A stretch of 64,000 nt of DNA from a candidate division KSB3 bacterium (lineage in GTDB: Bacteria > Moduliflexota > Moduliflexia > Moduliflexales > Moduliflexaceae): positions 128,021 to 192,020 of the forward strand of contig PDSJ01000014.1 of the NCBI GenBank assembly GCA_002748425.1, given 5' to 3'. The notes under the pieces are model-generated. The model was not told where the DNA came from. It ran no database searches and saw only the letters and a program-made list of their open reading frames with translations. The translations under genes and the position numbers were made by a program. How positions within the stretch are numbered: the first letter of the stretch is position 1; each line of letters starts with the position of its first letter. Positions 1 to 64,000 of this stretch are shown in pieces.

Positions 1-224
1 ATGACGAAGTGCAATGAACCTGCCTGGCAATGGATGCTTGAGTTGGGCCATATATCGTTCAATCAAGTTCAGGGGCTCACTCTAAAGAATCTTTAATTGA
101 GCCAGTGATGTGATTGTAGACTCCATCAGCAGTAATGAGTAGTTCTCTACATCCAATTTGTTGAAAACAGTTATCATTAGTGGCACAGCTTCACGTAACT
201 TTCCCATCATCATCTCCTGAAGCG

Positions 225-1163
225 TTAGGTGTTTTGCTGATGTTGTCTGAAGTAGATACTAATCATAACGAGAATAATTATACCATTTGAAATCGTTCTT
301 CCAGCTTCAGGAATATTCATCACTGTTAGCAGACTCTCAAGGAGGATTAATATAATTGATCCGGCAATGCTTCCGATATAGCTACCTTTGCCACCAGTTA
401 GAGAAGTCCCTCCGATCACAACGGCCGTGATGGACCACATCGTATATTCGTTGCCAATCCCTAAAAACGCTGTCTGAGTATATCCTGCCATCAAGGCTCC
501 TGACAAGGCTGAACAAGCGCCGCTTATGGCATACACAGTAATTTTCACAACATGGACATGGGTGCCAGAGAGGAATGCAGCACGCTCATTCGCACCAGTA
601 TAATAGATACGGCGTCCAAAGGTCGTATAGTCAAGAAAGAGTATGCACAAGCCACTCAAAAACATCCAGATCATGACAATAACTGGTAGACCGAATGAGA
701 CATTTCCGATCGCTAAAAACCGGAGTAATGGAGAGGCTAATCCCGTAGGTGCCCCTTGACTGAATATTAAAGTCATTCCAGTCACAAGTGAACCGATAGC
801 CAGGGTCATCACTAAGGGAGAAATTTTAAAATATGTCACCCCAACACCGTTAACTGCCCCAAAAAGTACTCCCAAAAAGATAATTACAGGGAGTGCCCAC
901 AAGGTATTCAGATTGACTCCATTAATAAACATACAGACAAAAACATTCCCCAGGGTAATTAATGGTCCCGAAGAAAGATCGATCCCGGCCGTTAAAACAG
1001 CTAGAGTCTGGCCGATAGAGACAATCCCTAAAAACGAGGCTGTTCTCATGATACTCCTGATATGTTCTGGTGACGCAAAACCATGAGAGACAGTTTCGCC
1101 GAGTAAAAACATAAGAATGATTAATCCGAAGAGAAAGACAGTTGTTTTATGCTCTCTTTCCAT
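225..1163 (-). CDS. sugar ABC transporter permease (CUT2/RbsC-like)
   Basis: 312-aa polytopic membrane protein with the typical RbsC/branched permease signature region (…TGGIDLSSG…). Last gene of a binding-protein/ATPase/permease/permease operon. Confidence 0.8.
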   Translation of the reverse strand: MEREHKTTVFLFGLIILMFLLGETVSHGFASPEHIRSIMRTASFLGIVSIGQTLAVLTAGIDLSSGPLITLGNVFVCMFINGVNLNTLWALPVIIFLGVLFGAVNGVGVTYFKISPLVMTLAIGSLVTGMTLIFSQGAPTGLASPLLRFLAIGNVSFGLPVIVMIWMFLSGLCILFLDYTTFGRRIYYTGANERAAFLSGTHVHVVKITVYAISGACSALSGALMAGYTQTAFLGIGNEYTMWSITAVVIGGTSLTGGKGSYIGSIAGSIILILLESLLTVMNIPEAGRTISNGIIILVMISIYFRQHQQNT

Positions 1164-2172
1164 GCTGGTATCTCCTCCCTCCAGGTTGTGCAGACTTGGT
1201 AGAGAACACGTTAGCTAAAAACTTTCCCGTATTGATGACAGTCCCTGAAGATGTGATTGCGAGCGCTATAATGAGTACAATCCCCTTGGCGACAAATTGA
1301 TAAAAGGTTGAAATCGCGAGTAAATTGAGAATATTGCTGATCAAGAGAAAGATATAGGCCGCTCCGATTATTCCTAGTACTCCACCTTTACCACCTGATA
1401 AAGGTGTTCCAGCAATAACAGTGACCGCAATTGAATTCAGGATGTAGGCTTCACCAACTAAAGGATCTGCAGAGAACATCCATGCAGAAAGAAACATACC
1501 AGCGCAGGCACACAGCACTCCACTGACTGCATATACCCCAATTGTGATTTGTGTACAAGGGATGCCTGACTCATACGCAATGGCTTTATTTCCGCCAATG
1601 GCATAGATAGAGCGTCCAAAAGAGGTTTTGGTTAATGTGAGATGACACAGAAACACTGCAATCACAAAGATAGCCAAAGGGATTGGAATGCTCTTCCACA
1701 GTTTTCCAGTGAGAGTCACAGCAACAGCCAGTGAGACCTCTCCGCCGGGGATCGGCATTAGAAATAAGGTCACTCCTTTCCAGATTGCCCCTGTCGCCAA
1801 GGTGACAATCAGCGGAGGAAAATCTCCCCGAGTGATAATGAGGCCATTGATGAGACCGACAACCAGCCCTACCAGAGGTGGAATACATACCCACAAAATG
1901 ATGTTCCATGGAGTATCAACAAAAGGAAGACTGGCAGCAACAACATTTGTGAGGCCGATGATTGCCCCTACTGAGAGATCGATCCCGCCTGTCAACACGA
2001 CACATGTTTGGGCCATTCCAGCAAGAATGAGTGGAGTGATGCGTGTAAATAAGTTGACATTATTATTCCAAGTAAAAAAACTTGGTTCAATGAAACATGC
2101 TGTACAATAGATAAGGAGAAAAATTGAGTAGACCGGAATATATAAATGAAAATCGCGTTGTGTTTCGGTCAT
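1147..2172 (-). CDS. sugar ABC transporter permease (CUT2/RbsC-like)
   Basis: ~340-aa hydrophobic protein, paralogous to the downstream permease (…LTGGIDLSVGA…). ATG at 2172 sits 2 nt after the ATPase stop codon. Confidence 0.8.
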   Translation of the reverse strand: MTETQRDFHLYIPVYSIFLLIYCTACFIEPSFFTWNNNVNLFTRITPLILAGMAQTCVVLTGGIDLSVGAIIGLTNVVAASLPFVDTPWNIILWVCIPPLVGLVVGLINGLIITRGDFPPLIVTLATGAIWKGVTLFLMPIPGGEVSLAVAVTLTGKLWKSIPIPLAIFVIAVFLCHLTLTKTSFGRSIYAIGGNKAIAYESGIPCTQITIGVYAVSGVLCACAGMFLSAWMFSADPLVGEAYILNSIAVTVIAGTPLSGGKGGVLGIIGAAYIFLLISNILNLLAISTFYQFVAKGIVLIIALAITSSGTVINTGKFLANVFSTKSAQPGGRRYQHGKRA

Positions 2173-2174
2173 GT

Positions 2175-3689
2175 TCACACCTCAGTTTCCAAAATATCAT
2201 CAGAACTGACAGCAGCTTGCATAATATTTTCCTCTGTGAGCTCTTCTCCGCTCAATTCTGCAGTTATACAGCCATGATTCATCACTAAGACACGATCTGA
2301 AACTCCAATTAATTCAATTAAGTCGCTGGTGTATACGATGACCGCGACACCACAGCTTGCCAGTTCGCGCATCAATTGATAAATCTGCTGTTTTACAGCA
2401 ACATCCACTCCTTTTGTTGGCTCAAGCATCACCATGACCTGAGGCTCTGCAAGCAGCCATTTCCCGAGTACTAATTTTTGCATATTACCACCACTCAGTG
2501 ATTCGGCTGTTTGGGATGTCGAAGTAAGTTTTAAGGAGAGCTGCTGGGTTATTCGTTCAATGGCGTTTTTCTCGTCACGTTTGCGAATGAAACCATATTG
2601 TTGACGGCGTTTAAGCGTTGACGCTGTCAGATTGTCACGTGCAGAAAGAGCAGGAAATATCCCTTCCTCCCCCCGGTTATCAGGAACTAATGCAATTCCA
2701 GCTCGAATAGCTTGCACTGGATTTCTTAATTCAGTTTCTCGACCGTGTACCAAGATCGTCAGATCCTCACATCCTCCTAACCCAAAAATGGACTGCAGCA
2801 TCTCTAACTGTCCCTGCCCCTGAAGACCTCCAATCCCCAACACCTCTCCATGAGCAACTGAGAAGTGTACGTGTTTTCCGGAAAACTGCAAACGGGCATG
2901 GTACTCAAAAATAAGATGTGTTCTGTCAGAACTGTTGGATTTCTCAGGAAATATTTTTGAAACATCTCTGCCGACCATTAAGCTAATCAAGCGATTTTTA
3001 TCAAAAGATGAGACCTGCTCGGTCAGTACTTTTTGCCCATCTTTCATTACAGTGATTCGATCTGCAAGATGGAGAACTTCTTCTAACCGGTGAGAAATAA
3101 AGATAATACCGTTTCCCTTGCTTTTGAGATCGCAGATGATCGTAAAAAGTCTATCGACCTCATCTTTTGATAAGGCAGACGTTGGTTCATCAAACACGAT
3201 TACTTTAGGTTTCTGGGTTAAGACTTTGGCAATCTCGACCATCTGCCGTAAAGGCATTGGGAGTGACTTCACAAGAACATGTGCTTCTACATCGATTCCT
3301 ACTTCCTGTAACGCAGTGTTAGCTCGCCGTATCATTGCTTTGCGGTCAATAATTCCACAGCGCTTTCTGGGCCAAATTCCCATAGAAATATTTTCAGCGA
3401 CTGAGATCTCCGGCAACAAGGATAACTCTTGATAGACTACGCCAATTCCAGATTTTCTGGCATCTGAATGGTTTTGGAAATGTTGCTCAAGCCCATTCAA
3501 AAAAATTTTTCCATGATCAGGCCGATGAATACCTGCCAAAATTTTCATCAAGGTACTTTTTCCGGCCCCGTTCTCCCCAACGAGGCCGTGAATTTCTCCA
3601 TGTTGACAGATGAAATCAACGTGATCAAGCGCAAGTGTTCCCGGGAACGACTTAACAATGCTTTGTAGAGAAAGTAAAGGGGGGGACAT
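2175..3689 (-). CDS. sugar ABC transporter ATP-binding protein, duplicated NBD (CUT2 type)
   Basis: 504 aa with two nucleotide-binding domains. Walker A GENGAGKST in the first domain, a second ABC signature region (LSGGNMQK). Typical RbsA/MglA architecture. Confidence 0.85.
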   Translation of the reverse strand: MSPPLLSLQSIVKSFPGTLALDHVDFICQHGEIHGLVGENGAGKSTLMKILAGIHRPDHGKIFLNGLEQHFQNHSDARKSGIGVVYQELSLLPEISVAENISMGIWPRKRCGIIDRKAMIRRANTALQEVGIDVEAHVLVKSLPMPLRQMVEIAKVLTQKPKVIVFDEPTSALSKDEVDRLFTIICDLKSKGNGIIFISHRLEEVLHLADRITVMKDGQKVLTEQVSSFDKNRLISLMVGRDVSKIFPEKSNSSDRTHLIFEYHARLQFSGKHVHFSVAHGEVLGIGGLQGQGQLEMLQSIFGLGGCEDLTILVHGRETELRNPVQAIRAGIALVPDNRGEEGIFPALSARDNLTASTLKRRQQYGFIRKRDEKNAIERITQQLSLKLTSTSQTAESLSGGNMQKLVLGKWLLAEPQVMVMLEPTKGVDVAVKQQIYQLMRELASCGVAVIVYTSDLIELIGVSDRVLVMNHGCITAELSGEELTEENIMQAAVSSDDILETEV

Positions 3690-3795
3690 AGAACTTTCGC
3701 TCCTCGCGTTATTGATAAAAGGTGGGCAACATCCCCGGCAACCTTTTAATAAAGAGGCCGGGGATGGGGAAAGGCTTCTTATGGATTAAACGATC

Positions 3796-4821
3796 TTATC
3801 GTTCAAACATTTTTTTGACAATGTCATCCTTCAATTGAGAATTACACCAGAAGCTATCTGGCAGATCAGGCTTCACATACTGATCGAGGTTATCAGCGGT
3901 AATCGTTGGTATCGGAATAATTGTTTCTTTGTTAAACGCTTCTCCCGTCAGAGCGGCTAAGGCAACTTCTAGAGCTTTAGCACTACACCACGTTGGCATG
4001 CTGGTCGCAATTGAGTCAAAATCAGGATACTTTTCGGAATCGCGTAATTCTTTCCAGATTTTGAGAAAACCGTTTCCATCTTCACCTGTAATTGGTGGAG
4101 GAAGCATGCCGCGCTCCAGATAAGCTTCAATTACAGCTTCCGACATGGCACCACCTTGTGACCAAATTCCGTCTAGGGACGGGTACGCTGCTAGCAAGGT
4201 TTCCATTGCACGTTTGGCTTTGGCATAATCCCAGTCAGCATAAACTTCCTGAACAATCTCAATCTCTGGATATTGATCGAAAACGCTTTTGGCCCCTTCA
4301 AAACGTTCTGCTGAAGTTGTCGCTCCTTTTATGCCGTTAAAGGCCACGATTTTACCTTTTTTACCCAGCGCTTTTACCAGCCACTCCCCTTGAACACGTC
4401 CAAACTCTTTTTGATCGACAATGATATGCGCTGTAATATTGTCTGTATACACCAAATTGTCAAAATCAACAACAACAATACCGGCAGCCATGGCCTTTGC
4501 AACTACTGGGATTAAAGCCTTCGGATTGGCTGCGGTAATCAAAATGGCATCAACTCCTTTGGCGATCAAGTCCTCAATATCGGCAATTTGCTTTGAAATA
4601 TCCCCATCAGCTTCAGTCACAATCAGTTCTTTGACGAGATCGGCGTGCTGTGAGGCAGAGTATTTGGCCTCTTCAATCATTTGCACACGCCAAGAATTCC
4701 CAAGACTAAAATTGCTCAGCCCAATCACAAATTTCTCTGCAGCACTAGCGCTGCCAACTCTGAATAAAATATACATCAAAAGCATACCAACACATTTAAT
4801 CACATTACTATGTTTCATCAT
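3796..4821 (-). CDS. sugar ABC transporter periplasmic substrate-binding protein
   Basis: Signal peptide (MMKHSNVIKCVGMLLMYILFRVGSASA) followed by a periplasmic-binding-protein type I fold. RBS GGAGAG 5 nt upstream of the ATGATG at 4821. Confidence 0.8.
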   Translation of the reverse strand: MMKHSNVIKCVGMLLMYILFRVGSASAAEKFVIGLSNFSLGNSWRVQMIEEAKYSASQHADLVKELIVTEADGDISKQIADIEDLIAKGVDAILITAANPKALIPVVAKAMAAGIVVVDFDNLVYTDNITAHIIVDQKEFGRVQGEWLVKALGKKGKIVAFNGIKGATTSAERFEGAKSVFDQYPEIEIVQEVYADWDYAKAKRAMETLLAAYPSLDGIWSQGGAMSEAVIEAYLERGMLPPPITGEDGNGFLKIWKELRDSEKYPDFDSIATSMPTWCSAKALEVALAALTGEAFNKETIIPIPTITADNLDQYVKPDLPDSFWCNSQLKDDIVKKMFER

Positions 4822-5187
4822 CGTTTCTCTCCATAGGATGTCAGGCAAGGTTGAATGTCGTGTTCTGAGCGTTCATCAAGTTATTTCTGCTGACATTACA
4901 TTTATGAACCTAAAGACCCCTCCTTTCATTCGTTGCTTAAGTTTTTCATAGACTTATGACAGAGTCATTACTCGGGAATATTGTCTCGTTTTGGAAGCCT
5001 GTAAGAACACATTTGCTGCATCAGAAAACGTGTTTCCTCCAGGAGTTGCTCAACCACATAAACTTTTATCATATACCATTATGATATAATCGAGTTGTCA
5101 AGTGAAAAAACAAAAACGCCCAAAAAACTAGAGAGAGTTATGCATAGGCTCGCTTCGTTTCGAGATACTTCATTGCTGAGATATTTT

Positions 5188-7512
5188 TTAGTCCAGTGGA
5201 TCGGTTTCGATCGACTCAATTTCAGATGGATCGCTCTCATTCGGAGGAACTTCGTCGTCAAGAGCTGTCACATAATAATAATAGCGCTGTCCGGATTCAA
5301 TCTGTTTGTCACTGAATGAGGCGTTTGGCAAAATTTCGTCATTTACTTTTCGGAATTCTCCGGCCTGTCTGTTACTGCGATAGACATTGAAGCCCACAAA
5401 ATCGGCTGTCAGTACCTGATTCCAATGCAGATCCACGTGCCCGTTAAGATAAACCCCGACAAGGCCCTGAGGAACGTCCGGAGCGATGGTATCAAGCGGC
5501 ACGGCAGAGACTTCGGCTGAACGCACACTGTCAGGTCCCGACGTGCGCGAAGCAAGCGACTGGACAACGTAATAATAGGTCTCATGGTTGGTGACGTTCT
5601 TGTCAATGAAGTGAGTCTGCGAGGCTGGAACTTCCGTCAGAGCTGCGGCATACTCGCCGGCCGTGTCAGAACGAAAAATACGGTATGCTGCCAGATGTTG
5701 AATTTTCTTTCCGTCCTCTGTCAATACTGGTGCTTCCCAACTGATCGTGATTTCCTCGTCTCCGGCATCTGCCATGATATGCCGGGGAGCAGAGGGTTTT
5801 CGCATTAATTCGATCTCGACCGTCCCGGTATTCTTGCTGTTCCGTTTCTTACGATCCGTGACTTCGATCTCATATCTGTAGCGCCTGCCGTATTCAAGAG
5901 GCGCTTTCACGTCTTCTTCATCCTCAGCAATAAAGTCCCCTGAATCAGTTAATTCAAAGGTTTCATCTGCGAAGACTGCCGGAAAGGGATCAGAGGGAGA
6001 AATTTTTGCCAGAAGTATTCTGTTTCCGGCACTCTGTTCTGCTGTTTCCGGCAGCGACTCATAGGGGCGGGTAAAGGCAGAGCGTTTTTCGCGGCAGGCG
6101 CGATTGATTGCCCGGGAGATTGTCTGTGTGGAAGGCATGTCTTGTTGAACGAGCTGTAAAGCAGCTTGCGAAGAGGCTGCGCCTTCCGGCACAATATCGA
6201 TATAATCAATGGAAATGTGACGTGTTCCAGTGCCTGAAGCGACCGGCGGAAATGCAAGACCGACTTGCACGAAGTACGCCTGCGGCTTTGACTTCTCGCC
6301 TTGAGAGGCTGTTCCATCGCTTATAACAGGATCATGGAGACCGTTATCCTCCTTTTTTTGAAGACTGTGGTGAGATGCATGTCTTTGCGTCATGTATCGG
6401 CGTAAATCGATTGAATAGGTCAAAAAATCGGAAGAGTGCTTGAGAGGGATGCGTATTGCTTGAGAAGTTAAATTTTTTAATTCCTCTGCTGACTGGAAGG
6501 GTGTTTCTCCGGCCCGGCGCAGGATTAGGTATGCCTCGTGCCCCGCAGTGACTCGCATCCTGATGTGAACTTCCGATGCCGTGTCAAAATGAATACGCTG
6601 CCCCGGAGCGGACAACAGACTGAAAAATTCGTTTCCTTCGGCATGCAAGACTCCATGTGCGGCTCCAAACAGATGATCAGCAGGGAAGACTTGCCATCCT
6701 TCTTCATCATCCTGAAATATCCAGGGGGCAGTAGTATACGCCGGGGCCGGGGCATCAATGTCACGCATAAATACGATGCTGTCCAGTCCCAGTTCGACCT
6801 GCGTTTCTTCCGGAGCGTTGTTTTCAAGGATAAGTCCGATTTGTCGAACGGTCCCTGCCCATGAAGGGAGAGAGCGCATGTCAATGATATAGTCCTGAGC
6901 TGCGGCGCTTTCGTTCTGCCGGATCGAGAAGCGTTTTGACTTTGAGCGATGAAATGTCTGATGGACAGCGTAAAAAGAGCTGTGTACGGACGGCTCGAAT
7001 TCTTGATTAAAGTTTTTGTCCCAGAGTGTATCCTTCTCTGTAATGAAAACGAGATAACCGTATCGGGCGTTTTTCGCCCAGAGTTTCAAGTGGATGATAC
7101 GGTTCTGGTCTGCTTTCAGCTTTAAATCTGCCGGAGAGAGGAGGGTCAGAAGTCGTTGAGCGCTTACGGCGCGTAAGACCCCTTTGTCGCATTTTGGGGT
7201 CGGATTTTCTCCTGTCGTCGTCCATCCTTGGTCTGATTGCTTGAAATCCCAGCCGTCATCGACCGGCGGTTCACTTGTTCGATAGATACTGAAATATTTA
7301 ATATCATCGAGTTCCAGGATTTTTTGCGTGTCGTATTCTGTCGGAGGACTCCAGCTCAGTACGATGCCCTTGTCAGACACTTTGGCTGAAACGGCCTTCA
7401 CAGGAAGTGGTTTGGGGACGATCGGCGTTAAGGGATCGCCTTGCTTACCGCAGCCGCTCAGAAGTCCCAGCAGGCTGCACAAGAACACGAAAGATTGAAA
7501 GCAGCATTTCAT
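5188..7512 (-). CDS. lipoprotein with fibronectin type III-like repeats (function unknown)
   Basis: Internal start MKCCFQSFVFLCSLLGLLSGCGK gives a lipobox LSGC. The body contains several Fn3-like segments and a YYYYV motif near the C-terminus. The longer ORF start at 7650 lacks a signal peptide. Confidence 0.5.
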   Translation of the reverse strand: MKCCFQSFVFLCSLLGLLSGCGKQGDPLTPIVPKPLPVKAVSAKVSDKGIVLSWSPPTEYDTQKILELDDIKYFSIYRTSEPPVDDGWDFKQSDQGWTTTGENPTPKCDKGVLRAVSAQRLLTLLSPADLKLKADQNRIIHLKLWAKNARYGYLVFITEKDTLWDKNFNQEFEPSVHSSFYAVHQTFHRSKSKRFSIRQNESAAAQDYIIDMRSLPSWAGTVRQIGLILENNAPEETQVELGLDSIVFMRDIDAPAPAYTTAPWIFQDDEEGWQVFPADHLFGAAHGVLHAEGNEFFSLLSAPGQRIHFDTASEVHIRMRVTAGHEAYLILRRAGETPFQSAEELKNLTSQAIRIPLKHSSDFLTYSIDLRRYMTQRHASHHSLQKKEDNGLHDPVISDGTASQGEKSKPQAYFVQVGLAFPPVASGTGTRHISIDYIDIVPEGAASSQAALQLVQQDMPSTQTISRAINRACREKRSAFTRPYESLPETAEQSAGNRILLAKISPSDPFPAVFADETFELTDSGDFIAEDEEDVKAPLEYGRRYRYEIEVTDRKKRNSKNTGTVEIELMRKPSAPRHIMADAGDEEITISWEAPVLTEDGKKIQHLAAYRIFRSDTAGEYAAALTEVPASQTHFIDKNVTNHETYYYVVQSLASRTSGPDSVRSAEVSAVPLDTIAPDVPQGLVGVYLNGHVDLHWNQVLTADFVGFNVYRSNRQAGEFRKVNDEILPNASFSDKQIESGQRYYYYVTALDDEVPPNESDPSEIESIETDPLD

Positions 7513-7765
7513 GAAAGAAAAAGATGCAACGCTTGATGCCCTGGGTGGCACCATAGGTTCAAACGTGTACATTGGCGTTGATAAATAAGCGCATTGAATG
7601 AAGCCTTTGTTCTGGTGAATGACGATCACTGCCTGCTTGAGAAGAGGCATCCTTCCTAACAGCGTTAATGACCAAAGGGAAATTTGTCAATAGAGAATTC
7701 TGCCGGGTCGTGTTTTGAGGGTCTGCGAGCGCTTACGCCTCTCATCTGATTTTCTGGCCCACGCA

Positions 7766-8566
7766 TTACACTGGGTAGGAGACTTGTTCGCGGGCAAACC
7801 TGATATCAAGGTCGGGATGTTGCCGGCGGAGCGTGATTTCAAAAGCAAGCAACTCTTGATCCGTTCGGAGAGGAGCGTGATGGGTGAGCAAGATCTTTCT
7901 GGCTCCAAGTTTTCGAGAGTTACTCACTGCCTGACTGAAACAACTGTGCCCAAGTCCGGATGAAGAATTCTTGTATTCTTCATCACTGTATTGTCCATCG
8001 TGAATGACCACATCATAATCAGTGCCCCAGAGTGTGTGCGAGTCCTGGAGGCTGGCCTCGTGGTCCGTCAGCAATGCAACCTTCTGACCATGCGACTCAA
8101 TACTATAGCCATAGCAACTGCCTTCATGCTTGTTGGGAAAATAGTTAATGATAAAATCATTGAGATAGACCGTGTTCTGAAGAGGATGATAATACATATG
8201 TGATGACAACACTTCGATTGACTCAAAAGGTCCAAATGAATAGTCGAAATAATAGTTGAGCTGCCGTTTCAGACGCTCGATCGGCCAGGGAGAATAGAGG
8301 TGCATGTGAGTTGCGGGCAGAAATATAGGGATAAAATATCCGATGCCCTGAACGTGATCCCAATGGAAATGTGTAAAAAAGAGATGATATGTGCCTGGCC
8401 GCTGCTGTACAAAATCGCTGTACCGTCCGATGCCGAAGCCGGCATCAAAGAGCAGGGAATCAGTCTGGTTTTTGATCTCAATACAGGTTGTATGCACACC
8501 AAATATAATTTGATCCGGCTTCGGGGCGCTGATCGCTCCCCGTGTTCCCCAAAATATAATTTCCAT
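7766..8566 (-). CDS. MBL-fold metallo-hydrolase
   Basis: HFHWDH metal-binding motif (HxHxDH). 266 aa. Confidence 0.7.
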   Translation of the reverse strand: MEIIFWGTRGAISAPKPDQIIFGVHTTCIEIKNQTDSLLFDAGFGIGRYSDFVQQRPGTYHLFFTHFHWDHVQGIGYFIPIFLPATHMHLYSPWPIERLKRQLNYYFDYSFGPFESIEVLSSHMYYHPLQNTVYLNDFIINYFPNKHEGSCYGYSIESHGQKVALLTDHEASLQDSHTLWGTDYDVVIHDGQYSDEEYKNSSSGLGHSCFSQAVSNSRKLGARKILLTHHAPLRTDQELLAFEITLRRQHPDLDIRFAREQVSYPV

Positions 8567-8577
8567 ATTCCTGTCCT

Positions 8578-9513
8578 CTAGAGCCTGAGAATATCATCTT
8601 CTTGTGGAACCAGGACTTCCAGAGAATTCGGCTCTGCTCTTCGTCGGGCCCGTTCAAGCTTCCGAACAATTGCCGGATCGTTGTCTTCCGGCGCATGGTG
8701 TCCTAAAATAAGTTTTTTGCTACGACTTCTCAACGCGAGCATGACGGCCATGATTTCTGTAGAATGCCCCCAGTTTTCATGCCCTTTAATGTTGTCTTCG
8801 TTAAAATGCGTATCGTGCAGAAGAAGATCGGCATCCTGGCAAAAATCGACAAGTCCCTGATAATAACGCCGTTCGTCGCGACGGGTAAAATGGCGCGTGT
8901 TGTGCCCTAAATGGTTATTTTCAATGGGAGCAATGTCGGTTAAAATCACGATTACTTTGCCTCCCCATTCGATGCGATAGCCCAGATCGATTCCCGGGTG
9001 ATTGATTTGATAGGTTGACACGGTATAGTAAGCGTTTTGTTGGGGAACTTGTTGTTCCGACGAGCATCCGGGAGGCATAATGTGAAATCGTTCGCCGTCG
9101 TGAACATCGTTGAATGTAATGTGTGAGGGAAGTTCTGAGTACCTGACGGGAAAGGCGTCGGTTTGAAACTGATGTTCGAATAATTCTTCGAGGGTGGTTT
9201 TGAACGAGGCACTTCCCCAGAATCTTGCCTGAGTTTCAGGGCGGTAGAATGGCTCAAAGAATGGAAATGCCAGGATATGATCCCAATGGGCGTGAGTGAG
9301 CAGGAATGTAAAGTCGTGAATATCTTTACGGAGTCTGATCCCTTCCCGGAACAGGCCGCTGCCTCCATCGATGTAGATGGGGAACAGTCCGTCGGCCCAC
9401 AGTTTATACGCTGTGGTATTTCCTCCGAACATGACAAAGTCTTCAGCGAGAACCGGACAAGATCCCCTGGTGCCTAACAGTTGAAAATTTAAGGTTCGTT
9501 GCATGGGCAGCAA
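8578..9513 (-). CDS. MBL-fold metallo-hydrolase (tandem paralogue)
   Basis: THAHWDH motif. 311 aa. Lies 12 nt upstream of the other MBL gene. Confidence 0.7.
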   Translation of the reverse strand: MLPMQRTLNFQLLGTRGSCPVLAEDFVMFGGNTTAYKLWADGLFPIYIDGGSGLFREGIRLRKDIHDFTFLLTHAHWDHILAFPFFEPFYRPETQARFWGSASFKTTLEELFEHQFQTDAFPVRYSELPSHITFNDVHDGERFHIMPPGCSSEQQVPQQNAYYTVSTYQINHPGIDLGYRIEWGGKVIVILTDIAPIENNHLGHNTRHFTRRDERRYYQGLVDFCQDADLLLHDTHFNEDNIKGHENWGHSTEIMAVMLALRSRSKKLILGHHAPEDNDPAIVRKLERARRRAEPNSLEVLVPQEDDILRL

Positions 9514-9870
9514 TCTGGACAGTGGACAGCGTTTCTGTATCTTCGTGATTGGTGTGTCTCAGAATACAAATTATGCCGTAATATGGAAAGGCTGTCAAGC
9601 TTCAATTACAAGAATATTGTCTCCAGGCAGTATGATGTTATGACATCTTCATCAAAGAAACGTCAGTTGACTTGTGGAATCTCACGGATGCCAGGTTCTG
9701 TATCACAATGGTGTTGATGAAGATTCTGTACCGGCCTGCCCTTATAGCGTGCAGCAGGAAGCGCGTAATGTACTCGATACGGATCTCGTTCTCAATACAG
9801 ATGAGTGAACGCTGTTGACGGCAAAGAGCGTACGAATTTCCAATAAGATTCATAAAAAGAAAAAAAGTTC

Positions 9871-9899
9871 TTGACAAAATATCTATATATTATCATAAT
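9871..9899 (+). promoter_or_regulatory. sigma70-type promoter for tRNA-fMet
   Basis: TTGACA (9871-9876), 17-nt spacer, CATAAT (9894-9899). About 30 nt upstream of the tRNA 5' end. Confidence 0.45.
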
Positions 9900-9931
9900 G
9901 TGTAACACTACATCAAAGAATTATGATTTGA

Positions 9932-10008
<77 letters not shown>

Positions 10009-10016
10009 CTATTATG

Positions 10017-10048
10017 AAAGGTCGGCGGAAAGTATGCCGACCTTTTTT
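10017..10048 (+). terminator. rho-independent terminator after tRNA-fMet
   Basis: AAAGGTCGGC-ggaaagtat-GCCGACCTTT hairpin followed by a TTTTTT run. Confidence 0.65.
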
Positions 10049-10484
10049 ATATAACAGCCTGCCTTTCATCCTCAACATAAGAGAAACTCTGCGTTGTTAC
10101 GAAATCGCGAAAAGTAGGTGAAAAGTCGAAAATTCTGTTGACTTTATCAGTCACGTTCTGTTGTATGAGTCATATTCTCCTGCGAGAATAGCATGATCAT
10201 GAGGGTGAAGTTGGCGTCCTTGTGGAATGCTTGAGACAGTCGTCGGCGATTCCTTTGAGCCGGGTCACTCGTTTACTGGTGCTGATGGAAAGAACACGGA
10301 TTTTTCAGCAGGTGTGGGGCTCGAGCTCATTGATGAGCAGCCGGCCGTCTTAATCGATCTCAAACGCATTTAAGATAGCGAGGGCGTGTGGAGTTCGACA
10401 GTTCGTGCTGTTTGTCGTCCTTTCGAATTCCGTCACGACTCGTTGCTGATAGTCATGATAATGCAGAATGTCATTTTTCGAAAG

Positions 10485-11843
10485 ATGAAGTATGCAATCT
10501 CCTTGACCGCCTTGCTTGTTTCCCTTGTTTTTCTGCTCTCTGCTACGATGGTATCCGCAGTCGAACATCCGGTGCTCTATTTTTTCTGGGGAGAAGGATG
10601 CCCGCACTGTGAAAAAGCCAAAGGGTTCCTGCCGAAACTTCAGGAAAAATATCCTGAACTAGAAATGCGCTGGTTCGAAGTCTGGCATCACGGGCAGTTC
10701 AGCACGTTGGCCGACAGAATGCGGCAGGCTTACGAGATTAAAGCTTCGAGTGTCCCGATGTTTTTTCTGGATACATGGAGTATGACCGGATTCCAAAGTG
10801 ATGAAATGAGTGGGCCTCAGGTTGAGGATCAGGTCGTAAAATGTCTTAGGACAGGTTCTTGCTTTGATGCGCTCGGAAAGCTGGGGCCGCTCCAGAGCGC
10901 ATGGCGTGTGCGGGATGATGTCAGCCAGGGGACGCCTCAGGGATGGGAGTGGTTCCCTGCGACGCTCAAGCCACGACCTGCGGATGCTATGCCGCAGGAA
11001 GAGTCCCCGCGCTCTGAATCTGTCGGTCAGCCGACAGCGGAGGCCGCTGAGGTCGAGACCGCCCCTCAGAAGACGGTCGCTGCGTCTCAGGAAGACGAGA
11101 GCATTCTCGACATACCCATATTCGGTACGGTGGATGTCAAAAAAATTGGCTTACCTCTGTTTACGGTGGTTCTGGGGGGACTCGATGGTTTTAATCCTTG
11201 TGCCATGTGGGTGCTATGCTTTCTGCTCTCACTCGTGATTTACGCCAAGTCAAGGACCAAAATTCTCGTCATCGGTGGAATTTTTGTGTTCGCATCCGGC
11301 TTGATTTATTTCCTGTTTATGGCCGCATGGCTGAATCTGTTTATAATTGTCGGCTATGTAAAATACCTCCGTATCACTGTGGCTTTGGTGGCAATTGTGA
11401 TGGGAGTCATTAATTGTAAAGATTTTTTCTTTTTCAAAAAAGGCATCTCTTTGACGATCCCTGAGTCGGCCCATCCCAAACTGGGCAAGCGGATGCGCAG
11501 CATTGTCAACGCTTCGGCCTGGCCTGCGATGATTTTTGGGACAGTGTTTTTGGCGGTTACGGCGAATTTGATTGAATTGTTGTGTACAGCGGGCTTTCCG
11601 GCGATTTATACTCGAATTCTCACCCTGAACGAGCTGTCAACAGCACAATACTATCTCTATCTCGTGTTATATAATGTGGTCTACGTGCTTCCTCTGGCTG
11701 TGATTGTCACGATTTTCGGCTGGAAAATGGGAAGCCGGAGACTCTCGGAAAAAGAAGGTCGCATTCTGAAATTAGTGGGTGGCGCGTTGATGCTTGTCCT
11801 GGGTTTGGTGCTGCTTTTTAAACCGGAATTACTGATGTTTTAG
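10485..11843 (+). CDS. thioredoxin-fold domain fused to a DsbD_2/CcdA-like thiol-disulfide transmembrane domain
   Basis: Signal/TM start (MKYAISLTALLVSLVFLLSATMVSA). CPHC redox motif (WGEGCPHCEKAK). Pro/acid-rich linker. C-terminal 6-TM domain with two intramembrane cysteines (GFNPCAMW and LLCTAGFP) as in CcdA/DsbD_2. The start was moved from the ORF-track start to the first ATG that gives a signal peptide. Confidence 0.55.
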   Translation: MKYAISLTALLVSLVFLLSATMVSAVEHPVLYFFWGEGCPHCEKAKGFLPKLQEKYPELEMRWFEVWHHGQFSTLADRMRQAYEIKASSVPMFFLDTWSMTGFQSDEMSGPQVEDQVVKCLRTGSCFDALGKLGPLQSAWRVRDDVSQGTPQGWEWFPATLKPRPADAMPQEESPRSESVGQPTAEAAEVETAPQKTVAASQEDESILDIPIFGTVDVKKIGLPLFTVVLGGLDGFNPCAMWVLCFLLSLVIYAKSRTKILVIGGIFVFASGLIYFLFMAAWLNLFIIVGYVKYLRITVALVAIVMGVINCKDFFFFKKGISLTIPESAHPKLGKRMRSIVNASAWPAMIFGTVFLAVTANLIELLCTAGFPAIYTRILTLNELSTAQYYLYLVLYNVVYVLPLAVIVTIFGWKMGSRRLSEKEGRILKLVGGALMLVLGLVLLFKPELLMF

Positions 11844-11892
11844 GCAGCCCGCCATCACACGAGGCCGCCAGCTTAAGCTGATCGCGATTCGT

Positions 11893-12756
11893 TCAAAACA
11901 CAATCCCGGCGTAGCCGACAAAATCCGAAGCCGGTCGGTCTGGTATCACATCCTGGCTGGTAATGTGTTCTAAGAGATGGCCACGTTCTGCGCCCAGGAT
12001 TTTTACAGCCGCTATGGTCGCGGCAATCGCTCCTGCGCCGCAGGCGTTGCGATGTATTTCTGTTTCCCGGATCACATGCTCTGCCTTCATGGCAACGATA
12101 AGGTCGAGAAGTTTGCGGTCGTTTGCTTTCATCAGACGAAGCGAATGCTGTCCGATGCCATAAGGCGTGAAGCCGAAGCGAGGTCCATAGTGCGTCAGGT
12201 CCGTACTGCCCAGCACGCAGACCTGTTTCTGCTGGTTCTGAAGCAGCGTAGCGATGCGCTGCCCCAGAGAGACTGCCTCTTCAGTGGGATGCACCATGAT
12301 GGGGAGAATTTTCGCTGCTGGAAAGAGATATTGGATAAAAGGAAGTTGCACTTCAATCGAATGCTCGTCGTGATGGCTGTGGTGATCTGCCTGAACGATA
12401 TCTGAGGCATTCTCTGTAATCATCCGGGCAAGTTCTTCGTCAATAGGCACTGTGCCGCAGGGGGTCTCCCAGCTGCCCCGGTCGAAGAATGATGCCTTAC
12501 GTCCCACGCCCCGGACATGGACAGCGCCAAAAATCAGGAAGCTCTCCGGCGCGGATTTCTCATGGATGCTTTTAAATACTTTTGCCGCCGTACTCCCTGA
12601 AAAAATCCAGCCGGCATGTGGGACAATACCGCCCCGGATGCTTCCGGGAAGATCAGGAGCGTGATAGTCTCCAAAACAGCGCTGGAGTTCTCGTCGGCAG
12701 GATGCTTCATCAGCGGGATAAAAACTCCCGGCTCGACAGGCTTTTCGTGTGCTCAT
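11893..12756 (-). CDS. Memo-like protein (AmmeMemoRadiSam system protein B family)
   Basis: GGIVPHAGWIFSG motif, characteristic of the MEMO1/DUF52 dioxygenase-like family. Start placed at MSTRKACRAGSFYPAD to avoid overlapping the upstream gene. Confidence 0.6.
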   Translation of the reverse strand: MSTRKACRAGSFYPADEASCRRELQRCFGDYHAPDLPGSIRGGIVPHAGWIFSGSTAAKVFKSIHEKSAPESFLIFGAVHVRGVGRKASFFDRGSWETPCGTVPIDEELARMITENASDIVQADHHSHHDEHSIEVQLPFIQYLFPAAKILPIMVHPTEEAVSLGQRIATLLQNQQKQVCVLGSTDLTHYGPRFGFTPYGIGQHSLRLMKANDRKLLDLIVAMKAEHVIRETEIHRNACGAGAIAATIAAVKILGAERGHLLEHITSQDVIPDRPASDFVGYAGIVF

Positions 12757-12775
12757 ACTATTTACGTTCCTTTTG

Positions 12776-13723
12776 CTATACTCGTTCAATAATCGCTGCC
12801 GCCAGGAGTGGGAGCAGAATTTCGTGATGGCCAATCAAGCTATAGCCTTTGCCCCCATCGGATGCCGGCCTGCTGACAACATTTTGCGCAGGACGATAGT
12901 GCCGGATAAAATCCATATTTACCGTAGTAAAGCGTTTGAGCTCATATCCGAGGTTTCGGGCGGCGGAAACCGCTTTGAGAAAGACCTCCGGTAAGATGAC
13001 CGCCGAGCCGATATTGAAATAGACACCACCTTCAAGCTGCGAAATAACTCCCACATAACGTTTGAAGTCCAGATGGCTGGCTTCTCCCAGCGAGGCTCCG
13101 TCGGCGTTGGGATGCATATGGATAATGTCTGTACCGATCGACGCATGGACAGTCACTGGCAGTTCCAGCCGAACTGCAGCAGCAATAAGGCTGTGTTGCA
13201 GGTAAGGCGGCGACGAAGCTATGATTGCGCGGCCGACTGATTCCCCCATTCCCCAGCCTTCTGTGCGTCCTCTGGTGATCGCTTCATTCAGAATATATCC
13301 GGTTTCACGCCCCATGCCGAATTTTCCAGAGGAAATTGCCTCTGCGACATCTTCCGAGGTATGCCCGGTATAAGCGATTTCGAAGTCGTGGATAATTCCG
13401 GCACCGTTGAGCGCAACTGCTGACAGAATCCCTCGTTCCATGAGATCGATGATTAAAGGCGACAGACCGCATTTAATGACATGCGCTCCCATAGCCATCA
13501 CGACCGGACGAGCTTGCTGAACTGCCGTGGCAACTGCTGCGACGACTTCCTGAAACTGCGCTCCTGCCAGAATATTTGGCAGCGAGGCCATAAAACGTTC
13601 AAAGCATGCTCCTTTTTTCCAGGGGATCGCAAAATTTTCGATCTGTACAAGACTCTTACGTTCAAAAATGGAATAGGTGGAAATTTTTGAAAAATCGATC
13701 TCTGGAAAGTCTGTTTTCATCAT
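12776..13723 (-). CDS. deoxyhypusine synthase-like protein (putative)
   Basis: By-eye similarity to deoxyhypusine synthase: N-terminal DF…NF region, NGAGIIHDFE core, HASIGTDIIHMH segment. The N-terminus was trimmed because the upstream part of the ORF overlaps the tRNA-Asn terminator hairpin. The assignment is tentative. Confidence 0.4.
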   Translation of the reverse strand: MMKTDFPEIDFSKISTYSIFERKSLVQIENFAIPWKKGACFERFMASLPNILAGAQFQEVVAAVATAVQQARPVVMAMGAHVIKCGLSPLIIDLMERGILSAVALNGAGIIHDFEIAYTGHTSEDVAEAISSGKFGMGRETGYILNEAITRGRTEGWGMGESVGRAIIASSPPYLQHSLIAAAVRLELPVTVHASIGTDIIHMHPNADGASLGEASHLDFKRYVGVISQLEGGVYFNIGSAVILPEVFLKAVSAARNLGYELKRFTTVNMDFIRHYRPAQNVVSRPASDGGKGYSLIGHHEILLPLLAAAIIERV

Positions 13724-13752
13724 GTCTTTTTTCGGGGCTGTTGCAGAGGCCA

Positions 13753-13790
13753 TCAATAAAAAAGGCAGAACCGTAAGAGGCTCTGCCTTT
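13753..13790 (-). terminator. rho-independent terminator after tRNA-Asn
   Basis: On the minus strand: AAAGGCAGAGCC-tcttac-GGTTCTGCCTTT hairpin followed by TTTTTTATT. Confidence 0.5.
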
Positions 13791-13798
13791 GTCAACAA

Positions 13799-13870
13799 CT
13801 CCCCGGGCCGGACTCGAACCAGCGACCAAGTGGTTAACAGCCACTCGCTCTACCACTGAGCTACCGAGGA
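13799..13870 (-). tRNA. tRNA-Asn (anticodon GUU)
   Basis: Reverse complement reads TCCTCGGTAGCTCAGTGGTAGAGC…CTGTTAA…GGTTCGAGTCCGGCCCGGGGAG. Cloverleaf with a GUU anticodon. CCA is not encoded. Close to the E. coli tRNA-Asn pattern (starts UCCUC). Confidence 0.85.
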
Positions 13871-13929
13871 ATTACGCTTGTATGCAAAATTCAAAAAGAA
13901 CTCTATTATCCCGCTTCAGTCGTGATACA

Positions 13930-13958
13930 ATTACATGCTGCGTGCAATTTTTGTCAAG
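13930..13958 (-). promoter_or_regulatory. candidate sigma70 promoter for tRNA-Asn
   Basis: Minus-strand TTGACA (13953-13958), 16-nt spacer, TGTAAT (13930-13935). About 55 nt upstream of the tRNA. Confidence 0.35.
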
Positions 13959-14214
13959 ACTTTTTTGCGGTCAGCGAAAATTTTTTTTATGATCACAGGA
14001 GTAGTTTTTGGGGATTTTACTGTGTGTTGCGCTTTTTCAGGAATCATTCACGAGCGTATGGAGCAGGAAGAATGTAAGAAGAGCATTTATCCTTGTTGAG
14101 AAAGTCGAATAGTTCGACAGTCAGGCTTGGAAAAAAGCATTGACAAAACACAGTTCTCATCTGGGAATGCGCAATGAGAAGTCAGAAAATGCTGACACGT
14201 GTCAACAATGAGGA

Positions 14215-14493
14215 GTGATGATGAAAAAAACAGCGCCGCCCAAACAACAGCGAGAAGCCATTCACAGCCTTCAAAAAGCGTTTGCTGCCTGTGAAGCCGC
14301 AAACCTCTATTTTATTGCGATCGAACCTGAAGATCAGGAGGAATTGTGCAGTTTCAGGATCTATGATTATGATGAGCTTGAAGCGGCGATGGAGTCGCAC
14401 GGTCCCGGGGCGTTCGATATGCCTGATCTGCCAAGAGCTGTTCTTGAGCTAGAAAATATGCTTGTTTTCGCTCCTGAAAATCCGGATCTCTAG
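14215..14493 (+). CDS. small hypothetical protein (92 aa)
   Basis: ORF preceded by GAGGAG 7 nt upstream. No recognisable domain. Confidence 0.35.
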   Translation: MMMKKTAPPKQQREAIHSLQKAFAACEAANLYFIAIEPEDQEELCSFRIYDYDELEAAMESHGPGAFDMPDLPRAVLELENMLVFAPENPDL

Positions 14494-14735
14494 AATATTG
14501 TCCTCACAAGGACTTCCTTTTTGAAAGCAGTGACGATTTTTTTTGCACTATCCGATCTTGTCTAACGTAATTGAATATAAAGGTTTTCAGGTATAGCCTC
14601 AAAACCATGTCGCTTTTTTTTACAGTTTTGCGGATCCCTCTATGAACTCTGTACTGAGCACACGCAGCATACATTTTCCCTCTCTCCCTCAGAGAAAGGG
14701 CTTATGCACATGGACAGGCCGCGAGTTTTGTCTTT

Positions 14736-14751
14736 TGGCATACTTCATGCA
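14736..14751 (+). promoter_or_regulatory. candidate sigma54 (-24/-12) promoter
   Basis: TGGCAT-N6-ATGCA. The GG and GC elements have the canonical 12-nt register of TGGCACG-N4-TTGCA. Lies ~250 nt upstream of the PEP-CTERM gene. Weak evidence. Confidence 0.25.
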
Positions 14752-14893
14752 CTTAGTATAGAGCGTCGCTCATTGATTATTTAGTTTCTCTCTTTATCTT
14801 GAAAAAGCCAAACCATTCGCAAGGATGGGACGGAAAGTTGCGGGTCTTACACAGTGTATGTTAAGATAGCCGGACTGCCAGAAAGATATACTA

Positions 14894-14941
14894 GAACTCT
14901 GGAAAGTCGGCTTTTTTTTTCATAAGAAGCCGACTTTTTTT
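14894..14941 (+). terminator. terminator-like hairpin with flanking T-runs upstream of the PEP-CTERM gene
   Basis: AAAGTCGGC-tttttttttcataagaa-GCCGACTTT followed by TTTTTTT. Could terminate read-through from upstream or act as an attenuator. Confidence 0.4.
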
Positions 14942-14999
14942 TGTTTTCGGCTAAGGTAAAGAGATTATCACTCCATTTGTAATTTATAAGGAGATTCTC

Positions 15000-15722
15000 A
15001 TGAAAAAGTATTTCGCACACTTAGCCGTATTCACCATTGCACTAAGCTCGTTCTCAGCAATTGCCTCAGCAGAATCACTCACAGTCAAGAATTTTGCTCA
15101 ACTCCAATGGAAGACCGGAACTTTTTGGTCTGAGGGGAAAGAGCATAAAGGAGTTGGGACGACTGCCATGCAGCTCGAACTGCGTAACACCGAAGGGGAG
15201 ATGATGAATGGAGAAGAGCTTTTCGTGGGCTTTTGTGTGGATCCGGTACAGCCCATGTATAAAAATTTGGCTGTGAACGTCACCATGACAAATGTTGATA
15301 ATGTGACTGGAGGCCTTGAGGCCGCGTGGCTCTTTGACAGTGTCTATAATGAAAGTTTGAGCAAGAAGAAAATTGCCGGCTTGCAGTATGCCATCTGGGA
15401 AATCACCAGCGGTGACAGCGTGTACGATCTCGCCAGCACGACGGGACATTTTTATGCGGAAATACGAGATGAGGCTATTCGTAACTATGCCAATGACTAC
15501 CTGGCACTGGTGTCGAAAGAAGACAATATCAGCCTGGACAGCTTGAGTGCCTCGTATATGATTTCTCAAAGTTCGAAATATCAGGATTTGATCGTCAGAG
15601 TGCCGAATGTTCCGACGACTGCCGTGCCGGATCCAGTTCCGACTCCGGAGCCCGCCAGCATGATGTTATTGGGGATGGGACTGCTGGGACTGTTCGGTCT
15701 GCGAAGAAAACAGCGCCGTTAA
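15000..15722 (+). CDS. PEP-CTERM sorting-domain protein (exosortase substrate)
   Basis: N-terminal signal peptide. C-terminal PEP motif (…PTPEPAS), hydrophobic helix (MMLLGMGLLGLFGL) and basic tail (RRKQRR). RBS AAGGAG. Confidence 0.8.
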   Translation: MKKYFAHLAVFTIALSSFSAIASAESLTVKNFAQLQWKTGTFWSEGKEHKGVGTTAMQLELRNTEGEMMNGEELFVGFCVDPVQPMYKNLAVNVTMTNVDNVTGGLEAAWLFDSVYNESLSKKKIAGLQYAIWEITSGDSVYDLASTTGHFYAEIRDEAIRNYANDYLALVSKEDNISLDSLSASYMISQSSKYQDLIVRVPNVPTTAVPDPVPTPEPASMMLLGMGLLGLFGLRRKQRR

Positions 15723-15746
15723 GCTCATTTTCATAGTTATCCGTCA

Positions 15747-15779
15747 GGTCGGGTTCCACAACGAACCCGGCCTTTTTTT
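15747..15779 (+). terminator. rho-independent terminator after the PEP-CTERM gene
   Basis: GGTCGGGTTC-cacaac-GAACCCGGCC hairpin followed by TTTTTTT. Confidence 0.55.
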
Positions 15780-16172
15780 ATGCGTATTACTTCATATCGC
15801 ATATCTGGAGCACTAGCGGCCTTATCACTTCGGCGCCAGCCCCAGAGTTGGAATGTATAGCCTCTCAAAAGCCTGGAGAAGTCCACATAATACTCAGCCC
15901 CGGCTCCAAATCCTCGATGCGCCCGTGTGCATCGGTCGTCTCTCTGAAACAAAGTCGTCCTCGTAGGAATACAACGCTCATCTCAGTTGTCGGGCAATCA
16001 ACCGCTAACGAAATATAAGCGTCTGTAGATGGCGTTCTTCCGTGAGCAACGCTGAGATGCGCTTCGATTCTGGAGTAGTCTCTCTCTGAAAGGCTGAATG
16101 AGGCTTCAGTTCAACCCATTCAAATCTGTCCGAATAGCTGCTGAACACGATGGGAGGACTGAAACGTTTTTC

Positions 16173-18023
16173 CTATCCTTTTGGGATGATCAGAACTTGT
16201 CCGGCTTTGATACGGCGGGGATTTCTGATTTGATTCGCTTTCGTAAGCGCTCTGACAGAAATATTATGCAGTTTTGCAATCGTTATGAGCGTCTGTCCTT
16301 TCTTAACTTTATGTTTAATCGTCGTCGAAGGGACTAATAAACGTTGCCCTGCCCGAACTTTGCCGGGATCACTGATATCGTTCAGTTTGCTAATGGTGGC
16401 GACGGAAGTCTGATGCTTTTGGGCGATGGCAATGAGGGTTTCGCCTTTGCGAACGCGATAGGTCGTACAACCTTCCGGTGATGGCGGCGCTTTCGACTCC
16501 GTTGATGATGCTGAAGGGGCCTTTGGATTATCTGCGACAGCGACATACCCTCCGGGAATCTTCAAGACCTGCCCAATTCGAATTTTCCCAGCATTTTTGA
16601 TGCGGTTCACGCGCATAATATCCTTCATCCGAACGTCATAGCGTTGGGCAATCTGGGAAAGCGCTTCGCCTTTTCTGACTTTATGCCGAACTTTGACTGG
16701 AATATAAGCGTATTTTGAATCTTCAGGGATGGCGGCGTATTGTGCTTCAAACACTTTTTGCGAGTCTTTTGGGATATTAAGCTGGTAGTGTCTGGGAATC
16801 ATGCCGTTTTTTCGAAACACTGCAGATGCCAGCGCCGGATTGAGGGCTTTAATCTCTTTCACGCTCAAAGAGGTATGCTTTTCCAGCGTTTTTGGAGAAA
16901 TATAATGAGGAAGCCTGACCTGGGCCAACTCCAAGGGGGGCTTCAGCTCAATTTCACCAAAATATTCAGTATAGCGCATGCATACGTCAACAGCTGTTAA
17001 AAACTCAACATAAAAATTACGCGACGCATAGCCGAAACGCTTCCCTGTGTAACGTTCGATGAGTGTCGCAATATCTTCCGTATTCAGATCTTTGGCGGCA
17101 TTCCTGATGCCTTGCAAGCCGAAGTTGTAAGCCGTAACGGCGAGGGGCCAGGACTCTGTACTTTCATAATTGTGTCCTAGCAGTTCAGCAGCAGCACGGG
17201 CGGCAAGCAGCGGATCTTTCCGTTCGTCCACCATGCTGTTGATTTTTAAGCCATACTGTTTGCCTGTCCCTTTCATAAATTGCCACATCCCGGCAGCACC
17301 AACGGGTGACTTGGCAGCGGGGTTGAACGCTGATTCAATCAAAGGAAGATAAGCCAATTTATCCGGCAGGCCGCGTTCCGCAAAGATCTGTTTCATAGCC
17401 GGCATGTATTGCCCGGAGCGAATGATGCCTTCTTGAAAGCGATCGGCTTGTCCGATTTGGACGTGGATGCGACCTTTGGCGTCCTTGTGCTTATGGTGAA
17501 CGCTTTCAGGAATATCTCGGAACAAATCCCGAATTTGCTGTTCAGTGGCCGTCATCTTCGAAGGGGTGTCCCAATGTTCGGCGAGACTGCCGAGCAGTGT
17601 TTCATATTTTTCGACCGCAGTGCGAATCGCTTCTTTTTGGGCTTTTTTCTCCTGAAAATCAATGGAAATGACTTCGTAGACGACATTCATGTAACGGTCA
17701 TCATGAATAATAGCTTGCTTGGTCGTGTATTCTGTAAATACCTTTTTCCAGAAAGCCACTTGTGTCTGCAAGGCATCCGGAAACGGAAAGGGATGGAACA
17801 GTTTTTCACGCTCTTCTTCAGCGCTTTGAGCCTGTTCCGGGTTGAAGGGTATCGATCTTGCGATAGAGGGCACAGGGGATGGTGGACGTTCAAGCTTTGT
17901 TGCCCGAAAACAGATTATCACAAGTGTCAGAAACATCAGCAGGAGCGGGCCACGTAAACGTGGTTCATGAACAACATGGAAAAAAAGCCGCCTTATCGAA
18001 GCTGTCAGTTTTGGAAATAGCAT
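16173..18023 (-). CDS. mltD: membrane-bound lytic murein transglycosylase D-like (SLT domain + 3 LysM)
   Basis: SLT catalytic-region motifs (…LPLIESAFNPAAKSPVGAAGMWQFM…). Three C-terminal LysM repeats (…KVRKGEALSQIA…, …YRVRKGETLIAIA…, …HKVKKGQTLITIA…). Confidence 0.8.
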   Translation of the reverse strand: MLFPKLTASIRRLFFHVVHEPRLRGPLLLMFLTLVIICFRATKLERPPSPVPSIARSIPFNPEQAQSAEEEREKLFHPFPFPDALQTQVAFWKKVFTEYTTKQAIIHDDRYMNVVYEVISIDFQEKKAQKEAIRTAVEKYETLLGSLAEHWDTPSKMTATEQQIRDLFRDIPESVHHKHKDAKGRIHVQIGQADRFQEGIIRSGQYMPAMKQIFAERGLPDKLAYLPLIESAFNPAAKSPVGAAGMWQFMKGTGKQYGLKINSMVDERKDPLLAARAAAELLGHNYESTESWPLAVTAYNFGLQGIRNAAKDLNTEDIATLIERYTGKRFGYASRNFYVEFLTAVDVCMRYTEYFGEIELKPPLELAQVRLPHYISPKTLEKHTSLSVKEIKALNPALASAVFRKNGMIPRHYQLNIPKDSQKVFEAQYAAIPEDSKYAYIPVKVRHKVRKGEALSQIAQRYDVRMKDIMRVNRIKNAGKIRIGQVLKIPGGYVAVADNPKAPSASSTESKAPPSPEGCTTYRVRKGETLIAIAQKHQTSVATISKLNDISDPGKVRAGQRLLVPSTTIKHKVKKGQTLITIAKLHNISVRALTKANQIRNPRRIKAGQVLIIPKG

Positions 18024-18274
18024 ACCGTTTTTTAAGACTCGTTTAGGAATTAAGTGCTGTCGATTATTATATGAATTCTTCCCTGCAAAGCAAGTATTTT
18101 TTTCTGAAATTATCCTGCGTCTTTTTCATGACGGTAGAAGTCTTTGTTTTATGAGCGAATAGAGAGAGATTACATCCAAAAACATGTGTGGAGCAGACAG
18201 GTGCCGGCATACATATACATTTATAGCAGGGAAAGGAGTCGCGATGAATGTTGCAGTGTTGAATATTGACACGT

Positions 18275-19162
18275 TTATCCGTAAAGTTTTTTTAAGCGGG
18301 CGGCATCTGTGAGGAGTTGTTTGATAATTTGATTCGACGGATCGAGCCGCGCTGCGAATCGTAACTCCTGAATTGCATGATCATAGCGTTTCGAACTGAG
18401 ATAGATGACACTCAGATCAATGCGGGCCTGGAGATTTTCCTGGTTAAGCGCGATGACTTTTTTTAACATTGAAATTGCTTTTTCATGTTCTCCGAGCTTG
18501 CCCCAGGCTTTGCCGATTTGATGGAGCATATCCTCCCGCTTCGGAAAGATCGCCAGGACTTGTTCCCATTCGTGAATCGCCTTATCCCATTTACCTTCCT
18601 GAGCATACACAAAACCCAGCATCTGATGGCCGTCAGCATTGCTTGGATTCAAGCGAATAAGCCGTTGGAAGAGAGCTCTGGCCTTTTCAAAATTCTTGCT
18701 TTCGTAATAGACTCGCCCGAGGCTGTTCAATGCCTCGAGATTATGCGGGGCAATTGCAATCGATTTTTCGAGGTACGAGAGGGCTTGCGCCCTGTCCCCG
18801 ATCGCCCCGTACGCGATCCCTAAATTCAGGAATAGAGCTGAGGTCGGATCTTCATCGAAATTTTCGATATCGTGATAAATCTTGATAGCCCGTTTCGGTT
18901 GATTGGAGGTGAGGTAAATATTCGCGAGCGCAAAATGGATTTGTACGTTCGAGGTATTATGTTCGACCGCTTTTTGCATGTGCTCAAGGGCGATCTCGTG
19001 CTGATTGCGTTTATAGTACAGAATACCGATTTCGTAATATGCCTGGGCACAAGTCGGGTCCAACTCCAGACATTTTTTGAAATTCCGGAGCGCCATCAGC
19101 CAGTTCCCTGAGCTGTTGGCATGCAGCCCTTTCTGGTAAAATCGCTGTACTTGCTTATCCAT
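18275..19162 (-). CDS. tetratricopeptide repeat protein
   Basis: Multiple TPR units (W-LG-Y-A-F-A-P pattern). Start moved to MDKQVQRFYQKG so the gene does not overlap the ileS 3' end. Confidence 0.65.
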   Translation of the reverse strand: MDKQVQRFYQKGLHANSSGNWLMALRNFKKCLELDPTCAQAYYEIGILYYKRNQHEIALEHMQKAVEHNTSNVQIHFALANIYLTSNQPKRAIKIYHDIENFDEDPTSALFLNLGIAYGAIGDRAQALSYLEKSIAIAPHNLEALNSLGRVYYESKNFEKARALFQRLIRLNPSNADGHQMLGFVYAQEGKWDKAIHEWEQVLAIFPKREDMLHQIGKAWGKLGEHEKAISMLKKVIALNQENLQARIDLSVIYLSSKRYDHAIQELRFAARLDPSNQIIKQLLTDAARLKKLYG

Positions 19163-19298
19163 GATTGTCGCCGGGACACTCGTTTCCCGTTCGAAAACAA
19201 TTGAGTGCCTACACGTATATTCCCAGACCTGACAAGGATATATGCACGCTCTGTCAGGTCTGGGGTGTGTGTGAGTTGTCCTCGCGTCAGCCTCTACC

Positions 19299-22088
19299 TT
19301 ATGAGCTGACAATGGCTGCACAAGGAGCGCAGATTTCAGGGTGCTCTGGGTTTTCGCCGACATTCGTGCGATAATGCCAGCAGCGCGAACATTTTTTTCC
19401 AGGGGCTTTCCCGATTTTCAGGAAAAGTCCTGCAACAGTTTCACTTGCGATCTGGTCCTCTGGAACCACAGTATGTTCTTCATGTAAAACAGCTTTTGAA
19501 ACGATGCACAGATCGTCGAGTCCCTCTTCGAACTGCTTTAAGAGTGTGTAGGTTGCCCCAGACGCGTAAATATCAACCGACGCATCGAGTGAATGGCCGA
19601 TAACTTTTTCTTTTCTGGCGTGTTCGAGGGTTTTCAGAATCTCACCGCGAACCGTGATAAAATCGCTCCAGCGCGCGTCCAGTTCCTCATTGAGCAGCGT
19701 AGCATCGACCTTTGGAAAATCTTGTAAATGTACGCTCTGCCCGCTGCTGTCGATATACCCCCAGCATTCTTCGGCGGTAAAGGAAAGAATCGGCGCCATC
19801 AGTTTGACCATAGCTGTAAGAATTGTGTTCATCGCTGTTTGGCCGGAACGCCGTTCTCTGGAGTCCGCTTTGGCGGTATACATACGATCTTTCAAAATAT
19901 CCAGGTAGAATGAACTCATTTCCACAACACAAAAATTATGGAAGGTATGAAAAAATACGTGGAATTCAAAATCTTCATACGCCTTCAGGATGCGCTTGAT
20001 GAGTATTTGCAGTCGATGAAGCGCCCACTTGTCGATATCCAGCATGTCATTGCAGGCCAGCGCGTCGCAGGCGGGATCGAAATCGTGAAGATTCCCCAGC
20101 ATGTACCGGCAAGTATTTCGAATACGGCGATAGGCATCGGCGATATGTTTCAGCAGTTCTTTTGAAATTGAGATATCGTTACGATAATCCTCAGACGAGA
20201 CCCAGAGGCGTAAGATTTCTGCGCCGTACTGTGTGATCACCTCTTGAGGCGCTGTGACATTTCCCTCTGACTTGGACATTTTTCGCCCGTCACTGTCTAC
20301 CACGTAGCCGTGAGTCAAGACGCTTTTATACGGAGCCTCTCCACGAGTCCCTACGGCTTCCAGCAGCGAGCTGTGGAACCATCCGCGATGTTGATCACTA
20401 CCCTCCAGATACAAATCCGCTGGCCAGGACAGATCCGGGTTCGGCTCAATAACCGCTGCGTGGCTCATTCCCGAATCGAACCAGACGTCCAGAATATCCT
20501 CATCTTTCGTGAAAGAGCTGCCTCCGCAGTTCTCGCAGGTCATTCCTTCCGGCATAAGTTCGCGTTCAGGCAGCTCGAACCAGATGTCCGCTCCATGTCG
20601 TTCAACTTTTTCAGCAACAAAGTCTACAAGCTCTTTTTTCAGGATTAAGTCTCCACAATCATTGCAATAAAAGGCTACGATCGGAACACCCCAGGCGCGC
20701 TGCCGGGAGATGCACCAATCCGGACGACTCTCGATCATGTTATAAATGCGTTCCTGCCCCCATTCAGGCATCCAGCGCACTTTACGAATGTTTTCGAGGG
20801 CCTTTTTGCGAAGATCGTTTTGCTTCATCAGAATAAACCATTGCGCTGTGGCCCGGAAGATTACCGGCTTTTTGCAGCGCCAGCAATGCGGGTATTGATG
20901 CTCGATGACTTCATCTGCCATGAGATCACCCTGTTCCTGAAGCAGTTCAACGATCGGCTTGTTGGCGTCGAAGACGTTCATGCCGGCAAAACGTTCAACC
21001 TCTTTGATGAATTTTCCCTGATGATCAACAGGCGCATAGATATCCAAGCCATAGCGTAAGCCGGTCTCATAATCTTCCTGCCCGTGGCCGGGAGCGGTGT
21101 GGACACAGCCGGTTCCCTGGTCCAGAGTGACATAATCCGCCAGTACCAGTTTTGACGGGCGATCGATAAAAGGATGGCGGCATTCGAAGCCTTCAAGGGT
21201 CGCTCCGGGAAAACGCGCCAGAACCGCATAGTCATCTCCCCAGGCGAAACGTCCCGCCAAATCGTTCAGGAATCCTTCGGCAAAAATGAAAACTTCGTCG
21301 TTACGCTCAACAGCCACATATTCTAATTCAGGATGAAAAGCGATCCCGAGGTTTGCAGGCAGCGTCCAGGGGGTTGTCGTCCAAATCACAACCTTGACGT
21401 TCTTGCCGCTTAATTCCGGGGCAATTTTCTCAGGAGCTGAGCGTAAGGGAAATTTGACATAAACCGAAAGAGAATGGTGATTATGATACTCGACTTCTGC
21501 TTCGGCCAATGCTGTTTCGCAGGAAATGCACCAGCGGACAGACATCAGGCGTTTATCCACACTGCCTTTTTCAATGAAGCGTCCAAGCTCACGCATGGTT
21601 GTTGCTTCATAGTCATACTCCATGGTAATATACGGATTCTCCCAGTCACCGAGGACTCCCAGCCGTTTGAATTCATTGCGCTGAATGTCGAGAAACTTTT
21701 TAGCATAAAGCCGGCATTCTTTGCGAATATCACCTTTACTCAGGTGTTTGCCTTTTTTCATTAACTCAACTTCCACATTGTGCTCGATCGGTAAGCCGTG
21801 ACAATCCCAGCCGGGAATATAAGGAGCATCGAATCCCGTCATGTTGCGGAATTTGATAATAATATCTTTGAGTACTTTATTCAGGGCTGTGCCCATGTGG
21901 AGGTGTCCGTTTGCATAAGGCGGGCCGTCGTGCAGCACGTATTTCGGGCGTCCGGACGCTTTTTTCCGGATTTGCTGGTACAATTCTTCTGCTGCCCAAC
22001 GTTCGAGGACCTGCGGTTCGCGTGTCTGGAGGTTCGCCCGCATAGGAAAATCAGTTGTGGGTAGGTTGAGTGTCTCCTTATAATCCAT
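19299..22088 (-). CDS. ileS: isoleucine--tRNA ligase (type 1, C-terminal zinc finger)
   Basis: 929 aa. HIGH-class motif PYANGHLHMGTALNK, KMSKS motif, editing domain, C-terminal CxxC…CxxC (CSRCWHY…CAPC). Confidence 0.95.
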   Translation of the reverse strand: MDYKETLNLPTTDFPMRANLQTREPQVLERWAAEELYQQIRKKASGRPKYVLHDGPPYANGHLHMGTALNKVLKDIIIKFRNMTGFDAPYIPGWDCHGLPIEHNVEVELMKKGKHLSKGDIRKECRLYAKKFLDIQRNEFKRLGVLGDWENPYITMEYDYEATTMRELGRFIEKGSVDKRLMSVRWCISCETALAEAEVEYHNHHSLSVYVKFPLRSAPEKIAPELSGKNVKVVIWTTTPWTLPANLGIAFHPELEYVAVERNDEVFIFAEGFLNDLAGRFAWGDDYAVLARFPGATLEGFECRHPFIDRPSKLVLADYVTLDQGTGCVHTAPGHGQEDYETGLRYGLDIYAPVDHQGKFIKEVERFAGMNVFDANKPIVELLQEQGDLMADEVIEHQYPHCWRCKKPVIFRATAQWFILMKQNDLRKKALENIRKVRWMPEWGQERIYNMIESRPDWCISRQRAWGVPIVAFYCNDCGDLILKKELVDFVAEKVERHGADIWFELPERELMPEGMTCENCGGSSFTKDEDILDVWFDSGMSHAAVIEPNPDLSWPADLYLEGSDQHRGWFHSSLLEAVGTRGEAPYKSVLTHGYVVDSDGRKMSKSEGNVTAPQEVITQYGAEILRLWVSSEDYRNDISISKELLKHIADAYRRIRNTCRYMLGNLHDFDPACDALACNDMLDIDKWALHRLQILIKRILKAYEDFEFHVFFHTFHNFCVVEMSSFYLDILKDRMYTAKADSRERRSGQTAMNTILTAMVKLMAPILSFTAEECWGYIDSSGQSVHLQDFPKVDATLLNEELDARWSDFITVRGEILKTLEHARKEKVIGHSLDASVDIYASGATYTLLKQFEEGLDDLCIVSKAVLHEEHTVVPEDQIASETVAGLFLKIGKAPGKKCSRCWHYRTNVGENPEHPEICAPCAAIVSS

Positions 22089-22327
22089 GTGTATCGATTA
22101 GCGACAGGAGGCAGGGAGTCGACAAGTTGTCTCCACACCCCAAATCCCTAATATCATTCGCAATCTCTATGATGTTGCCTGGGATAGTGTCTCTCATTCC
22201 AGAAGTGCGAGCAGAGTAGAAAGAAGCAGGTTTTTCTGTCAAGGGAAAAAAGAGTTTCCTGCATATCTCACAACTGGTCTCCATGTTCTCTGAAACGCAG
22301 GGAAGGCCGCTTGGAGATCGAGATCCT

Positions 22328-24715
22328 TCATTCAGCCGGCCCATGCTCCTGTTCGTGTCCGTGACAGTGTTTTGGGTTCAGTATGACCATTAAAGCAGGG
22401 GTGATAAAATAATCAGCCAACAATGCCGCCAGAATCGCAAACGTGGTCAGCAGACCAAAGCAGCGTACATTGTTCATAGTGGCGAAACTGTAGATAAAAA
22501 AGCCAAGTGACAGCACAAGCGATGTTACCAGCATGGCGCGCCCGGTGCTTTGCAGGGTTTCATGCACGGCAGTGACCGGATCGCCGCTTTCTTCGTAATA
22601 GCGACGGAAGTTATGCATGAAATGAATGGTATCATCCACCGCTAATCCGATCGCGATACTGGCAATCAACATTGTGAACATATCGAGTGGAAACGACAGT
22701 GCCCCGAGGACCCCCAGCGTCAGCAGAATCGGGAAGAGATTCGGAATCATGCTGACCAGGCCGATTCTGAACGTGCCGATCAGCAGGATCATCAGGGTGG
22801 TAATCACGAGGAGCGCTGTAATGTAGCTGCGCAGCATTGTGTGGAGACTACTGGAAAGTACCTGGGCCAGCAGCATCATCATGCCGGTAAATTCTACCTT
22901 GGCGTCTGGAAAATGAGCACTGAAGTACGCTTGGAGCCTGGGGATAAAGAGACTATATTGATACGCATCTTTAAAAGGCACTTTGACGGTAAAACGGGCC
23001 ATGGAAAATTGATTATCCACCAGATCTTCAAGGTCATCCGATCCACTCATTTCAAAAAGCAGGAGTTCTTGAGCAATGAGCTGACGGTTCCGGGGAATCT
23101 TATAGAACCCCTCACGGTTTTCATGTAAGGCCCGATTAGTCTCTTTGACAATTGAGGTGATCGACCAAGCTTTTCCGATATAGAGATTCTCATGCTCCAT
23201 GTCTTCGAAATCGGCGGCAGCCTGTTCCAGGCGTTGTAATATATCCGGATCGTAAAGTCCGTTTTCCCTGCCGGTATCAAGGACGACTTCCAGAGTCAGC
23301 GTCCCCCGCATCACCGCGTCGATACGTTCGGTTGCGCGTCGGATCGCGTTTTCTTTTGGGAACCATTCCAGAGGGTGATGCGAAAAACGCAGCGAGCTGA
23401 TCGGAATAATTGACAGCGCAAGCATAAGCGTTGAGACGGCCAGAATGGTCCAGGGGCGTCCGGTTGCAATGTTGCCAATCCCGGTCAGCAGGCGATCAAT
23501 CCTCGTTTGCCTCTGCTCACGGGCTGCCGCCTTCTTGGACCGAATCGGAATCAGGGCAAGCAGCGCCGGAAGCAGAAGCAGCGTATACACGAAGGCGAGC
23601 AGTACGCCAATCGCCGCAAAAGTGCCTAGATCCGAAACGGGCGCAACTTCCGCGCCGATAAAAGAGAACAAGCCACCGGCCGTGGTCATATTTGTCATCA
23701 CGACAGCCAGGCCAGAGTGTCCCATGGCGTAGACAGTCGCCTCCTCTTTTTGTCCGTGTCGCTCGAAATAATGGAAGAAAAGTGCCAGAATATGAACCGA
23801 CGTGCCGACACCTACTGCCAGCAAGAATGAGGGAAGAATTTGTGTTGGTGGTTTCAGTGTCGCTCCGAAGGCCGCCATCAGTCCGAGGGTCGACAGCAGC
23901 GACAGCAGCACGATTACTAACGGCAGCAAGACTCCGCTGATACGGCGGAACATGAGAAAGAGCAGCACCACGATCGTCAGGAGCGCAAGCCCCATAAAGC
24001 TCTGCATATCTTTGGCGATCGAACGCGTGAGAAAATGGATCACGACCGGCGATCCCGCAAGTGAAATACGAAACTCTTCGGCCTCATATCGTTGGATGAT
24101 CTCTTGCACTGTGCGGACCATGACGGAGTTTTCCTCATCGCTCAACGGTCTTTTCTCTCCGTATTCATCTGGCTCTGGGGCATAGTGCACCGGCTGAAGG
24201 AGAATAACGGTGCATGTCCCATCCTCGGAAATCAACAAATTTTTGTACAAGGCGTTGTTCAGTGTCCGTTCTTTCAGGGCTGCCGTTTCAGTCCTGTTTT
24301 CCGGAAAATGTTCCAACAGGTCTTCAACAATCAATTCATCGTTTTCGCCGCGTGTGCTGCGGGCGTTCACCAGACTTGTCAGATCTTCAAGATACGGGAT
24401 CTGAGTTTCAAGTTCTTCATGCAATTGCTGCAAGCGTTTCAGGAATTCCGCGTCGAAGATATTTTGCGATTGAATCGCCGCCACGATGATTTCATCTCGT
24501 CCGAACTGATCCCGAAAGCGATTGTAGGCTTGCAGCGCAGGATCATCCTTGTGCAGAAAACCTTCTGTCGACATATCCATCGTCAGGCTTGAAAGCTGCG
24601 AGAGCAGGGCTGCAATCACACAACTCATCACCACAAGAGTTGTGATCTTATGGCGGTAGATGATCCTGGCAACATCTTCAAATTTCTCTTCTATCGTCTT
24701 TCTTATAGATTTCAT
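22328..24715 (-). CDS. RND-superfamily exporter (MMPL/SSD domain, 2x6 TM)
   Basis: 795 aa. Two hydrophobic 6-helix bundles separated by large loop domains, typical of MMPL/HpnN-like RND exporters. Confidence 0.75.
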   Translation of the reverse strand: MKSIRKTIEEKFEDVARIIYRHKITTLVVMSCVIAALLSQLSSLTMDMSTEGFLHKDDPALQAYNRFRDQFGRDEIIVAAIQSQNIFDAEFLKRLQQLHEELETQIPYLEDLTSLVNARSTRGENDELIVEDLLEHFPENRTETAALKERTLNNALYKNLLISEDGTCTVILLQPVHYAPEPDEYGEKRPLSDEENSVMVRTVQEIIQRYEAEEFRISLAGSPVVIHFLTRSIAKDMQSFMGLALLTIVVLLFLMFRRISGVLLPLVIVLLSLLSTLGLMAAFGATLKPPTQILPSFLLAVGVGTSVHILALFFHYFERHGQKEEATVYAMGHSGLAVVMTNMTTAGGLFSFIGAEVAPVSDLGTFAAIGVLLAFVYTLLLLPALLALIPIRSKKAAAREQRQTRIDRLLTGIGNIATGRPWTILAVSTLMLALSIIPISSLRFSHHPLEWFPKENAIRRATERIDAVMRGTLTLEVVLDTGRENGLYDPDILQRLEQAAADFEDMEHENLYIGKAWSITSIVKETNRALHENREGFYKIPRNRQLIAQELLLFEMSGSDDLEDLVDNQFSMARFTVKVPFKDAYQYSLFIPRLQAYFSAHFPDAKVEFTGMMMLLAQVLSSSLHTMLRSYITALLVITTLMILLIGTFRIGLVSMIPNLFPILLTLGVLGALSFPLDMFTMLIASIAIGLAVDDTIHFMHNFRRYYEESGDPVTAVHETLQSTGRAMLVTSLVLSLGFFIYSFATMNNVRCFGLLTTFAILAALLADYFITPALMVILNPKHCHGHEQEHGPAE

Positions 24716-24799
24716 GTGATCCTCTTCAGAGGCTTAAGCATATAAGGGGAAAAGCGCTGTGAGCATCTTGAAAATACTCACAGCTTCAGCACAGGTACT

Positions 24800-25849
24800 T
24801 TACGTGCTAAGACTGTGTAAACGCCGACGAAATTCGGAAGGTACGATCCGCGTTTTACGGGCAATCTGCTTACGTGTCCTCAGCATTGCGGGCAGGAGCC
24901 TCATGACATCAATGAGTGTGGAAAACAGCGCGGGACGTATCAGAAGCACATAGGCCCACATAAGCATTTCGTAGCGCAGTATCGCCGGCAGTCCCACAAG
25001 CAAATCGCGCCATGAGACGTTTTTCAGGATCGTGAGATAGCGGTTCACCAGGACATGACGCTGGATGAACAAGGGCTTGCTGCTGAAGCTGACTTTCGGT
25101 AACAAAGGGAGACGTTCGAACCAGGGAGCAGCTTTGGATTGAGAGTTGAGGCCGCCCCCACGATAATGATAGGCCACGGCCGTTGGTTCATAGACTGCTT
25201 GCCAGCCGCAAAGCTGGGCGCGCCAGCCAATGTCGAGATCCTCATAAAACGCAAAATAGTGTTCGTCAAAGTATTGATCGGCGAGTCGAATCTCTTCGAG
25301 CATGGCCCGGCGATAGAAGGCAACCGCTCCACAGACTGAAAAAACAGGGCCTGACCGTTCATACTGTCCCTGATCTTTTTCACCATAACCTCGTTCTAAC
25401 GGGGATATGTCGGGACGGAGAAATTGTCCGGTGGAATCAAGGGTCTGCCTGTCGAAGCGCAGCAGTTTCCCGCTGAACATTCCACAATGCGGATTGCATG
25501 CTGCAGAACGGACAAGCTGTTCGACGAAATTTGCTTCCAGGATGATATCGGGATTAAGCAGCAGAATGTATTCTCCATGAGCCTTTCGAATGCCGAGATT
25601 CGCGCCGCCGCAGTATCCGAGGTTCTTGTGATTGAGCAAAAGGCGCTCGTGCCTGTAATGAGTGTGCAGTAATTCCGCCGAGCCGTCGTCTGAAGCATTA
25701 TCGATGACAAACAGTTCCAGATACGGGTACGATTGTTCCCGGATCGAGCGAAGGCATTCTGGAAGAAAGCGTTTCCCATTCCAATTAATCAGGATAATCG
25801 AAACAAGCTGTTTTGTATGCGATGACGGATGTTGTGATTTTTGCTGCAT
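24800..25849 (-). CDS. glycosyltransferase family 2
   Basis: LVSIILINWNGKRFLPECLRSI…FVIDNASDDGS, the classic GT2 N-terminus with DxD region. Confidence 0.75.
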   Translation of the reverse strand: MQQKSQHPSSHTKQLVSIILINWNGKRFLPECLRSIREQSYPYLELFVIDNASDDGSAELLHTHYRHERLLLNHKNLGYCGGANLGIRKAHGEYILLLNPDIILEANFVEQLVRSAACNPHCGMFSGKLLRFDRQTLDSTGQFLRPDISPLERGYGEKDQGQYERSGPVFSVCGAVAFYRRAMLEEIRLADQYFDEHYFAFYEDLDIGWRAQLCGWQAVYEPTAVAYHYRGGGLNSQSKAAPWFERLPLLPKVSFSSKPLFIQRHVLVNRYLTILKNVSWRDLLVGLPAILRYEMLMWAYVLLIRPALFSTLIDVMRLLPAMLRTRKQIARKTRIVPSEFRRRLHSLST

Positions 25850-26426
25850 AATACGTTACTGAAACAGGTCCGCATGACGCCGGCAAGAGAATTTTTAACT
25901 TTTTGTGAAATTGTAGTTTTTTTCGCTTTCTTGTGCGTGTATGAAATAAGTCTTGACAATTGAATGGCGATGTTATAGAAGAAATACACAGGCATGACAG
26001 CCCATACTGACATGCGGGGTTGAAAAGGGGTAAACCGTCGGGAAGGGCGTCTTTATTATGCTGTAGCTGGCTTTTAGGCTTTGGGGGGAATTCACCGTAT
26101 CGACCTGGAAAATATTTCAGTGCGATTTTGTATCTTCTCACCTGGGGAGTTTTGGGAGTCAGGCACTGGATTCAAAGTCTGATACGTCGCTTGAGGAGGC
26201 GGATAAGGCTCTTGAAAAATTTGCGCGAAGACTTTATGCCCAAATGACGCTGACGGACAGTGGAAGGATTGAATCTGAATTTTCAGGCTTCCTGGATTTT
26301 CATACTCCAGTACCGCAAAAGACGTTGAACTCATGAAGTGTCTTTATTGAGCCGCAAGTGAGCGAAAAGGAGAAAGCGGGGTTGCCTCAGCTTGAAACTC
26401 TTTCCTCACCTTGTGATCTTGTTCTT

Positions 26427-28844
26427 ATGAAGAAATTATCCACGCATATTGTTCTCTATCTGATCGTCCTTATCCTCTCGTACTCATCAGAGGTCTCTGC
26501 CAGAGAGATTCTTAAAATTACTCGTGATCACTTTGAGTTTCGGAATGCACCCCAAGCGTCGGATGACACCTTTATCAGCACCTTGCGAGTCGATACCCCT
26601 GTCGAATGGACCGGGAAGATTTCCGGGAAGTGGTTTGAGGTAAAAGCCCCGAGCGGTTTAGTCGGATGGGTGCACAGCAGCGGCTTGTCAAATCCGAAGA
26701 CTCCTGTGCCCCGTCCTCAAAAAACCATAGCTCCGAGCAGTGTTGTACGTCGGCCTTCTTCGTCAGCGCAAGTGTCGAAGTTGAAAGCCTCGGTTAAGAC
26801 TCTTAAAAAAACCAACGCGCAGTATGAAGCAAAGCTCAAAGAACAAGATCGCAGACTTCAGGAGTCTTCCGAGAGGATTGGAGAACTGGAAGAAAAGCTC
26901 TCTGATGCTGATCAGCGTCTCAACGATCAGGAGCAGCTTTGCACCTTGCATGAGCGCAAAGCCGATGAAGCTGAACAGCGCGTGCTTGTTCTGGAAGAGA
27001 CGATTAAAGAGAAAGACGACGCCTTGATGAGCGCAAAGGTCGAGACAACCAGACTCCACAATGAATTGCAGAATATTCGCACTGAACACAGCGCTTTGCT
27101 GTCGCCTGAGCGACTGTTGCTGCTGCTTTCACTGTTTGTAAATGCCCTCGGCTTTATCTTCTTTCTTGCGATGAGAAAGAGGCCTGCGGCTGGAAAAGGC
27201 GCTGCTCCGATGCTCATACGTGAAGATGTTAAGCATAGCGATCAGGAAACTGAAGATACGGATCGTAGGGAAGAGGTTATTTCAGGCAAAGATGAAGGTC
27301 TTGAGCTGGATTCCCAGGGACATGCTCTTGAAAACGACGATCAGATGAAAGAACTGGATGTCGTGATGACGTCATCACACGCGGAGGGACGTATTTCTGA
27401 AGATGCCGGCAGCGATGAGGTGGAGATTGACCTGGGCGATGTGCTCCCTGCAGCGTCGGCTGGAGTCACGACGGTGCATACCGGTAGCTCCGATAATGAT
27501 AATTCATATGCTAAGTTAGACCCGCTGCCTGCTGTACCCGAGGAGAGAGAACAAGGTCTTGTGCATGAAGAATCGGTAGAAGAAATCATCAGCCAGCACA
27601 CAGACGGAGAGTCCATCCTGGATGATGAGCCTCTTATTGTTGGGGGAAGCCTTCTTGATGAAGACCGTCTGGAGTGTTCTGAAGAATCAGAGCATGTGGA
27701 AGAACTTCTCGAAGATTCTGACGAGACGCTTGAAGAGATCGAGAAGCTTGTCCAGGAGGATCCTGAACTCGTCGAAGGATTCGGTGATGATGCAGAGTTG
27801 CCGGAAGAAGGGCTTCAAGCTGTTGAAATCAGTGGAGAGAGTTTCGAACAGCTCCCAAAAAGTGAAACTCAGCTCATTGAAAGTGAGGAGGAAGACGAAG
27901 GCCTTTTTGAAGATCTGCCCGAAAATTTCCATCTGGAAGAGGATGGCCCCGGAGAGGAGCATGTTGAAGAGAAGTGTGAAGACGAGGATGAAGATGAGTT
28001 GGTTCTGGAAATTCCGGGCATTGTTGACGAGGAAGAGTACGAACATGGAATGGGGGGTTTTGAGACAGTGTCTGAAACGGACCTTGCTGAGTTTGAGGCT
28101 GAAAAACTCCCTGACGACTACAGTTGGGACGCTGATGACGTTACTGCAGATGTTGCGGAAGAAGTCCCCGACATTGACGGGTTTCAAGAAGAGACGCATG
28201 AGAGTGCTTCCATCAATGCCGACGATCCCCAGCTTGAGGAATTTACTGACAACTTGGGCGAAGCCGCATCACAGTCTGTTGAAGTGATGGTTGCCGGAGA
28301 AGTCGACGATGAAGAACCCTATGATTTCAGCGAAACATTGGAAATGGATTTGGAAGCATTTAAAGTTGAAGAAACCGTCCCTGTCGATGACCAGGATCAT
28401 GCTATTTCCAAAGCCTTACATGACGATCGTGAGGAAATCAACATCGAAAAAGACGACCTGGATATTTTTTCAGAGCTTGAGAAACTTCCTGAATCTGATG
28501 CTGAAGACGTTTCTGCCGCCCTCCTGGATCAGGACGCCCCTTCGTTCCTCGAACCGTCGCCGTTTTTGATTGAGCCGGAACATGAGCCGGAAGAGCCCTC
28601 TGTCCCAGTGGAGCGGGATGCACGGGAACAAGGCTATGCCATCGAATTGCAGGATGCCGGTCATAATAAGGAACATGTCATTCATGTCTTATCAAAAGTG
28701 AATGGTCTCCTGGCCGGTCCAGAAGAATTAGTCGAGAGTGTCCCCTGTATAATTGCAAAAGGGGCTGGAAAAAGCGATGCTGAAAATTTTCGCGTGATTA
28801 TGGAGAAATTAGGCGCAAAGATTCGTTTGTTTCCTGAAAGCTGA
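26427..28844 (+). CDS. membrane-anchored hyper-acidic protein: signal peptide, SH3b, coiled coil, TM, ~500-aa D/E-rich disordered region, C-terminal ribosomal bL12 (L7/L12) CTD-like domain
   Basis: Signal peptide MKKLSTHIVLYLIVLILSYSSEVSA. SH3b-like segment (…WFEVKAPSGLVGWVHSSGL). Heptad coiled coil. TM LLLLLSLFVNALGFIFFLAM followed by RKR (positive-inside). Long E/D-rich tail. The final ~70 aa (IELQDAGHNKEHVIHVLSKVNGLLAGPEELVESVPCIIAKGAGKSDAENFRVIMEKLGAKIRLF) align by eye to the E. coli bL12 CTD ([64 protein letters not shown]). Shared motifs: AGxNKxxVI, GxL, LVESxP, KxDAE, LxxxGA. Confidence 0.6.
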   Translation: MKKLSTHIVLYLIVLILSYSSEVSAREILKITRDHFEFRNAPQASDDTFISTLRVDTPVEWTGKISGKWFEVKAPSGLVGWVHSSGLSNPKTPVPRPQKTIAPSSVVRRPSSSAQVSKLKASVKTLKKTNAQYEAKLKEQDRRLQESSERIGELEEKLSDADQRLNDQEQLCTLHERKADEAEQRVLVLEETIKEKDDALMSAKVETTRLHNELQNIRTEHSALLSPERLLLLLSLFVNALGFIFFLAMRKRPAAGKGAAPMLIREDVKHSDQETEDTDRREEVISGKDEGLELDSQGHALENDDQMKELDVVMTSSHAEGRISEDAGSDEVEIDLGDVLPAASAGVTTVHTGSSDNDNSYAKLDPLPAVPEEREQGLVHEESVEEIISQHTDGESILDDEPLIVGGSLLDEDRLECSEESEHVEELLEDSDETLEEIEKLVQEDPELVEGFGDDAELPEEGLQAVEISGESFEQLPKSETQLIESEEEDEGLFEDLPENFHLEEDGPGEEHVEEKCEDEDEDELVLEIPGIVDEEEYEHGMGGFETVSETDLAEFEAEKLPDDYSWDADDVTADVAEEVPDIDGFQEETHESASINADDPQLEEFTDNLGEAASQSVEVMVAGEVDDEEPYDFSETLEMDLEAFKVEETVPVDDQDHAISKALHDDREEINIEKDDLDIFSELEKLPESDAEDVSAALLDQDAPSFLEPSPFLIEPEHEPEEPSVPVERDAREQGYAIELQDAGHNKEHVIHVLSKVNGLLAGPEELVESVPCIIAKGAGKSDAENFRVIMEKLGAKIRLFPES

Positions 28845-28879
28845 GCGAGAGAACGCGACGGTGAAATTAGTGTATGCTC

Positions 28880-30560
28880 TGCCGAAATACTCGCGCAACA
28901 ATTCTTTGGCATTTTATATCTTTAAACTTGAAGATCAAAACATTATGTGCCATTAAAACGAAAATACCACAAATATTTCTGTCTTTACAAAAAACTTATT
29001 TTTGCATGTATAAAAATTAAAAACTAACAGCCAATAGCTAACAACCCAAAAATAAACTATCATGGCAAGCAAACATATAAAATTTGACTGGGCAATAAAG
29101 CGACTGCTACGCAACAAAGCCAACTTCGAGATAATAGAGGGATTTTTATCGGAGTTGCTAATGTTCGATGTTAAAATTCAAGAAATATTAGAAAGCGAAG
29201 CTAATAAAGAAGATGAAAACGATAAATACAACAACGTAGATATTCTCGTAAAAGATACAGACAACAATTTTATGCTCATAGAAGTTCAAAACGAACGACA
29301 AGATGACTATTACCATCGAATGCTCTATGGACAGGCAAAACTTATATCTGAACGTCTTGATGCGGGCGATGAATACGGTAAACTCACCAAAATTTACTCA
29401 ATCAATATCGTTTACTTTCCACTAGGTGTGGGCAAAGATTATATTTATATTAGTGACGGCGGTTTTAAAGGTATGCATCTAACAAACAAAAAAGATTATA
29501 TAATGCAGAGAAAGTCAGAGATTTATTCACTCAATATTACATAATAAAAGTCAATACATTTAATGACGATGCTGAAAACACCTTAGATGAATGGATTTAC
29601 TTTTTAAAAAACAACGAAATAAAAGATGAATTTCGTGCCAAAGGTTTACAGAAAGCCAAAGAAATTTTACGTGTTGATAATTTATCTCCTGCAGAAAAAC
29701 GAGGTTATGAGATCTTCATTAAAAATCAACGTATTCACCAGTCAGAGATAACAACTGTTTATACTGAGGTACAGTACGAATTTAAAGAAAAATTAGAAGA
29801 AGAACGCAGACAAAAAGAAGAAGCCAGGCAAAAACTCGCAAAAAAAATGATAAAATACGGCGAATCACTTGAAGAAATAATGGAAGAAACTGGTTTAACA
29901 GAAGAAGAAATAAAAAAATTGCAGTAAATAAGTATAAGCAATACACTTTCTTATTAATGAAAAATATGAAGAAATTTTGTCTTTCTTTCGTTAAGAATTC
30001 CCTGAAGAATATGGAAAAGATGAACTTTTGAATAGATTAGGAATGAAAAAAATTAATTGAACTTCAAAAAAATTATGAGCAGACACAAAAGACTTTTAAA
30101 ACTAATATTAATGGAATTTTTTGGGGGTGGAAGAACAGGTTTTATTCCCCCGTGACTTCAAGCAGTTGAGAATTTTATCTCTATCCTCCCCCCTGTCTGC
30201 CAAAAGATACTGGGCAATGAAAGCACAAGGCTATTGCCTGAGTACAATCTGCTGTTGTACCTTATTGTAATACTAGTCCTGAGCGGCATACCATGCGAAT
30301 CCACGGCCAGATGTAATGCTGTGTTGAGCCCCCTTTTATGCGGATCATGTCCTGATTGCCACCTTTCTTCGATAAAGGTGTAACGGATGCCTGCGTTCGC
30401 CTGTGGGGAGAGAGGGATGAACTGGTATGTGCATGATTTACAACATATATGACTTTTTATAGACATATTTTGTATTAAGCGTTGTATAATTAGTGTATTG
30501 TGAAGAAAATTGTATGTCCTAAAATGAACACATTTTATTAGAGAATCTAATGTGTCTCAT
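28880..30560. mobile_element. AT-rich putative horizontally acquired island (degraded)
   Basis: Base composition drops sharply (long A/T runs) relative to both flanks. Contains a frameshifted Rpn/PD-(D/E)XK transposase-family gene and ~600 bp of non-coding DNA. No intact transposase or clear terminal repeats were identified. Confidence 0.4.
29062..29927 (+). pseudogene. Rpn-family / PD-(D/E)XK nuclease putative transposase (TIGR01784-like), frameshifted
   Basis: The N-terminal part (29062-29544) contains the PD-(D/E)XK core (…VDILVKDTDNNFMLIEVQNERQDDY…) and ends at tandem TAA TAA. The family's conserved C-terminal part (…FNDDAENTLDEWIYFLKNNEI…ETGLTEEEIKKLQ) continues in the -1 frame to 29927. 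There is no canonical slippery heptamer at the junction. Confidence 0.6.
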
Positions 30561-30861
30561 ATTTTTTCGTGAAATCTTCGCTGAAAAATACAGAAGTGAA
30601 GAAAGATGTTTACTCGACACTAAACATGTATGGTGCCTGTTTTACGGTGCAGAAAAGAGATCTCTCCCTGTAAAAAGTAAAAAATTTCGAAGGGCCGGGC
30701 CTTGGCATACTTTTCGCTATGACGCTGAAGGTGATTCATCTTTTGACCGTGAGAACTGTGAAATCTATCTTGACAGAATTTGGATAAAGAATGAGATCGG
30801 TAGTAGAGTAAAAAGGTGGAATGTTGCTTTCTATATCTTTTGCCTGTCTTATTGAAATAGC

Positions 30862-31851
30862 ATGTTTAGATCGAAAATTGTAGGCACAGGTTCTTATGTT
30901 CCTGATAAAGTCGTGACCAATACCGACCTTGAGGCTATGGTGGATACCAGTGATCAATGGATTCGGGAGCGGACCGGAATCAAGGAACGGAGAATTGCTC
31001 ATGAAGGTGTGCCGGTGTCCCATTTAGCCTTTGGCGCGGCAGAGCGGGCTCTGAAAAATGCGAGACTGGACCCCCTTGATATTGATTTGATCGTCCTGGG
31101 AACAGTGACGCCCGACATGCCGATGCCTTCGACGGCCTGTATCGTTCAGGGAAAGCTTGGAGCAAGCAATGCAGTGGCGTTTGACGTCTCCGCAGCGTGC
31201 AGCGGTTTTCTCTATGCACTTACGATCGGAGATCAGTTTATCCGCACTGGCATGTATGAACGTGTGATGGTGATCGGTGCTGATATGTTTTCACGCGTTG
31301 TAGACTGGTCCAATCGCGAAACCTGCATTTTGTTTGCCGACGGTGCAGGAGCGATGATTCTCGAAGCGACCGGTGTTGATGATGAATGCCGCGTGATTAA
31401 GTCGACTCACGTCTTTTCGGATGGACGGAAGGGAGATAAACTGTACATTCCCGGCGGAGGTTCTCTGAATCCGACCAGTCATGATACGCTCCATGAAGGC
31501 ATGCACTATGTCAGGATGAAGGGCAACGATTTGTTCAAAATCGCCGTGCGGACAATGGTGAACGCTGGAAAGCTTGCATTGAAGCATAATGGCTTAACGG
31601 TCAACGATCTTGATTTGGTTATTCCCCATCAGGCGAATATACGCATCATGGAAGCGATTGCGAAAAAATTACGCTTCCCGATGGAAAAGGTGATGGTGAC
31701 GATTGACTATTACGGGAATTCATCGGCAGCGACCGTACCGATTGCCTTTGATAAAGCGCTTCATACAGCGAGATTGAAAGATGGCGATACAGCGCTTGCC
31801 GTAGCCTTTGGAGCCGGTGTCACCTGGGGAGCGGCCCTGATTCAGTGGTAG
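30862..31851 (+). CDS. fabH: beta-ketoacyl-ACP synthase III
   Basis: MFRSKIVGTGSYVPDKVVTNTDLE…, active-site Cys region (AACSGF), C-terminal His/Asn motifs. 329 aa. Confidence 0.9.
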   Translation: MFRSKIVGTGSYVPDKVVTNTDLEAMVDTSDQWIRERTGIKERRIAHEGVPVSHLAFGAAERALKNARLDPLDIDLIVLGTVTPDMPMPSTACIVQGKLGASNAVAFDVSAACSGFLYALTIGDQFIRTGMYERVMVIGADMFSRVVDWSNRETCILFADGAGAMILEATGVDDECRVIKSTHVFSDGRKGDKLYIPGGGSLNPTSHDTLHEGMHYVRMKGNDLFKIAVRTMVNAGKLALKHNGLTVNDLDLVIPHQANIRIMEAIAKKLRFPMEKVMVTIDYYGNSSAATVPIAFDKALHTARLKDGDTALAVAFGAGVTWGAALIQW

Positions 31852-31927
31852 AAAGTCCTTGGTTTCAGAAGATAAAATCTCAAACATCATCGTAATGCTT
31901 ATAACATGACAAAAAGGAGAAGATATC

Positions 31928-32161
31928 ATGGCTGTTGATATGGATAAAGTCAAAAAAATTGTTGCAGAACAACTTGGTGTCGACGTGAGTGAAGTGACTG
32001 CAGAATCGTCTTTTATTGACGATCTTGGCGCAGATTCATTGGATACTGTAGAACTGGTTATGGCACTGGAAGAAGAATTTAGTATCGAGATTCCTGACGA
32101 AGACGCGGAAAAAATTTCAACCGTGAAAGACGCGATGGCTTACATTGAGGCGCACTGCTGA
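31928..32161 (+). CDS. acpP: acyl carrier protein
   Basis: 77 aa. [20 protein letters not shown] phosphopantetheine attachment motif. RBS AAGGAGAAG. Confidence 0.92.
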
Positions 32162-32322
32162 AAGTGCTTGCCACGCAAACGATTCAGCATCAGTGAACAG
32201 CATGATCAGAGCAAGTCGACTGGCCATGCCTTCAAGATACGAACTCCTGGCAGGAACGGGAACGAATATGTTCCTGAGCAGGGAATGATGGATTGTTTAA
32301 ACACACAATGAACACGAGAATT

Positions 32323-33567
32323 ATGAAAAAGCGAGTAGTTATTACAGGAATGGGTACCGTCAATGCTATCGGGAATAATGTAGAGACTTTTTGGAAAAAC
32401 GCTCAAGCCGGCATATCAGGAACAGATACGATCACACGTTTCGATCCCTCTGCTCTTTCTTCACGGGTTGCGGCGGAATTAAAGGATTTCGATGCGACGG
32501 ATTTTATTGATAAAAAAGAAGCTAAAAGAATGGATCCGTTTGTACATTATGCGATTGCTTCCGCAGATATGGCCATTGCAGACTCCGAACTGGATCTCGA
32601 TAAAATCAATCAACAGCGTATGGGGGTTGCGCTGGGGTCTGGAATGGGAGGCATGCAGACCTTTGAAACCCAGCATAAAGTGTTTCTGGAGAGAGGCCCC
32701 GGCCGTGTATCGCCTTTTTTTATTCCGATGGAAATCATCAATATGGCGTCCGGTCACCTGTCCATACGTTATGGCCTGAGAGGGGCAAACTTTGCTGTTG
32801 CAACAGCATGTGCAACCGGTTCTCATGCGATCGGTGAAGCTCTGCGCTGGATTCAGCGTGGTGAAATGGATCTGATGCTGGCCGGTGGTTCTGAGGCCAC
32901 AGTGACGGCGCTGGCGATTGCCGGTTTTGGCAATATGAAGGCGCTTTCAACGCATAACGATGAACCGGCCCGCGCAAGCCGCCCGTTTGATAAAACCCGT
33001 AACGGTTTTGTCATTGGCGAAGGCAGTGCTGTTTTTGTACTGGAATCTCTGGACCATGCCTTGGCGCGTAATGCTGAAATTTATGCCGAGCTGATCGGGT
33101 ACTCCACGACAGGTGACGGCTATCACATCACCAGTCCCGACCCGGAAGCAAAAGGTGTAACTACCTGTATGAAGAATGCTATTGCAGATGCAGAGATCGT
33201 TCCTGAAGATGTCTCCTATATCAATGCACACGGCACCTCAACGCCGTTCAATGATAAATTCGAAACCAAAGCGGTCAAACAAGTGTTCAACGGCCATTCA
33301 AAAAAGCTGGCGATCAGCTCAACAAAATCCATGATCGGACATTGTCTCGGCGCTGCCGGCGCAATTGAACTGATCGCGACTGTGATGGCCGTCAAAAATG
33401 ACATCGTGCCGCCGACCATCAATTATGAAAATCCCGATCCTGATTGTGATCTGGATTATGTCCCGAACAACGCGCGCAGCATGACTGTGGATGTGGCGAT
33501 GTCGAATTCCTTCGGCTTTGGCGGAACGAACGCCACTCTCGTGGTCAAGAAATACTCCGAAAATTAA
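32323..33567 (+). CDS. fabF: beta-ketoacyl-ACP synthase II
   Basis: MKKRVVITGMGTVNAIG…, active-site Cys (ATACATGSHAIG), HGTSTP and GHCLGAAG motifs. Start set at the ATG matching the canonical FabF N-terminus. Confidence 0.9.
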   Translation: MKKRVVITGMGTVNAIGNNVETFWKNAQAGISGTDTITRFDPSALSSRVAAELKDFDATDFIDKKEAKRMDPFVHYAIASADMAIADSELDLDKINQQRMGVALGSGMGGMQTFETQHKVFLERGPGRVSPFFIPMEIINMASGHLSIRYGLRGANFAVATACATGSHAIGEALRWIQRGEMDLMLAGGSEATVTALAIAGFGNMKALSTHNDEPARASRPFDKTRNGFVIGEGSAVFVLESLDHALARNAEIYAELIGYSTTGDGYHITSPDPEAKGVTTCMKNAIADAEIVPEDVSYINAHGTSTPFNDKFETKAVKQVFNGHSKKLAISSTKSMIGHCLGAAGAIELIATVMAVKNDIVPPTINYENPDPDCDLDYVPNNARSMTVDVAMSNSFGFGGTNATLVVKKYSEN

Positions 33568-33584
33568 GCGGTCTTTGTTGTACC

Positions 33585-33625
33585 ATTCAACTCCTGGAAG
33601 AAGCGGGGTTGAATGGTACGTAAGC
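33585..33625 (+). other. 11-bp-stem hairpin between fabF and the TolC-family gene (no U-tract)
   Basis: GTACCATTCAA-ctcctggaagaagcgggg-TTGAATGGTAC. Confidence 0.3.
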
Positions 33626-33731
33626 GTAACTTCCCACGTCTGAGGGGTAACGTTTCTTCCGGACGCGTTGTGATATTGCCATTTTCCCTCCATAAGCAGT
33701 GTGGATATGACGTGACTGTGAACAAAGCGCA

Positions 33732-35123
33732 ATGGTACGATATTTTTTCACCCTCCTCTTTTTTACAGCCGCTTTTATCTTGTGCGGGCATTCGGTTTTG
33801 GCTGCTGATAACGAGGCGACCCTCTCGTTTGAAGAGGCTGTCGCACTGGCGCTGAAACAGAATTTACAGCTCCAGTCTATTCAAGATCGTGTAACTAGTG
33901 CCACGATTTCGCTTGGGGCAGCTCTTGCTGATTTCAAACTGAAGGTGCATCCTGAAATTTCCGGATTCTATCAGCAAGATGAGACGTTGGATCGCAGCTA
34001 CGGCATACGATTCACTAAGCAGTTCAGATATGGAGGCGAACTCTCCTGGGAGGCGAAAACGTTCGTTGACGACAGCCTCGATGAGGAGTACCGTACCGAC
34101 CTTGGTGTGAATTATCGCCAGCCTTTATTGAAAGGGCGCGGAACGCTTCCGACGACTCAGACTCTGTTGTCTGCCGAGCAAAACGTCCGGACACAGCAGC
34201 GGGCGCTAATCCTGGGACGGCAGCGTTTGATCGTGCAGGTGGCGGCTTCTTATTATGGAATTATCCGGGATCGCATGATGATTGCCGTCAATGAGCGTTC
34301 CGTAGAGCGTACGCAATTATTGTACAGGGCTGCCGAGGCAAAACTGAAAGTCGGCATGGCCTCAAAAATGGATGTCTTTCGGGCGAAACTCCAGACTCTG
34401 ACTGCCGAGAACAGCCTTGTGGATGCTCATGCGTCGCTTGAACACGCCAAACGGCGTTTTAACCTCTTACTGGGAGCTGAGATCGAGACAGAATACCTGT
34501 TTCCTTCGACGCTGGACTATCATCCCATTGCGCTTGAGCCCGCTCTCTTGCTTCAGACGGCTCAGGAGAAGCGGCTGGAGATTCAGGATGCCCGTGAGCG
34601 CATTGCCGAATCAGAGCGGCAGCTCAAAATTGCGACGCAGAATTTGCTGCCTCCGCTGGATCTGTCGTTGAGCTATACGCTCAGAGGAGAGGGGAATGCC
34701 TTTGAAAAGAGCCTTGAGCTGGATGACGGCTTCTGGGGGATTGGTATGACTTCCTCTTTCGATCTGAATCTTGCGCAGGAACGTGCAGCTTTTCAACAGG
34801 CCAAACTGAGCCTGAACGCCGCTGTTCGAGCGCTCAAAGCAACACAAAACACCATCACTTCGGAAGTCTTACAGGCGATTACCAAGGTCAGGCAGGCTGA
34901 AGCCCGCGTTGGACTCCAGAAACAAAGTATGGTTCAGGCTGAGAAACAGTTAAAACTTTCAGGGCTGCGCTATAAAAAGGGATTGAGCGACAACCTGGAT
35001 GTCGTACATGCTGAAGAGAATTTTGTGAAAGCCAAAAATAGCTACTATTCTGCGATCGTCCAACATCTGGTTGCCTCACGACAATTGCAACAGGCTACTG
35101 GTACGCTGACAGAAGCATTTTAA
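33732..35123 (+). CDS. TolC-family outer membrane efflux protein
   Basis: Signal peptide. Two repeats of the TolC coiled-coil/β-barrel repeat unit. N-terminal LSFEEAVALALKQNLQLQ is typical of the OEP family. Confidence 0.75.
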   Translation: MVRYFFTLLFFTAAFILCGHSVLAADNEATLSFEEAVALALKQNLQLQSIQDRVTSATISLGAALADFKLKVHPEISGFYQQDETLDRSYGIRFTKQFRYGGELSWEAKTFVDDSLDEEYRTDLGVNYRQPLLKGRGTLPTTQTLLSAEQNVRTQQRALILGRQRLIVQVAASYYGIIRDRMMIAVNERSVERTQLLYRAAEAKLKVGMASKMDVFRAKLQTLTAENSLVDAHASLEHAKRRFNLLLGAEIETEYLFPSTLDYHPIALEPALLLQTAQEKRLEIQDARERIAESERQLKIATQNLLPPLDLSLSYTLRGEGNAFEKSLELDDGFWGIGMTSSFDLNLAQERAAFQQAKLSLNAAVRALKATQNTITSEVLQAITKVRQAEARVGLQKQSMVQAEKQLKLSGLRYKKGLSDNLDVVHAEENFVKAKNSYYSAIVQHLVASRQLQQATGTLTEAF

Positions 35124-35252
35124 CGTCCTCCCTCCGGGCGTTCATCTCTGAAGACACTACGTGATGCTGAAAACGCACTGCGAGAGGAGCGCGAAATCGG
35201 GTGTCCCGAAAAATGCTCGGGACACCTTAACCATCGGGTCATTGTGCCGTGT

Positions 35253-36488
35253 TTATCTCAGGCGGTAGGTCATTCCGAGGAACAAACCAGTTTCCAGATC
35301 GTCATTGCCGTTATTGTCGATTCCATCATCAAGATGAGTCAGGCTTAGAGTTGTATCAAAATTGATTTTATTCGAAATATAATAGCGAAACGTGCTGGAG
35401 AGTTTATTTGAGATAATATTTTCCACGTCGCTGTCTGACGGAGCTGTAACAACCAGATTCCACAGATTTTCCCAGTCGATCCGATCGGAGACTTCATAAG
35501 TCGCGGACAGCGCATTGCTAATCTGGTGGACAACATCGTCGTCCAGGATCGTTGAATAACTCAGCCGTTCGATCAACTGCATGCGATACACATACGGGAG
35601 TGCGTATTCAAACGCAAGATCCAGCGACGGGTCGCTTTCACTGCCGTCATAGTTCGAGAGAATGAAACCGAGTCCGCCTCGTACGGTCCAGCCATATCTG
35701 CGCGAGCTGAAGACTTCATTCACAAGGATTTCCCGAATTCTGATAATCCCCATCGCGCCTAGTGCATCTTCTGTCAAGACGCCTTCTTCCCGGAAGACTT
35801 GCTCCATGGCCTCAAACCAGTATTTTTCGTACTCGACAGGGCCGTGTTTGCTCTCGAATTCTTTTTCTTTATCGATAATGCCGGCCAGTTGCATATAGGC
35901 ATCATCCGACAGATCGTTGGTGATGACGTCATATTTCAATAAATCTTCGACCACGCGTATAGCTTTGGCTAAGACGGTGGCATCGATTACCCGCCCGTAG
36001 CCGGCACCAAAGCCTATTTTAGCGTATGGGTCATCAGCATCATCGGCACCAAGTGATTTGCGGTAGCCGGTCTCTGCAGAGCCAAAGCCAAAGACCTTAG
36101 TGTCACGATAATATTTGTCTACCGACGTGCGGGCAGTTAGATCATAGCCTTGTTCGTCATCAGCGCCCTCTTCAGCGCTGCGTTCGATGTCAAGCGTCCC
36201 GTCGATTTTCAGTAACCATGTGAAGGGCAGCGAACTGTATTGTGTATCATAGTTCGCCAGCAGGGTACCACTGTAACTCGTTTGACCACTCTCACAATCA
36301 TCGCCGAGACATTCTTCATCGGTCAGACGGTTATCCCCTCGACTCTGGAGGCTGAAATTTCCAGAGACATAGGCTTCTTTGTAAAAGCTGTCAGGGTTGG
36401 TATAATCGGTTAAGCTAACCGCTGATGCCGTCAATACCGGGAAAATCATCATACATACGGCGATCATAAGACTTATACGTTTTCTCAT
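35253..36488 (-). CDS. secreted/outer-membrane protein of unknown function
   Basis: Signal peptide MRKRISLMIAVCMMIFPVLTASA. Alternating β-strand-like pattern, acidic, ends …GMTYRLR. No family recognised. Confidence 0.4.
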   Translation of the reverse strand: MRKRISLMIAVCMMIFPVLTASAVSLTDYTNPDSFYKEAYVSGNFSLQSRGDNRLTDEECLGDDCESGQTSYSGTLLANYDTQYSSLPFTWLLKIDGTLDIERSAEEGADDEQGYDLTARTSVDKYYRDTKVFGFGSAETGYRKSLGADDADDPYAKIGFGAGYGRVIDATVLAKAIRVVEDLLKYDVITNDLSDDAYMQLAGIIDKEKEFESKHGPVEYEKYWFEAMEQVFREEGVLTEDALGAMGIIRIREILVNEVFSSRRYGWTVRGGLGFILSNYDGSESDPSLDLAFEYALPYVYRMQLIERLSYSTILDDDVVHQISNALSATYEVSDRIDWENLWNLVVTAPSDSDVENIISNKLSSTFRYYISNKINFDTTLSLTHLDDGIDNNGNDDLETGLFLGMTYRLR

Positions 36489-36839
36489 CTAGTATTCCTC
36501 CTGCTTCGCATGCAATCAACCATCCTTCCAAGCTGCTTTCTTCATGAACAACGCGAACGGTCTCAAAGCATGCTAAGATTATGAAACGATTTTCGTATGC
36601 GAACAATACACAGTGCGTATCGTTGCAATTTGAATCGAAAGCAACTGAACGAAATTACCGAAATATAAACAGCCGCATACAGATCTCAAAGACGTTTGTA
36701 ATTCGGCTGTTATGACAATAACTTCAATTCCAAAATAATGCAATACTTATACCATTGGTTCTTTTGGCATGTCGGGCCTATGCAGAGTCAGCACAGCGTG
36801 TGATATTGAGAACATTTGCAGTATAGACTATATATATGG

Positions 36840-36881
36840 ATCGCTCTGCATCAATGTGTACACACATTGATGCAGAGCGAT
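36840..36881. repeat. 42-bp perfect palindrome (20-bp arms, 2-nt centre)
   Basis: ATCGCTCTGCATCAATGTGT-ac-ACACATTGATGCAGAGCGAT. The right arm is the exact reverse complement of the left arm. Sits in a 1.2 kb gene-free gap. Confidence 0.8.
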
Positions 36882-37702
36882 GTTCACCTTATTCCCTAAA
36901 ATCAGGAAATACCAGGAGTGGAATGAGAAACGCCGGGACTCCGGTTTTATACGGCAGAACCGTCGCCTATCTACCTGGACAAAGAAGACGCTTTTCCAGA
37001 GGATTTTCTCCAGTTAAGCTAATCGGAAAAATGGTTTCTGCTATATCGGAAATAAAATTTCTTCTCATGTCGCTTCAAAAAACAGCTGTGTCAAAAATGG
37101 TCAATCTGTGACGCAATACGTGACATGTGCAGAATAGGCTATGATGATATTTCACATGAGTGTCGCCTTTAATTGGGGAGTTACTCTGATGGAATTCTCC
37201 TGATATCAGCTATAAGGCTTCGTCCGGAAGGGGGTGAGCTTTAGACTCTCCGATTCGACATACACAAACAGGCTGGCGTCAGTGCTGGCCGTTTTGATAA
37301 TCTGTTCATCACTGTCTTACCTCTTGGCGCTTTTTCCGATTAGCTTTCCAAATTTGTAAGGCTCGTTGAGGAACATTTTGAGAATCTGCACTTCTTTTTC
37401 AAGGCGCGTGCTCTGGCTTCATGGCGAGGTTCTGCAAATTTTGACTGTTTGAAAAGACTGGGGGCAGATCTTTGCGCTTCCTGGCCAAGGACTCTCTTCA
37501 AAAAAATTTTGTCATGTTCGTGAACGAAATCAGAAGGATCGCTTCCGAATAGAGAACTGTCGCTGGAGCCCAGCAGGATCGTCAGGGACTCAGCAGCAGG
37601 CAGGCTGAATCAGCTTTGTTTTTACTTGACAGTGCGTGGTCGCAGAATAATTTTACGCCTGTTTGTACTCGAATACTTATGAACGTTTTGTGGGAGAAAA
37701 CG

Positions 37703-39493
37703 ATGAAAATTGTTTGGAAAATGTTGTCTTTCTGGCTCGGAGCACTGTTTTTGAGTCTGATGATCGATGTGGCTCCGTTATACGCTCAATTGACTGAAAG
37801 CCGTAAAGATGTCGTGCCTGAAGTTGAGGCGCCGAAAAGTGAACAGGAGATCAAGGATTCTCTTTCGATCGCCACGCTTCGGGGAATTATTCAGGCAACT
37901 GAAGCTGTCGACGAACAATTGGCTCAAAAGAATCAGGAGTACCATGATGCCATTTCCGGTGATGAAGTCGTTGCTGAAAATGTCAAAGTACAGCTTCTCA
38001 CGAAAATTGAAGAGCTCAATGAACGTCGCCAGGAACTTCAGCAAGATTTTGAAGGTATTGCCACCGGGGTCGATTCTAGAAAGTACAATGAGACACCGAC
38101 GAAAATTTTTGACTGGCAGCAAGAATTGCTGGATATGCTGCAGCCAATTATGAGTGAATTAAAAACGATCACGGCGCGTCCGCGAGAGCTGGAACGCCTT
38201 CGGAATGAGGTGAAGTTTTATCAGAAGCGATTAAGTGCCCTTGAGCTTGGCATTGAAAATGTCAAGCGAAAGGTGGAATTGGCAAAGGCCCGTAAACTGA
38301 AAAATCAGCTCCTCGATGTGAAAACTGCGTGGGAAGAATCCGCACTGGAAATACAAGGGGAGCTTGCCGTTGCCCAGTATCAACTGGATGAACGACTCAA
38401 AGTCGAAGAATCGTTCATTAAATCAGCGAAAGAGACCTTCAGGAGTTTCTTTAAAAACCGGGGCTTTAATCTTATTCTGGCTCTGTCAAGTTTTCTTACC
38501 GTATTTTCGTTTATGCGTCTTATTCAACGACGCTTTTACAAAAGCATTCAAGTTGGCGTGAAGGGGAAGCGTCCTTTTTGGATACGTTTACTTGGCGTGG
38601 TGTATCATTTACTGACTCTCTTCATTGCGACTGTTGCCCTGCTGATCGTGCTATATGTTTCAGGAGACTGGGTTTTACTGGGCTTGGCGCTGATTTTTTT
38701 ATTTGGGATTGCCTGGACGGGAAAACAGGCATTGCCTCGTTTCTGGGAACAGACAAAGCTTTTTCTCAATTTAAGTACGGTTCGTGAAGGTGAGCGTGTC
38801 ATCTATAACGATCTGCCTTGGAAAGTCTTGTCCCTCAGCATTTATACCAAGCTCCATAACCCTGCGTTGAAGGGTGGCTTAATCAGGCTACCTTTGCAGG
38901 AATTGATCGGCTTGCACTCACGCCCCTTTTATAAAGATGAACCTTGGTTCCCAAGTCAGGAAGGAGATCTGGTCAAATTGGCTGATGGGACAATTGGGAC
39001 TGTGATTTTGCAAACCCCAGAACGTGTCGTCCTGGATATCCTGGGCGGAAGTCATAAGACCTATCCAACATCTTCTTTTCTTCAGCAGAACCCGATGAAT
39101 TATTCGATCAATAATTTTGGGGTCTTTGTCACATTCGGTCTTGACTATGCCCATCAGTCGCTCATCACACGAGATATTCCCAAAAGATTGGAGAACATGC
39201 TCGTAGAGGAACTGTCAAAAGAGCAGTTCGGACAGGAGATGAGCCAGCTGGAGGTCCGGTTTAAGGAAGCGGCAGCATCGTCGCTGGATTTAATTATCAT
39301 TGCAAAGTTTCCCGGGCATCTTGCCTCAAATATTTTCGCGATCCGGAGAGCGATTCAACGGATCGCAGTGGATGCGTGTAATAAATACGGATGGGGAATT
39401 CCGTTCCCCCAGGTGACGATTCACAGTGCAGTCCCTCATCTCTTGCAGGAAACCGTCAATCAGAACGAACAATCAGGCAGCACAGGGATGTAG
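37703..39493 (+). CDS. mechanosensitive channel, MscS/MscK family, with N-terminal periplasmic coiled-coil domain
   Basis: Signal peptide, long coiled coil, then TM helices. MscS core (…GERVIYNDLPWKVLSLSIYTKLHNPALKGGLIRLPLQELIG…) and C-terminal α/β domain. RBS GGGAG before the ATG at 37703. Confidence 0.65.
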   Translation: MKIVWKMLSFWLGALFLSLMIDVAPLYAQLTESRKDVVPEVEAPKSEQEIKDSLSIATLRGIIQATEAVDEQLAQKNQEYHDAISGDEVVAENVKVQLLTKIEELNERRQELQQDFEGIATGVDSRKYNETPTKIFDWQQELLDMLQPIMSELKTITARPRELERLRNEVKFYQKRLSALELGIENVKRKVELAKARKLKNQLLDVKTAWEESALEIQGELAVAQYQLDERLKVEESFIKSAKETFRSFFKNRGFNLILALSSFLTVFSFMRLIQRRFYKSIQVGVKGKRPFWIRLLGVVYHLLTLFIATVALLIVLYVSGDWVLLGLALIFLFGIAWTGKQALPRFWEQTKLFLNLSTVREGERVIYNDLPWKVLSLSIYTKLHNPALKGGLIRLPLQELIGLHSRPFYKDEPWFPSQEGDLVKLADGTIGTVILQTPERVVLDILGGSHKTYPTSSFLQQNPMNYSINNFGVFVTFGLDYAHQSLITRDIPKRLENMLVEELSKEQFGQEMSQLEVRFKEAAASSLDLIIIAKFPGHLASNIFAIRRAIQRIAVDACNKYGWGIPFPQVTIHSAVPHLLQETVNQNEQSGSTGM

Positions 39494-39821
39494 AATTGAG
39501 AAGATCTATGCGAGATCTCAGGACGTCAGGCAGGAGTCGTTCGTTCGTAAAAAGCTTTGAGCTTCCGCGTAAGAGGAGAAAACGTTTCAGGTCAGGATGT
39601 GAAACAGCCAGCACTCGATACTTCGTTTGCTCTTTATGCTGTTTCCCTGCTCACAATGCTTCGAATTGCGCGTCAGTTGTTCAGAGATCCACATCGCGCT
39701 TCTTCTCATGGCGTGAAATACTCTTTTTCCTGCTTGACAATTTGAGCTTTGTCATGTCAGGAATTTGTTGGCTGCTGTTAACCGATCTTAATAAATATAC
39801 GGACATCCCCGGAGGGTAAAG

Positions 39822-40655
39822 ATGATGAAAATGAGAAAAATTTTAGCTGTTATTATGGTGCTGTTGTGTGTTGGTTCGAGCGCTTCGGCCGGCGAAGCCG
39901 AACTGGCAGAACTGCTTTTGCAGGCTCATGAAGGCAAACTCCCGATGCCGGTTCTCTCGATGCTGGCCCCTGATCTGGATGTGACTGCCGCCTATGCAGT
40001 GCAGAAAGCCTATGTCGAGAAACGTCTGCTCTCTGATCGCATTGCCGGGTTTAAAGCCGGTTTGACCTCGGAAGCGGGGCAGCGGAAATTTGGAGTGAAT
40101 GAGCCTGTGGCCGGTATCTTGTTCGCCTCGGGCAAGCTGACCGGTACACCGATCCTTGATCGTTCGGCTTTCACGCTGCTGATGCTTGAGGTCGAATTCG
40201 GCTTTGTGTTTAAGGATACGATTTCAGCGCAGATCAAGGATATTGCAGAACTCCAGGAAAAAGTGGCATCCGTGATGCCGGTTATCGAAATCCCGGATCT
40301 CGCTTATACAGAGATGAAACAGCTCAAAGGCGTCGACATTATCGCAAGCAATGTGGCGGCGAAACAATTTCTTGTGGGAGAGGCTCAGGATTTTCGCGGT
40401 CAGGATATAAATACTGTCAGTGTAACGCTTTCGCGGGATGGCTCAGAGCTGAATACTGCCAAAGGAAGCGATGCGCTTGGAGATCAGTGGGAGGCAGCGT
40501 TATGGCTTGTTAATACGATCATCGAGCAAGAATGGACGCTTGAAGCAGGACAGCTCATTATTACGGGAGCTTTGGGAAAAATGCTTCCAGGCAAAGCGGG
40601 AAAATATGTCGCTGATTATGGGGAGCTTGGGAAAATAGCCTTTGAAGTTCGGTGA
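39822..40655 (+). CDS. 2-keto-4-pentenoate hydratase (MhpD)-family protein, secreted (putative)
   Basis: Signal peptide. …DVTAAYAVQKAYVEKRL…GFKAGLTS… resembles the hydratase/decarboxylase family N-terminal region. RBS GGAGGG. Confidence 0.45.
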   Translation: MMKMRKILAVIMVLLCVGSSASAGEAELAELLLQAHEGKLPMPVLSMLAPDLDVTAAYAVQKAYVEKRLLSDRIAGFKAGLTSEAGQRKFGVNEPVAGILFASGKLTGTPILDRSAFTLLMLEVEFGFVFKDTISAQIKDIAELQEKVASVMPVIEIPDLAYTEMKQLKGVDIIASNVAAKQFLVGEAQDFRGQDINTVSVTLSRDGSELNTAKGSDALGDQWEAALWLVNTIIEQEWTLEAGQLIITGALGKMLPGKAGKYVADYGELGKIAFEVR

Positions 40656-40807
40656 CGGCAGGACCGTAAAAACTCCTCATCACGCGGGCCGTTGACTGCC
40701 CTATTGCGAGCAGACCAGGATGCCTATATGAGGGCATACTGAGCGACAGCTATGCCGTCTGGAAGCCATTTTTGGAGATAGAATCACGATTGAGAAGACG
40801 CAGTGAC

Positions 40808-41770
40808 ATGCTGAGAGAAGCGGCCGCCGCCTGTGAGCGGCGTTTGGAAATATTATCAGGCGTAAGCGATGCATTTCGCTGCATTCATCGCGGTGAACTT
40901 CAGGGACGTCCGCTGGCCATTGATCGCTTTGGAGCATGGCTCTGCGTGACCGGATTTGACGAAAATCTGCCCTCAAAACAACTCCAGGAAAGCATCTCGC
41001 CAGTATTGGAGTATTTTCATGAACGGCTCGGCTGTCAGGGAGGCATCATCAGGACTCATCAGCAGGATCCGCATCGACGTACACTCTTTGCTGATGTGAT
41101 CTCCTGGGGCAAGAAAGCGCCTGAAAGGTTTTTCGTCAGAGAGTATGATCTGCAATTTGAAGTTGCGTTAAACGGATCGCAACATGCGGGGCTGTTTCTG
41201 GATCAGCGGGATTCGCGCCGAAAGATCGCTCGGATGTCACGAGGCAGGCGCGTTGCCAATCTTTTTGCATTTAGTTGTGCCTTTTCCGTTGTTGCGGCCC
41301 AGGCCGGTGCCGAGGTTGTTTTTTCAGTCGATTTGGCCGCCGGAGCCCTTGAACGCGGGAAACGCAACTTCGCACAGAATGGGCTGACAGGAACAGGGCG
41401 TGGAAAATTTATCAAAGAAAACGTCCAAAAATGGTTGAGCCGGCAAGTGCGCAAGAAATCCGTCAGCCCTGCGTCATTCAAAGCCTGGGATCTTGTGATC
41501 TGCGATCCTCCAGTGTTTTCGTCTTCCGGCAAGAAAGGCTCTTTCTCCGTGGAAAAAGCCTGGCCCGGGCTCGCCGATCGGATTCGGGAAATTCTCTCGA
41601 ATGACGGCATTGCGCTATTTTGCAACAATCACCGCAATGGCAGCGAAGCGTACTACCGTTCAGAACTGGAGAAGCGTTTTTCTTCAGTCACGCGTCTGCC
41701 CCAACCCCCTGACTTTCCTGAGTTCACAGGGTCCCTTCCCCATGTCCGGACCTATTGGTGTGAGGTCTGA
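40808..41770 (+). CDS. class I SAM-dependent methyltransferase (RlmI/RlmK-like)
   Basis: …LVICDPPVFSSSGKKGSF… (DPPxF motif). Rossmann-fold MTase region preceded by an RNA-binding-like N-terminal domain. The first ATG was used, so the start is uncertain. Confidence 0.55.
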   Translation: MLREAAAACERRLEILSGVSDAFRCIHRGELQGRPLAIDRFGAWLCVTGFDENLPSKQLQESISPVLEYFHERLGCQGGIIRTHQQDPHRRTLFADVISWGKKAPERFFVREYDLQFEVALNGSQHAGLFLDQRDSRRKIARMSRGRRVANLFAFSCAFSVVAAQAGAEVVFSVDLAAGALERGKRNFAQNGLTGTGRGKFIKENVQKWLSRQVRKKSVSPASFKAWDLVICDPPVFSSSGKKGSFSVEKAWPGLADRIREILSNDGIALFCNNHRNGSEAYYRSELEKRFSSVTRLPQPPDFPEFTGSLPHVRTYWCEV

Positions 41771-43068
41771 TGCTCCCTGGTCTCTAAAGGGCATTGTGCT
41801 GCTATCGAACGTCCGGCCAGCCAGCCGGTGGAAAAAGCCGCCTGCAGGTTAAAACCGCCGGTGTCAGCATCGATGTCGATGATTTCACCGGCAAAATAGA
41901 GTCCCTTGACACGTTTTGATTGCATGGTTTTCGGATCAATGTCTTTGATAGCGATTCCACCGGCCGTCACAATCGCTTCGTCGAAAGGGCGATGGCCCAC
42001 GATGTGGAGGCGGAATTCTTTCAGCAGCATTCGCAGGCGCTGCCGATCTTTGGCGCTGAGTTCACTCAATGTTTTTTGCTCTGGAATCTCTAAGAGCTCT
42101 GAAAACACTGCGGCCATCTTTTGGGGCAGAAGACGTTTTAACAGCGCTTTGATGTGCTGTGTACCATGCTGGCGGATATCCTGCAGGAGTTGTCGATCTA
42201 AAGCCGCGTGGTCAAGGCCTGGGATAAGATCGAGAGAAAGATCGATCTGTTGCTGCGCGTTGAGACACTCCACTGCTCTTCGGCTGAGCGAGAGAACTGC
42301 CGGCCCGCTTACGCCGAAATGTGTAAAAAGCATTTCGCCGTCGGTCCGCTCGTCGAGTTTTTTATCCTTATGCCAGAGGCTGACAGTGATATTGCGTAAA
42401 CACACTCCTTGCAGCCGTTTTGCAATGCCGCCTTTAGTTTCCAGGGGGATAAGAGATGGAAATACCGGTGTTATCGTATGACCGAGCATTGAGGCCAGGC
42501 GGTATCCTGTTCCATTCGAACCGGTCTTCGGATAGGATTTCCCCCCAGTTGCGAGCAGTATGGTGACGGCGTGCAGCAGTTCTTCAGTGGAACTGTCTGT
42601 TGGCCCTGTTCTGCGGATTGTTATGCGAAAACCCTGTCCTGCCGAGTGAGCGATGTCGAGAACTTCACAGTGCGTTTTCAGAGGGATGCCAAGGTCCTCG
42701 ATCTTGCCAGTCAGTGCAGTGACAATATCTTCGGCAGCATCGCTTTGCGGGAAATAGCGTCCCTTCTCTTCACACTTGAAGCGGAGACCGAGTTCTTCAA
42801 AATAGCGCAGCAGATCCTTATGAAAAAATTTGCCAAACGCCGGGCGCAAAAAATGTCCGTTTTGGCCAAAATGCCCAATAAATTCCTTCAGATCAGCTGC
42901 ATTCGTAATATTGCAGCGTCCTTTTCCGGACAATCTCAGTTTCAGGGCCGGTTTCGACATTTTGTCGAGAATGAGAATTCTTCTGGATGGGACAACACTT
43001 TCGATCGCGGCGATTAATCCTGCCGGACCAGCTCCGATAATAATGACATCATACTGTGTGTGCTTCAT
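41752..43068 (-). CDS. HI0933-family (aminoacetone-oxidase/BaiN-like) FAD-dependent flavoprotein
   Basis: MKHTQYDVIIIGAGPAGL dinucleotide-binding motif. GGKSYPKTGSNGTGY signature of TIGR00275. Confidence 0.8.
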   Translation of the reverse strand: MKHTQYDVIIIGAGPAGLIAAIESVVPSRRILILDKMSKPALKLRLSGKGRCNITNAADLKEFIGHFGQNGHFLRPAFGKFFHKDLLRYFEELGLRFKCEEKGRYFPQSDAAEDIVTALTGKIEDLGIPLKTHCEVLDIAHSAGQGFRITIRRTGPTDSSTEELLHAVTILLATGGKSYPKTGSNGTGYRLASMLGHTITPVFPSLIPLETKGGIAKRLQGVCLRNITVSLWHKDKKLDERTDGEMLFTHFGVSGPAVLSLSRRAVECLNAQQQIDLSLDLIPGLDHAALDRQLLQDIRQHGTQHIKALLKRLLPQKMAAVFSELLEIPEQKTLSELSAKDRQRLRMLLKEFRLHIVGHRPFDEAIVTAGGIAIKDIDPKTMQSKRVKGLYFAGEIIDIDADTGGFNLQAAFSTGWLAGRSIAAQCPLETREHQTSHQ

Positions 43069-43482
43069 ATGCCTTTCCTTTTCTCACCACTGTAAAGGCG
43101 CAAAAATGCAACGTGTCCGGCTGAAAAGCTTCCACCGGCATGTCAGGCGAACTCTTTGTTGAAACCGGGGGCGTGTCAAGCAGAATTCTCATGAGCCTGG
43201 AAAAAAGCAGAGGCAGTCCAGACGATCAGGCCGTCAACAAGACGATGCAGCAGAAGCTCGATCCGTTCGTAATATGATCAAAGAGTTTGGCATAGAAGCG
43301 TTCCTGCATAGGATAAAAAAGCTTGACAACGCTCAGAAAACCAAAAGTTATTCACACGATTGGACAGGAAGTGTGCCTGCTCCCGTCAGGGAGGCTTTTG
43401 AGAAATACTTGGAATACGAGCTTGTCACAGTATCGTTTGGATATTGGCACATCAGTCTGTGAAGGGGCGGCGTATGCCCTGA

Positions 43483-43743
43483 ATGGACAGGTTCTTGCTG
43501 ACACTGCCTTATGTTGAGCCGACCGGGTCTCCGCATTTCATTAAGGTGGTGGAATCCGAAACTCTGGGGGCTGCTATGCTGGCAGGTATTTCAACAGGAG
43601 CGTTGACAAACGCCCGGGACGCAGCAGCCTGTTTTGTGAAAGAGGAAAAACGTTTTGACCCGAATATGAGGCATCATGCGATCTACCAGGAGAAATATCG
43701 GAAATATTGCGGGATCTATCCGGCAATACAGCATCTCTTATAA
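43483..43743 (+). pseudogene. FGGY-family carbohydrate kinase, C-terminal remnant
   Basis: 86-aa ORF containing the FGGY C-terminal signature (…ETLGAAMLAGISTGA…). The remaining ~400 aa of a kinase are absent, with an unrelated short ORF directly upstream. Confidence 0.5.
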
Positions 43744-43858
43744 CTGAGGTGATTTCTTTCATGACCTGTTATGTTACATTTTCCCCGCAGAGAGGCAGAG
43801 ACGACCAGAACAGGCTTTTTGTGTGTTCTCTCGATCTTTGGGGCTTTCTGGCTAAGCC

Positions 43859-45082
43859 ATGACGGACAAAAAACTTGTTTTATTCGGAGCCGGCAACATC
43901 GGTCGTTCTTTTATCGGGCAACTTTTTTCACGAGGCGGTTATGAGGTCGTATTTGTGGATATTAATCCAACAATTTTAGACGCCCTGAATCGAGATCGTC
44001 AATACCGGGTCGTCATTAAGCACAACGATCAGCCTGATGAAACCATTCTGGTGGAAGATGTTCGCGCCGTCAACGGGCAGGATGTCGAACAGGTAAGCCG
44101 CGAGATCGCCGAGGCGTCCATCGTTGCAACAGCGGTCGGGAAGAGCGTATTGCCGCATATTCTTCCGGCACTTGCCGAGGGATTACGCAAACGTTTCGAA
44201 CACTACGGAAAGCTGCCCCTGGATATCATTATGGCGGAAAATTTTCGAAATGTGGCACAATTCGTGCGTGCGGAACTTCACAAGCATCTCCCTGACGACA
44301 ATGACATCGACCGTCTGGTGGGATTCGTGGAAACGAGCATCGGCAAAATGGTGCCGATCATGAAAGAGGACGATCTTGCCGAAGATCCCTCCTGGGTCTT
44401 TGCGGAAGCATATAATCAGCTTATTCTCGATGGGCGTGCCTTTAAAAATCCAATCCCGAATATTCCTGATATCGCGCCGAAAGATAATATGCAAGCCTAT
44501 GTTGACCGCAAGCTTTTCATCCATAATTCAGGCCATGCCGCTGCCGCATATTTCGGCTATCAGCACAATCCAGATTTTGAGTATCTGTATGAAGCACTCG
44601 CAATTCCTGAACTCCGGCAGCAAGTCCGTACCTGTATGCAGCAATCGGCGGCAGCCCTGAATGCAGCCTATCCCAATGACTTAAGTCTGCCGGCCCTTCT
44701 TGAGCATATTGACGATTTGTTGTTCCGTTTTCAAAATAAGGCCCTGGGAGACACGATCTTTCGGGTGGGAAGGGATGTGACTCGGAAACTTGATAAAGAC
44801 GACCGTTTAGTCGGTGCGATGCTCCTGGCTCAGCAACATCAATGCGCGTGCGAATCGATTGCTGATGCTGTGCTTGCGGCCTGTGAATTCAGAGCAAAAG
44901 ACGAGCACGGACAACTCTTCCCTGCCGACCGGCGTTTTGCCGAAGAAGACGTCCCAAGAGGACTTGAACACATTTTGACAACGGTCTGCCGCCTTTCTCC
45001 TGAGGTGAGTCTTGAGGCGGCAGTAATGGATCTGATCCTCAGCAGAGCAGAAGGACATGTTGCCTTTGCGGCAGGGTCCTGA
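43859..45082 (+). CDS. mannitol dehydrogenase-family oxidoreductase (MtlD-like)
   Basis: LFGAGNIGRSFIGQLF N-terminal NAD-binding motif as in mannitol-1-phosphate 5-dehydrogenase. 407 aa. Confidence 0.6.
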   Translation: MTDKKLVLFGAGNIGRSFIGQLFSRGGYEVVFVDINPTILDALNRDRQYRVVIKHNDQPDETILVEDVRAVNGQDVEQVSREIAEASIVATAVGKSVLPHILPALAEGLRKRFEHYGKLPLDIIMAENFRNVAQFVRAELHKHLPDDNDIDRLVGFVETSIGKMVPIMKEDDLAEDPSWVFAEAYNQLILDGRAFKNPIPNIPDIAPKDNMQAYVDRKLFIHNSGHAAAAYFGYQHNPDFEYLYEALAIPELRQQVRTCMQQSAAALNAAYPNDLSLPALLEHIDDLLFRFQNKALGDTIFRVGRDVTRKLDKDDRLVGAMLLAQQHQCACESIADAVLAACEFRAKDEHGQLFPADRRFAEEDVPRGLEHILTTVCRLSPEVSLEAAVMDLILSRAEGHVAFAAGS

Positions 45083-45157
45083 CAGAGCGGCTTAGAATTC
45101 CGTTGGAAGGAAAGTCCGACCTGCAACTGCCTTGCCGGGCTGTCGTCTTTGTATGAT

Positions 45158-46822
45158 TTAATGATATTGCCGTAACGCCTGAGAGATGTTCAGGCAGGAA
45201 TCGCCGATATGTTCAATATGTTGCAGCATATCGATATACAAGAGTTCTCCTTTGACGTCAGCGCCTTTTTGTAAGCGCGTTTGAGCATTTTTTTTCAATT
45301 TTTTGCGTAAGGCGTCAATGGCATTTTCTATTCTATAAGCGTGTAAAAGTTCTTTCTCGGAAAGCGGGGCATTGAGGTGGCTTTTGTTAAAGGCCATAAA
45401 TTGCTGCACAAGGTCGGTATATGGTGTCAGGTTTTGGAGCACGTCTGAGGAGAGAGCGATCGCCTTTTTATTGCGCCGATGGGATAATAGACCCAATGTG
45501 AAGCAGCTGTCAGCGATTCGTTCCATTTCATGGGCAATGCGGATCATCAGATTGACGTTCGTGGCACTGTCCTTATTGAGCTCGTCGCGGCTGCATTCGA
45601 TCAGAAATCGTGTGATTTGTTCCTGCATTTGATCGGTGTACTCTTCCATCTTTTCCAGCGACGTTAATGTTGCAGAGCTCTCCTCTTCCTGAGAGCACGG
45701 CAGGATGTCGAGAAAGCTGCTGAACATATCCTGAAGAATATCCTGCATTTTCGACAGTTCCATTTTGGCTTCGAGAATCTTTATCTCACCGGTCTCGTGC
45801 AGGGGAGAGGAAAGGTATTTTAGGGTATATTTTTCTCTCTCTTCCTGCTTCTCGTCTCGTACAAGCCTGACGGCCAGTTTTTCAAGCGGGCTGACAAAGC
45901 CAATCAGTAAGCAAGTGTTTACGAGGTTGAACATCGTGTGAAACATCGCCAGGTGCGCGGGAATTCCGGCCGGTGTGAACATATCGCCGGGGACAACGAT
46001 TTCGACAAAATGCAAGAACGGCTTAAAAACGCAGAGCATCCAGAGGACACCTAACAGGTTGAACATGGTATGAGCGCGGGCCGCTCTCCGCGCGTTGACC
46101 TGGGCGCCGATAGATGCCAAAAACGCAGTGATGGTGGTTCCGATGTTTTCACCGAGCACAATGGCAGCAGCTGTGTAGATATCAATCCAGCCGGCATGAG
46201 CCATCGTTAAAGTGATTGCCATGGCTGCACTCGAGGATTGGACAAGCACCGTCAGCACCGCACCGACCAGGATAAACATTATTAAAGATGTAAATCCTGA
46301 ATCAGTGTAGTTGCTGAGAAATTGTAACAGCTCTGGATTGTTCTGGATATCCGGCACTGAGAGCTTCAAATAGTTCAAGCCCAACAAGAGGACCCCGAAG
46401 CCTGTCAGAATCTCACCCCAGGCTTCTTTGTTCCATTTTCGAATGATCAGCATGGGAAATCCAATGCCGATCGTCGGTAATGCGATTGTGATGATGTTAA
46501 ATTTGAAGCCTAACATGGCCACGACCCATCCGGTGACGGTCGTCCCGATGTTCGCGCCCATAATAACGCCGATGGCTTGCTCCAGGGACAACAGGGCTGC
46601 ATCCACAAAACTCACAATCATGACCGTTGTTGCTGACGATGATTGAATGATCGCCGTAATGGCAAATCCTGTAAAGACCGCAGCAAATCGGTTTCCGGTC
46701 ATGAAATTCATAATTGCGTGCAGACGTTCTCCCGATGTTCGCTGAATGCCTTCACTCATGGTTTTCATGCCGAATAAAAACACGCCCAGACTGCCGATAA
46801 TTTCCAGCAAGCTATATATCAT
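45158..46822 (-). CDS. Na/Pi-cotransporter family protein with PhoU-like C-terminal domain
   Basis: MIYSLLEIIGSLGVFLFGMKTMSEGIQ… (NptA family). Duplicated membrane repeat plus a cytoplasmic PhoU-like tail. Strong RBS GGGAGGAGAG before the ATG at 46822. Confidence 0.8.
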   Translation of the reverse strand: MIYSLLEIIGSLGVFLFGMKTMSEGIQRTSGERLHAIMNFMTGNRFAAVFTGFAITAIIQSSSATTVMIVSFVDAALLSLEQAIGVIMGANIGTTVTGWVVAMLGFKFNIITIALPTIGIGFPMLIIRKWNKEAWGEILTGFGVLLLGLNYLKLSVPDIQNNPELLQFLSNYTDSGFTSLIMFILVGAVLTVLVQSSSAAMAITLTMAHAGWIDIYTAAAIVLGENIGTTITAFLASIGAQVNARRAARAHTMFNLLGVLWMLCVFKPFLHFVEIVVPGDMFTPAGIPAHLAMFHTMFNLVNTCLLIGFVSPLEKLAVRLVRDEKQEEREKYTLKYLSSPLHETGEIKILEAKMELSKMQDILQDMFSSFLDILPCSQEEESSATLTSLEKMEEYTDQMQEQITRFLIECSRDELNKDSATNVNLMIRIAHEMERIADSCFTLGLLSHRRNKKAIALSSDVLQNLTPYTDLVQQFMAFNKSHLNAPLSEKELLHAYRIENAIDALRKKLKKNAQTRLQKGADVKGELLYIDMLQHIEHIGDSCLNISQALRQYH

Positions 46823-46948
46823 AATCTCTCCTCCCTGGGTCACAAAGCCTGGCTTTTTTGTGAGGTATAGATTGAATGTTAACGAAGACTGTTTTTTGTC
46901 AAGTCATATTCATCGTGAGGGAAATCGCAATGTCAGCAAAGAGAGTTC

Positions 46949-46977
46949 TTGACTTTTTCCTGTGATTGTTGTATTCT
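46949..46977 (+). promoter_or_regulatory. candidate sigma70 promoter upstream of the mazF-like gene
   Basis: TTGACT (46949-46954), 17-nt spacer, TATTCT (46972-46977). Confidence 0.4.
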
Positions 46978-47118
46978 TTATATCTGAAAATTGAGAACGG
47001 AATTTCCTGTCTAAACGATCACAGTTTGACAGAGCAGGAATGAAATGAAACTAAGGCTGAAGAAAGATGTTCTTTTAAAGAGGAAAAGAGAGCCGATTAT
47101 GGTTGAAATGGAGGCATC

Positions 47119-47448
47119 ATGGACATCCGCCAGGGAGACGTATTTTGGATCTATTTAGACGAACCCTTTGGCTCGGAGCCTGGCTACCGTCGGCCGTATG
47201 TCGTGATTCAGAATAACCTGTTTAATGGAACTTCGCTTGATACCATCATTGTGTGTGCGTTGACGAGTAATCTCAAAAATGCCTGTCACCCGGAGAATGT
47301 GCTCTTAAGGAAAGGTGAAGCGAACTTGCCGAAACAGAGTCTGGTGAATGTCTCACAAGTTTTTACAGTGGACAGGCGTGAGTTAACAGAGCGAATCGGC
47401 TCTCTCTTCAGCGCATTCGTCAAATTCTGCATGGAATCCGAATACTGA
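47119..47448 (+). CDS. mazF: type II toxin-antitoxin toxin, MazF/PemK family (mRNA interferase)
   Basis: …GDVFWIYLDEPFGSEPGYRRPYVVIQNNLFN…IIVCALTS… matches the PemK/MazF core. RBS GGAGG. Confidence 0.75.
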   Translation: MDIRQGDVFWIYLDEPFGSEPGYRRPYVVIQNNLFNGTSLDTIIVCALTSNLKNACHPENVLLRKGEANLPKQSLVNVSQVFTVDRRELTERIGSLFSAFVKFCMESEY

Positions 47449-47576
47449 CAGAGCCGACCCGAAATTATTAGCGATTAGCGCGTTTTCACGAATTCCGCAT
47501 AATACCGGGATCCGCTTGAGAGCGGCGTGTTGCTGTGATGAAAGAACCTGGAGCTGATTTTTGAGGAGAACTGAAC

Positions 47577-47954
47577 ATGAGCAATGTGACGAATGATATG
47601 GATGAATTTGACTTTATTGATTCAGAGGTGGAAGACATCGGTGTGGATGTGAATATGCCTGGTTTCAGAGATTCCATCGATTTTGATGGAGTGGGGCCGG
47701 ATATTGTCGACAAGACTGAAATTATTATCTGTACAAAAGATTTCCGCCTGCGTGGGAAAGTTTCTCTTGTGCCGGGAGCCAGACTGACTGATTATATTAT
47801 CGAATCCCATCAATTTATCGCGGTTACTGATGCCGAAGTGAGGGACATTCAAGGTCGGTTGATTCTGCATACACCGTTTTTAGACATTAACCGGGATCAT
47901 ATCGTACTTATCCTGCCCTATGAATTTGCCAAACTGTCGGACTCACTCTTTTAA
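47577..47954 (+). CDS. hypothetical protein with acidic N-terminus (125 aa)
   Basis: Good RBS (GAGGAG 8 nt upstream). No recognisable domain. Confidence 0.4.
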   Translation: MSNVTNDMDEFDFIDSEVEDIGVDVNMPGFRDSIDFDGVGPDIVDKTEIIICTKDFRLRGKVSLVPGARLTDYIIESHQFIAVTDAEVRDIQGRLILHTPFLDINRDHIVLILPYEFAKLSDSLF

Positions 47955-48167
47955 GTGCGACATCTTTGCTGTGACGCTGTCGTTCCTGCTCTCTGAATAC
48001 AGGAGGCTGTCTTTATCATGCGATCATATTGCCGGGCCGGACACAGTATAGAGATAAACGACATGTTGACGGACGGTTGATCTGGATTAAGACAGCAACA
48101 CAGCGTACACACCCACCCATCCCCCCCTTATCGTCGGGAGTACTCTACGCCACCGTAAGAACAGAGA

Positions 48168-49193
48168 TTATGGGAATGTGGAAAGCGTTATGTCTCCTCG
48201 TTCCAGTGTGCTTTCAGGAATGATTCGAATGTTGTGCGCGTGAAAAGTGTCTCTGAGCTTGCGGAGGTTGCTGTTTTTCTGGCCGCGAGCTGTGGAAAGA
48301 TCTTGCGGTGAGACGTGAAAAACCAGTGTGTGCATGGAGGTGTTGTGCTTCTCAATTCTGGCCGCCATCCTGTCGTAGAACATGGCGGATTCCACCAATT
48401 GTCTGAATGCTGGGTGATAAGGACCAGCAAGAAGGTGCTGCTCCATACTACTGGTTGTTTGAAGACCGATTCTTGTCACAGGAAGATGGTGGAATTTGAA
48501 CAAGGCTAGCATCTCTTTACTGGTCTGTACGGCCGCTTCAAGGCTGAGAGGCTGGTACTGTCCGGTTCTATACAGTGCTGCCAGTCGAGTTCCCTGGATG
48601 ACTAAACAGGGATGGATGCGGACTGAATCAGGCTTCACATCAATTGTCTGACGGGCTGAACGCAAGCTTGTTTCATGTGAATCGCCGGGAAGTCCGATCA
48701 TCAGATGAATTCCGACCTTAATGTTCTGCTCATGGAGTGCGCGAACGATTGTGACGACATCAGCCGCCGTATGCTGCCGCCCAGCGAGTTCGAGGACCCG
48801 ATCATCGAAAGATTGAACGCCTAACTCGACAAGGCGTACGGAACAGCGCCGGAGCACGTTCAGAATTTCTTCATTAAACATTGCCGGATGCGTAGAGAGT
48901 CGGATCCCTGAAATTTTGCCCCGATCGACATAATCCTGGACCGTGTGCAGCAGCTCTTGCTGCTTTGCAAGCGGGAGTCCTGTAAAACTTCCACCATAAA
49001 AAGCGAGGTCGAAATCTACGTTTCGATCTTGACTTTTAGGCTCATGCAACGCCCGGTCGATTTGTTGCCGCAATCGGTCCGGGCTGAGAGCGGCGAGCGT
49101 ATTCACCCCGGTGATATTGGCCTGATGGCAGAAGCTGCAGCTCTGGGAGCATCCCTGCTGCGGGACAAAAATAGAGATGATTTTTTTCTTCAT
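48168..49193 (-). CDS. radical SAM protein (ELP3/YhcC-like family)
   Basis: CxxxCxxC cluster near the N-terminus (GCSQSCSFCHQ). 341 aa. Confidence 0.7.
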   Translation of the reverse strand: MKKKIISIFVPQQGCSQSCSFCHQANITGVNTLAALSPDRLRQQIDRALHEPKSQDRNVDFDLAFYGGSFTGLPLAKQQELLHTVQDYVDRGKISGIRLSTHPAMFNEEILNVLRRCSVRLVELGVQSFDDRVLELAGRQHTAADVVTIVRALHEQNIKVGIHLMIGLPGDSHETSLRSARQTIDVKPDSVRIHPCLVIQGTRLAALYRTGQYQPLSLEAAVQTSKEMLALFKFHHLPVTRIGLQTTSSMEQHLLAGPYHPAFRQLVESAMFYDRMAARIEKHNTSMHTLVFHVSPQDLSTARGQKNSNLRKLRDTFHAHNIRIIPESTLERGDITLSTFP

Positions 49194-49310
49194 GATATAA
49201 CATGGGTCGCGGGCAGAAGAAAATCGTCAAGAGAGAATTGTGCCGGAAAAAGAAATTGTTTCGAGGAAGAATGTATTGTACATTTGGGGGGAAGGGACCA
49301 ACACAGCACA

Positions 49311-49384
49311 TACGCCCGAGAGGACTCGAACCTCCGACCTAAGGATTAGGAATCCTTCGCTCTATCCAGCTGAGCTACGGGCGC
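49311..49384 (-). tRNA. tRNA-Arg (anticodon CCU)
   Basis: Reverse complement reads GCGCCCGTAGCTCAGCTGGATAGAGCG-AAGGATTCCTAATCCTT-AGGTCGGAGGTTCGAGTCCTCTCGGGCGT-A. Cloverleaf with a G1:U72 wobble, CCU anticodon, no encoded CCA. Confidence 0.85.
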
Positions 49385-49421
49385 ATATTGTCTGTGATGC
49401 CGATAAGCAGCATATCGGCCG

Positions 49422-49940
49422 CTAAAATGCTATTAAGGATGTTATTCGCTCAAAGTCCGTCAACTTGTCACGACCGTTTAAGAAACTCAATTCTGCCAGA
49501 AAGGCAGCTCCCAACAGCTTAGCATCAAAATCCTGAAGCAAGTCGGAAACCGCTTTGACGGTCCCGCCTGTGGCAAGCACGTCATCGACGATCAGGACGG
49601 TTTGCCCGGATTGAATTGCGTCATCATGGACTTCCAGCGTATCTGTTCCGTACTCAAGCTCATACGTCACAGAACAGGTCGTGTACGGCAACTTACCCGG
49701 CTTTCTGACAATCACCAGGCCTGCCCCAAGCTTATATGCCAAGGCAGCCGCAAAGATAAAGCCGCGCGCTTCGATTCCGACGATGACGTCGATCGTCTTG
49801 CCGGTCCATTGATCGGCAATCCTGTCGATCGCCTGCTGAAACGCCTCTGGATCGCGCAATAACGGGGTAATATCTTTAAAAAGAATGCCTGCTGTCGGAA
49901 AATCCGGAATGTCGCGGATGCTACTCTGTAAGTCTTTCAC
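49422..49940 (-). CDS. apt: adenine phosphoribosyltransferase
   Basis: PRPP-binding motif VLIVDDVLATGGT. Conserved N-terminus (…IPDFPTAGILFKDITPLL…). Confidence 0.9.
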   Translation of the reverse strand: MKDLQSSIRDIPDFPTAGILFKDITPLLRDPEAFQQAIDRIADQWTGKTIDVIVGIEARGFIFAAALAYKLGAGLVIVRKPGKLPYTTCSVTYELEYGTDTLEVHDDAIQSGQTVLIVDDVLATGGTVKAVSDLLQDFDAKLLGAAFLAELSFLNGRDKLTDFERITSLIAF

Positions 49941-49955
49941 GCTCTCCTCCTTTGC

Positions 49956-50357
49956 TCACGATTCAGACCTGTTCGCAAATGTGGTCGATTGATTGAGAAT
50001 TTTGCCGACAATGAATTTGAGCTCGTTCTCTTTGAAGGGTTTGCTGACATATTCGATGGCTCCGAAATTCATGGCTTCAATATACGATTCGATTTCACCA
50101 TATCCTGTCAGAATAATCACCCCGATCTTTTCCTGTATTTTGCGGACCTGCTTCAATAGTTCGATGCCGCTCATCCCAGGCATGCGCATATCGGTCAGCA
50201 TCAGATCGATATGGGTCTTACGAACGATTTCGAGTGCTTTTTCCGCGTTTTCCGCGCACTCCACCGCATAGCCTTCATCCTCAAGAAGCCTGCTCAATCC
50301 TTCGCGCAGGCCTTCTTCATCATCAACGATTAAAATGACGTGTTCTTCTTTCTCCAT
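49956..50357 (-). CDS. single-domain response regulator (CheY-like receiver)
   Basis: …ILIVDDEEGLREGL…DLMLTDMRMPGMSGIELL… receiver domain with the conserved Asp. Start trimmed to MEKEEHV to avoid overlapping rlmH. Confidence 0.7.
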   Translation of the reverse strand: MEKEEHVILIVDDEEGLREGLSRLLEDEGYAVECAENAEKALEIVRKTHIDLMLTDMRMPGMSGIELLKQVRKIQEKIGVIILTGYGEIESYIEAMNFGAIEYVSKPFKENELKFIVGKILNQSTTFANRSES

Positions 50358-50367
50358 GTCCGATTTG

Positions 50368-50844
50368 CTATGCGTTATGATACGGTTCTCCGGCGATAAT
50401 ACTGAATGCCCGATATAATTGTTCGACAAAAAGAAGGCGGCATAACTGATGAGGCAGTGTCATTTTCGACAAGGCAAGGCACAAATCCGCCGAACGGAGA
50501 AAGGTCTCTGAGAACCCTGTCGCGCCTCCTGTAACAAAGACAAGACGCTTTCTATTCCCACGTATCTGCTGTTTTTCAAGAAATTTTGCAAAGTCCATGG
50601 AACAATATTCTAGGCCGCGTTCATCAAGCGCGACAATAAAATCGTGAGGAAGTAACTGCTTTTGAATCTTTTCAGATTCCCGTTTTTTTACACAAGTGTC
50701 GTTTTCTGTTTTTTTGCGTTTTTCTGCGCTCAGTTCGATGTATTCGAATCGCGTATAATGCTGTATCCGCTGGCAATACTTATCAATCAAGCGCTGTAAC
50801 GCGCGATCCTTGATTTTGCCGAGCGCCAGAAGGGTGATCGTCAT
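50368..50844 (-). CDS. rlmH: 23S rRNA (pseudouridine1915-N3)-methyltransferase
   Basis: SPOUT-fold protein with the C-terminal motif …ALSKMTLPHQLCRLLFVEQLYRAFSII… 4-nt overlap with rsfS. Confidence 0.85.
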   Translation of the reverse strand: MTITLLALGKIKDRALQRLIDKYCQRIQHYTRFEYIELSAEKRKKTENDTCVKKRESEKIQKQLLPHDFIVALDERGLEYCSMDFAKFLEKQQIRGNRKRLVFVTGGATGFSETFLRSADLCLALSKMTLPHQLCRLLFVEQLYRAFSIIAGEPYHNA

Positions 50845-51263
50845 GGTATGGAAAAATCAGGAGCCGCTTCTGTCGGGTCCTCAAATGTCGTACATGGCGC
50901 ATCTTTCCAAAGCCGTTCGAGATCATAGAACTCCCGCGCGTTTTCATGAAAAACATGTATGATCAATTCATCATAATCCATAAGTACCCAGCGAGCTTCC
51001 GACTGACCCTCAATGTGCAGAGGACGAGTTCCGCGTTCTTTCAACGCTTGTTCAATGTTGAAAACGATCGCTTTTACTTGAGTAGGAGAGTGTCCACTGC
51101 AAATCAGAAAATAATCTGCACAGGTCGTAAGCTGCGAGACGTCGAGCAGGATAATATTCTGCGCCTTTTTGTCGAGTGCCGCTTCGGCGGCACATAGCGC
51201 ACCCTCACGGGTCAAGCCTGTTACCCCTTGCTGGTGAACGTCTTGTTCTTGTTGTGATGTCAT
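50841..51263 (-). CDS. rsfS: ribosome silencing factor
   Basis: …NIILLDVSQLTTCADYFLICSGHSPTQVKAI…WVLMDYDELIIHVFH… (Iojap/RsfS family). Confidence 0.85.
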   Translation of the reverse strand: MTSQQEQDVHQQGVTGLTREGALCAAEAALDKKAQNIILLDVSQLTTCADYFLICSGHSPTQVKAIVFNIEQALKERGTRPLHIEGQSEARWVLMDYDELIIHVFHENAREFYDLERLWKDAPCTTFEDPTEAAPDFSIP

Positions 51264-52265
51264 CTATTCCGTTGGGTAAAGTAGTTTGCTGATGTGTTGT
51301 ATGACTGGGCCGACCCCTTTGCCGCTGACTGCTGAAATCGCATAACACGGCATCTCTTCCTGTTCGCAAAAGTGTTTCAGTTGTTGGAGGCGCTTGTCAT
51401 CGCGCAATGCATCGAGTTTATTGGCAACGACAATTTGAGGCCGCCGGCATAAATCCGGATCGTATTGTTCCAGTTCAGTCGTGATCGTGACAAAGTCATC
51501 GATCGGATCGCGCTCGGTGTCAGAGGAGATATCGATCAAATGAACGAACATGCGCGTACGCTCGATGTGACGCAGGAATTGAAAACCGAGTCCTGTCCCG
51601 ACAGAAGCTCCTTCGATCAGACCAGGAATGTCGACCACAACAAAACTGCGATAATCCGATACCCGCACAACCCCTAAATTCGGAACAAGCGTGGTAAAGG
51701 GATAGTTCGCAATTTTTGGACGCGCTGCTGAAATTCTCGAAATCAGCGTTGACTTACCGACGTTTGGCAAGCCGATAATTCCCACATCAGCCAACAACTT
51801 TAATTCAAGTTGCAGGACACGTTCTTCTCCGGGCCATCCGGGCTCGGTACGCCGGGGTGCTTGATTCGTTGCAGATTTAAAACGAGCGTTCCCGCGTCCG
51901 CCGTCACCGCCCTTAGCAGCAAGAAACTGTTCATACGGCGTTGAAAGATCCGCCAGTAACTCACCACTCTCACGAAGTTTTACAATTGTACCCGGGGGAA
52001 TGCGAACGATCAAATCGTCAGCATTTTTCCCATGCTTGTTGCTGCCTTTGCCATGTGCTCCGCGTTCAGCCTTATATCGCCTTTTATAGCGGAGGTCCAC
52101 TAAGGTCGAGAGTTGAGGGTCCACTTCGAAAATAACATGGCCTCCACGACCACCGTCTCCGCCGTCCGGGCCACCTTGTGGGACAAATTTTTCTCGATGG
52201 AAGCTCAGACATCCATTGCCTCCATCACCGGCTTTGACCCGGATCTCTATTTCATCAATGAACAT
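51264..52265 (-). CDS. obg: GTPase ObgE/CgtA
   Basis: MFIDEIEIRVKAGDGGNGCLSFHREKFVPQGGPDGGDGGRGG Obg fold N-terminus, followed by G1-G4 GTPase motifs (GLPNVGKST, DIPGLIEGA, ANKLD). Confidence 0.92.
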   Translation of the reverse strand: MFIDEIEIRVKAGDGGNGCLSFHREKFVPQGGPDGGDGGRGGHVIFEVDPQLSTLVDLRYKRRYKAERGAHGKGSNKHGKNADDLIVRIPPGTIVKLRESGELLADLSTPYEQFLAAKGGDGGRGNARFKSATNQAPRRTEPGWPGEERVLQLELKLLADVGIIGLPNVGKSTLISRISAARPKIANYPFTTLVPNLGVVRVSDYRSFVVVDIPGLIEGASVGTGLGFQFLRHIERTRMFVHLIDISSDTERDPIDDFVTITTELEQYDPDLCRRPQIVVANKLDALRDDKRLQQLKHFCEQEEMPCYAISAVSGKGVGPVIQHISKLLYPTE

Positions 52266-52535
52266 TTACGCAGATTGCGCCACTTGCGGGCGGATATGGA
52301 TAAAACGCCGTCCTTTGCCTTTGTTGACAAACTCGACGACTCCGTCAACTTTTGCAAACAACGTATCATCTTTTCCCCGTCCGACATTGTTTCCTGGTTT
52401 GAAGACGGTGCCGCGCTGCCGCACCAGGATGCTTCCGCCGGTCACAAGCTGTCCGGCAAAACGTTTTACTCCCAGTCGCTTTGCATTGCTATCGCGTCCG
52501 TTCCGTGAGCTTCCGCCGCCTTTTTTATGTGCCAT
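52266..52535 (-). CDS. rpmA: 50S ribosomal protein bL27
   Basis: [26 protein letters not shown]… Stop codon abuts the obg start. Confidence 0.92.
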
Positions 52536-52561
52536 GGTTCCAGACTCCCTTCAATAATTTT

Positions 52562-52876
52562 TTATGCAGCTATGGCTTTAATTTTGATTGCCGTATAACG
52601 CTGACGATGACCTTGTTTTCGCTGATAATTCTTTTTTCGTTTATACTTAAAGACAATAATTTTTTTGGCTTTGCCCTGTTCGATCACTTCAGCAGTGACT
52701 GATGCGTTGTCGACATACGGATGGCCTACTTTGATCACATCGTCATCTGTTTTCACCAGCATCACTTTGTCGAACACGACTTCAGCACCAGGATCTGCAT
52801 GTAATGTATCGACCCGGATAATTTCACCTTCGGTGACTTTATGCTGTTTACCACCTGTTTCAATAACCGCGTACAC
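52562..52876 (-). CDS. rplU: 50S ribosomal protein bL21
   Basis: GTG start giving (M)[13 protein letters not shown]…. RBS GGAGGGAG 6 nt upstream. The ORF-track N-terminal extension was rejected. Confidence 0.85.
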
Positions 52877-53005
52877 GATAATCTCCCTCCAAAAGATTGA
52901 TATATCCTGCGCCTTTGTGGAAAAGGAGGCGCATGTCTGAAAACACAGGGCACGTAACACGCTGTCAAAAATTCTGTCAAGTCTTTTCTCGTTCCGATCT
53001 TTGCA

Positions 53006-53926
53006 TCACATTGTATTCTGCTGGCCTGCTTTTTGTGTGTAAGAGGCGTCGCTCTCCCAAAAAGCCGCGTACTTTGCTGCAAGCTGCCGGCAGAATAATC
53101 GAAAATCTTCGGAGCAGTATGAAAAGAAAGGGCTGTTTACCCACAAGATTAACAGGCGTGTGAGAAGGCGAGAAAGCTTTGGGGAATAGCGGTCTTGAAG
53201 CTCGGGGTGTGCGTGGAGCAGATAGGCCAGGGAGTGCCCAGCATTTTTTTGCCGGGCGACAACCATGTCGGCGTCATAGCGATGAACGTGATAGACACAG
53301 GATTCAGGATTGTAGAGGAGCGTAGAGCCACGCTGTGCCAGGCGATAGCCGAGTTCAATATCTTCATACGCTGCAAAGGGAAAGCGCTCGTCAAAGAGAC
53401 AATACTGCAAGACGCGCCGTGGAACCAGAACGTTCGCTGTGCAGAATTTGTGAAAGCCCAGGTGCTCTTCCGGCTCCAGATCGTCGTATCCGACATCAAA
53501 TGCAAGCCGCTTGGTCCAGGGGCCGAACAACAGCCTGTTGGGTGTCTCCGGAGCCCAGTCCAACTTCCCCAGAATGCAGCAATTGGGATGTCTGGCCGCA
53601 AAAGAGAGATGCTGCTCTAAAAATATCGAACGAGTCGGCCTGGTGTCGTCGTTGATAAAGAGAATATATTCTTCCTCAGATGCCAGAATGCCTTTATTGC
53701 GCGCGGCAGCCGGGCCTCTTTGCGGCGCGTTTGAAAGGCAGTGAATCGACAGACGGCGTTGCTGACAAAAAGCCTGAATCGTTGACCAGTCGTCTGGCGG
53801 GTTGCCGTCATCAATAATGACAATTCGTTCTGCTTGAACGCTTTGGGTTTCGAGGGCCAAAAGTGTTTGCTGCAATTCCCTGAAGCGCTTCGCTGTGGGG
53901 ATGACAATGGAGACTGTTGGTCTCAT
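53006..53926 (-). CDS. glycosyltransferase family 2
   Basis: MRPTVSIVIPTAKR…RIVIIDDGNPPDD. GT2 N-terminal fold with a DxD-like region. Confidence 0.7.
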   Translation of the reverse strand: MRPTVSIVIPTAKRFRELQQTLLALETQSVQAERIVIIDDGNPPDDWSTIQAFCQQRRLSIHCLSNAPQRGPAAARNKGILASEEEYILFINDDTRPTRSIFLEQHLSFAARHPNCCILGKLDWAPETPNRLLFGPWTKRLAFDVGYDDLEPEEHLGFHKFCTANVLVPRRVLQYCLFDERFPFAAYEDIELGYRLAQRGSTLLYNPESCVYHVHRYDADMVVARQKNAGHSLAYLLHAHPELQDRYSPKLSRLLTRLLILWVNSPFFSYCSEDFRLFCRQLAAKYAAFWESDASYTQKAGQQNTM

Positions 53927-54084
53927 GAGGACTGTAGAAATTTTAGAGGTACACGGATATTTACGATCTTCGCAAAAGTCCTTGACAGACGAGATGATAT
54001 CATAGCGACATCAAAGATGAAAAGTCAATAAAAAATTATGGCAGAGAACGTAGAAGCTGCATAACATTGCTCGGTTATAGAAGA

Positions 54085-54921
54085 ATGTCATTGCCTTTGA
54101 TGAGTATTGTGACCCCGTCATTCAACCAGCTGATTTTTCTCAAGGTCTGCGTTGCCGGCATTGAGATGCAGGCGTATCCGCTGGTCGAGCAGATTGTGCT
54201 GGACGGTGGGTCGACCGACGGGACAAAAGAATATCTTGCAAAGAAACCGGGGCATGTGACCTGCTGGCGCAGTCATCCTGATAAAGGGCAAACTCAGGCG
54301 CTCAACGAAGGCTTTGCCAAGGTCTCAGGCGATTGGATCGGCTGGCAGAATTCGGACGACTTTTATTATCCCGGCGCGTTCTGGCGAATTGCGGATATAA
54401 GCCGGCAAGCTCCTGAAGTACAGGTTGTTGCCGGAGATACTGCCATTGTCGATGAGCACGGTGTCAAAAAAAATCTGGTGGGTATTGCGCCTGTGCCAGC
54501 CAAAACATGGCTGCAAGGATACTGGCCCTACAATCAATCTCTCTTTATTCGGCGTAGCCTGCTAGAGCAGGTCATGCCACTTGACGAACGTTTTCATCTG
54601 CATATGGACATTGAGCTCTTTGCCAAAATTGCCGTCTTGGAGCCGAAAGTCGCCTATATCAACTCTCCTCTTGGCGCATTCCGGAAATACACGGGTATTA
54701 AAACCGATAATCCGCACTATGAAGAACAGCGCCAATGGGAACGCGCGGCATTACGGGAACGCTTCCAGGAGCCGATGTGGCCGGGAACAGGCTGGCGTTA
54801 TCAGCGCTTTCGCGCGAAGTTTCATGTAGAAGCGCTTCGGAGCTGGGGCTGGAAAGCCTTGGCGAAAAGAGCGGCCAATGTAGCGGACAGGAGCGGATGT
54901 GACTTTTTGATTCGATCGTGA
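54085..54921 (+). CDS. glycosyltransferase family 2
   Basis: MSLPLMSIVTPSFNQ…QIVLDGGSTDGT (GT2, WcaA-like). First ATG used. Confidence 0.7.
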   Translation: MSLPLMSIVTPSFNQLIFLKVCVAGIEMQAYPLVEQIVLDGGSTDGTKEYLAKKPGHVTCWRSHPDKGQTQALNEGFAKVSGDWIGWQNSDDFYYPGAFWRIADISRQAPEVQVVAGDTAIVDEHGVKKNLVGIAPVPAKTWLQGYWPYNQSLFIRRSLLEQVMPLDERFHLHMDIELFAKIAVLEPKVAYINSPLGAFRKYTGIKTDNPHYEEQRQWERAALRERFQEPMWPGTGWRYQRFRAKFHVEALRSWGWKALAKRAANVADRSGCDFLIRS

Positions 54922-54926
54922 AGCTC

Positions 54927-56156
54927 CTATTCTGCCTGGAGGAGCGCTTGGTAGACAGCATTATAACGTTGTGCCTGCAATGTTGCAGGATATTCTGCCT
55001 CTGCAATCTTTCGGCATTGTGTTCCCAAGTGTTCACGCAGCTTCTTATCTTCAAGCAATTGAATTATGCCTGCGCAAAAATCATCAACATCACACGGAGA
55101 CGCCAGATAGCCCGTGACCCCTGGACGTACAAGATCCGGAACACCGCCGACATGAAATGAGACCATTGGGGTTCCGCAGGCCATGCTTTCCTGCAGCACA
55201 ACCGGAAGATTATCTGCCCGGGTCGGAAAGAGAAAGAGGTCGGCCGCAGAATAGACGATGGCTTTGAGTTGATCGCTGCCCACATAGCCTAAGTTTACGG
55301 TTGGAATACCCAGCTCTGAGGCAAGTGTCTCTCCGCCGTAGCCAATCATCAGGAGCAGTATCTCGGACTTCAGACGTTGTGGGAGTTTGTGAAGCGCCTG
55401 AGAGAAGAGATCGCCGCCTTTACGCAACGCGTTTAAACTGTGGGCTACAAACATGAGTACCCGTTTTTTCGGGGAGATCCCGAGGAGGTCGCGGCATTTT
55501 TCAGGTTCAAGGGGTTTATAGCGTGTTACATCAATGCCGTTTGGGATATGATGGATTTTGAAATTTCTCAACATGCTCTGTCCGGCCAGTTTGGCGAGCC
55601 ATGTACTGGGCGCAACAATGCTGAGTTTTGAACGTGCATAGGCCCAGTGTTTCAGTTTCCATTCCTGTTGTGTGGCATCCCGTTGTATGGGGGGATGTTC
55701 ATGAGGGAACGGGCAGTTCCCACAACCGGTTTGCCAGCGTGTGCAGTCGTAACTATACCCGCAGTGCCCGGTAAAACTCCACATATCATGCAGGGTCAAT
55801 AGCGATGCTTTCTGTTGTGTAAGCGCCGGGATAGCCAGATAGTTAAAGTAGTCTGTATGCAAATTATGAAAATTGAGAATCGCGGCTTCTTGATAAAAAG
55901 GATGGCGGAGAATTTTCCAGCTACTGATGAGCTGGATATAGTTCAGCCCGATGCGGCGGGTGATGAAAGACACTTGTTTCTCCGGGAGAGAAATCGGCGG
56001 CGTGGCGGCAACATGCGGATCATCGGTTTTCACCACTCCGGCCAGAAGACGAGAATGCACCCCTTGGGCCCGTAAGGCTCTGTGAAGTCGGTATGCGGCA
56101 ATTGCCGCCCCGCCGGAGATGTCTGACTGATTGATGTGAAGAACAGTAAGCGGCAT
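54927..56156 (-). CDS. glycosyltransferase family 4 (GT-B, retaining)
   Basis: N-terminal GT4 domain (…HINQSDISGGAA…). C-terminal Glycos_transf_1 region with an E…E motif. Confidence 0.75.
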   Translation of the reverse strand: MPLTVLHINQSDISGGAAIAAYRLHRALRAQGVHSRLLAGVVKTDDPHVAATPPISLPEKQVSFITRRIGLNYIQLISSWKILRHPFYQEAAILNFHNLHTDYFNYLAIPALTQQKASLLTLHDMWSFTGHCGYSYDCTRWQTGCGNCPFPHEHPPIQRDATQQEWKLKHWAYARSKLSIVAPSTWLAKLAGQSMLRNFKIHHIPNGIDVTRYKPLEPEKCRDLLGISPKKRVLMFVAHSLNALRKGGDLFSQALHKLPQRLKSEILLLMIGYGGETLASELGIPTVNLGYVGSDQLKAIVYSAADLFLFPTRADNLPVVLQESMACGTPMVSFHVGGVPDLVRPGVTGYLASPCDVDDFCAGIIQLLEDKKLREHLGTQCRKIAEAEYPATLQAQRYNAVYQALLQAE

Positions 56157-56170
56157 GCTGTGTCGTCGAG

Positions 56171-57025
56171 TTAGAGAGCCTGACGATAGCCGAAGATATT
56201 CAGGTTCATATCGATTCCTGAGCGATCCGGGCAGGCCAGCAACGGTTGAGGAGCTGCAAATTGATTGTGAACATGGACTCTGAAACCTGCATATCTCAGT
56301 ACGCGCAGCAGTTCATCCAGCCTTTGCTCCTGCTTGCTGAAAGAGTGATATTCAACAAAAATATTTTCAACGCCTTCCAGCTGATCTTCGCAATCTAACA
56401 GAACTTCTGTTTCAGCACCCTCAATATCGATTTTTAAAAAATCGATTATTTTGTGCTCGATAAGATAATCCCGCAGGCGCACAGCAGACACCTGAATCAT
56501 GCGCTCCGACGCTGTTCCGGGGTTGCAAAGAATTCGTCCTCCGTCTGCTCCTTCTTGTAAGAAGGTCAGAGAGCTCTCTGAGATCCATAGAGCTTTATTG
56601 ACAAGATGGACATCGTGACAGTGAAAGCTTGTCAAGTTATGTTGAAGGATCTTGAAAAGCTCTGGATCCGCTTCAAACGAGATAATCTTGCTTTGAGGAT
56701 ACATGCGTTTGAAGTAAATTGTGCCGAGTCCCAGGTTGGCGCCGCAATCAAGAATGACAGGTTCCTGTTTGTCAGTCTTAAAGGCATAAATTTGATGGGA
56801 GATAATTTCTTGATAACTATAGAAGAACGATTTTCCATCAGGCACAATGAGCGGGGGGCCTAAAAGTGTTGTTGAGATTCGGCTGTAGCGTGGCTTTCGA
56901 CGAATCTTTTCTAACTGCCGGTAGCGCGGGCTTGCCATGTATGTAAGCCAATGTTTGAGATGAGGCATCATCTTAAACTGTTGCTGCGCCACCTTCGAAG
57001 GGTGTGAAAACAAAAAATTCATCAT
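56171..57025 (-). CDS. FkbM-family methyltransferase
   Basis: …VILDCGANLGLGTIYF… SAM-binding motif typical of FkbM-domain methyltransferases found in polysaccharide loci. Confidence 0.7.
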   Translation of the reverse strand: MMNFLFSHPSKVAQQQFKMMPHLKHWLTYMASPRYRQLEKIRRKPRYSRISTTLLGPPLIVPDGKSFFYSYQEIISHQIYAFKTDKQEPVILDCGANLGLGTIYFKRMYPQSKIISFEADPELFKILQHNLTSFHCHDVHLVNKALWISESSLTFLQEGADGGRILCNPGTASERMIQVSAVRLRDYLIEHKIIDFLKIDIEGAETEVLLDCEDQLEGVENIFVEYHSFSKQEQRLDELLRVLRYAGFRVHVHNQFAAPQPLLACPDRSGIDMNLNIFGYRQAL

Positions 57026-57106
57026 AAATCGAGTTTAATGAAATGTGATGGCCTCGTAAAAACTTCACGCGGCCATTTTACACAGAAACCCTCACCCATC
57101 TTCTGT

Positions 57107-57532
57107 TCAGGAAGTCAGTTGATCGATTCCGCTGATTTTGTACACTACCGCGCCTTCTTCCAAATCATCGTCAGATATTCGGGCATAGCCCTTTTGCACC
57201 AAATTCGCCAGAATAATTTCAGCAGTTTCAAGCGTGATATTCAGGGCGATTGAAAGGGATGGCGCTGTCAGTTCACCTTTTTGCGTGCTGGCAAATAGCA
57301 ATGCTTCACGAACAGGAAGTTTATACGTAGAAAGCAACGCGACGACACCGCCAATAATGAAAGGCGTTCCCAGGGCAAAGGCCCAGGGACCGGTTAACCA
57401 GATCGGAAATCTCCAGCCGGCGTCAAGATAAGTGATACCTCCCAGCAAAATCGCTCCCCAACTATACATTTTCCGTCTTCTACGACGAAGGTTGAGGCGT
57501 TTAACATATTCAAGAGTTGAGGTCTGTGGCAT
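57107..57532 (-). CDS. small membrane protein with soluble C-terminal domain (hypothetical)
   Basis: Two or three predicted TM helices followed by a ~50-aa helical soluble tail. Immediately downstream of the SPFH gene, possibly an NfeD-like partner. Not recognised by motif. Confidence 0.35.
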   Translation of the reverse strand: MPQTSTLEYVKRLNLRRRRRKMYSWGAILLGGITYLDAGWRFPIWLTGPWAFALGTPFIIGGVVALLSTYKLPVREALLFASTQKGELTAPSLSIALNITLETAEIILANLVQKGYARISDDDLEEGAVVYKISGIDQLTS

Positions 57533-57696
57533 AATAAAGTATTTAAAACAACGAGATTTAAAACAACGAGCTAAAAAACTCTGATTTCCTTTTTCAGAAG
57601 CAAGAGCCCGCTTTTCGCAGCCGCCTGCATCTTAGAATACAAGCTGTATGCAGAGGCCGCCCAGCAGAGCTGCCACCGCATACATCCAGCTAAGGA

Positions 57697-59853
57697 TTAT
57701 TGCTTTGCAGGTTGAGGTTCTTCCTCAGAAGTTACCATGTGTTGAATCTGGAGTTGTTTTGCAACCATCAGGTTCAGCATATTTAAAATATCAGCAATCG
57801 AACCCGACAAATTGCTTCCGGCTGTACCGGTCATTCCGCCGCCGCCGACAATCATATCTGGAACCCATTTTTGTTTCCCAATTTCTGATGCAAAGCGAGT
57901 CATAACGTCTTTGTAAATATTCAAACGTAATTCTTCCAAATTATCAGCCTTGATCAAAAGTTCACGCCGCCTGGCTTCACCTTCGCCAAGTGCAATTTGT
58001 TTCAATTTTTCCTGCTCTGCCGCTTCTTTTTCTAACTTCGCAACTTCCAGACCCTGCTGGCCTTTGATAATGGCAACCTGTTTTTGTTCTTCAGCCTTGG
58101 TTTCCGCGACAATCTTAGCGGTTTCAGCTTTGATTTTCTGGCTTTGCTGCTCTACCAGAGCCTTCTGTCTTGCTAATTTGGCCTGTTCTTCTTCCCGTTT
58201 CTGCTCTTCGATATATTGCTCTTTTTGTTTCTCGGCAATCTCTTTCTGGCGAATCGGTTTTAGCAGATTTTCAGGAATCGTATAATTTCTGACAAAGGTA
58301 TTCACTATATTGATTTTAGCTCTGGCTCCTTCTAACTGAAGGGCATTGGAAAGTTTATCCTGGAAGCTTTTGCGGGTGCTGCCGCTGACAAACTCAACCG
58401 CTTTCAGCATTGAGCCTTCAAGACGGGCAAATGAACGGGAACCAGGACGAATAATCTTGGTTTTCACATCATCTAAATTTTGCCCCAAGGTTGCCACGAC
58501 ATAAGGCGCATTTTCCGGTTGGATCTCATATAACACGGTTACATCGACGGCGATCTCAAATCCATCATTGGAAAGGAAAAGGATTTCATCTGAAAATGCC
58601 GTATCCCCTTGATTTTTAACTGATGTCATTTCATATTTCTGTTTTCTGGTATCCACTTTGACAACATCGAATTCATAGGGGTTAATCGGATAAAGCCCTG
58701 GTTTCAGATAATCTTTACGGACTCCCTGAAAACCTTCATCAACCAGCAGTTCAGCGCCTGGAGAAATTTTTCCGGTTCTGGCAATCAAAACTCCTACATG
58801 CCCATCAGGGATAGAAATAATCTCATGCTTCTCAACATCAAATTCATAGGGATTGACATAATGCATACCAGGTTCCAGCACTTCTCTGATAATGCCCTGA
58901 AAATTACTGTCGCGTTCTACCAGCATGGTTCCCGGAGGCGGTGAGTCGCCAACTTTTCTGGTTTGCACTCCGATTTTACCGGCTGGAATCGTGATCGCTT
59001 CTTCTATTTTCCAACTATACACTTTCGGATGTAAATATTGCATCCCAGGTTTTAACACTTCCCGGATAATACCGCGATAATTGCTGTCCCAGGAAACCAG
59101 GCGTTGTCCGTGAGGCGCGGTTTCACCCAGTTTTCGAGTAACAACACCAACCTTACCGGCGGGAATGTCAAGCGCGTCAACAACCTCCCAACTGTAAATT
59201 TTAGGATGAAGATACTGAATCCCCGGTTCAAGTACTTCCCGAATAGCACCGCGATAATTACTATCCATCGGAACGAGAATTTGGCCTGGAGGCGGGGACT
59301 CTCCAATCTTTCTGGTTAGCACCCCGATCTTTCCAAATTCGATGTTCAGAGCATCGGCAAGCTGAACGTCAAAATAATCGGTATTGATCGGATATTTCCC
59401 TGGTTTGAGAAAACTTTTTCGAATCCCTTTTTGTCCCATTTTAATTAATTCACCAGTTTCAGCATTAATTTCATCATCATCGGCAAGTACAGCGCCTTTC
59501 GGCAATTCTTCTCCATCTTTAGCGACAAGCACCGCCACTTTCCCTTCAGGAACCTCTGTCATATTCACTTGCTTAATGTCTACAAAGGCTGTAGTTTTCC
59601 AGAAAAAATGCAAACCTGGCAGAAGAACCTCCCGTTGAGTCCCCTTGTAGCCTTTTTCCACAATAAAATGCCCTGCAGGATCAGGATTTCCGCTTTTATA
59701 AAACACAATTCCGACCTTTCCGGAGTCAATCGTCACGGCGCAAAGCCCCCACAAAAAACCAACTAAAACAAGAATAAGCGCCCCGATTATTAAAAACGGG
59801 ATAATCGTTTTCAATGGCTTATAAGAAGCGGGTTCTCCAGAACTGTTACTCAT
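57697..59853 (-). CDS. SPFH/band-7 (flotillin-like) membrane protein with five N-terminal tandem ~65-aa repeats
   Basis: N-terminal TM. Five repeats of the unit GK(V/I)GV.TRK.GE..P.GQ.LV..DSNYRG.IREVL.PG.QYLHPK.Y. Then an SPFH core and a flotillin-type E/K/Q-rich coiled coil (…EKQKEQYIEEQKREEEQAKLARQKALVEQQ…). RBS GGAGGAG. Confidence 0.65.
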   Translation of the reverse strand: MSNSSGEPASYKPLKTIIPFLIIGALILVLVGFLWGLCAVTIDSGKVGIVFYKSGNPDPAGHFIVEKGYKGTQREVLLPGLHFFWKTTAFVDIKQVNMTEVPEGKVAVLVAKDGEELPKGAVLADDDEINAETGELIKMGQKGIRKSFLKPGKYPINTDYFDVQLADALNIEFGKIGVLTRKIGESPPPGQILVPMDSNYRGAIREVLEPGIQYLHPKIYSWEVVDALDIPAGKVGVVTRKLGETAPHGQRLVSWDSNYRGIIREVLKPGMQYLHPKVYSWKIEEAITIPAGKIGVQTRKVGDSPPPGTMLVERDSNFQGIIREVLEPGMHYVNPYEFDVEKHEIISIPDGHVGVLIARTGKISPGAELLVDEGFQGVRKDYLKPGLYPINPYEFDVVKVDTRKQKYEMTSVKNQGDTAFSDEILFLSNDGFEIAVDVTVLYEIQPENAPYVVATLGQNLDDVKTKIIRPGSRSFARLEGSMLKAVEFVSGSTRKSFQDKLSNALQLEGARAKINIVNTFVRNYTIPENLLKPIRQKEIAEKQKEQYIEEQKREEEQAKLARQKALVEQQSQKIKAETAKIVAETKAEEQKQVAIIKGQQGLEVAKLEKEAAEQEKLKQIALGEGEARRRELLIKADNLEELRLNIYKDVMTRFASEIGKQKWVPDMIVGGGGMTGTAGSNLSGSIADILNMLNLMVAKQLQIQHMVTSEEEPQPAKQ

Positions 59854-60212
59854 AATAGACTCCTCCTTAAATTGAATACATTTGAGTTAACAACACAAAT
59901 AACACAGGCAATTAACTGCTGAACGTTAAAGTAAGATAATTTGTTTAACCTGTCAAACAATTACTTTACAAAAAAGCTGAAATATTGATACAGATTCAGG
60001 ACTCATCCCTGTGGGTGTTTTCCCCATGAATGGTCTTGAAATTATGGGGATAATACTAATAGTGTTACCAACAATACGCAACCAAAAAAGAGATGTTATT
60101 TCGTTAAATTAGCATCTTAAGCAATACATCTTTTTACGAGTCCATCAACTGTGAGAAGATTTCTCTAACGCTGCCTGGAGTTTCTTTCTCTGAGCTGTCA
60201 AGTTCATCTTCC

Positions 60213-61460
60213 CTATAGTGGAGATTTTGGTCCGAGAACCTCTCGAATAGAGGCATCAAGTTCTTCGGCCCTGATGTCAAATGTGTGACTTTTCAGGGTT
60301 CGCCGCTGACCAGCTTCGGCAATTTGACGCCGTTCTCCGTCGTGTGATAAAAGATATCGCACTTTTTCAGCGATTTCCTCTGGACGGTGATAGGTCACAA
60401 CTTCCACATCTGGCTCAAAGATTTCATGCAGGTTCGGCTGCCATTCGGTGAGTAAGCACGTCCCAACTCCTGTGGCTTCGTAGAGCCGCATATTCGATGC
60501 AGACTGGCTTGCAAGGTCGATATGCGTATTGAGGGTGATTTTTGATTCGTACAGTTGTTGATACATCTTTAGTCCATACAGAGGAGGATGTGACTGCTTG
60601 ACAATCTCGGGGTCTATGACTCCCCGGGCTTCCGGGCGATAATTCATCTCCGCATAGTGTTGCAGTTTAGGGTGAGCGCGTAGGACATTCCATCCGGCTG
60701 GAAGGCGTTTTAGACATTGTACAGCGTCATAGGCGAATTGTCTGATCGGCCAGACCCACTGATGGGGCTGAGGCGGATTCGACGTCTCGATCCAAAGCTG
60801 TATGTCTGTGCTTCGGATGAGTTCTCGTAAAATAGCTTCGCGTGTCTTATGGAAGTCGGAGTGCTTTACGATCGAACCTAAAAATGAAAAGTCAACGGCA
60901 TTCTCTGTTGCGGAGTTGATTTTTTTTAAAATTCGGGGATCAAAAGCATGTCGCATGTATTTGCAACAGTATCCTTTTTGTTGGAAATGCTCGACTAATT
61001 CAGGGATATTGGAGAGAACGATGTCATAGGCTTTAAAGACGCTCCCATCCACGTATGGCGCACCGCACCATCCGAGTATGAGACGAATGGACGGGCACTC
61101 TCTTTTAAGATGGCGAAAAAAATCTGCGCTGTACGTCCGATAATCATTGACAAAGAGGATGTCAGGCTGGAAAAATTTCACTTGAGCAGTAAGAATATCG
61201 GTCATCCAGCGTGTTCGGCGATACGGAGCGGCATATTCTTCAGCCCATTTTTTTTGCATTCGTTCTGCATTGCCCACCAGTTCCCAAACTTCATATCGCA
61301 GCTTCCCTAGCGCGTGAGTCCAAAAGTCTGCCCAGCCATAACAATCTGAGGCAAGCGTCTGGTATTGAACGAGATAGGGCTTATCGTGTAATTCTGGAGT
61401 ATTCTCATAAAATTGTTGAAGATAGCCCGGGGCATTAGTGCTGATACGAATTAGACGCAT
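60213..61460 (-). CDS. CgeB-family / GT1-like protein (polysaccharide locus)
   Basis: C-terminal region (…GVGTCLLTEWQPNLHEIFEPDVEVVTYHRPEEIAEKVRYLLSHDGERRQIAEAGQRR…) resembles the CgeB/Glyco_trans_1_2 family. Confidence 0.5.
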   Translation of the reverse strand: MRLIRISTNAPGYLQQFYENTPELHDKPYLVQYQTLASDCYGWADFWTHALGKLRYEVWELVGNAERMQKKWAEEYAAPYRRTRWMTDILTAQVKFFQPDILFVNDYRTYSADFFRHLKRECPSIRLILGWCGAPYVDGSVFKAYDIVLSNIPELVEHFQQKGYCCKYMRHAFDPRILKKINSATENAVDFSFLGSIVKHSDFHKTREAILRELIRSTDIQLWIETSNPPQPHQWVWPIRQFAYDAVQCLKRLPAGWNVLRAHPKLQHYAEMNYRPEARGVIDPEIVKQSHPPLYGLKMYQQLYESKITLNTHIDLASQSASNMRLYEATGVGTCLLTEWQPNLHEIFEPDVEVVTYHRPEEIAEKVRYLLSHDGERRQIAEAGQRRTLKSHTFDIRAEELDASIREVLGPKSPL

Positions 61461-63391
61461 AGCGCTTCCTGTAACACGACGGTTCGGTACCAGATTTCCA
61501 GGACCAGGAGTTTATAAAGAAAGAAAATATGTTTTTGCCGCGTTCTGAATTCTGTGTAGAGTCGATCGACTGCGTCAGAGGAAAGTACCTGAAGCTCGAG
61601 CAAGCTGCCAGACAGAAGCAGCTTCTCATATCGATGCAGAACCGCTTGCATCCATTCGCGCGCCGGAGGCTCAAAACCGCGCTTCGGACGTGTGAGCAGT
61701 TCGTCCGGCACAATGCCTTTGAGGAGTGATTTTAACCAGAATTTGGGTCCCAGATTGTGATCGGCATGGCTTTTACGAAGCCCGGTGACGACTTCGATCA
61801 GTTTATAATCCAGCAAAGGAATCCGGGTTTCCACAGAGGATGCCATACTCAGCCGGTCGCCGAGCGCCAGGCAGTTCGACACCAGCCAGGTTTTCATTAA
61901 CACGTCACATATCCTGAGAGGCGGCGGCAAGTGATCGTGCTCGCGGCTGTCGAACGGCTGCCAGGCATTTCGATCGGGGATCTGCTCCTGAAAGGCCGGC
62001 GAATAGATATTCCGGCAGTAATTGAGTCCATTTCTGAAATCGGCAAGCATGTCGTAAAAGACGAGCGATGAAGAAGAAGGCGAAAGCCGGCTGAATTCAA
62101 ACCCTTTCTGCAGGAGTGTACGGAGATACGCCGGTACTTTGCCGCTCTGTGAGAGCCGCTGATAGATGCGGTGTTGTCCGAGGGATTCAATGAGCTTCCA
62201 CACGTATTGCGGGAAAATGGGACGTTCGGCAGAGCGACGTTTTCGTTCGGTCAACTGGACCGCTTTAACGACCCAGGGATAGCCCCAGAAGAGTTCGTCA
62301 CCTCCATGTCCGCTGAGCATTACTTTGAGTCCATGGTCTGAAGCGAGTTTCATCACGGCATAGTGCCCATAGGCTGCAATATCTGCAATCGGATCGTTCG
62401 TCATTGCGATCAGCGTCGGAAAAAAGTCGACAAAATCTTCCGTGAGAAGTTCGACAGCGTGGAATGGGATTTTGAGGAGTTTGGCCAGCTTTTCAGCCTG
62501 GCGGCGTTCGTCATAGGGAGGATGACCCGGATAGCCGACGCTGAAAGCCTGAAGTGTGTCCCGGCATCTTGGGGCAGCAAGTGCGGCAATCGCTCCTGAA
62601 TCAAGGCCTCCGCTCAGGGCAATGCCGATTGGGACATCGGAACGTAAGCTCAGGGGCAAAGCCCGGTCCAGCTCTTCGCCGATCAATTCGGTGGGCTTGC
62701 CTTCAAGTGCTTCGATCTGTTCCAGATCCCAGTAGGCTGTCATCTGAATCTGCCAGGAGGCTGGAGCGATGGACAGGCAATGCGCGGCAGATAATTTGTG
62801 AATGCCATGGAGGGGCGTTTTTGGCTCTGGGACATACTGATAGTGTAAATATAAGTCGATCGCGGCCGGGTCAAGACAGGGTCTGTGGGGAAGCAGGGCA
62901 AGTAAAGCTCTCAATTCTGAGGCAAAACAAAAATACTCCTCATCATACCAATAATATAGAGGTTTTTCTCCGACCCGATCCCTTGCTAAAAAGAGGCGTT
63001 GCCGCGTTCGATCCCAGATGCCGAATGCAAACATGCCGCGCAGTTTTTCCAGACAGGCTTTTCCCCACTGCGCATACGCCGCCACCAGGACCTCTGTGTC
63101 ACTTTGACCGTCGAATGTGCAGCCCAGCGCGAGAAGCTCCTGCCGCAGTTCGATAAAATTATAGATTTCGCCATTAAACGTTGTCCAGTAGCGCGCATTC
63201 CGGCAGCTCATGGGCTGATGTCCTGCTGGGCTTAGATCCAGGATGGACAGGCGGGTATGTCCGAGCGCAATGTGTGCATCATGCCATTCACCACTGTTGT
63301 CAGGCCCTCGGTGCTGGAGCAACTCAATGGCCGGCTTCACGCTGAAAATCGATTCGGAACGGCGAGACAAGCTTCCTGCAATTCCACACAT
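61451..63391 (-). CDS. asnB: asparagine synthase (glutamine-hydrolysing), EPS/exosortase-locus type
   Basis: MCGIAGS… Ntn-glutaminase N-terminus with Cys2. Synthetase domain with SGGLDS PP-loop. 646 aa. Confidence 0.85.
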   Translation of the reverse strand: MCGIAGSLSRRSESIFSVKPAIELLQHRGPDNSGEWHDAHIALGHTRLSILDLSPAGHQPMSCRNARYWTTFNGEIYNFIELRQELLALGCTFDGQSDTEVLVAAYAQWGKACLEKLRGMFAFGIWDRTRQRLFLARDRVGEKPLYYWYDEEYFCFASELRALLALLPHRPCLDPAAIDLYLHYQYVPEPKTPLHGIHKLSAAHCLSIAPASWQIQMTAYWDLEQIEALEGKPTELIGEELDRALPLSLRSDVPIGIALSGGLDSGAIAALAAPRCRDTLQAFSVGYPGHPPYDERRQAEKLAKLLKIPFHAVELLTEDFVDFFPTLIAMTNDPIADIAAYGHYAVMKLASDHGLKVMLSGHGGDELFWGYPWVVKAVQLTERKRRSAERPIFPQYVWKLIESLGQHRIYQRLSQSGKVPAYLRTLLQKGFEFSRLSPSSSSLVFYDMLADFRNGLNYCRNIYSPAFQEQIPDRNAWQPFDSREHDHLPPPLRICDVLMKTWLVSNCLALGDRLSMASSVETRIPLLDYKLIEVVTGLRKSHADHNLGPKFWLKSLLKGIVPDELLTRPKRGFEPPAREWMQAVLHRYEKLLLSGSLLELQVLSSDAVDRLYTEFRTRQKHIFFLYKLLVLEIWYRTVVLQEALCV

Positions 63392-63420
63392 AGATCGTGT
63401 CCGTTATTGTTCATCATGAC

Positions 63421-63999
63421 TCAAGGCTTTCTTGCGTCTACGATGAGCGATGTATAATAGAGTTCCCCACGTTTAAAGTCTTTCTGCCGATCGAATCGGT
63501 ATGAGCGCTGAACAGAGCCATCGCCTGAATCCCAGGGACGATGATGAAATCGTTCCTGGGCATCGAAGAATTCCAGGGCTGTGCTGTGGAATCCGCAGTC
63601 GTGGAGCAAAGGAAGCAGCGTGTCGATCGTAAACAGCATTTTATGACCGTCTTTCGGAGGACGAACTTCTTCCAGGTATGCGGTATCTCGGCGATAGCCG
63701 TCCGGCACTGCGATTCTGAAAAGACCCCCGACCTTGAGGTAGTGAAAACTTTCCTGTAATGCCGTTCTGCACTCTGCTTCTGAAAGGTGCTCCAAAACAT
63801 GTTCGGCAAGCAGGCGATCGATGGACGCCGGCCGAAAGAGCCTTTTCCAGTCAGACGCTGATCGAATATCCAGAAGATCGCGGTCGGTAGCATACCAGCC
63901 CTCATAAGATGAGGATGCAGCCCCCACGATGACCTTAAGCGGGTCTGCCGACTTCAGATGTCGATGAAGCCGCTGTCTCTGAATCGTGCGTTTTAACAA
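63421..63999 (-). CDS. class I SAM-dependent methyltransferase (5' end at or beyond the window edge)
   Basis: …LLAEHVLEHL…LKVGGLFRIAVP… methyltransferase type-11-like motif. The ORF runs to the window boundary, so the N-terminus is probably truncated. Confidence 0.5.
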   Translation of the reverse strand: MLKRTIQRQRLHRHLKSADPLKVIVGAASSSYEGWYATDRDLLDIRSASDWKRLFRPASIDRLLAEHVLEHLSEAECRTALQESFHYLKVGGLFRIAVPDGYRRDTAYLEEVRPPKDGHKMLFTIDTLLPLLHDCGFHSTALEFFDAQERFHHRPWDSGDGSVQRSYRFDRQKDFKRGELYYTSLIVDARKP

Positions 64000-64000
64000 A

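Follow-up and report, generated by a model that had tools for sequence, protein, structure and literature searches.

Between the gene for an acidic membrane protein and fabH, the 64-kb window (the whole stretch of candidate division KSB3 DNA analysed here) holds a gap at 28845-30861 whose GC content is 34.3%, compared with a window average of 47.7%. No other 2-kb segment of the 64 kb is poorer in GC; the remaining gaps between long ORFs range from 34.5 to 57% GC. The abrupt compositional drop that had been described between these two genes from the letters alone is therefore real. The features of the gap and of its flanks, some of them assigned from homology and others from composition or conservation, are as follows.

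26358-28844, plus strand: left flank, acidic membrane protein gene (828 aa); ORF with Pfam matches, native and conserved in relatives
28845-29061, no strand: non-coding and AT-rich, 31.8% GC; the foreign DNA begins somewhere within it
29062-29927, plus strand: Rpn-family (TIGR01784 / PF12784 PDDEXK_2) nuclease pseudogene, 32.4% GC; ORF frames and profile matches
29478-29483, plus strand: junction of a 22-nt deletion, source of the frameshift; DNA alignment with two intact genes, protein alignment with 15 homologues, Logan contig
29928-30109, no strand: spacer, extremely AT-rich (23.1% GC)
30110-30364, minus strand: IS5-family DDE transposase remnant, 46% GC, equivalent to residues 20-105 of a 165-aa OrfB; NCBIfam IS5 match, tblastn and nucleotide matches
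30365-30549, no strand: AT-rich stretch, 34% GC; the foreign DNA ends within it or shortly after it
30550-30855, plus strand: ORF101 (CSB45_06155), annotated as a hypothetical protein; matches only itself and overlaps the promoter-like element
30702-30720, plus strand: sigma-54-type -24/-12 promoter-like element with the sequence TTGGCATACTTTTCGCTAT, located 159 nt before the fabH ATG; consensus match and conservation
30862-31851, plus strand: right flank, fabH (ORF), followed by acpP (31928-32161) and fabF (32293-33567)

A frameshifted nuclease gene of the Rpn family

Frame 0 of the Rpn gene covers 29062-29544 (160 codons) and stops at a tandem TAA TAA (29542-29547), and the C-terminal half lies in the -1 frame, with its stop codon at 29925-29927, just as the original prediction had it. 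Profile scores were taken on a frame-corrected composite protein, about 288 aa if full-length. This composite matches PF12784 (E 1e-23; 84.7 bits, cut-off 27.4; profile positions 2-226 of 229) and TIGR01784 (E 1e-21; 78 bits, cut-off 52.1; positions 1-273 of 273), that is, both models end to end and above their cut-offs, which confirms the frameshifted TIGR01784-like PD-(D/E)XK gene that had been proposed. More than 7,000 homologues are found at E <= 1e-10, many of them titled 'predicted transposase/invertase (TIGR01784 family)' or 'Rpn family...'. The annotation of this MAG also contains a 127-aa 'PDDEXK_2' call, probably a pseudogene fragment.

The catalytic residues of RpnA are D11, D63, E82, Q84 and R94 (PMC5350276). 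Residues D9, D60, E74, Q76 and R86 of the window protein are invariant in 16 sequences, and hhalign against RpnA (70.6% probability, E 3.9e-5, 111 columns) pairs D9 with D11, E74 with E82 and Q76 with Q84, while D60 and R86 are offset by one or two columns from D63 and R94, where the register is uncertain. From the alignment of 16 and from hhalign, the predicted protein carries PD-(D/E)XK catalytic residues as in RpnA.

Comparison with homologues, suggested as a way of finding the exact frameshift, places it elsewhere than at the TAA TAA at which the gene had been thought to be split. DNA alignment with two intact genes identifies a 22-nt deletion whose junction lies about 60 nt upstream of the tandem stop, which is simply the first stop of the shifted frame. 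The frame shifts after codon 140, and the gene is no longer an uninterrupted ORF, frame 0 meeting its stop at 29542. The deletion costs about seven codons of a conserved ..NDELELSE.. stretch, two nearly invariant leucines among them, and all 15 aligned homologues (57-86% identity) are single ORFs carrying the codons absent here; the window copy is therefore a pseudogene and not a recoding site. Away from the junction, just one otherwise invariant column is altered. The deletion may have formed between two TCTAA repeats. Since the gene is almost undamaged apart from the deletion, its inactivation is recent. An independent Logan assembly of SRR6011892 contains the identical frameshifted sequence in a contig that spans window positions 26161-29619, and sequencing error, which had been put forward as a possible cause of the frameshift, is not borne out: a 22-nt deletion is no homopolymer error, and it recurs in the second assembly.

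The closest intact Rpn genes (81-86% amino-acid and 74-79% nucleotide identity) lie in contigs of 31-38% GC and have the same composition as those contigs. On these grounds horizontal acquisition of the gene from a donor lineage rich in AT is probable, the direction of transfer being read from composition alone. Codon usage points the same way as the GC minimum at the gap: third-position GC is 0.34 and 0.23 in the two Rpn halves, outside the range of the host ORFs (0.506 +/- 0.056, minimum 0.372, for 39 long ORFs). Homology to donor-type genes is limited to 29048-29931; it begins 14 nt upstream of the Rpn ATG and finishes at the stop codon. Viral contigs yielded no close Rpn relative, and neither the Rpn gene nor any other island DNA has a further copy within the 64-kb window.

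A decayed IS5-family transposase fragment

The segment at 30160-30440 is indeed richer in GC (47.8%), as had been noted, and it had been read tentatively as an 'element-associated structured RNA or remnant' with several stable hairpins. The second half of that reading holds and the first does not. The remnant is a 255-nt piece of an IS5-family transposase gene, with homology in each of the three frames of the minus strand (two or more frameshifts) and with both ends missing. Searched by tblastn, it matches residues 20-105 of P0121 at E 1e-15, with 50% amino-acid identity over the best 54 residues and about 42% over the whole stretch; P0121 is an OrfB that carries PF01609 at 2.4e-20. At the nucleotide level, identity reaches 87.6% over 129 nt, and annotated IS5 family transposases borne on plasmids match at 75-78%. 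A DDE transposase (PF01609) coding sequence is thus present as a fragment only; no OrfA match, no credible terminal repeats, no intact transposase and no target-site duplication of a complete IS5 element were found at 30110-30364.

We attach next to no probability to the reading of the segment at 30160-30440 as an element-associated, structured non-coding RNA, and it was rejected. Local hairpins are present, for example GGCAAT...ATTGCC, but the segment folds no more stably than shuffled sequence (z-scores of +0.35 for the plus and -0.84 for the minus strand), and its translation across three minus-strand frames is IS5 transposase sequence. The Rfam scan that had been advised for both strands gave no match at E <= 1 in E-value mode over 28500-31200; at gathering thresholds, the whole window yielded nothing besides three tRNAs and one c-di-GMP riboswitch, each distant from the island.

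A repeat search at the ends of the island returned nothing beyond short AT-rich matches attributable to chance: neither inverted repeats nor a target-site duplication was seen, and no tRNA was found nearby. For this reason the boundaries are placed to within about 200-300 nt per side. The spacer at 29928-30109 has no detectable homology, and a scan for promoters and terminators gave counts not above those of shuffled sequence.

Gene order in relatives and the fabH leader

In five of five KSB3/Moduliflexota relatives a divergent murB lies upstream of fabH, directly so in four. In the closest of them, L090 (fabH 83.6% identical at the amino-acid level), the order is acidic-protein gene, murB (minus strand), fabH, acpP, fabF and a TolC-like gene; in L004 it is acidic-protein gene, eamA, murB (minus strand) and fabH. 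L001 and L002 have murB on the minus strand directly upstream of fabH, and L003 has it there with one extra gene between. The 828-aa protein, which combines an SH3_3 domain, a coiled coil, a long acidic region and a C-terminal domain like that of ribosomal L7/L12, has homologues upstream of murB-fabH in L004 and L090. L090 was recovered by a metagenome scan with a two-sequence alignment, a scan with the acidic protein alone having given nothing. At this site the five relatives carry neither the Rpn gene nor the IS fragment, so that they do not show the shared AT-rich segment with an intact gene that had been named as refuting an insertion. Within the window, tblastn revealed no trace of murB, eamA or plsX and no pseudogene fragments of them inside the island.

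The same comparison disposes of the suggestion that the island sits in the place of plsX/rpmF and reshaped a fatty-acid synthesis operon. None of the five island-free relatives has plsX/rpmF directly before fabH, none has plsX anywhere in the 4-10 kb covered upstream of fabH, and displacement of these genes was rejected; a plsX ORF immediately before fabH was seen in 42 of 70 loci, all from other phyla. Like the canonical rpmF-plsX-fabH-fabD-fabG-acpP-fabF cluster, the window has fabH, acpP and fabF contiguous and on the same strand. It differs in that the KSB3 lineage lacks fabD and fabG between fabH and acpP, and in that the ancestral upstream neighbour in this lineage is a divergent murB rather than plsX/rpmF.

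The right-hand part of the gap has another character. An element resembling TGGCAC-N5-TTGCW keeps its position upstream of fabH: as TTGGCAYNNNTTTCGCTAT, it is found at -155 to -170 in all six KSB3-lineage loci. Across these six loci the pattern TGGCA[CT]-N5-TCGCT has an invariant core, and its flanks are not alignable; there are only two occurrences of the pattern in the window. The element's match to the consensus, together with its conservation, leads us to regard it as a putative sigma-54 promoter. Because it sits there, this part of the gap is probably native fabH leader, at least over the last 160 nt and probably over about 430 nt, and the island stops short of fabH. ORF101 has no Pfam or NCBIfam match, and searches of 5.8 billion and of 1.84 billion proteins recover no sequence but its own; as a strict orphan that overlaps a conserved promoter-like element, it was most likely called spuriously within the native leader. 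Since fabH keeps its own leader and the conserved element, the fatty-acid genes are probably unaffected by the island.

Discussion

Taken from the acidic-protein gene to the native fabH leader, about 1.5-1.8 kb of this locus is very probably a decayed, horizontally acquired patch that contains two dead genes of mobile type. The proposal of foreign AT-rich DNA in this region is upheld both by composition and by the absence of the island from the site in relatives. It is likely that nothing in the island is functional today.

What might argue against a dead Rpn gene? Its product could in principle be restored, minus seven residues, by a programmed -1 ribosomal frameshift or by transcriptional slippage on the A6 run at 29488-29493. 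The two frames do overlap over 29469-29541, the overlap includes C AAA AAA G, and neither half of the gene has an additional stop codon or frameshift. However, the shift is the product of a deletion that took out conserved residues, it is seen in none of the 15 homologues, the sole A-run reads AAC AAA AAA GAT, so that the frame 0 heptamer is C-AAA-AAA and not X XXY YYZ, and no structured element was detected downstream. An A6 run is also short for transcriptional slippage. Recoding is accordingly extremely unlikely, and of the original alternative, a pseudogene or a recoding site, only the pseudogene stands. Alternatively, the 160-aa truncated ORF (29062-29544) could still give a product that acts by itself as a PD-(D/E)XK nuclease or as a regulator, so that the gene would be remodelled rather than dead. 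The ORF keeps its ATG and the 14 nt upstream, conserved with the intact genes, and it keeps all the predicted catalytic residues (those matching D11, E82 and Q84 of RpnA and those no more than two positions away from D63 and R94). Yet it lacks PDDEXK_2 profile positions from about 140 to 229, its last 20 residues are out of frame, no likewise truncated homologue is conserved among the top matches, and its composition is that of unameliorated foreign DNA; we hold this to be improbable.

Two further readings concern the island as a whole. A MAG contig can be misjoined across an AT-rich or repeated stretch, in which case the island would not exist as written. The Logan assembly stops at 29619 and resumes at 30284, inside the IS5 fragment, which leaves 664 nt (29620-30283) outside its contigs and the join of the Rpn gene to the IS fragment resting on the MAG assembly alone; moreover, an IS fragment is the type of repeat that misleads assemblers. 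Against this, the acidic-protein gene and the frameshifted N-terminal part of the Rpn gene are contiguous in an independent contig identical to the window, as are the IS fragment and fabH, the deletion falls inside the independently assembled part, and the distance from the acidic-protein gene to fabH (1.9-2.6 kb in L090 and L004) is compatible with the join. A misassembly is thus very unlikely. Alternatively, the AT-rich stretch might be native intergenic DNA and the Rpn gene ancestral to the lineage. The fabH leaders of the relatives are likewise 8-13 GC points below their loci, and the rightmost part of the gap does appear native; but all five relatives have murB at this site, with neither the Rpn gene nor the IS fragment there, and the third-position GC of the Rpn gene is far beyond the host range. 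This last reading is hardly credible, and we retain that of a decayed patch of foreign DNA.

How might such a patch have come about? In the history that we propose, an Rpn-family PD-(D/E)XK nuclease gene would have been acquired from an AT-rich donor lineage and then inactivated by the internal 22-nt deletion, with the frame shifted after codon 140. On the opposite strand, an IS5-family transposase gene would have decayed to the frameshifted 255-nt fragment without ends. The patch sits where relatives carry a divergent murB, and from this we infer that its arrival, or a later adjacent deletion, removed murB, together with the EamA transporter gene (seen in one relative) if that was formerly present, and that the island thereby replaced them at this locus. 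A more daring version, which we consider improbable, is that the Rpn gene moved as a bare gene-sized unit, that its own RecA-independent recombination activity replaced murB (and eamA), and that the toxic nuclease was then silenced by the deletion. The extent of the homology, from 14 nt before the ATG to the stop, and the lack of inverted repeats and target duplication are compatible with such a unit but do not favour it specifically: at about 78% nucleotide identity the flanks would be unalignable anyway. The adjacent IS5 element is an equally good culprit for the replacement of murB. Were the bare unit true, the locus would capture, in nature, a gene replacement mediated by an Rpn nuclease.

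The window gene is most readily compared with its own family (TIGR01784; PF12784), whose two models the frame-corrected protein matches from end to end. Some genomes carry several copies of the family, 28 in the case of Ca. Thiomargarita nelsonii (PMC4853749), whereas the window copy is broken by the deletion, single within the 64 kb and compositionally foreign to its host. The experimentally studied members of the wider group are E. coli RpnA-E (YhgA-like, PF04754 Transposase_31), nucleases linked to the RpnL/RpnS toxin-antitoxin antiphage systems (PMC5350276, PMC10400941). The window protein shares with them a PD-(D/E)XK core with a D...D...E-x-Q pattern, the gene likewise appears horizontally acquired, the C-terminal tails of its homologues carry variable charged repeats that recall the variable 4-aa repeats of RpnS, the small C-terminal antitoxin made from an internal start, and the RpnA model matches the tail weakly (E 0.058). 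There are also differences. A Pfam search of the window protein gave no PF04754 match at E <= 0.1, which places it in another Pfam family within the shared superfamily; its relationship to RpnA is a remote one at the profile level. The first ATG of the C-terminal frame leaves just 26 codons for a putative internal start of the RpnS kind, and the window copy is a pseudogene. As for IS5-family elements, which consist of a DUF4096 OrfA and a DDE_Tnp_1 OrfB, the fragment on the minus strand is like residues 20-105 of OrfB, but only about a quarter of an element remains, spread over three frames, with no OrfA, terminal inverted repeats or target duplication.

What are the implications for the organism? 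The locus would be a tidy case of a housekeeping neighbour, murB, replaced by horizontally acquired junk in a candidate-phylum genome. As a scar of mobile DNA it is ordinary and matters little beyond annotation. Its most useful by-product is the invariant sigma-54-like element that precedes fabH-acpP-fabF across Moduliflexota, which would suggest how fatty-acid synthesis might be regulated in an uncultured phylum, in a way open to testing.

A foreign island upstream of fabH

In the gap between the acidic-protein gene and fabH (28845-30861), GC content falls to 34.3%, versus 47.7% for the window; no other 2-kb stretch of the 64 kb is lower. Other gaps between long ORFs span 34.5%-57% GC, and the only comparably AT-rich one measures 359 nt. 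The two halves of an Rpn-type gene in the island have GC3 values of 0.34 and 0.23, below the minimum (0.372) of 39 long window ORFs (0.506 +/- 0.056). Sliding GC and codon-position comparisons thus bear out the abrupt drop described in the original prediction, and the composition of the island is foreign. The locus comprises:

26358-28844, gene for an acidic membrane protein of 828 aa, left neighbour of the island
29062 (ATG) to 29542-29547 (TAA TAA), Rpn-type gene, frame 0
29469 (open) to 29925-29927 (stop), Rpn-type gene, -1 frame
30550-30855, ORF101, annotated hypothetical protein
30702-30720, sigma-54-type -24/-12 promoter-like element, also in relatives L090, L001, L002, L003 and L004
30862-31851, fabH, right neighbour of the island

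The 828-aa protein has SH3_3 at its N-terminus and, at its C-terminus, a match to the ribosomal L7/L12 C-terminal domain (PF00542, E 3.4e-7), together with a coiled coil and a very long acidic region; a hydrophobic stretch, read by eye from the sequence, is probably membrane-spanning. Homologues lie beside fab genes in relatives (L004, 5533-7401; L090, 7908-10370).

An inactivated Rpn-type gene

Joining the two frames at the A-run yields a 288-aa composite that spans Pfam PF12784 (PDDEXK_2; profile positions 2-226 of 229, E 1e-23) and NCBIfam TIGR01784 ('Rpn family recombination-promoting nuclease/putative transposase'; positions 1-273 of 273, 78 bits, cut-off 52.1) end to end. The gene is a member of this family, in two frames, as anticipated. 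When the composite was compared with 5.8 billion proteins, 7,353 of 8,000 scored candidates had E <= 1e-10, the best of the 8,000 showing 81% BLASTP identity (86% in a MAFFT alignment).

Where is the gene broken? The predicted frameshift is real, but it does not lie at TAA TAA. Aligned at the DNA level with two intact homologues, the window copy shows a clean 22-nt deletion at junction 29478-29483; the tandem stop is the first in the wrong frame, 60 nt downstream. The window protein lacks seven residues of GMHL-NDELELSEKQKK-LYNAEKV, a stretch present in 15/15 aligned homologues, and with them two nearly invariant leucines. The junction, GCA TCTAAC AAA, could have arisen by deletion between a pair of TCTAA repeats. 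A homopolymer sequencing error is ruled out, since 22 nt are missing and the Logan contigs, an independent assembly of run SRR6011892, are identical to the window over 26161-29619, frameshifted sequence included. Recoding, which had been considered conceivable and would join both halves into one product, is very unlikely: the frameshift is conserved in no aligned homologue, it stems from loss of conserved codons, and the sole A-run in the frame overlap reads AAC AAA AAA GAT in frame 0, not an X XXY YYZ heptamer. Because the deleted copy departs at only one invariant column of the 15 homologues outside the junction, and neither half has further stops, inactivation of the gene is recent.

The closest intact genes occur in two NCBI assemblies, on contig L081 of GCA_002754885.1 and contigs L082 and L089 of GCA_002754915.1. 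Their contigs have 33%, 31% and 38.5% GC, respectively, and the genes agree in composition with the contigs that carry them, whereas the window gene lies 16 GC points below its host. This agrees with the proposed foreign origin, and we infer transfer from an AT-rich donor. Homology to these three genes is restricted to 29048-29931, the gene plus 14 nt upstream; viral contigs yielded no close Rpn relative. GCA_002754885.1 also holds L090, the closest relative (46% GC, KSB3), and is evidently a community assembly, so donor type and KSB3 bacteria share the same kind of sample. Within each assembly the contigs are 8-13 GC points apart (L081/L090; L082/L089), and one encodes the KSB3 relative; both assemblies therefore behave as communities, not single genomes.

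Activity of E. coli RpnA depends on D11, D63, E82 and Q84 (PMC5350276). E. coli rpn genes, which move horizontally, have two products: the full-length nuclease, which is toxic, and a C-terminal antitoxin, encoded internally and variable in its repeats (PMC10400941). The Pfam family of RpnA-E is PF04754, to which the window protein gave no match at E <= 0.1 in a Pfam search. Its family profile aligns with RpnA at 70.6% probability (E 3.9e-5), pairing D9-D11, E74-E82 and Q76-Q84, with D60 and R86 one or two columns off D63 and R94 of RpnA. This remote alignment and the missing PF04754 match place the window protein in the TIGR01784/PF12784 branch, unlike RpnA-E. C-terminal tails of its homologues differ in the number of charged repeat units (alignment columns about 265-310), reminiscent of the E. 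coli RpnS antitoxin repeats (PMC10400941), and the window copy carries an 18-nt tandem pair (29797-29832). Only by inference would the window protein work like the E. coli proteins.

An IS5 remnant and a missing murB

Segment 30160-30440, described as GC-richer and as possibly a structured RNA or remnant, has 47.8% GC and is an IS5-family remnant, so that the second of the two suggestions was correct. Its minus strand encodes ...RWQSGHDPHKRGLNTALHLAVDSHGMPLR..., 50% identical to P0121 (DDE_Tnp_1, PF01609), a 165-aa OrfB transposase that adjoins a DUF4096 OrfA in the typical IS5-family arrangement. By tblastn, P0121 residues 20-105/165 match window 30364-30110 (E 1e-15), in pieces spread over all three minus-strand frames. 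The 129 nt at 30236-30364 are 87.6% identical to the P0121 element and 75-78% identical to plasmid genes annotated 'IS5 family transposase'. OrfA, terminal repeats and target duplication of the element are no longer present at the island. The structured RNA was rejected: Rfam gave nothing at E <= 1 for the segment, which encodes these transposase pieces, and its fold is no more stable than that of shuffled sequence. Elsewhere in the window, a c-di-GMP-I-GGC riboswitch aptamer (RF03167; 14798-14883 (+), 70.2 bits, gathering score 59) precedes an ORF at 15000-15722.

The window belongs to contig PDPS01000025.1 of GCA_002747525.1, and one of its proteins bears the annotation 'candidate division KSB3 bacterium'. 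Window fabH is 77-84% identical to its counterparts in Candidatus Moduliflexus and Candidatus Vecturithrix and on one metagenome contig. The island had been thought to occupy the plsX/rpmF position. plsX is indeed the upstream neighbour of fabH in 42/70 loci from other phyla, but KSB3-lineage relatives carry murB on the minus strand there, so that the expectation, sound in general, does not apply to this lineage. Gene order in the relatives is:

L090: acidic-protein gene, murB (minus strand), fabH, acpP, fabF, TolC-like gene
L004 (Vecturithrix): acidic-protein gene, eamA, murB (minus strand), fabH
L001, L002 (Moduliflexus): murB (minus strand) immediately 5' of fabH
L003 (Moduliflexus): murB (minus strand), additional 325-aa gene (2548-3522), fabH

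The additional gene in L003 means that the murB/fabH junction varies in more than one lineage. murB is absent at the island site, and murB, eamA and plsX are absent from the whole 64-kb window; the island probably replaced murB and possibly eamA too. fabH, acpP and fabF are contiguous in the window (30862-33567), without fabD/fabG between fabH and acpP, an order common to the relatives.

The native fabH leader

A six-locus alignment contains one invariant block, TTGGCA(T/C)NNNTTTCGCTAT, at -155 to -170 from the fabH ATG, the rest being unalignable. Window 30430-30861 has weak, collinear DNA matches to the L090 murB-fabH spacer, fabH leaders of relatives lie 8-13 GC points below their own loci, and ORF101, searched against 5.8 billion clustered proteins and 1.84 billion representative ones, has no match beyond itself. 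Together these features identify the right end as native, conserved fabH leader, which takes up a minimum of 160 nt, and probably some 430 nt, at the end of the gap; ORF101 is most likely spurious. The sigma-54 -24/-12 consensus is TGGCAC-N5-TTGCW, which the block fits; just two sites in the whole 64 kb show the strict pattern.

A model for the locus

We propose that an Rpn-type gene, since killed by the 22-nt deletion, was transferred from an AT-rich donor into the KSB3 lineage, and that the insertion, or an adjacent deletion, would have taken murB/eamA out of the locus. Logan contigs stop at 29619 and resume at 30284, inside the island, 29620-30283 being absent; the join there rests on the MAG assembly, and conserved synteny supports it. 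The breaks hint that coverage is low there, that strains differ, or that the IS5 fragment acts as a repeat. Useful expression of anything in the island seems improbable. The island is very probably an ordinary mobile-DNA scar, in which a dead IS adjoins an equally dead Rpn gene, a new member of a known family. The putative element upstream of fabH-acpP-fabF, found in 6/6 KSB3/Moduliflexota loci, suggests that fatty-acid synthesis in the phylum may be under sigma-54-dependent control.

What the first reader, a model, noticed from the sequence alone, without database searches (positions are those of the whole stretch)
57697..59853. SPFH/flotillin protein with five tandem N-terminal repeats, embedded in a polysaccharide-biosynthesis cluster
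The 718-aa product has a TM anchor followed by five consecutive ~65-aa copies of one unit (GKVGVVTRKLGE…DSNYRGIIREVLEPG.QYLHPK.Y). The copies are clear at the protein level, and at the DNA level as ~195-nt periodicity across roughly 58740-59400.

Each unit resembles the first β-strands of an SPFH domain. A complete SPFH core and a flotillin-like E/K/Q coiled coil follow.

Tandemly expanded SPFH N-segments are not a standard flotillin/YqiK layout.

The gene sits between FkbM/GT4 and CgeB/asnB genes. This suggests a scaffold role in the envelope or EPS machinery rather than a housekeeping flotillin. A small membrane protein gene (57107-57532) follows it and may be an NfeD-like partner.
Basis: seen in the sequence. 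Interest (0 to 1): 0.55.

Follow-up and report, generated by a model that had tools for sequence, protein, structure and literature searches.

The report
Membrane-anchored SPFH protein with vault-like repeats
This bacterial membrane protein belongs to the cage-forming SPFH family but carries six copies of the family's small beta module instead of one, an arrangement otherwise known from the eukaryotic vault particle, and unnamed relatives with 2 to 15 copies occur across bacteria.

Summary
ORF 57697-59853 (-) encodes 718 aa: an N-terminal TM helix, six tandem all-beta units, an SPFH alpha/beta core, long coiled-coil helices and a conserved C-terminal motif. There are five extra units plus the canonical start of the Band_7 domain. 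The period is 59 aa (177 nt), not 65 aa (195 nt).

The copies are old: 26-64% aa identity, with third codon positions near saturation. The same sequence is listed from NCBI and Logan. This is not an assembly artefact.

Each unit is a copy of the SPFH1 module. Foldseek puts the AlphaFold model closest to full-length major vault protein (E 2.6e-13). The MVP R1-R7 repeat fragment alone also matches (E 1.4e-5). No Vault or MVP_shoulder sequence signal was found.

Relatives form at least 761 clusters with 2-15 units. Internal units were amplified independently in different clades.

The polysaccharide context is not conserved in relatives, so an EPS role is unsupported. The downstream small gene is a conserved KSB3-specific partner. 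It is predicted as 2 TM helices plus a winged helix, not NfeD.

Best reading: a subunit of a tall, membrane-capped, vault-like SPFH cage. I rate it a new variant of a known kind.

The parts
57697..59853 (-). Gene for the 718-aa multi-SPFH1 SPFH protein (NCBI PID57829.1 / PIE30255.1, CSB45_06305, candidate division KSB3 bacterium)
   Evidence: ORF. Band_7 at 84.9 bits. The exact sequence is in NCBI, UniRef and Logan. 311 homologues found.
59862..59868 (-). Shine-Dalgarno AAGGAGG, 8 nt upstream of the ATG
   Evidence: Read directly from the upstream sequence.
59740..59808 (-). N-terminal transmembrane anchor (aa 16-38)
   Evidence: Hydropathy 2.85 over aa 16-34. AlphaFold helix at aa 17-38. 116 of 121 sequences examined (query plus 120 homologues) have such a segment.
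59554..59730 (-). Unit U1 (aa 42-100), the membrane-proximal SPFH1-like module. This unit type is conserved as the first unit across the family.
   Evidence: Hits the Band_7 N-terminus at E 0.02. pLDDT 87-92.
59344..59553 (-). Unit U2 (aa 101-170), 70 aa with an 11-residue insertion. This is the unit type amplified in cyanobacterial and Geomonas relatives.
   Evidence: 47% identical to U6.
59167..59343 (-). Unit U3 (aa 171-229)
   Evidence: 64% aa identity to U4, z 41.
58990..59166 (-). Unit U4 (aa 230-288), the extra U3/U4-type copy that distinguishes six-unit from five-unit relatives
58813..58989 (-). Unit U5 (aa 289-347)
   Evidence: 54% identical to U3 and to U4, 42% to U6.
58624..58812 (-). 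Unit U6 (aa 348-410), the canonical SPFH1 module at the start of the Band_7 domain
   Evidence: The Pfam Band_7 match starts at aa 347. The unit alone hits Band_7 positions 3-47 at E 3e-4.
58273..58623 (-). SPFH2 alpha/beta core (aa 411-527)
   Evidence: Band_7 match to aa 554. AlphaFold strands 424-443, helices 446-511 and strand 515-525.
57880..58272 (-). Long E/K/Q/A-rich helices (aa 528-658), equivalent to CC1/CC2 or the vault cap helix
   Evidence: AlphaFold helices 528-611, 615-623, 625-636 and 638-658. hhalign aligns aa 549-611 with the MVP cap helix (prob 62%, E 7.6e-5).
57700..57879 (-). C-terminal region (aa 659-718) with the conserved motif KWVPDM..GG (P665 invariant, G670 at 90% or more), then a low-confidence tail
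   Evidence: Conservation list. pLDDT below 50.
57107..57532 (-). Conserved downstream partner gene: 141 aa, with an N-terminal R-rich segment, two TM helices and a C-terminal winged helix (CSB45_06300)
   Evidence: - 67% identical copy directly downstream in Bacterium UASB270.
- Same position in three other relatives.
- 38 homologues at 55% identity or more, on contigs whose lengths match those of the SPFH homologues.
- Fold predicted.

Best explanation
[quoted passage not shown] Its membrane-proximal beta module, SPFH1, has been multiplied to six tandem copies. These lie ahead of one SPFH2 core, long wall-forming helices and a conserved C-terminal closure motif.

Shown:
- the domain order;
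- the homology of the units to each other and to SPFH1;
- the fold-level match of the whole chain, and of the repeat array alone, to major vault protein;
- the age of the copies;
- the existence of a wide family with 2-15 units.

Inferred by analogy with every structurally solved SPFH protein that has such helices (HflK/C, flotillin, prohibitin, erlin, stomatin, QmcA, MVP):
- Many copies pack side by side into a ring.
- The stacked SPFH1 modules form a tall beta wall, roughly 2 nm per unit (estimated from my recollection of vault dimensions).
- The helices converge into a dome.
- The result is a 'half-vault' closed at its base by the membrane. It fences off a membrane patch and a lumen, and its height is set by the number of units.

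The small two-TM winged-helix protein encoded downstream is the likeliest client or partner in the KSB3 lineage.

The side of the membrane is not settled. I lean towards the cytoplasm, at about 60%.
For: Architecture:
- Band_7 at aa 347-554.
- AlphaFold model with mean pLDDT 75.8 and most of the array above 85. It shows roughly five short strands per unit (clearest in U1), an alpha/beta core and an 84-residue helix.

Fold matches:
- The top 11 Foldseek PDB hits are all full-length major vault protein (E 2.6e-13 to 4e-10, 730-850 aligned columns).
- Prohibitin, erlin, HflK/C, stomatin, QmcA and flotillin come next, and mostly cover only about 335 columns (the range across these hits is about 180-440).
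- The MVP R1-R7 fragment, which lacks the shoulder and cap, still matches over about 400 columns (E 1.4e-5).

Units are SPFH1:
- Pfam Band_7 N-terminus hits.
- Prohibitin-1 residues 40-70 are the only PDB sequence hit of the unit profile.
- U6 is 42-47% identical to U5 and U2.

Literature:
- The vault is so far the exception among SPFH complexes in lacking membrane association (PMC12624060).

Family:
- 761 clusters at E<=1e-3 and 329 at E<=1e-10 for the repeat region alone.
- Unit counts of 2-15.
- First and last unit types are conserved, while internal units were amplified independently: U3-5 type in KSB3, U2 type elsewhere.

Real gene:
- The same sequence is listed under NCBI, UniRef and Logan sources.
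- The divergence pattern is that of purifying selection: codon-position identities of 0.66 / 0.86 / 0.39.
Against: - Oligomerisation was not tested; no multimer prediction or experiment was available.
- There is no sequence-level link to MVP. No Vault or MVP_shoulder Pfam hits were found in this protein or in 45 multi-unit relatives. hhalign of the unit profile against vertebrate MVP gives probability 0.2%, and only the coiled coil aligns.
- Global TM-scores to MVP are low (0.14-0.21), as expected for a long flexible rod, so the match rests on local scores.
- Topology hints conflict. The positive-inside count favours N-in and bulk outside: K/R 2.46 before the TM against 1.56 after, 68 against 22 proteins. 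Fused zinc-ribbon and CHAT domains, and signal-peptide-plus-TM N-termini in distant relatives, favour a cytoplasmic bulk.
- pLDDT is only 56-75 across aa 181-250.
Confidence: 0.6

Rival explanations
1. One reading: a flotillin/YqiK-type scaffold dedicated to the polysaccharide or envelope machinery encoded around it, working with an NfeD-like partner.
For: In this window the two genes lie between GT2, GT4 and FkbM genes on one side and CgeB-like GT and AsnB genes on the other, mostly on the same strand. A small membrane-protein gene follows the SPFH gene, as nfeD genes often do.
Against: - None of the four flanking EPS genes is found near the gene in 49 related loci.
- Relatives at 73-74% identity lie among diaminopimelate, sugar-catabolism, ABC-transporter and chemotaxis genes.
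- Desulfobacterales and PVC contexts differ again.
- No Pfam flotillin-family match was returned at E<=0.01; Band_7 was the only hit.
- The partner has no NfeD match and a predicted winged-helix fold, not an OB fold.
Confidence: 0.08
2. The beta array is a rigid spacer or stalk, not a cage wall. The protein acts as a monomer, a small oligomer or an open arc. The array sets the distance between the membrane and the SPFH/coiled-coil head, or serves as a binding surface.
For: No oligomer evidence was obtained here. Copy-number variation of 2-15 would also suit a molecular ruler. Some relatives add effector-like C-terminal domains (VWA, CHAT) that a stalk could present.
Against: All solved SPFH proteins with CC helices form closed or nearly closed rings, and MVP uses exactly such arrays as a wall (established structural literature). 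The conserved C-terminal KWVPDM..GG motif resembles, from my own recollection and untested here, the region that closes the dome in other SPFH cages.
Confidence: 0.2
3. It is a true orthologue of major vault protein: either the direct bacterial ancestor of MVP or a product of transfer from eukaryotes. It would form free vaults.
For: Full-length MVP is the best structural match. Bacterial MVP-like proteins with a band 7 domain have been reported (PMC3762200; bioRxiv 10.1101/872010). So have Asgard homologues with five repeats (PMC12962969).
Against: - No Vault or MVP_shoulder Pfam match; the core matches generic Band_7 instead.
- The profile-profile comparison finds only coiled-coil similarity.
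- The N-terminus, where the two vault halves meet, is here a TM helix.
- The units are closer to the protein's own SPFH1 than to anything else, and different clades amplified different unit types. This argues for repeated, independent expansion.
Confidence: 0.1
4. The repeats are an assembly artefact, that is, a collapsed or expanded tandem repeat.
For: None found.
Against: - The copies are only 58-64% identical in DNA, far too different to confuse an assembler.
- The frame is intact.
- The identical protein appears in two NCBI records and in Logan.
- Thirteen six-unit proteins at 67-75% identity come from other samples.
Confidence: 0.01

Closest known systems
Major vault protein (eukaryotic vault shell; e.g. 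PDB 4V60, 9Z4W, 9BW5)
   Same: The order of parts matches: a tandem array of small beta modules (SPFH1-type), then an SPFH-like alpha/beta domain, a long helix and a C-terminal closure. It is the best Foldseek match over the full length, and the R1-R7 array matches on its own.
   Different: - MVP has nine repeats, no membrane anchor, and joins two half-shells at its N-termini. Here there are six units and the N-terminus is a TM helix.
- No sequence similarity exists outside the coiled coil.
- The core here is an ordinary Band_7 domain.
Reported prokaryotic MVP-like proteins: Saprospira H6L4P8, Herpetosiphon A9AUD4 'band 7 protein', Myxococcales and Cytophagales proteins (Daly 2013 PMC3762200; Sokolskyi 2019 bioRxiv 10.1101/872010), and Asgard MVP homologues with five repeats (PMC12962969)
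   Same: They are prokaryotic, combine repeat domains with a band-7-like shoulder and a coiled coil, and occur in several filamentous or gliding hosts.
   Different: - Those proteins were found by similarity to MVP, and the passages I read do not present them as membrane-anchored.
- This family has no detectable MVP sequence signal and has an N-terminal TM helix.
- I could not fetch those sequences, so whether the two sets overlap is untested.
Flotillin / YqiK / FloT
   Same: Membrane association, an SPFH core and a long charged helical region. The glycine-rich C-terminal motif resembles that of E. coli YqiK from my recollection only; this was not tested.
   Different: Flotillins have one SPFH1 module. 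No Pfam flotillin-family match was returned. Foldseek ranks flotillin well below MVP, prohibitin and erlin (E 8e-7 or weaker).
HflK/C (FtsH-regulating periplasmic cage)
   Same: An N-terminal TM anchor followed by SPFH1, SPFH2 and CC regions. JGI labels many relatives 'HflC'. PVC relatives come as adjacent paralogue pairs, like hflK-hflC.
   Different: The NCBIfam HflC equivalog scores 13.7 bits against a cutoff of 427. There are six SPFH1 modules. No ftsH or hflX linkage was seen in any locus examined.
SPFH-NfeD operons (e.g. QmcA-YbbJ, PDB 8Z5G)
   Same: An SPFH gene followed by a small membrane-protein gene on the same strand, conserved across a lineage.
   Different: The partner has no NfeD domain. 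It has a predicted winged helix instead of an OB fold. The partner family is confined to KSB3-like genomes.

Membership tests
SPFH / Band 7 superfamily | Band_7 (PF01145) domain above Pfam's gathering score | tested here: met
   84.9 bits against a cutoff of 23.6, aa 347-554.
SPFH / Band 7 superfamily | Membrane anchor, then SPFH1, SPFH2 and long CC helices | tested here: met
   Hydropathy and AlphaFold secondary structure. Foldseek hits to prohibitin, erlin, HflK/C, stomatin, QmcA and flotillin at E 4e-10 to 1e-5.
SPFH / Band 7 superfamily | Assembly into a homo- or hetero-oligomeric ring or cage | not testable with these tools
   No multimer prediction was available. This is inferred by analogy only.
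Major vault protein family | Sequence match to the Vault repeat (PF01505, PF17794-6) and MVP_shoulder (PF11978) models | tested here: not met
   - No such hit for the protein, its units or the repeat block, even at E<=10.
- None in 45 multi-unit relatives.
- hhalign of the units against MVP gives probability 0.2%.
- True MVPs carry all five models.
Major vault protein family | Tandem beta repeat domains N-terminal to an SPFH-like shoulder and a cap helix (fold level) | tested here: met
   Foldseek: full-length MVP E 2.6e-13 over 730-850 columns; the R1-R7 fragment E 1.4e-5 over about 400 columns.
Major vault protein family | Soluble protein with a free N-terminus that forms the waist between two half-vaults | tested here: not met
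   The N-terminus is a TM helix in this protein and in 116 of 121 sequences examined.
Flotillin / YqiK | A single SPFH1-SPFH2 unit followed by the flotillin repeat region | tested here: not met
   Six SPFH1-type units. Band_7 was the only Pfam family returned at E<=0.01.
HflK/HflC | Match to the HflC or HflK equivalog models; linkage with ftsH or hflX | tested here: not met
   NF008259 HflC scores 13.7 bits against a cutoff of 427. No such neighbours in the loci examined.
NfeD (for the small ORF 57107-57532) | NfeD domain (my recollection: PF01957) with a C-terminal OB-fold beta barrel | tested here: not met
   - No Pfam or NCBIfam hit.
- AlphaFold gives the order H-E-H-H-E-E, a winged helix.
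- The best Foldseek matches are ArsR/CadC, MarR and eS25 winged helices, all weak at E>=0.012.
NfeD (for the small ORF 57107-57532) | Membrane protein encoded next to an SPFH gene on the same strand, conserved | tested here: met

The most novel reading that the evidence does not exclude
Bacteria build membrane-anchored 'half-vaults'. These would be SPFH cages whose beta wall is lengthened module by module, from 2 to 15 SPFH1 copies, to set the height of an enclosed membrane compartment. This family would be the missing intermediate between ordinary SPFH membrane cages and the free eukaryotic vault, which would then have arisen by loss of the anchor and pairing of two such cups.
Probability: 0.3. 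Interest if true: 0.8.

Novelty: new variant of a known kind. Interest (0 to 1): 0.6.

Why it matters
SPFH cages (HflK/C, flotillin, prohibitin, erlin, stomatin) have been solved one after another since 2022. The vault stands apart among them as the only member with many SPFH1 modules and no membrane (PMC11348225, PMC12624060). Its prokaryotic ancestry is described as unclear (PMC12962969).

This family combines a classical TM anchor and an ordinary Band_7 core with a vault-type array. The repeats are still recognisably copies of the protein's own SPFH1. Copy number ranges from 2 to 15. That gives a natural series for three tests:
- how SPFH1 arrays build a wall;
- whether cage height scales with unit number;
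- how a vault-like shell could evolve from a membrane cage.

Cultured hosts make this experimentally reachable: Geomonas subterranea and G. oryzae with seven units, and Tautonia sociabilis with paired three-unit paralogues.

The family is currently annotated only as 'hypothetical', 'SPFH domain-containing' or 'HflC/YqiK'.

Tried and rejected
- Tandem Repeats Finder on 57000-60500 found no array in the gene. This fits old, diverged copies and is not evidence against the repeats.
I replaced it with a DNA autocorrelation.
- Sequence searches against PDB found nothing significant: the single protein gave E>=0.025 and the family profile gave erlin at E 0.01.
- Pfam Vault and MVP_shoulder models gave no hit for the protein, its units or 45 relatives.
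- Profile-profile comparison with vertebrate MVP aligned only the coiled coil.
- PADLOC defence models gave no hit.
- PHROGs gave only generic phage SPFH families on the core.
- NCBIfam gave nothing above cutoff.
- The search for the window's EPS genes near relatives found none.
- The NusG_II-domain gene that lies divergently upstream in four relatives (the three KSB3-like contigs and Bacterium UASB270) is absent from the whole window.
- Promoter and terminator scans around the two genes were not informative.
- Look-up of the contig by the 120-aa NCBI version of the small protein returned 'not on record'.
- Literature searches for tandem or multiple SPFH1 in bacteria found no description of this family. 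This is absence from that library only.
Full report
**What is there.** The ORF 57697..59853 on the minus strand encodes 718 aa. An AAGGAGG Shine-Dalgarno lies 8 nt upstream. The exact sequence is public as PID57829.1 / PIE30255.1, 'hypothetical protein CSB45_06305 [candidate division KSB3 bacterium]'. It is also UniRef100_A0A2G6E6W8, 'Band 7 domain-containing protein', and appears in a Logan assembly. Pfam recognises only Band_7, at aa 347-554 (84.9 bits).

**The repeats.** The motif GK[VI]G[VI] recurs at aa 45, 104, 174, 233, 292 and 351. This defines six units:
- U1 42-100
- U2 101-170
- U3 171-229
- U4 230-288
- U5 289-347
- U6 348-410

U6 is the ordinary start of the Band_7 domain, so the protein has five extra copies plus the native one.

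All 15 pairs are far above chance. Smith-Waterman z is 5.8-41, and 0 of 300 shuffles reach the observed score. Identity is 26-64%.

The period is 59 aa, with U2 carrying an 11-residue insertion.

U3-U5 are 58-64% identical in DNA. Codon-position identities are about 0.66 / 0.86 / 0.39. The duplications are therefore old and under purifying selection. Tandem Repeats Finder sees nothing. An assembly artefact is excluded by this divergence, by the recurrence of the identical protein in separate records, and by thirteen six-unit proteins at 67-75% identity from other samples.

**What the unit is.** At sequence level the units are copies of SPFH1, the small beta module that opens every SPFH domain.
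- U1, U6 and the U1-U5 block hit positions 3-47 of Band_7 at E 0.02, 3e-4 and 6e-5.
- A profile of 45 diverse units finds, among all PDB sequences, only residues 40-70 of prohibitin-1. That is its SPFH1 segment, and the hit is marginal at E 0.03.
- U6 is 42-47% identical to U5 and U2.

**The model.** The AlphaFold model was built from 60 sequences and has mean pLDDT 75.8. Most of the array is above 85, with a dip to 56-75 over aa 181-250. It gives a TM helix at 17-38, six all-beta units of roughly five short strands each (clearest in U1), an alpha/beta core at 411-527, an 84-residue helix at 528-611, further helices to 658, and a disordered tail.

**Fold comparison.**
- The first eleven Foldseek hits against the PDB are all full-length major vault protein (E 2.6e-13 to 4e-10, 730-850 aligned columns).
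- Prohibitin, erlin, HflK/C, stomatin, QmcA and flotillin follow, and mostly cover only about 335 columns (about 180-440 across these hits).
- The crystal structures of the MVP R1-R7 fragment contain nothing but repeats. They match over about 400 columns at E 1.4e-5.
- Global TM-scores are low (0.14-0.24), as expected when two long jointed rods are superposed as rigid bodies.

[quoted passage not shown] It also calls the vault the exception among SPFH complexes for lacking membrane association (PMC12624060).

**Not an MVP family member by sequence.**
- No Vault or MVP_shoulder model matches the protein, its units or 45 multi-unit relatives. Genuine MVPs carry all five such models.
- Profile-profile comparison with a vertebrate MVP alignment aligns only 63 columns of charged coiled coil (probability 62%, E 7.6e-5).
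- The unit profile finds nothing in MVP (probability 0.2%).

**The family.**
- A search with the whole protein found 311 relatives.
- A search of 1.84 billion cluster representatives with the repeat region alone (aa 42-347) found 761 at E<=1e-3 and 329 at E<=1e-10.
- Counting units with an HMM gives 3-7 in the first set and 2-15 in the second.

Distribution by lineage:
- The nearest genome is Bacterium UASB270, a KSB3 bacterium listed as Candidatus Vecturithrix granuli, with 61% identity and five units.
- Desulfobacterales, including cable bacteria and Desulfonema, have five units.
- Planctomycetota, Lentisphaerota, Chlamydiota and relatives carry two adjacent paralogues of about 540 aa with three units each.
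- Geomonas species have seven units.
- Filamentous cyanobacteria (Symploca, Iningainema, Okeania) have 8-15 units followed by Band_7 and a C-terminal VWA domain.

Unit typing shows a conserved first unit (U1 type) and a conserved last unit (U6 type). The internal units were amplified independently. The U3-5 type expanded in the KSB3 clade: five-unit proteins lack one U3/U4-type copy, and a seven-unit protein has one more. The 70-72-aa U2 type expanded elsewhere. Public names are 'hypothetical', 'SPFH domain-containing', 'VWA domain-containing', 'HflC' or 'YqiK'.

**Context.** In the window the gene does sit inside a glycosyltransferase and methyltransferase cluster. That context is not conserved. 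None of the four flanking genes is found within 10 kb in 49 related loci. Relatives at 73-74% identity lie among unrelated genes, and other clades differ again.

What is conserved in the KSB3 lineage is the small gene immediately downstream.
- It is 67% identical in UASB270 and holds the same position in three more contigs.
- It has 38 homologues at 55% identity or more, on contigs whose lengths match those of the SPFH homologues.
- It has an arginine-rich N-terminus, two TM helices with a highly conserved connecting loop, and a C-terminal H-E-H-H-E-E domain.
- Its best, though weak, structural matches are ArsR/CadC, MarR and eS25 winged helices (E>=0.012).
- It has no NfeD signal.

A divergent NusG_II-domain gene lies upstream in four relatives but is absent from this window.

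**Topology.** This is unresolved.
- For a bulk outside the cytoplasm: K/R are commoner before the TM than after it (2.46 against 1.56; 68 against 22 proteins). This favours N-in, although the downstream stretch is folded domain, where the rule is weak.
- For a cytoplasmic bulk in distant branches: cyanobacterial members have a signal-peptide-like N-terminus, a second TM and then K/R. One member has a sub-threshold PG_binding_1 match between two TMs ahead of the array. Others end in a Cys4 zinc ribbon or a CHAT domain.
- From my own knowledge of vault dimensions: six modules at about 2 nm each, plus the core and dome, would exceed 20 nm. That is hard to fit under the peptidoglycan.

I lean towards a cytoplasmic bulk at about 60%.

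**Mechanism.** The domain order, the homology of the units, the fold match and the family-wide modularity are shown. The rest is inferred: side-by-side assembly into a ring, with the stacked SPFH1 modules as a beta wall and the helices as a dome. This would be a half-vault closed by the membrane, with its height set by copy number. In KSB3 the two-TM winged-helix protein would be a client or partner.

The rivals are:
- a non-cage spacer (0.2);
- true MVP orthology (0.1);
- an EPS-dedicated flotillin with an NfeD partner (0.08);
- an assembly artefact (0.01).

**Novelty.** Bacterial MVP-like proteins with a band-7-like shoulder have been reported since 2013 (PMC3762200; bioRxiv 10.1101/872010). 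Asgard homologues with five repeats were reported in 2026 (PMC12962969). The idea of prokaryotic vault-like proteins is therefore not new.

I found no description of a widespread family that is TM-anchored, Band_7-positive and Vault-negative, with 2-15 SPFH1 modules. That covers only the searchable library. I could not fetch the earlier reported sequences to test for overlap. I rate it a new variant of a known kind, with interest 0.6.

Noticed in passing
Relatives P0121, P0125, P0126, P0130, P0131 (not in the window): Proteins of 1,259-1,802 aa carry 8-15 SPFH1-like units, a Band_7 core and a C-terminal VWA domain with a DxSxS motif. The named ones (P0125, P0131) are from the filamentous cyanobacteria Symploca and Iningainema; P0140 from Okeania has nine units and Band_7, but no VWA hit was returned. 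These arrays are longer than the nine repeats of MVP.
   Followed up: partly
Relatives P0255, P0191, P0197, P0138/P0140/P0143: Other fusions and variants occur. P0255 has a C-terminal CHAT protease domain. P0191 has a C-terminal Cys4 zinc ribbon. P0197 has a sub-threshold PG_binding_1 match between two TM segments ahead of the array. Three proteins start directly at unit 1 with no TM; they may be truncated gene calls or soluble forms.
   Followed up: partly
Loci L014-L048, L056 (e.g. L056 6001-9401): In Planctomycetota, Lentisphaerota, Chlamydiota and relatives the family occurs as two adjacent paralogous genes of about 540 aa with three units each. This recalls the hflK-hflC or flotillin-1/2 pairs that form hetero-oligomeric cages.
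   Followed up: partly
window 57107-57532 (-): The NCBI record starts the small gene at Met22 (120 aa). The 21 upstream residues (LEYVK.LN.RR..) are conserved in more than 30 relatives, so the 141-aa start is more likely.
   Followed up: yes
window 57541-57570: A perfect 15-bp tandem duplication (ATTTAAAACAACGAG x2 on the + strand) lies just upstream of the small gene's start codon. It is not conserved in relatives, which instead have a GC-rich hairpin between the two genes.
   Followed up: partly
Loci L001 (8810-9169), L050, L052, L053: A 129-aa NusG_II-domain (PF07009) membrane protein is encoded divergently upstream of the SPFH gene in four KSB3-like relatives. It is absent from the entire 64-kb window, so synteny was broken here by the glycosyltransferase cluster.
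   Followed up: yes
Locus L003 (JAHIPG010000324.1, 'Nanoarchaeota archaeon' MAG): A five-unit homologue, 40% identical and most like the Desulfobacterales proteins, sits on a contig binned as Nanoarchaeota. This is probably a binning error rather than an archaeal member.
   Followed up: no
window 51264-52960 (-): The housekeeping genes obg, rpmA (L27) and rplU (L21) lie directly beside the glycosyltransferase cluster.
   Followed up: no
window 59740-59745 (aa 37-38) and aligned positions in relatives: A cysteine recurs at the end of the TM helix, just before unit 1 (LWGLC, LWSLC, YVMC, WLNC) in many KSB3-clade proteins. Its significance is unknown.
   Followed up: no
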